NCBI RefSeq assembly: GCF_006345805.1
Contig: NW_021835305.1
Span: 1-41,254 of the forward strand
Length of the DNA stretch: 41,254 nt
Direction: 5' to 3'
Origin: Octopus sinensis
Lineage: Eukaryota
The notes under the pieces are model-generated. The model was not told the DNA's origin, ran no database searches, and saw only the letters and a list, made by a program, of their open reading frames with translations. A program made the translations under genes and the position numbers. The stretch's first letter is position 1; each line of letters opens with the position of its first letter. Below, in pieces: positions 1 to 41,254 of this stretch.

Positions 1-40
1 TATGATATATATATATATTATATTTATATATATATAAATA

Positions 41-200
41 TCAAATAAGCGAAAAATGAAATTTACAATACCAAACAACAAGAGGACGCGCACAAGGATG
101 TATAGTTTGGCGCTCTGTAAAAAGAGACAATTTTTGGTTGTTTCGAGCATAGTTCTTCGTCGAAAAGAAAAAAGGAAAAGCTTGTAGTAAATGCTGTGAT
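41..200 (-). mobile_element. Decayed Penelope-like terminal fragment with degenerate hammerhead motif
   Basis: The minus strand reads TCGACGA-A-GAAC-TAT-GCTC-GAAA at about 141-162. It resembles 40535-40566 and is flanked on both sides by (TA)n. Confidence 0.4.
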
Positions 201-231
<31 letters not shown>

Positions 232-240
232 ATATATAAT

Positions 241-286
<46 letters not shown>

Positions 287-315
287 ATGTGTGTGTGTGT
301 GGTGTGTGTGTGTAA

Positions 316-720
316 TGTAGAAGAAAAATACAAACTGGGACAAGAACGTGAAACATTTAGAAGACGATACAAAAAACACGGACCGGGACATTCGAAGCCT
401 TCAATCTTCAGTCAAGAACCGGATCATCTTCGCAATTTCGGCTGATTAATCTTGAGATTGCTCCGATCTGGCCAGCCCCAAAGGAAAATCTAAGCCAAGC
501 GCATTAGATTCCTTGGAAGAAAGCCTCGGATGTATACAAAACAAGGACGGAAAAACGGACGATGTTACACGAGTAAAAAAACAAAAATACGTAAAAACAA
601 TAATGATAATAATAATAACAACAAAAACAGGACGTCACAGACAAGCGTCTTTTCGACAGGACGAGTAAATTTTTGAGCTGGCGTTAGAAGAAAGCCTTAG
701 GGCTACAGAGAGACAAAAAT
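316..720 (-). mobile_element. Non-autonomous element family P1 (probably Penelope-derived), copy 1
   Basis: About 240 bp (328-565) aligns closely with 21488-21725. Both copies start next to a (TA)/(TG) microsatellite and contain hammerhead core motifs. Confidence 0.6.
396..461 (-). ncRNA. Candidate non-circularly permuted hammerhead ribozyme (family P1)
   Basis: Minus strand: GCAA-UC^-UCAAGA-uuaa-UCAGCC-GAAA-UUGC-(14 nt)-UCUUGA-CUGAAGA-uugaa-GGCU. Stem III (GCAAU/AUUGC) and stem I (UCAAGA/UCUUGA) are perfect. Stem II needs a 5-nt insert or a 2-nt bulge. Confidence 0.6.
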
Positions 721-756
721 GTGTATATATATATACATGTATATACACACATACTA

Positions 757-771
757 TATCTATCTATCTAC

Positions 772-860
<89 letters not shown>

Positions 861-861
861 A

Positions 862-925
<64 letters not shown>
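757..925. repeat. (TATC)n microsatellite
   Basis: Near-perfect TATC array. Similar arrays lie near 6980-7065, 7430-7525 and 12570-12635. Confidence 0.95.
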
Positions 926-926
<1 letters not shown>

Positions 927-1694
927 CATACATTATGGCAAAATGCTCAAGGAAAAGCGTTATATGAGAGCATGTTCAAAAATGAGTTTTATATATGAAG
1001 CATAGAAGTAATGATCCTGGAATGTGAGATAGGCCTTTGTTGCTGTTTGTTGTTGCATAATCCTCCATGTTTGTCCTATTCTAGCAGACACAATGGTCAA
1101 AGTTCTTCCGACCGTGCCCATCTCTCATATAAAGTAGCACATTTCTGATGCATAACGTTATTTTTACCTGAAACGTAACTCGTTTCTCATGAATTTCATG
1201 TCATTAGTTACTTGGCTTGATTAATTAAAAAAAAAAATCGTTTAGTTGTTATTATGTAGCTCCTAGTCAACCGTCATTCAGCATTCACCTTTGATCAAAT
1301 GTAATCCGGTCGTGACTAACCATCAGAGACAATGTGTATTTTCTAACACGATAGTGACCTTATAGATCTCATATCTAAAAGAGATTTCGTGCGAAGGATA
1401 CATTATCTATGTTGTCAAAACGGTGAGGTTTGATCCGAAGGCTATTTAACAGCTGTTTATAGCAGATCACGCGACTATATAGAGGCAACTTCTCGTTGTG
1501 GGGAGAGGAATACGATCTTTGTTGCTGCAGCTGCTCTTGTTGTTATAGTTGTTGTTGAGCTCCACCAGGGGAAATCGAACTCTGATCAGTGATCTTCCAG
1601 TTTCAAGGAAAATATAAATTATAGTCTAAACAGAAGCGTTATGACGCGTCATAAAACACGAACATACAGAAATCCGCCCCCCCCCAAAAAAAAA

Positions 1695-1882
1695 GCACGG
1701 ACGAAATGCTAAGCGGCATTTCGTCCGTCTTTACGTTCTGGGTTTTAATGACGTCAGGGTCGACTTCCCTTTGATCCTTTTAGTGGGGTCAATAAAGTAA
1801 GTACCAGTTGAACACTGGGGTCGATGTGATCGACTTACATCTCCTCTGAAAATGCTGGCTTTGAGCTAAACTTTAAAATCAA
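1695..1882 (+). mobile_element. tRNA-derived SINE family A, diverged 5'-truncated copy
   Basis: Matches the body of the 6218 and 9313 copies (gaaatgct..cggcatttcgtc, aagtaccagtt..actggggtcgatgt). Confidence 0.75.
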
Positions 1883-2454
1883 TATGTACATTCTTTCGAA
1901 TATGGATTGGTTAGATAGAGTTCATAATTCTAGACTTATATTTCTAAATATTTTTTTTTTTAATTTGAGGAGGGAAAAAAATAATAGGATGCTGTGAGGC
2001 TGATGGCATTTTCCTAAGAACACGTGCAACGTAAGAAATGAGATATAAGTGCAGTGGAGTGGAACGGAGTGAAGCGGCTCAGCTGCGAACTGATTCCGGA
2101 GCCACAAGAGACACGGTTCACTGAATGAACACGTCTGCACTATATTACGTGTCACGAGATATAGACGTGTGTGTTTGTGTGTGTGTATGTGTTTGTGTTT
2201 TTCGTGCGTGTGTGTATGAATGTATACATAATACACTCCATGTGTATGCATATATATATATGAAAAATATATATGTACACACATTAATGTGCAATATCTA
2301 TATATACATGCATATACACACAAATGCATATATGTCTGTATGTATATACGCATATATGTATCTGTATATATGCACTATATGTGTATGTGTTTGTGTATGA
2401 ATACACACTTATCTACACGCAGATGTATATGCATGTATGTGCGTATAGCTATTA

Positions 2455-2600
2455 TCTTTTACTTGTTTCAGTCATTCAGATTGCGGCCACGCTGGGGCAC
2501 AGTTTGATGAATTTTTGTCAATCGAAGTATCTTTTAAAGCTTGGTACTTAATCTATGGGACTGTTTTGTCGAACCGCTACACTACAGCGACATAAACAAA
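2455..2600 (-). mobile_element. SINE family B, 3' fragment
   Basis: tcttttacttgtttcagtcatt is the reverse complement of the family B tail at 19253-19274. Confidence 0.7.
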
Positions 2601-2711
2601 CAACCACTTGTGGATCAATGTAATGGCGTTCAGTTCGGGGTACTAGGTATAACACTCGATGTTAGGTACTAGTTGAATTAGAAAATGGTGACCCACCGCA
2701 CCCTGTATATA

Positions 2712-2796
<85 letters not shown>

Positions 2797-2818
2797 TATA
2801 GTTATATATATATATATA

Positions 2819-3045
2819 GGGAGAATTCACAACAAAACAAAAGACGAACACAGGTGGTGTAGACAACAAATGGATGTATTAGTATAACTCTCGGGAAGTG
2901 AAAAAGTCTTTTACGTTTCGAGCTACGCTCTTCCACAAAAAGGAACACAGAAAGAAACAATGAAAGAAAATAAAGAATGTGTAGTGGCTAGCGATCTATC
3001 ATGGCGAATGCCGGACAGAAGGGTCACCACGGAGAGCTAGGTAGA
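2819..3045 (-). mobile_element. Penelope-like terminal element (U6-hammerhead family)
   Basis: Closely similar to 20853-21050. It has a degenerate hammerhead at 2907-2943 and (TA)n on both sides. Confidence 0.6.
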
Positions 3046-3342
3046 AAGATATATATATATATATTATATATACATATATATGTATGTATATATATATATA
3101 TATAGATATAGATATATATATATATATATATATAATATTATACATTCATCCATCCATCATCCATCCATCCATCCTCCATCCATACATACATACATACATA
3201 CTAATACATATAATATATAATATATATATATATATATTATATATATATATATATATTAGATTCCGCAGTGAATATAAAATAAATTCAGAAACAATAGTGG
3301 TTATTGAAGCAGAACTCTTGTATACACACACACACATACACG

Positions 3343-3411
<69 letters not shown>

Positions 3412-3594
3412 GCACATACACACACACGCACACACGCACGCATATAATTTCAATATGGAGCAAATATTTCCCGAAAAAATAATTTGCGAAGATATCGTTG
3501 ACTCTAGAGCAACAATTCAAAAATGATAATAACAGAATCAATAATATAGGCGATTGCAGGCCCTCCAAAAAGCATTAAATGGCTGAAGGATTAA

Positions 3595-3961
3595 AATTAA
3601 TCAAAGGAAATACTACATATGTCTACCTGCTGGAAATATCAGTCAAAACTCTTATCTAAATCGCCACTATACACTGATAATAACTTCAGAAATCAACCGT
3701 CCGAAGGCAAACGGCTGAGACAATTTCCCAACGTACATTCTAGTATTTGGCTCACGTAGGCCAGTTTCTGCACTGGCGAGCTGAGGCTATTTTACCACGT
3801 GAGTTCAAATACTTGAATGTACGTTGGGAGATTGTCTCAACCCGTTTGCCTTCGGACGGTAGATTTCTGTACTTATTATCAGCGTATTTTGGCGATTTAA
3901 GTCAGAGTTTTGACTGTTATTTCCAGCAGGTAGATATACTTAGTATGTCCTTTGATTAATT
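3595..3961. repeat. Long imperfect inverted repeat (fold-back or MITE-like)
   Basis: Arms 3595-3757 and 3797-3961 are reverse complements with about 20 differences by manual alignment. The spacer is 39 nt. Confidence 0.9.
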
Positions 3962-3972
3962 ATGATGTGTGT

Positions 3973-4023
<51 letters not shown>

Positions 4024-4214
4024 GTGTGTGTGTGTGCGCGCGCGCGTATTTTTGTGTACGTGTTTGTTGCTACTACTGCTTGACAACCGTATATACAAGA
4101 TAAGGGCAGAAGAAAAATTCTAATGCCAAATATGCCGAAACAAAAAATTGTTGATAACCATTATAATTTATGCGTCTCGAAACAAACCGATAGAAATCTC
4201 TAAAAAATTCGTTA

Positions 4215-4275
4215 TTACCGGATTGGTCCAATTTCGGGGTTAATTCATAAGAAATTTTCCCCTCTTCAGCAGCAA
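4215..4275 (-). ncRNA. Type I hammerhead ribozyme
   Basis: UUGCUG-CUGAAGA-GGGG-(19 nt)-CCCC-GAAA-UUGGACCAA-UC^-CGGUAA. The core is complete and all three stems pair. Predicted cleavage is between 4221 and 4220. Confidence 0.85.
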
Positions 4276-4679
4276 ATACGCGAGATATAAATGAAATATT
4301 TACTCATACCCACGGAAAAAGCAAGCACCAAGTCCTGAGCAGACTTAAGTACCCCAAATATATCCAAAATAGAAAAATCTTCGGCGCACCTCGAGACTCG
4401 TGTGATTCGAACTGGAAACTTTCACAGAGTGATAGATTCCGGAAGTGAACACTAATCTATTTATAATTAATATACGATAAAATTTTTTTCGGGAAAAAAA
4501 TTTTGTCAATGGCCAGCATATCAAAAAATGCCTTTAAAGGTAAAATTTATACATAATTTACAAGATAAGGGCAGAAGAAAAATTCTAATGCCAAATATGC
4601 CGAAACCAAAAATTGTTGATAACCATTATAATTTATGCGTCTCGAAACAAACCGATAGAAATCTCTAAAAAATTCGTTA

Positions 4680-4740
4680 TTACCGTATTGGTCCAATTTC
4701 GGGGTTAATTCATAAGAAATTTTCCCCTCTTCAGTGGCAA
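4680..4740 (-). ncRNA. Type I hammerhead ribozyme (second tandem copy)
   Basis: UUGCCA-CUGAAGA-GGGG-(19 nt)-CCCC-GAAA-UUGGACCAA-UA^-CGGUAA. The core is intact but the first pair of stem I is mismatched (A.C). Confidence 0.75.
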
Positions 4741-5110
4741 ATACGCGAGATATAAATGAAATACTTACTCATACCCACGGAAAAAGCAAGCACCAATTTT
4801 TTATTTCGGCATATTTGGCATTAGAATTTTTCTTCTGCCTTTATCTTGTAAATTATGTATAAATTTTACCTTTAAAGGCATTTTTTGATATGCTGGCCAT
4901 TGATAAAAATTTTTTCCCGAAAAAGATTTTATCCTATATTAATTATAAATATATATATATATATACATAGATACATACATGCATGCCTGCATGCATACAT
5001 ACATACATACATACATACATACATACATACATACATACATACATACATACATACATACATACATACATTCAAATGGTTATAGAATTACACATCAGACGAT
5101 GTGTCATTCT

Positions 5111-5162
5111 GATTGGACAACGGTCACTCTACATTGACCAATGAATGCAAGTGGCAGCCAAT
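5111..5162. promoter_or_regulatory. Cluster of three CCAAT boxes in a unique-sequence island
   Basis: ATTGG at 5112-5116, CCAAT at 5138-5142 and 5158-5162. Motif match only. Confidence 0.2.
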
Positions 5163-5635
5163 TTTCCAGACAGTGAAAGAGCTAGAGAGAGAGAGTGAGA
5201 GAGAGAGAGAGACAGACAGACAGAGAGACAGAGAGACAGAGAGAAAGGATCTGCTGAAATCTGCAGATGTTTTGAGACAACAGAACAAGCTAACATGTCA
5301 GCCAGTGGTCCAGTAACGTTGACAGATTAAAATCGGGAACAAGTCAAACAAAGAAGCGACGACGACGACGATGATGATGATGACGACGACGTGGCCGATG
5401 CCGACGATCATGATGACAAGGATAATAACAACAAAAACAACAACAACAACAACAACAATAATAATAATAATAATATGAAGAAAAATAATGATGATGATGA
5501 TGATGATGATGATGATATTAATGATAATAACACCGACAACAATAACAACGACAATAATAACAATAACAATAATGATTTCTTATATTGGCCACAAGGGTCC
5601 AAGACGCTGAGAAAATAATAATAATAATAATAATA

Positions 5636-5669
<34 letters not shown>

Positions 5670-5972
5670 TGCTTTTTTTTTCTACCAGGGCGAAAGAGAG
5701 GAGGAGACAAAACAAAGACAATAACTAAATATATAAACAGATATAAACGTGTAGAAAATTATAGGGGTAGGTAGGACACGTGACTGACGTGTATATCTTA
5801 AGACGGATTTTCATTGGACACTTTGGTTGCTGTTATTAAAACCAATGTCAACAGCTCGAACTTTTAGGTTGAGCCATACAAAAGGAGCTCATCTGGGGTA
5901 TTTGGGTCGCAGCTTTCGATGGACTATTTGTTGTCGCGATTATGGCCACCATAGCCATCATGGTCGTCGTGG

Positions 5973-6004
<32 letters not shown>

Positions 6005-6217
6005 TTGTTGTTGTTGTTTTTGTTGTTGTTGTCCATACAGTTGTTGCTTCGTTGTTATCATTGTTGTATTGGTTGTTAATGTAATTTCTTACTTTCTCGC
6101 TTTTTTTATTGTTCGTTGCTTGTTCGTTCTTTGGTAAATACAGTAATTTCAGTCTCCGTTATTGCCCCGCCCCTCGTCACCAACAATGTCACCCTCGCTG
6201 AAATAGATATCACATAA

Positions 6218-6612
6218 GGCGGCGAGGTGGCAGAAACGTTAGGACGCCGGGCGAAATGCTTAGCGCTATTTCGTCTGCCGTTATGTTCTGAGTTCAAATT
6301 TCGCCGGGGTTGACTTTGCCTTTCATCCTTTCGGGGTCGATTAAATAAGTACCAGTTACGCACTGGGGTCGATATAATCGACTTAATCCGTTTGTCTGTG
6401 TTTAGCCCTTTGTGGGTAGTAAAGAAATAGGTATTTCGTCTGCTGTTACGTTCTGAGTTCAAATTTCACCGAGGTTGACTTTGCCTTTCATCCTTTCGGG
6501 GTCGATTAAATAAGTAGCAGTTACGCACTGAGGTCGATGTAATCGACTTAGCCCCTTTGTCTGTCCTTGTTTGTCCTCTCTGTGTTTAGTCCCTTGTGGG
6601 CAATAAAGAAAT
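6218..6612 (+). mobile_element. SINE family A, full head plus tandem second body
   Basis: A-box-like tggcagaaacg, B-box-like gagttcaaatt, body repeated after the junction at 6424-6437, and a probable TSD agata(t/c)cacat. Confidence 0.9.
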
Positions 6613-6978
6613 AAGATACCACATCGACACCACTACCAACATTACCACCACTACCACCACCACCACCAACTCCATCACATTCATGATCATGATTGAGATC
6701 ATCATCATCGTCGTCGTCGTCGTTGTCGTCATCAGCATCATCACCATCATCAACATCCTTGTCGTCCTCATCATTATTATCATCAGCGTCGCCGTCGTTG
6801 TCCTCATCGTTGTCATCATCTCATCGTCATCGTCTCCGTCATTGTCTTTGTCATCGTCATCATCTTCATCGTCGTCATCATCATCGTTTACTTCTTTATC
6901 GTAAGCGTCATGCTCATTTTGCTTAAACCAATCAATCAATCAATCAACCAATCTACCCATCCATCTCTCTCTCCCTCC

Positions 6979-7066
<88 letters not shown>

Positions 7067-7440
7067 GTCTGTTGCAAGGATGGCACGTATGAATGACGAA
7101 GTCACCTTGAACATAATCCTATGAACCCGGAAAGATTTAAAACTGAGTTACTTACTTGCAAATATATGTGTTAACATGTGATATTATTGACCGAGGTTAC
7201 CGTGGTCTTTTCCATAGGCTTTTCTTTCCACGGATAAACCGTATCTGTTTCCCCCTTTACACTTTACATCATGACATTTCAATGATACACGATCCCTATT
7301 GATCGTTTTTTTTTTTACGATCCCTTTTGATCGAAAACCTACCCATCCTTTTTTCTCCCCCAAAAGAAAAGCTCTGCTTTGTAATTTGTCCCCTCTGTGT
7401 TCAGTCCTGTGTGGCTAATAAAGAAACATATCTATCTATA

Positions 7441-7507
<67 letters not shown>

Positions 7508-7544
7508 ATATCTATCTATCTATCTATTCCTCTCTCTCTATCTA

Positions 7545-7785
7545 ACAGTCTCCCATGCATACCAACCCCCTCTCTCCAAGCCACTGATGCTATCCATGGG
7601 AAAGGCAAAGGGGCCGATACATCTTGGCACCAGTGACGTCACAACTCATTTCTACAGCTGAGTGAAATGGAGCAACGTGAAATAAAGTGTCTTGCTCAAG
7701 AACACAACACGCAGCTCGGTCCGGGAATCGAACTTACAACCTCACGATCGTAAGCTCGATGCTCTAACCACTGAGTTATACGCCT
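7545..7785 (-). mobile_element. tRNA-derived SINE family D (CORE-like central domain)
   Basis: Minus-strand head ctcagtggttagagcatcg...gttcgattcccggacc, then gtgttcttgagcaagacactttatttcacgttgctcc. Homologous to 14012-14295. Confidence 0.85.
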
Positions 7786-7987
7786 TAACTGAATTTATAA
7801 ATATATATCATATATGTAATGTGTATATATTTGTATATACGTGTGCGCTCACACACATGTACACGTGCGCGGGAAAGAATAGAAATATGTCATTTCGGCT
7901 GTGAGAGATTGAGAGGGAATGAGAAAGAGAGAGAAAATTATATAGCAAAATAGTTACAGAGAGAGAGAGAGAGAGAGAAACAGACAG

Positions 7988-8032
<45 letters not shown>

Positions 8033-9312
8033 GACGACGACGAGTAGTTGAGGAGGAAGAAAGAAAAAAGAAATAAAGTAAGTAAGAAATAAATAAATAA
8101 AGAAAGAAAGAAAGAAAAAAGAGAGAAAGAAAGAAAGAAAGAAAGAAAGAAGAAAGAAAAGTAACGGATAGACCGATGAGTAAGAACAAAATGAAGGGTA
8201 AGATTACACATGCGTTTGTCTATAGAGTGATGGTTTTAGTAAATGAAGCCCATTTCGAATCTGAAGAGAGCTCCAGACTTCACAAGACATCTGCACCATC
8301 ATGGCTGCGCCTGGCCTTCACCAACAATCACAGCAACGAACAATGATACGTTTAATAGGGAAACACCAATGGGACGAGCTGTTTTGGAAACCAATACAGT
8401 CGTGGAGGAAACAGCAGGATACCACGAGGTCTGCGGGTATCAGGGATGAACTGTGATTTCAGCAGCGGTAACGGTCAATGGCATATCATTGGCCACTGGC
8501 GTGTCATAGCAAAATGTGACCCACCCCTAGTAGTGTTGATGTATCAAATAATACAGTGTCTTGGGGTATCACGAAATATTTGAAAGGATGTTTTCATTGA
8601 TATGTATATTAGATAACTCACCGTTACACACACACACACGCGTGCACACACACATACACACATACACAAATGCGTGCGCGCGTACATACACACATACATA
8701 TCCAAACATACACAAACACATATGTATACACATACACACCAAGTGAAACACCATGCACATACACACATACGCATACGTGTGTACACATTTGCACACCGAA
8801 ACACTCACACTCATATACACATCCAAATGCATACACGTATATACACACCCACGCGCACACAGACTCATACACACACACATACATTCATACGCACACACAT
8901 GCATTCATACACACATATACACGCACATACACTCACGTACATAAACGCATGCATGCACATGTACGCACATGTACATAAACATATACATGCATATGTTCGC
9001 ACACACGCGCACCGAAACATTCACGTATATGCACACACACACATGTACACACATACACACACCGAAATACTCATGAACATACATACACTCACACATGTAA
9101 ATGCATAGACACAAACACTCATATATACATTTATGCACACATAATTAATATACTTTATTTATACACGCATAATTCATATACTTTATATATACACACAAAA
9201 CTATATATACTGCGACTGTCCAGTGCGTTTCATTAATATTAATTAGATTAATTAGCATTTTGGCTAATTATCGCTTTCAAGGAATGCTTCACATTATTTC
9301 CTCCGACATCAA

Positions 9313-9745
9313 AGTGGCGAGCTGGTAGAATCGTTAGTACGCTGGGCAGCATTTCGCCCGTCTTTACGTTCTGAGTTCAATTTCCTCCGAGGTCGAGTTA
9401 CCTTTCGTCTTTTCAGGGTCGATAAAATAAATACCAGTTGAGTACTGGGGTCTGTGTAATCGACTTTCCTTTCCCCTAAAATTGCTGGCCTTGTGCCAAA
9501 ATTCGAAACCTTCATTACTTGATATATATAAGGCCACGAGCCGGCAGAATTGTTAGCACACAAGGGGGAAAATGCTTAGCGGTATTTCACCAGTTTTTAC
9601 GTTCTGAATTCAAATTCTGCCGAGGTCGATTTGTGCCTCGTACCAAAATTTGAAACCATTATTTCTTCCAACTTCAACACTCTGAGTTCAAATCAAACCG
9701 AGTTTAACTTAGCCTTTCATCCTTTCGCGGTCGATAAAAAGAAAT
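9313..9745 (+). mobile_element. Cluster of SINE family A copies and fragments
   Basis: Heads at about 9313 and 9531, and a repeated ttctga(g/a)ttcaa motif at about 9371, 9602 and 9681. Confidence 0.8.
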
Positions 9746-10503
9746 GTAATAATCAGAGACGCTAGACTGGCAAACCGAATACCTTTTGGTATTTGTTCCA
9801 CCTCTTTGCATTCTGGGTTTAAATCGCATCATAGCCTACAGTATTTTGCGGCATACAAATCGACGTGATACATAATCCTTTCAACAATAAGCACAAGGTC
9901 TTAAATTTGCTAGGGGAAGCTAATCGATTACATCGACCCCAGTCGAAACTGCCAGAATGCATTGACAATGAATAAATACGTTAGATTCTCAATGTTCTAC
10001 GTGTACTCCATGAATTGTTATATGTTTGATAGACACCAGCAAATAATTTGTTTCCTGGGTTCTATAAATAAGATCCTGTGCTCTTGTTAGATTCATCGGA
10101 CCAGTGGGGTAGCTTTGGCTTAGGAGACACACAATAAGGTCGAAACGTTGAGTGATCTCAAAGTAACCTCACACTGGCGAATCGTGTGTGTTATGAGCAT
10201 ACATCATCTAAAGAGAAGAGGGGTGTTGCGATGAGAAAAAATATTCGCGCTCGGATTTGCCTGAATTTATTAACAATAAATAGATACGTTATTGCAAAGA
10301 TGCTGTTTCCATTGGGTTTTCAAATCGCTGGTACTATTTGTCGGTCGAAACTCCTGACAGAAGTGTCATTGTTTTTCGTTGACGCGGCCTGGATTTGAAT
10401 TCAGGATATAAAAACCCGAAACATACTGCCACAAGGCATCCCATTCGCACACGTACATACACTCCGAAAAACTCATGCATATCCATACACATGTATACAT
10501 ACA

Positions 10504-10540
<37 letters not shown>

Positions 10541-35987: not shown

Positions 35988-36209
35988 GTGTGTGTTCGTG
36001 TGTCTGTATTTGTCCCCAACATCGCTTGACAACTGACGCTGGTGTATTTATGTCCCCGTAACTTAGAGGTTCGGCAAAGATACCGAAAGAATAAGTACTG
36101 GGCCTACAAAAAATAAGTCCAGGGGTCGAGCTGCGCGACTAAAGGCGGTGCTCCTGCATGACCGTAGTCAAATGACTGAAACAAGTAAAAGAGTAAAAGA
36201 ATAAAAGAA
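35717..36209 (+). mobile_element. SINE family B, full length with expanded internal (TA)n
   Basis: Head gcaggagtggctgtgtggtaag, CORE-like domain, about 100 bp of TA repeat, and the family B tail. Confidence 0.92.
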
Positions 36210-36622
36210 TATATATATATATACACACACACGCACACAAAAGTAGATAGATAGAAATACACACACACACACACACCACATGCATATATATATATACAGA
36301 GACATATTGTGTGTGAGACAGAATGAGCTGGTGAGACATACATTCTGAGAAAGAGAGAACATTTCATTTTTTACACATTCATTTCCATCGAATGTATTCA
36401 CAATTCTCATTCTTTTATGTCTCTTTTGAGATTATTATTATTATTATTATCATTATTATTATTAGTTAGTAGTAGTAATAGTAGTAATAGTAGTAATAGT
36501 AGTAGTAGTTCTTTACTTCTGGTGCCGATGTATTCTTTGATATAGACACATAAATACATACATATGCATTTACATATATATGTGTGTGTGAATGTGTGTA
36601 ACTACGTTCATCTGTGTATGTG

Positions 36623-36661
<39 letters not shown>

Positions 36662-37219
36662 TATATATATATACATATACATCCACATATAATCAAACGC
36701 GAGCGCACACACACACACACATCTCTCTCTCTCTCTCTCTGTATATATATATATGTTTATGTAGGTAAGTACCTACATAAATTTTCGACTATTTTATTAT
36801 GTTGGCACGGAAGTTGGCGTGTGTAAAACCTTAATGTTGTCGAACAGAAAAATGATTTGTGTTTCAAACTGATCCGTGGTATTTACAATACAATTTTTGC
36901 AGGCGATTTCCATTATCTCGCATATTGTGTGTTTTTGCAATAGTTGTCTTTTTTACACACAGACACACACACGCACACATACATACATACATACTCACAC
37001 ACATGTACACACACATACAAATACAGGCATGGTCGTGTAGTAAACAAGGTTGGCTTGCAATCTGATGGTTTCGGGTTTAGACCGAGTTGTATGATTAAGA
37101 AAACTCCATCAAGTCGGTACCTTACCATGGCCTTATTCCAATGAATGAAAGAAGAGGTACCTGCACCCAACCCATTCATGCATATATATATATATATATA
37201 TAGAGGAGAGAGAGAGAGA

Positions 37220-37270
<51 letters not shown>

Positions 37271-38469
37271 TATAGATAGATAGATATAGAAGAGAGTTAG
37301 GAATATTAATTTAGCAGAGGGGTGATGTTCTGATAGTGAGATTAAAGTAAAGCAGAGAGAAAGAGAGACAGAAGAGAGAGAGAAAGAGTTCATAGCGGTG
37401 GTGGTGGTGGTGGTGGTGGTGGTGATGGTGGTGATGGTGAGTGCATAGTGCACAGTAATTTTATTTTTAATTGAACTAAGTATTTTTACATCACCTAAAA
37501 ATGTATATTGGCTCTGACCCATCGCCTTGGCTTGTAAGTTACCAACGATGTGGTTTTCAGAGTATGCCATGTTGCATTAAATTTTTACCCCCGTGACATT
37601 GTGACCCTTATATTTTACATATAAAATATTTTCTCCATTATAAAATTTTTGATATGTAGATATGAAATTGTGACCATGTAATTTTAAAATATAATTTTTT
37701 CTGTTTATGAGAAAATGGAAAGATAAGAGTGAATATATATTTTATGAGCGATCCGTATTAAGACTACAAAATTGTGCTTAAAGTGTATAAAGTATATATA
37801 TCTATAAAGTGCATTAAGTAAACATCGTATTCCAACTTCCTTCATTTTTCAATGAATTGCAGATGATACAGACACAATACAGGTTACATTTTCAGGGTTT
37901 TTGGATAAAATTTTCAGGAATAACCCAATTGGCGTACTATTATTTCGTGAAATATTCACGGGTCTTGCCAGTCGTTAATGATTTTAGTAGACTTTCGTAG
38001 TCTAACAGATACTGGATAAAAAGTTTGATCGTGGTGCGTGTTGTTATTACTTCATAGCAAAACAAGATCGGTATGATAGCCGTTAACAATATAACCGCAT
38101 TTTGCTTATATTCTGCTTAATGGTTGTCATCTTTAATCACTGAAAATCACAGGGTTTTGTGAGTGGTTTATATGCTACATATATCTTCTTTTTGGCGCTG
38201 TCACATTGCACTATTTTTATTGCATTCATCGGTGAAGGCAAAATTTTGTGATAGACTTTTGTCTATCAAAACATTTTGTGTATAGTTTAATAATGTTTTG
38301 TTATAAACTTTTACATCATGTTATGCGACGTTGTATGATTTAAGAGCATTGTGATAACACATTGCTGTCGTAGGTACGCGTTCTGAATGCAAAGTGTTTG
38401 AATGTTGTAGTAGTCTCCATATTATTAGAAGTGTATACACACATGCACATGGATGTGCATATATATATA

Positions 38470-38680
38470 TATAGCCATGTTGATTCGTTAGCTACTGCAC
38501 GCATTTTTTTCTCTCCTTCTTTCTGTTGTTTTTCTCTCTCTGTGTATCTTTCTGTTGAAGAGCGTAGCTCGAAACGTAAAGACTTGTTTTATTTATATTT
38601 CCTGAGCGCCATACTAATACAATTGTTCGCTTTTTCCACCTGCCTTCGTCTTTTGTTTATTTTCATAAAGCTTCCCGTTA
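38470..38680 (+). mobile_element. Penelope-like terminal element (U6-hammerhead family)
   Basis: tcttt-ctgttga-a-gagc-gta-gctc-gaaa-cg-ta-aaga at 38547-38582, flanked by (TA)n. Confidence 0.6.
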
Positions 38681-38719
<39 letters not shown>

Positions 38720-38720
38720 G

Positions 38721-38787
<67 letters not shown>

Positions 38788-38792
38788 GATAT

Positions 38793-38823
<31 letters not shown>

Positions 38824-38904
38824 TAATATATATATATTATATATATATAAAAAATATTATATATATATATATGCATATATATATGTATATATATGCATAT
38901 ATGA

Positions 38905-39550
38905 GTACAGGTCGTCACCAACTGTGTAAACAACATGAAGTACAAAAACAAACGAGTTAAATACGCAAACAACGAGAGAAAAAATGAAAAACAGGAGAAG
39001 TTAAAAATGAACACAAAGAATGACTCTTCATCAGTTGTCGACTGTCTATCTACTCCTCATTTCGAGGATTCAACGACGATATGTGTCTTCGAAAGACAGT
39101 TGGATTCATAAATTCCAAAATACAATTTTGTATTTATGATGGGTCAAAGCTGGGAAAAAACAGGACAGTGGAGACATACAAGGAAAACCGAACGAAGACA
39201 AACATGGATGGATGTTAGCCTAGAACGAGAGGAAAATAGTGGACGCTGGGAGAAATATTTTCTTTGAAAAGAGAAAAGATAGAAGAGAGAGATAGAAGAC
39301 GTCTAGTCCTTAGAATGTCGTGCAGATCATGTGAAGGAAAGAAAGATGAATGATGGTCACGATTGAGCAACGAGAGAGAGAAAAAGAGAAGGAAGCGGAG
39401 AGAGAGAGAGAGAGAGAGAGAGATAAAACGGTGAAGGGGAGAAAAGGGGAATTAGAAGAGGATGAGGAGAAACCAGAATAGTGTACAGGCGCATCAAAAA
39501 GGTTAAGATAAACTTACTTGGAAATGGATGCCTTTCGCACAATTAAATAA
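38905..39550 (-). mobile_element. Non-autonomous element family P2 (probably Penelope-derived)
   Basis: Unique segment between microsatellites, with a T-rich minus-strand 3' end like family P1 and a permuted hammerhead motif. Confidence 0.5.
39018..39085 (-). ncRNA. Candidate non-circularly permuted hammerhead ribozyme (family P2)
   Basis: CACA-UA^-UCGUCG-uu-GAAUcCUC-GAAA-UGAG-(15 nt)-CGACAA-CUGAUGA-A-GAGucAUUC. There is one mismatch each in stems I and III. Confidence 0.55.
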
Positions 39551-39562
39551 TATATAAGGTAA

Positions 39563-39631
<69 letters not shown>

Positions 39632-40085
39632 TTGAAGTAAACTGATTCATATTCTCCAAATATAATGGATTAATTGTACAGTGAAAATTTATCAAGCATT
39701 CCAAGTTTCTCCATTTCAGGTTCCTTGATCAAAGAACTTAAAAATTACTTGCAAATATAGAAGACATACACATGGACACTAACAGTGAATTGACCACCCA
39801 CACTTGTAAGCTATGCTGACATGCACATCCACTGAAGGAACACAACTTTAACTGCACACTGACACACGCACACAGTTAGACACACAAATACACACACACA
39901 AATACATACACACACAGACGTACATACAGACATATTTGAATACACCAATCAATTCTTATATCGGCAAGATTCGAGTGCTGCCTGGGTTTAAACAAAAGAG
40001 CCTTGACCCTTTATTAACAGCCGGCTTGAGTTCTGCAATGATAAAAAAACAACTTGAATAAACCCGAAAGAAATACAATATACAT

Positions 40086-40117
<32 letters not shown>

Positions 40118-40127
40118 GTATAAATGC

Positions 40128-40373
40128 GGAGGCGCGTGGCTTAGTGGTTAGGGTGTCAGCACCATGATCGTAAGATTGTGGTTTCTATTCCTGGACCGGG
40201 CGACGCGTTTTGTTCTTGAGCAAAACACTTCATTTCACATTGCTTCAGTCAACTCAGCTGGCAAAAATGAATAACGCTGCGATAGACTGGTGTCTCGTCC
40301 AGCTGGGGGGAACACATACGCCATAAAAACCGAGAAACCGGGCCCAAGAGCCTGGCTAGGCTTGAAAAGGGCG
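40128..40373 (+). mobile_element. SINE family C, full length
   Basis: Highly similar to 30827-31080. Confidence 0.9.
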
Positions 40374-40435
40374 ACGTTTATATGTGTATAAATATATACA
40401 TATATGTATACGCACATATACATATCATATATCAT

Positions 40436-40469
<34 letters not shown>

Positions 40470-40474
40470 CATGT

Positions 40475-40900
40475 CGATCGTTGGCGATTTTTTTCCTCCG
40501 TCTTCCTTTTCTCTTGGACTTTCCACCGTCTCCTGTTCTTAACGAAGGGCTTAGCTCGAAACGTAAAACTACCTTTCTTTCCTTCCCTGAGCGTCTACTA
40601 ATATATTTCTTTACTGCCCACAAGGGGCTAAACACAGGGGGGACAAACAAGGACAGACAAACGGATTAAGTCGGTTATATCGACCCCAGTGCGTAACTGG
40701 TAGTTATTTAATCGACCCCGAAAGGATGAAAGGCGAAGTCGACCACGGCGGAATTTGAACTCAGAGCGTAACGGCAGACGAAATACAGCTACGCATTTCG
40801 CCCGGCGTGCTAACAATTCTGCCAGCTTGCCGCCTGAGTATCTACTAATACTTTGCATGTACCACGTCCTCGCGTTGTTGTTTTTTCTTCTGTTTGTTTA
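40475..40900 (+). mobile_element. Penelope-like terminal element with decayed hammerhead, interrupted by a SINE
   Basis: taacga-a-gggc-tta-gctc-gaaa-cg-ta at about 40540-40565. The ctgagcg..ctaata motif is shared with the U6 family. Confidence 0.5.
40604..40834 (-). mobile_element. SINE family A, full-length monomer with TSD
   Basis: Complete head to tail. TSD tgag(cg/ta)tctactaata at 40588-40603 and 40835-40850. Confidence 0.92.
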
Positions 40901-41254
40901 TCGCTTTCTTTTAGATTAACTATGTATGCATGTATATGTATATATATATATGTAAATACACGTGTGTGTCGGTATGCATGTAGACATATAGACACACATG
41001 CACAAGCACATGTGGTTAGTTTTCCCTGGTTTAATATTGTAGTTTACATAGTTGATTGGATTTTAATGAAGCAAGCAATTTAGTCATCTACTCAAATACA
41101 CATGCATATTTATGAAGGTGCGTACATTTCTCTACACACGCGCACACGTTTGTATGCATGTACCAAGCATATATACATATATGTGTAGTATGTATGTATG
41201 TACTATATAGTATGCCTATATATATATATATATTATATATATATATATAATATA

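Follow-up and report, generated by a model that had tools for sequence, protein, structure and literature searches.

A putative decayed hammerhead of the permuted SGC type near the 3' end of an abundant repeat in Octopus sinensis

The window, i.e. the whole stretch of 41,254 nucleotides analysed here, is animal DNA rich in microsatellites, and it contains numerous short fragments of repeats. Positions 39018-39085, read on the minus strand, carry three hammerhead blocks in the order cleavage site (S), GAAA (G) and CUGAUGA (C). Read from the letters, this order is that of type SGC, a non-circularly permuted, pseudoknotted hammerhead. The site, called P2 below, and its surroundings are organised as follows:

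38905..39560, minus strand: host repeat; family membership covers 38905-39250, and the upper limit is placed from the flanking microsatellite
39220..39517, minus strand: candidate GT-AG intron upstream of the putative ribozyme (GTAAGT donor at 39517, pyrimidine tract, AG at 39221-39220)
39094..39100, minus strand: 5' strand of a fourth helix (P4), 7 bp in this copy and 6 bp in the family majority
39074..39085, minus strand: block S, with private breaks at 39084 and 39078 where the majority letters restore both pairs
39085-39081, minus strand: stem III strand CACAU, in block S
39080, minus strand: A17, end of the AUA triplet; predicted cut 39080/39079
39079-39074, minus strand: stem I strand UCGUCG, in block S
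39068..39073, minus strand: S-G linker of 6 nt, whose last four bases can weakly extend stem II (GAAU/AUUC)
39056..39067, minus strand: block G, with a stem II strand (39067-39064), GAAA (39063-39060) and a stem III strand (39060-39056)
39060-39056, minus strand: stem III strand AUGAG, sharing 39060 with GAAA
39041..39055, minus strand: G-C linker of 15 nt, in which 39047-39041 form the 3' strand of P4, abutting stem I
39023..39040, minus strand: block C, with a stem I strand (39040-39035), CUGAUGA (39034-39028), an extra A (39027) and a stem II strand (39026-39023)

All the strands and cores given in a preliminary description of the sequence were found again on the minus strand, including the second stem I strand CGACAA (39040-39035), GAG (39026-39024) and AUUC (39021-39018). 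The core is intact throughout: CUGAUGA, GAAA, the UH site, A15.1-U16.1 and G10.1-C11.1, where G10.1 is 39026 and C11.1 is 39064. Two mismatches had been named, 39078 x 39036 in stem I and 39084 x 39057 in stem III, and both are present. A third, not counted at the time, lies in stem II (39067 C x 39023 U on the minus strand), so that each of stems I, II and III carries one break in this copy. The private C at 39067 also lengthens a competing 5-bp hairpin over GAAA (-5.6 kcal/mol), which is the centroid structure in nested folding. It had been suggested that the copy may be inactive; because every stem is broken and a hairpin competes over GAAA, inactivity of this copy appears highly probable.

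Nested folding of the site is unremarkable (z 0.55), as expected of a pseudoknot. The Rfam search of 38940-39240 returned no hammerhead, its single match being CRISPR-DR50 at E 1.5, and no hammerhead was found among the 150 matches listed of 355 in the search of the whole window. Other arrangements of the same elements were considered. Types I and III cannot form in cis as there is no GAAA between the core and the element end; in type II, AUGAG has no partner in the linker; and a GCS reading of the same cores depends on the U-rich tail.

P2 is a member of a large, abundant repeat family. The stretch or part of it was contained in 20 of 24 runs, under four organism labels. Four runs carrying three organism labels (X2, X5, X10 and X15) were aligned to 38905-39250 at 80% likeness, and the number of aligned contigs, from which the size of the family is deduced, was 4408, 3070, 4083 and 674, respectively. 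These data are contigs without RNA-end information, X15 being only possibly an RNA run, and summing their depth does not give a copy number. The majority letters on the plus strand were A at 39078 (98-100% of summed depth), which restores the stem I pair, A at 39084 (91-97%), which restores the stem III pair, and C at 39067 (97-99%), which restores the fourth stem II pair. Resolution of the two named mismatches in the family consensus had been set beforehand as a test, and both resolve. Since about 23 listed positions out of 346 differ from the majority, luck would account for this with a probability of roughly 0.002 (a rough estimate). In majority letters the stems are complete, with 6 bp for stem I, 4 bp for stem II and 5 bp for stem III, although the consensus is a tally per position and the majority letters need not co-occur in one molecule.

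No variants in CUGAUGA, GAAA or AUA appeared among the 40 variant rows listed of 80. In the same rows the changes within the family were one-sided only, and no two-sided change was seen. Stem II had been drawn as CUC/GAG plus GAAU/AUUC. We prefer a stem II of 4 bp and an S-G linker of 6 nt, because in 16-30% of the summed depth of contigs a variant at 39071 removes the last pair of the GAAU/AUUC extension. The calculated energy of stem II is -1.8 kcal/mol with the distal extension and -1.4 kcal/mol without it. Two of the four stem II pairs of the majority form are G-U, and the majority letter at 39025 turns an A-U pair of this stem into G-U. A second subfamily has a different tail directly after stem II (39010-39025), and in one contig the fourth pair of stem II is C-G.

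Two frequent words, together with short stretches that happen to be complementary, can mimic a hammerhead by chance in a window rich in repeats. We calculated how often this happens with a descriptor covering all six block orders, taking as null 200 block-wise dinucleotide shuffles of the window. In the window itself the descriptor detected one SGC locus, whose cores also gave a weak GCS reading. Of the 200 shuffles, 4% contained one or more SGC loci and 3% a locus with 11 or more pairs, and the other non-circular orders appeared in 4-6% each. With 4% of shuffled windows matching, the match in this copy alone is only suggestive, and the Rfam searches lend it no support.

The description had pointed to a second family, P1, with the same strand order, with linkers of 4 and 14 nt and with different stem letters. 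P1 is taken to be two minus-strand copies with cores at 21571 and 411; a relaxed search of the window gave no further SGC candidate with intact cores, and the linkers of these two fit the lengths just named:

21556..21634, minus strand: P1 copy a, order S-G-C, stems I and III with 11/11 Watson-Crick pairs, P4 with 6/7, stem II not canonical, predicted cut 21616/21615
396..474, minus strand: P1 copy b, same family as copy a, predicted cut 456/455

Structure-blind alignment with MAFFT placed the three blocks of P2 and of both P1 copies in register with one gap. In this alignment 31 of 33 cells pair (94%), versus 21-49% when the partners are slid by 1-3 columns; the test comprises three rows, two of them near-identical, so its shuffle control carries little weight. 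With the letters of the present copy, 6 of the 11 stem pairs change on both sides relative to P1. With the P2 majority letters, all 8 variable pairs of stems I and III are two-sided and Watson-Crick, which bears out, for these two stems, the earlier claim that pairing is kept with different letters. P1 stem II can be drawn as 4 bp after a 5-nt insert, or as 3-4 bp with CC left before GAAA.

As controls we used motifs matching generic core-spacing patterns. There were about 270 such matches in viral and about 270 in metagenome contigs, and the 120 and 118 listed, respectively, served for the comparison. None of the 120 viral matches reached 10/10 pairs, as both P1 copies do. The best of the 118 metagenome motifs, with the same cores and spacing, paired 6 of the 8 variable positions, and the mean was 0.28 Watson-Crick pairs per position. 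In none of these viral and metagenome stretches did the stems pass, blastn showed no resemblance of any of them to P1 or P2, and family-specific patterns returned 0 matches in the viral contigs and 0 in the metagenome contigs. Coincidence, for all the frequency of SGC matches in shuffles, is therefore left very improbable and largely refuted: all three letters that break a stem are replaced by pairing ones in the family, and eight of eight changes are two-sided where the controls pair at most six. The SGC reading held up on the family-majority stems, the two-sided changes relative to P1 and the intact cores, and selection has very probably kept the fold.

The comparison rests on two families without significant flank homology, 77-502 of 1000 shuffles aligning as well as the flanks of P1 and P2. 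At the sequence level the two are thus unrelated, as had been proposed. A remote common ancestry nevertheless seems likely, because the blocks stand in one register and the layout is shared with the Naiad elements discussed below.

The coordinates first proposed for the motif leave out a stronger fourth helix. P4 joins the 5' flank (39100-39094) to the linker (39047-39041) through 7 Watson-Crick pairs (-8.0 kcal/mol). Among 20000 shuffled flanks, 7 pairs were obtained in 0.5% and 6 pairs in 2.5%. The equivalent helix of P1 has 6 of 7 pairs, and P4 is retained in the loose-end consensus. A variant at 39096, representing 25-52% of a low depth in three runs, would break one of its pairs.

Type SGC is a named non-circular permutation that has been shown to cleave, at rates of 0.007-0.19 per min (Eckert et al. 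2023, PMC10085705). P2 shares with it the order S-G-C, CUGAnGA, GAAA, UH, stems I-III, G10.1-C11.1 and a short S-G linker. Both have a one-base insert after CUGAUGA, which is U in the published descriptor and in the SGC-1 oligo, and A in P2. The published descriptors require CUGAUGAG or CUGAUGAUG, and for this reason the CUGAUGAAG form of P2 would escape them. HRIMA-1, from the same work, has fixed stem I letters and the core string CUGAUGA(U)G, neither of which is found in P2. P2 and the published SGC motif also differ in their fourth helix. In the published motif the linker pairs with the 3' tail (helix I-II, connecting the outer sides of stems I and II), and this helix is needed for cleavage by SGC-3, whereas the better helix of P2 is formed by the linker and the 5' flank. 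Helix I-II can be drawn by eye in P2 at 8 of 9 positions, mostly as A-U and G-U pairs, with a duplex energy of -0.8 kcal/mol. According to the passages available of that article, the SGC RNAs were metatranscriptomic and none lay in the genome of a known organism. The SGC topology itself is already known, and its occurrence in an animal repeat family was described nowhere in the literature that we searched. The search, to which subscription journals were mostly external, returned no report of a permuted hammerhead in an animal retroelement, nor is there one in the passages considered of bioRxiv 10.64898/2026.07.22.740005 and PMC13725137.

The host repeat probably stems from a Penelope-like element (PLE), of which it would be the 3' end (pseudo-LTR) left after 5' truncation. 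Between the core and a (TA)n-type microsatellite there are 123 nt, which include a U-rich tail, and microsatellite also flanks the 5' side. Minimal type-I PLE hammerheads (Cervera and de la Pena 2014, PMC4209133) are likewise near the element end with an intron nearby, as in D. virilis Penelope, and share with P2 an extra base between positions 9 and 10.1 (A 39027 in P2) and the G10.1-C11.1 pair. They differ in having the order C-G-S, with stem III absent or tiny, where P2 has the order S-G-C and a stem III of 5 bp in cis. With such a stem III, in principle no dimer is needed for P2. Among the 78 of 132 high-complexity frames of the window scanned with Pfam, no GIY-YIG domain and no PLE ORF were detected, and the RT-type matches were confined to 26656-27388. 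The latter region (minus strand) contains broken LTR-type retroelement remnants (RT_RNaseH_2 E 6.6e-07, RVT_1 E 0.0023).

Within the PLEs, the Naiads are described as being without canonical hammerheads (Craig et al. 2021, PMC8557442). Eight Naiad families are marked 'HHR_half_core', the second half lying 35-50 nt away on either side; the notes also include 'HHR_core' labels, and the passages available of that article propose no permuted hammerhead. We read by eye, without a null, part of its 54 consensus sequences, namely the stretches around core words and the record ends. Near the 3' ends of ten of them, this reading gave an S-G-C arrangement that has a flank/linker helix and in which stems I and III each have a minimum of 5 bp: Amil, Aacu, Anas, 3_Chem, 2_Movir, Obim, EuTe and, under names deduced from the file order, Plae, Ovul and Esco. 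Aacu and 2_Movir each show one stem I mismatch. The distance from stem I to GAAA is 9-11 nt in nine of these ten cases, and 10 in P1 and P2. A good stem II was seen only in Plae (7 bp, CC left before GAAA, like P1), the others being weak or absent.

In seven nematode Naiad records (1-, 2- and 3_Nbra, Hcon, Hpol, Asuum and one record in part 13 of the supplement) the reading by eye gave instead the order C-S-G, with three complete stems and a I-II helix. CSG and SGC are circular permutations of one another; type CSG is otherwise published from two sequences only. In the parts examined of other Naiad records, e.g. bivalves, Skow and Adux, neither an S-G-C nor a C-S-G motif was seen, and Bfor and Smim gave ambiguous readings. 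The end of Naiad-1_Movir (PMC8557442 File S5) shows twister-like words instead.

The likeness of P1 and P2 to the Naiads (PMC8557442) extends to the (TA)n target preference, to core words in the 3' UTR with a displaced second half, to the spacing and, for P2 and the SGC cases, to the same flank/linker helix. Insertion in a (TA)n microsatellite and 5' truncation, both used to recognise Naiads, are found here, yet they are not specific to that clade. Six exact P1/P2 strings of 11-15 nt gave 0 matches in the supplement, a search that diverged relatives and strings cut by line breaks would escape. Judged by these six strings, P1 and P2 correspond to none of the published consensus sequences, nor is there an ORF that would place them in the clade. 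The link between P2 and the Naiads is therefore one of layout, there being neither a string match nor a PLE ORF in the window.

These two absences could also mean that the carrier of a genuine SGC ribozyme is a mobile unit other than a PLE pseudo-LTR, namely a non-autonomous repeat resembling a SINE or a retrozyme. The tail of P2 is moreover no closer to the tails of the type-I hammerhead-like family of the window than shuffles are (720-733 of 1000). The position about 120 nt from a (TA)n end, the candidate intron upstream, the extra A and the layout common to Naiad 3' ends all speak against such a carrier, and a derivation from PLEs has been argued for animal retrozymes too (bioRxiv 10.64898/2026.07.22.740005), so that we regard it as improbable. 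An origin of the repeat family from a PLE is well favoured, and a place of the host element within the Naiad clade itself somewhat so. The reading that we prefer (probability about 0.7) is that P2 is a decayed type-SGC hammerhead copy situated towards the 3' end of an abundant repeat, and that this repeat is most likely a PLE pseudo-LTR, from the Naiad clade or a related one.

According to this reading, the three blocks of the transcript would fold into the usual hammerhead three-way junction, helped by the fourth helix of 5' flank and linker abutting stem I. Hammerhead cleavage yields a 2',3'-cyclic phosphate and a 5'-OH. The RNA would cut itself after AUA, at 39080/39079, leaving these two ends. 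Longer precursors, whether read-through or tandem, would in this way be trimmed to the unit-length RNA that is reverse transcribed. A trimming role of this kind has been proposed for other PLE hammerheads (PMC4209133). Since its stem III has 5 bp in cis, the ribozyme may act as a monomer, in which it would differ from the minimal type-I hammerheads of PLEs. In the SGC form the flank/linker helix on stem I would replace the I-II helix of the published motif, and in some lineages a much reduced stem II, or none, may be enough for cleavage.

Cleavage is the step at which the preferred reading has its main competitor, a real and conserved hammerhead-derived fold that does not cut itself. It would serve as a recognition or priming signal for the reverse transcriptase, or cut only with the help of a protein or of a second RNA supplying stem II. 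Such a fold would agree with a stem II that is weak or absent in P1 and in most of the Naiad SGC readings while stems I, III and P4 persist, with the weakness of the published I-II helix in P2, and with the minimal PLE hammerheads, which cleave poorly in vitro and for which other roles are not excluded (PMC4209133). It accords less well with the P2 family, which retains every core base, G10.1-C11.1, A15.1-U16.1 and the UH site, or with the nematode CSG versions and their three complete stems and I-II helix. We therefore consider a non-cutting fold unlikely, and expect that the majority form of P2 probably cleaves.

On a wider scale, we lean towards non-circularly permuted hammerheads being regular processing ribozymes of Naiad-type PLEs, as SGC in cnidarian, acanthocephalan, crustacean and cephalopod families and as CSG in nematodes. 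If this is true, such hammerheads would move from environmental RNA to animal genomes at high copy number, and would be abundant in animals and not environmental-RNA rarities. It offers a testable answer to the question of why many Naiads seemed to be without the hammerhead carried by other PLEs. Structural and engineering studies would also gain natural variants, with a new fourth helix and a reduced stem II, and there would be a simple model of how such permutations evolve. In this model, SGC may derive from tandem type-I (C-G-S) units that lost a C block and an S block. This is a guess from 4-7 shared bases before GAAA: the P2 stem II strand at this place is that of the type-I family of the window, and the P1 strand is that of a motif at 26486.

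This type-I minimal hammerhead-like family has five copies, at 38474-38690 (plus strand), 2796-3010 (minus), 20833-21050 (minus), 21200-21400 (plus) and 40500-40604 (plus), with stem II GAGC/GCUC followed by GAAA and with the CUGAUGA core decayed in 5/5. One copy is 450 nt from P2 on the opposite strand. The motif at 26486 (plus strand) is an intact type-I minimal hammerhead after an (AAT)n run. At 18273 (minus strand), CUGAUGA and a 5-bp stem II are accompanied by GAGA replacing GAAA, possibly a decayed type-I motif.

Other repeats share the window. The region 4091-4954 contains two direct copies of a motif with CUGAAGA, GGGG/CCCC and GAAA (cores at 4269 and 4734, minus strand) and with splice-donor-like words upstream; they sit in a direct and inverted repeat arrangement like that drawn for PLE insertions. 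A SINE-like family with tandem units of 165-185 nt, probably an octopus SINE, has many copies (6214-6618, 19505-19915, 31941-33049, 40601-40835, 12724-12946 and 15376-15552). Finally, 3595-3961 is a 367-nt imperfect palindrome, 83% self-complementary and perhaps a miniature inverted-repeat element.
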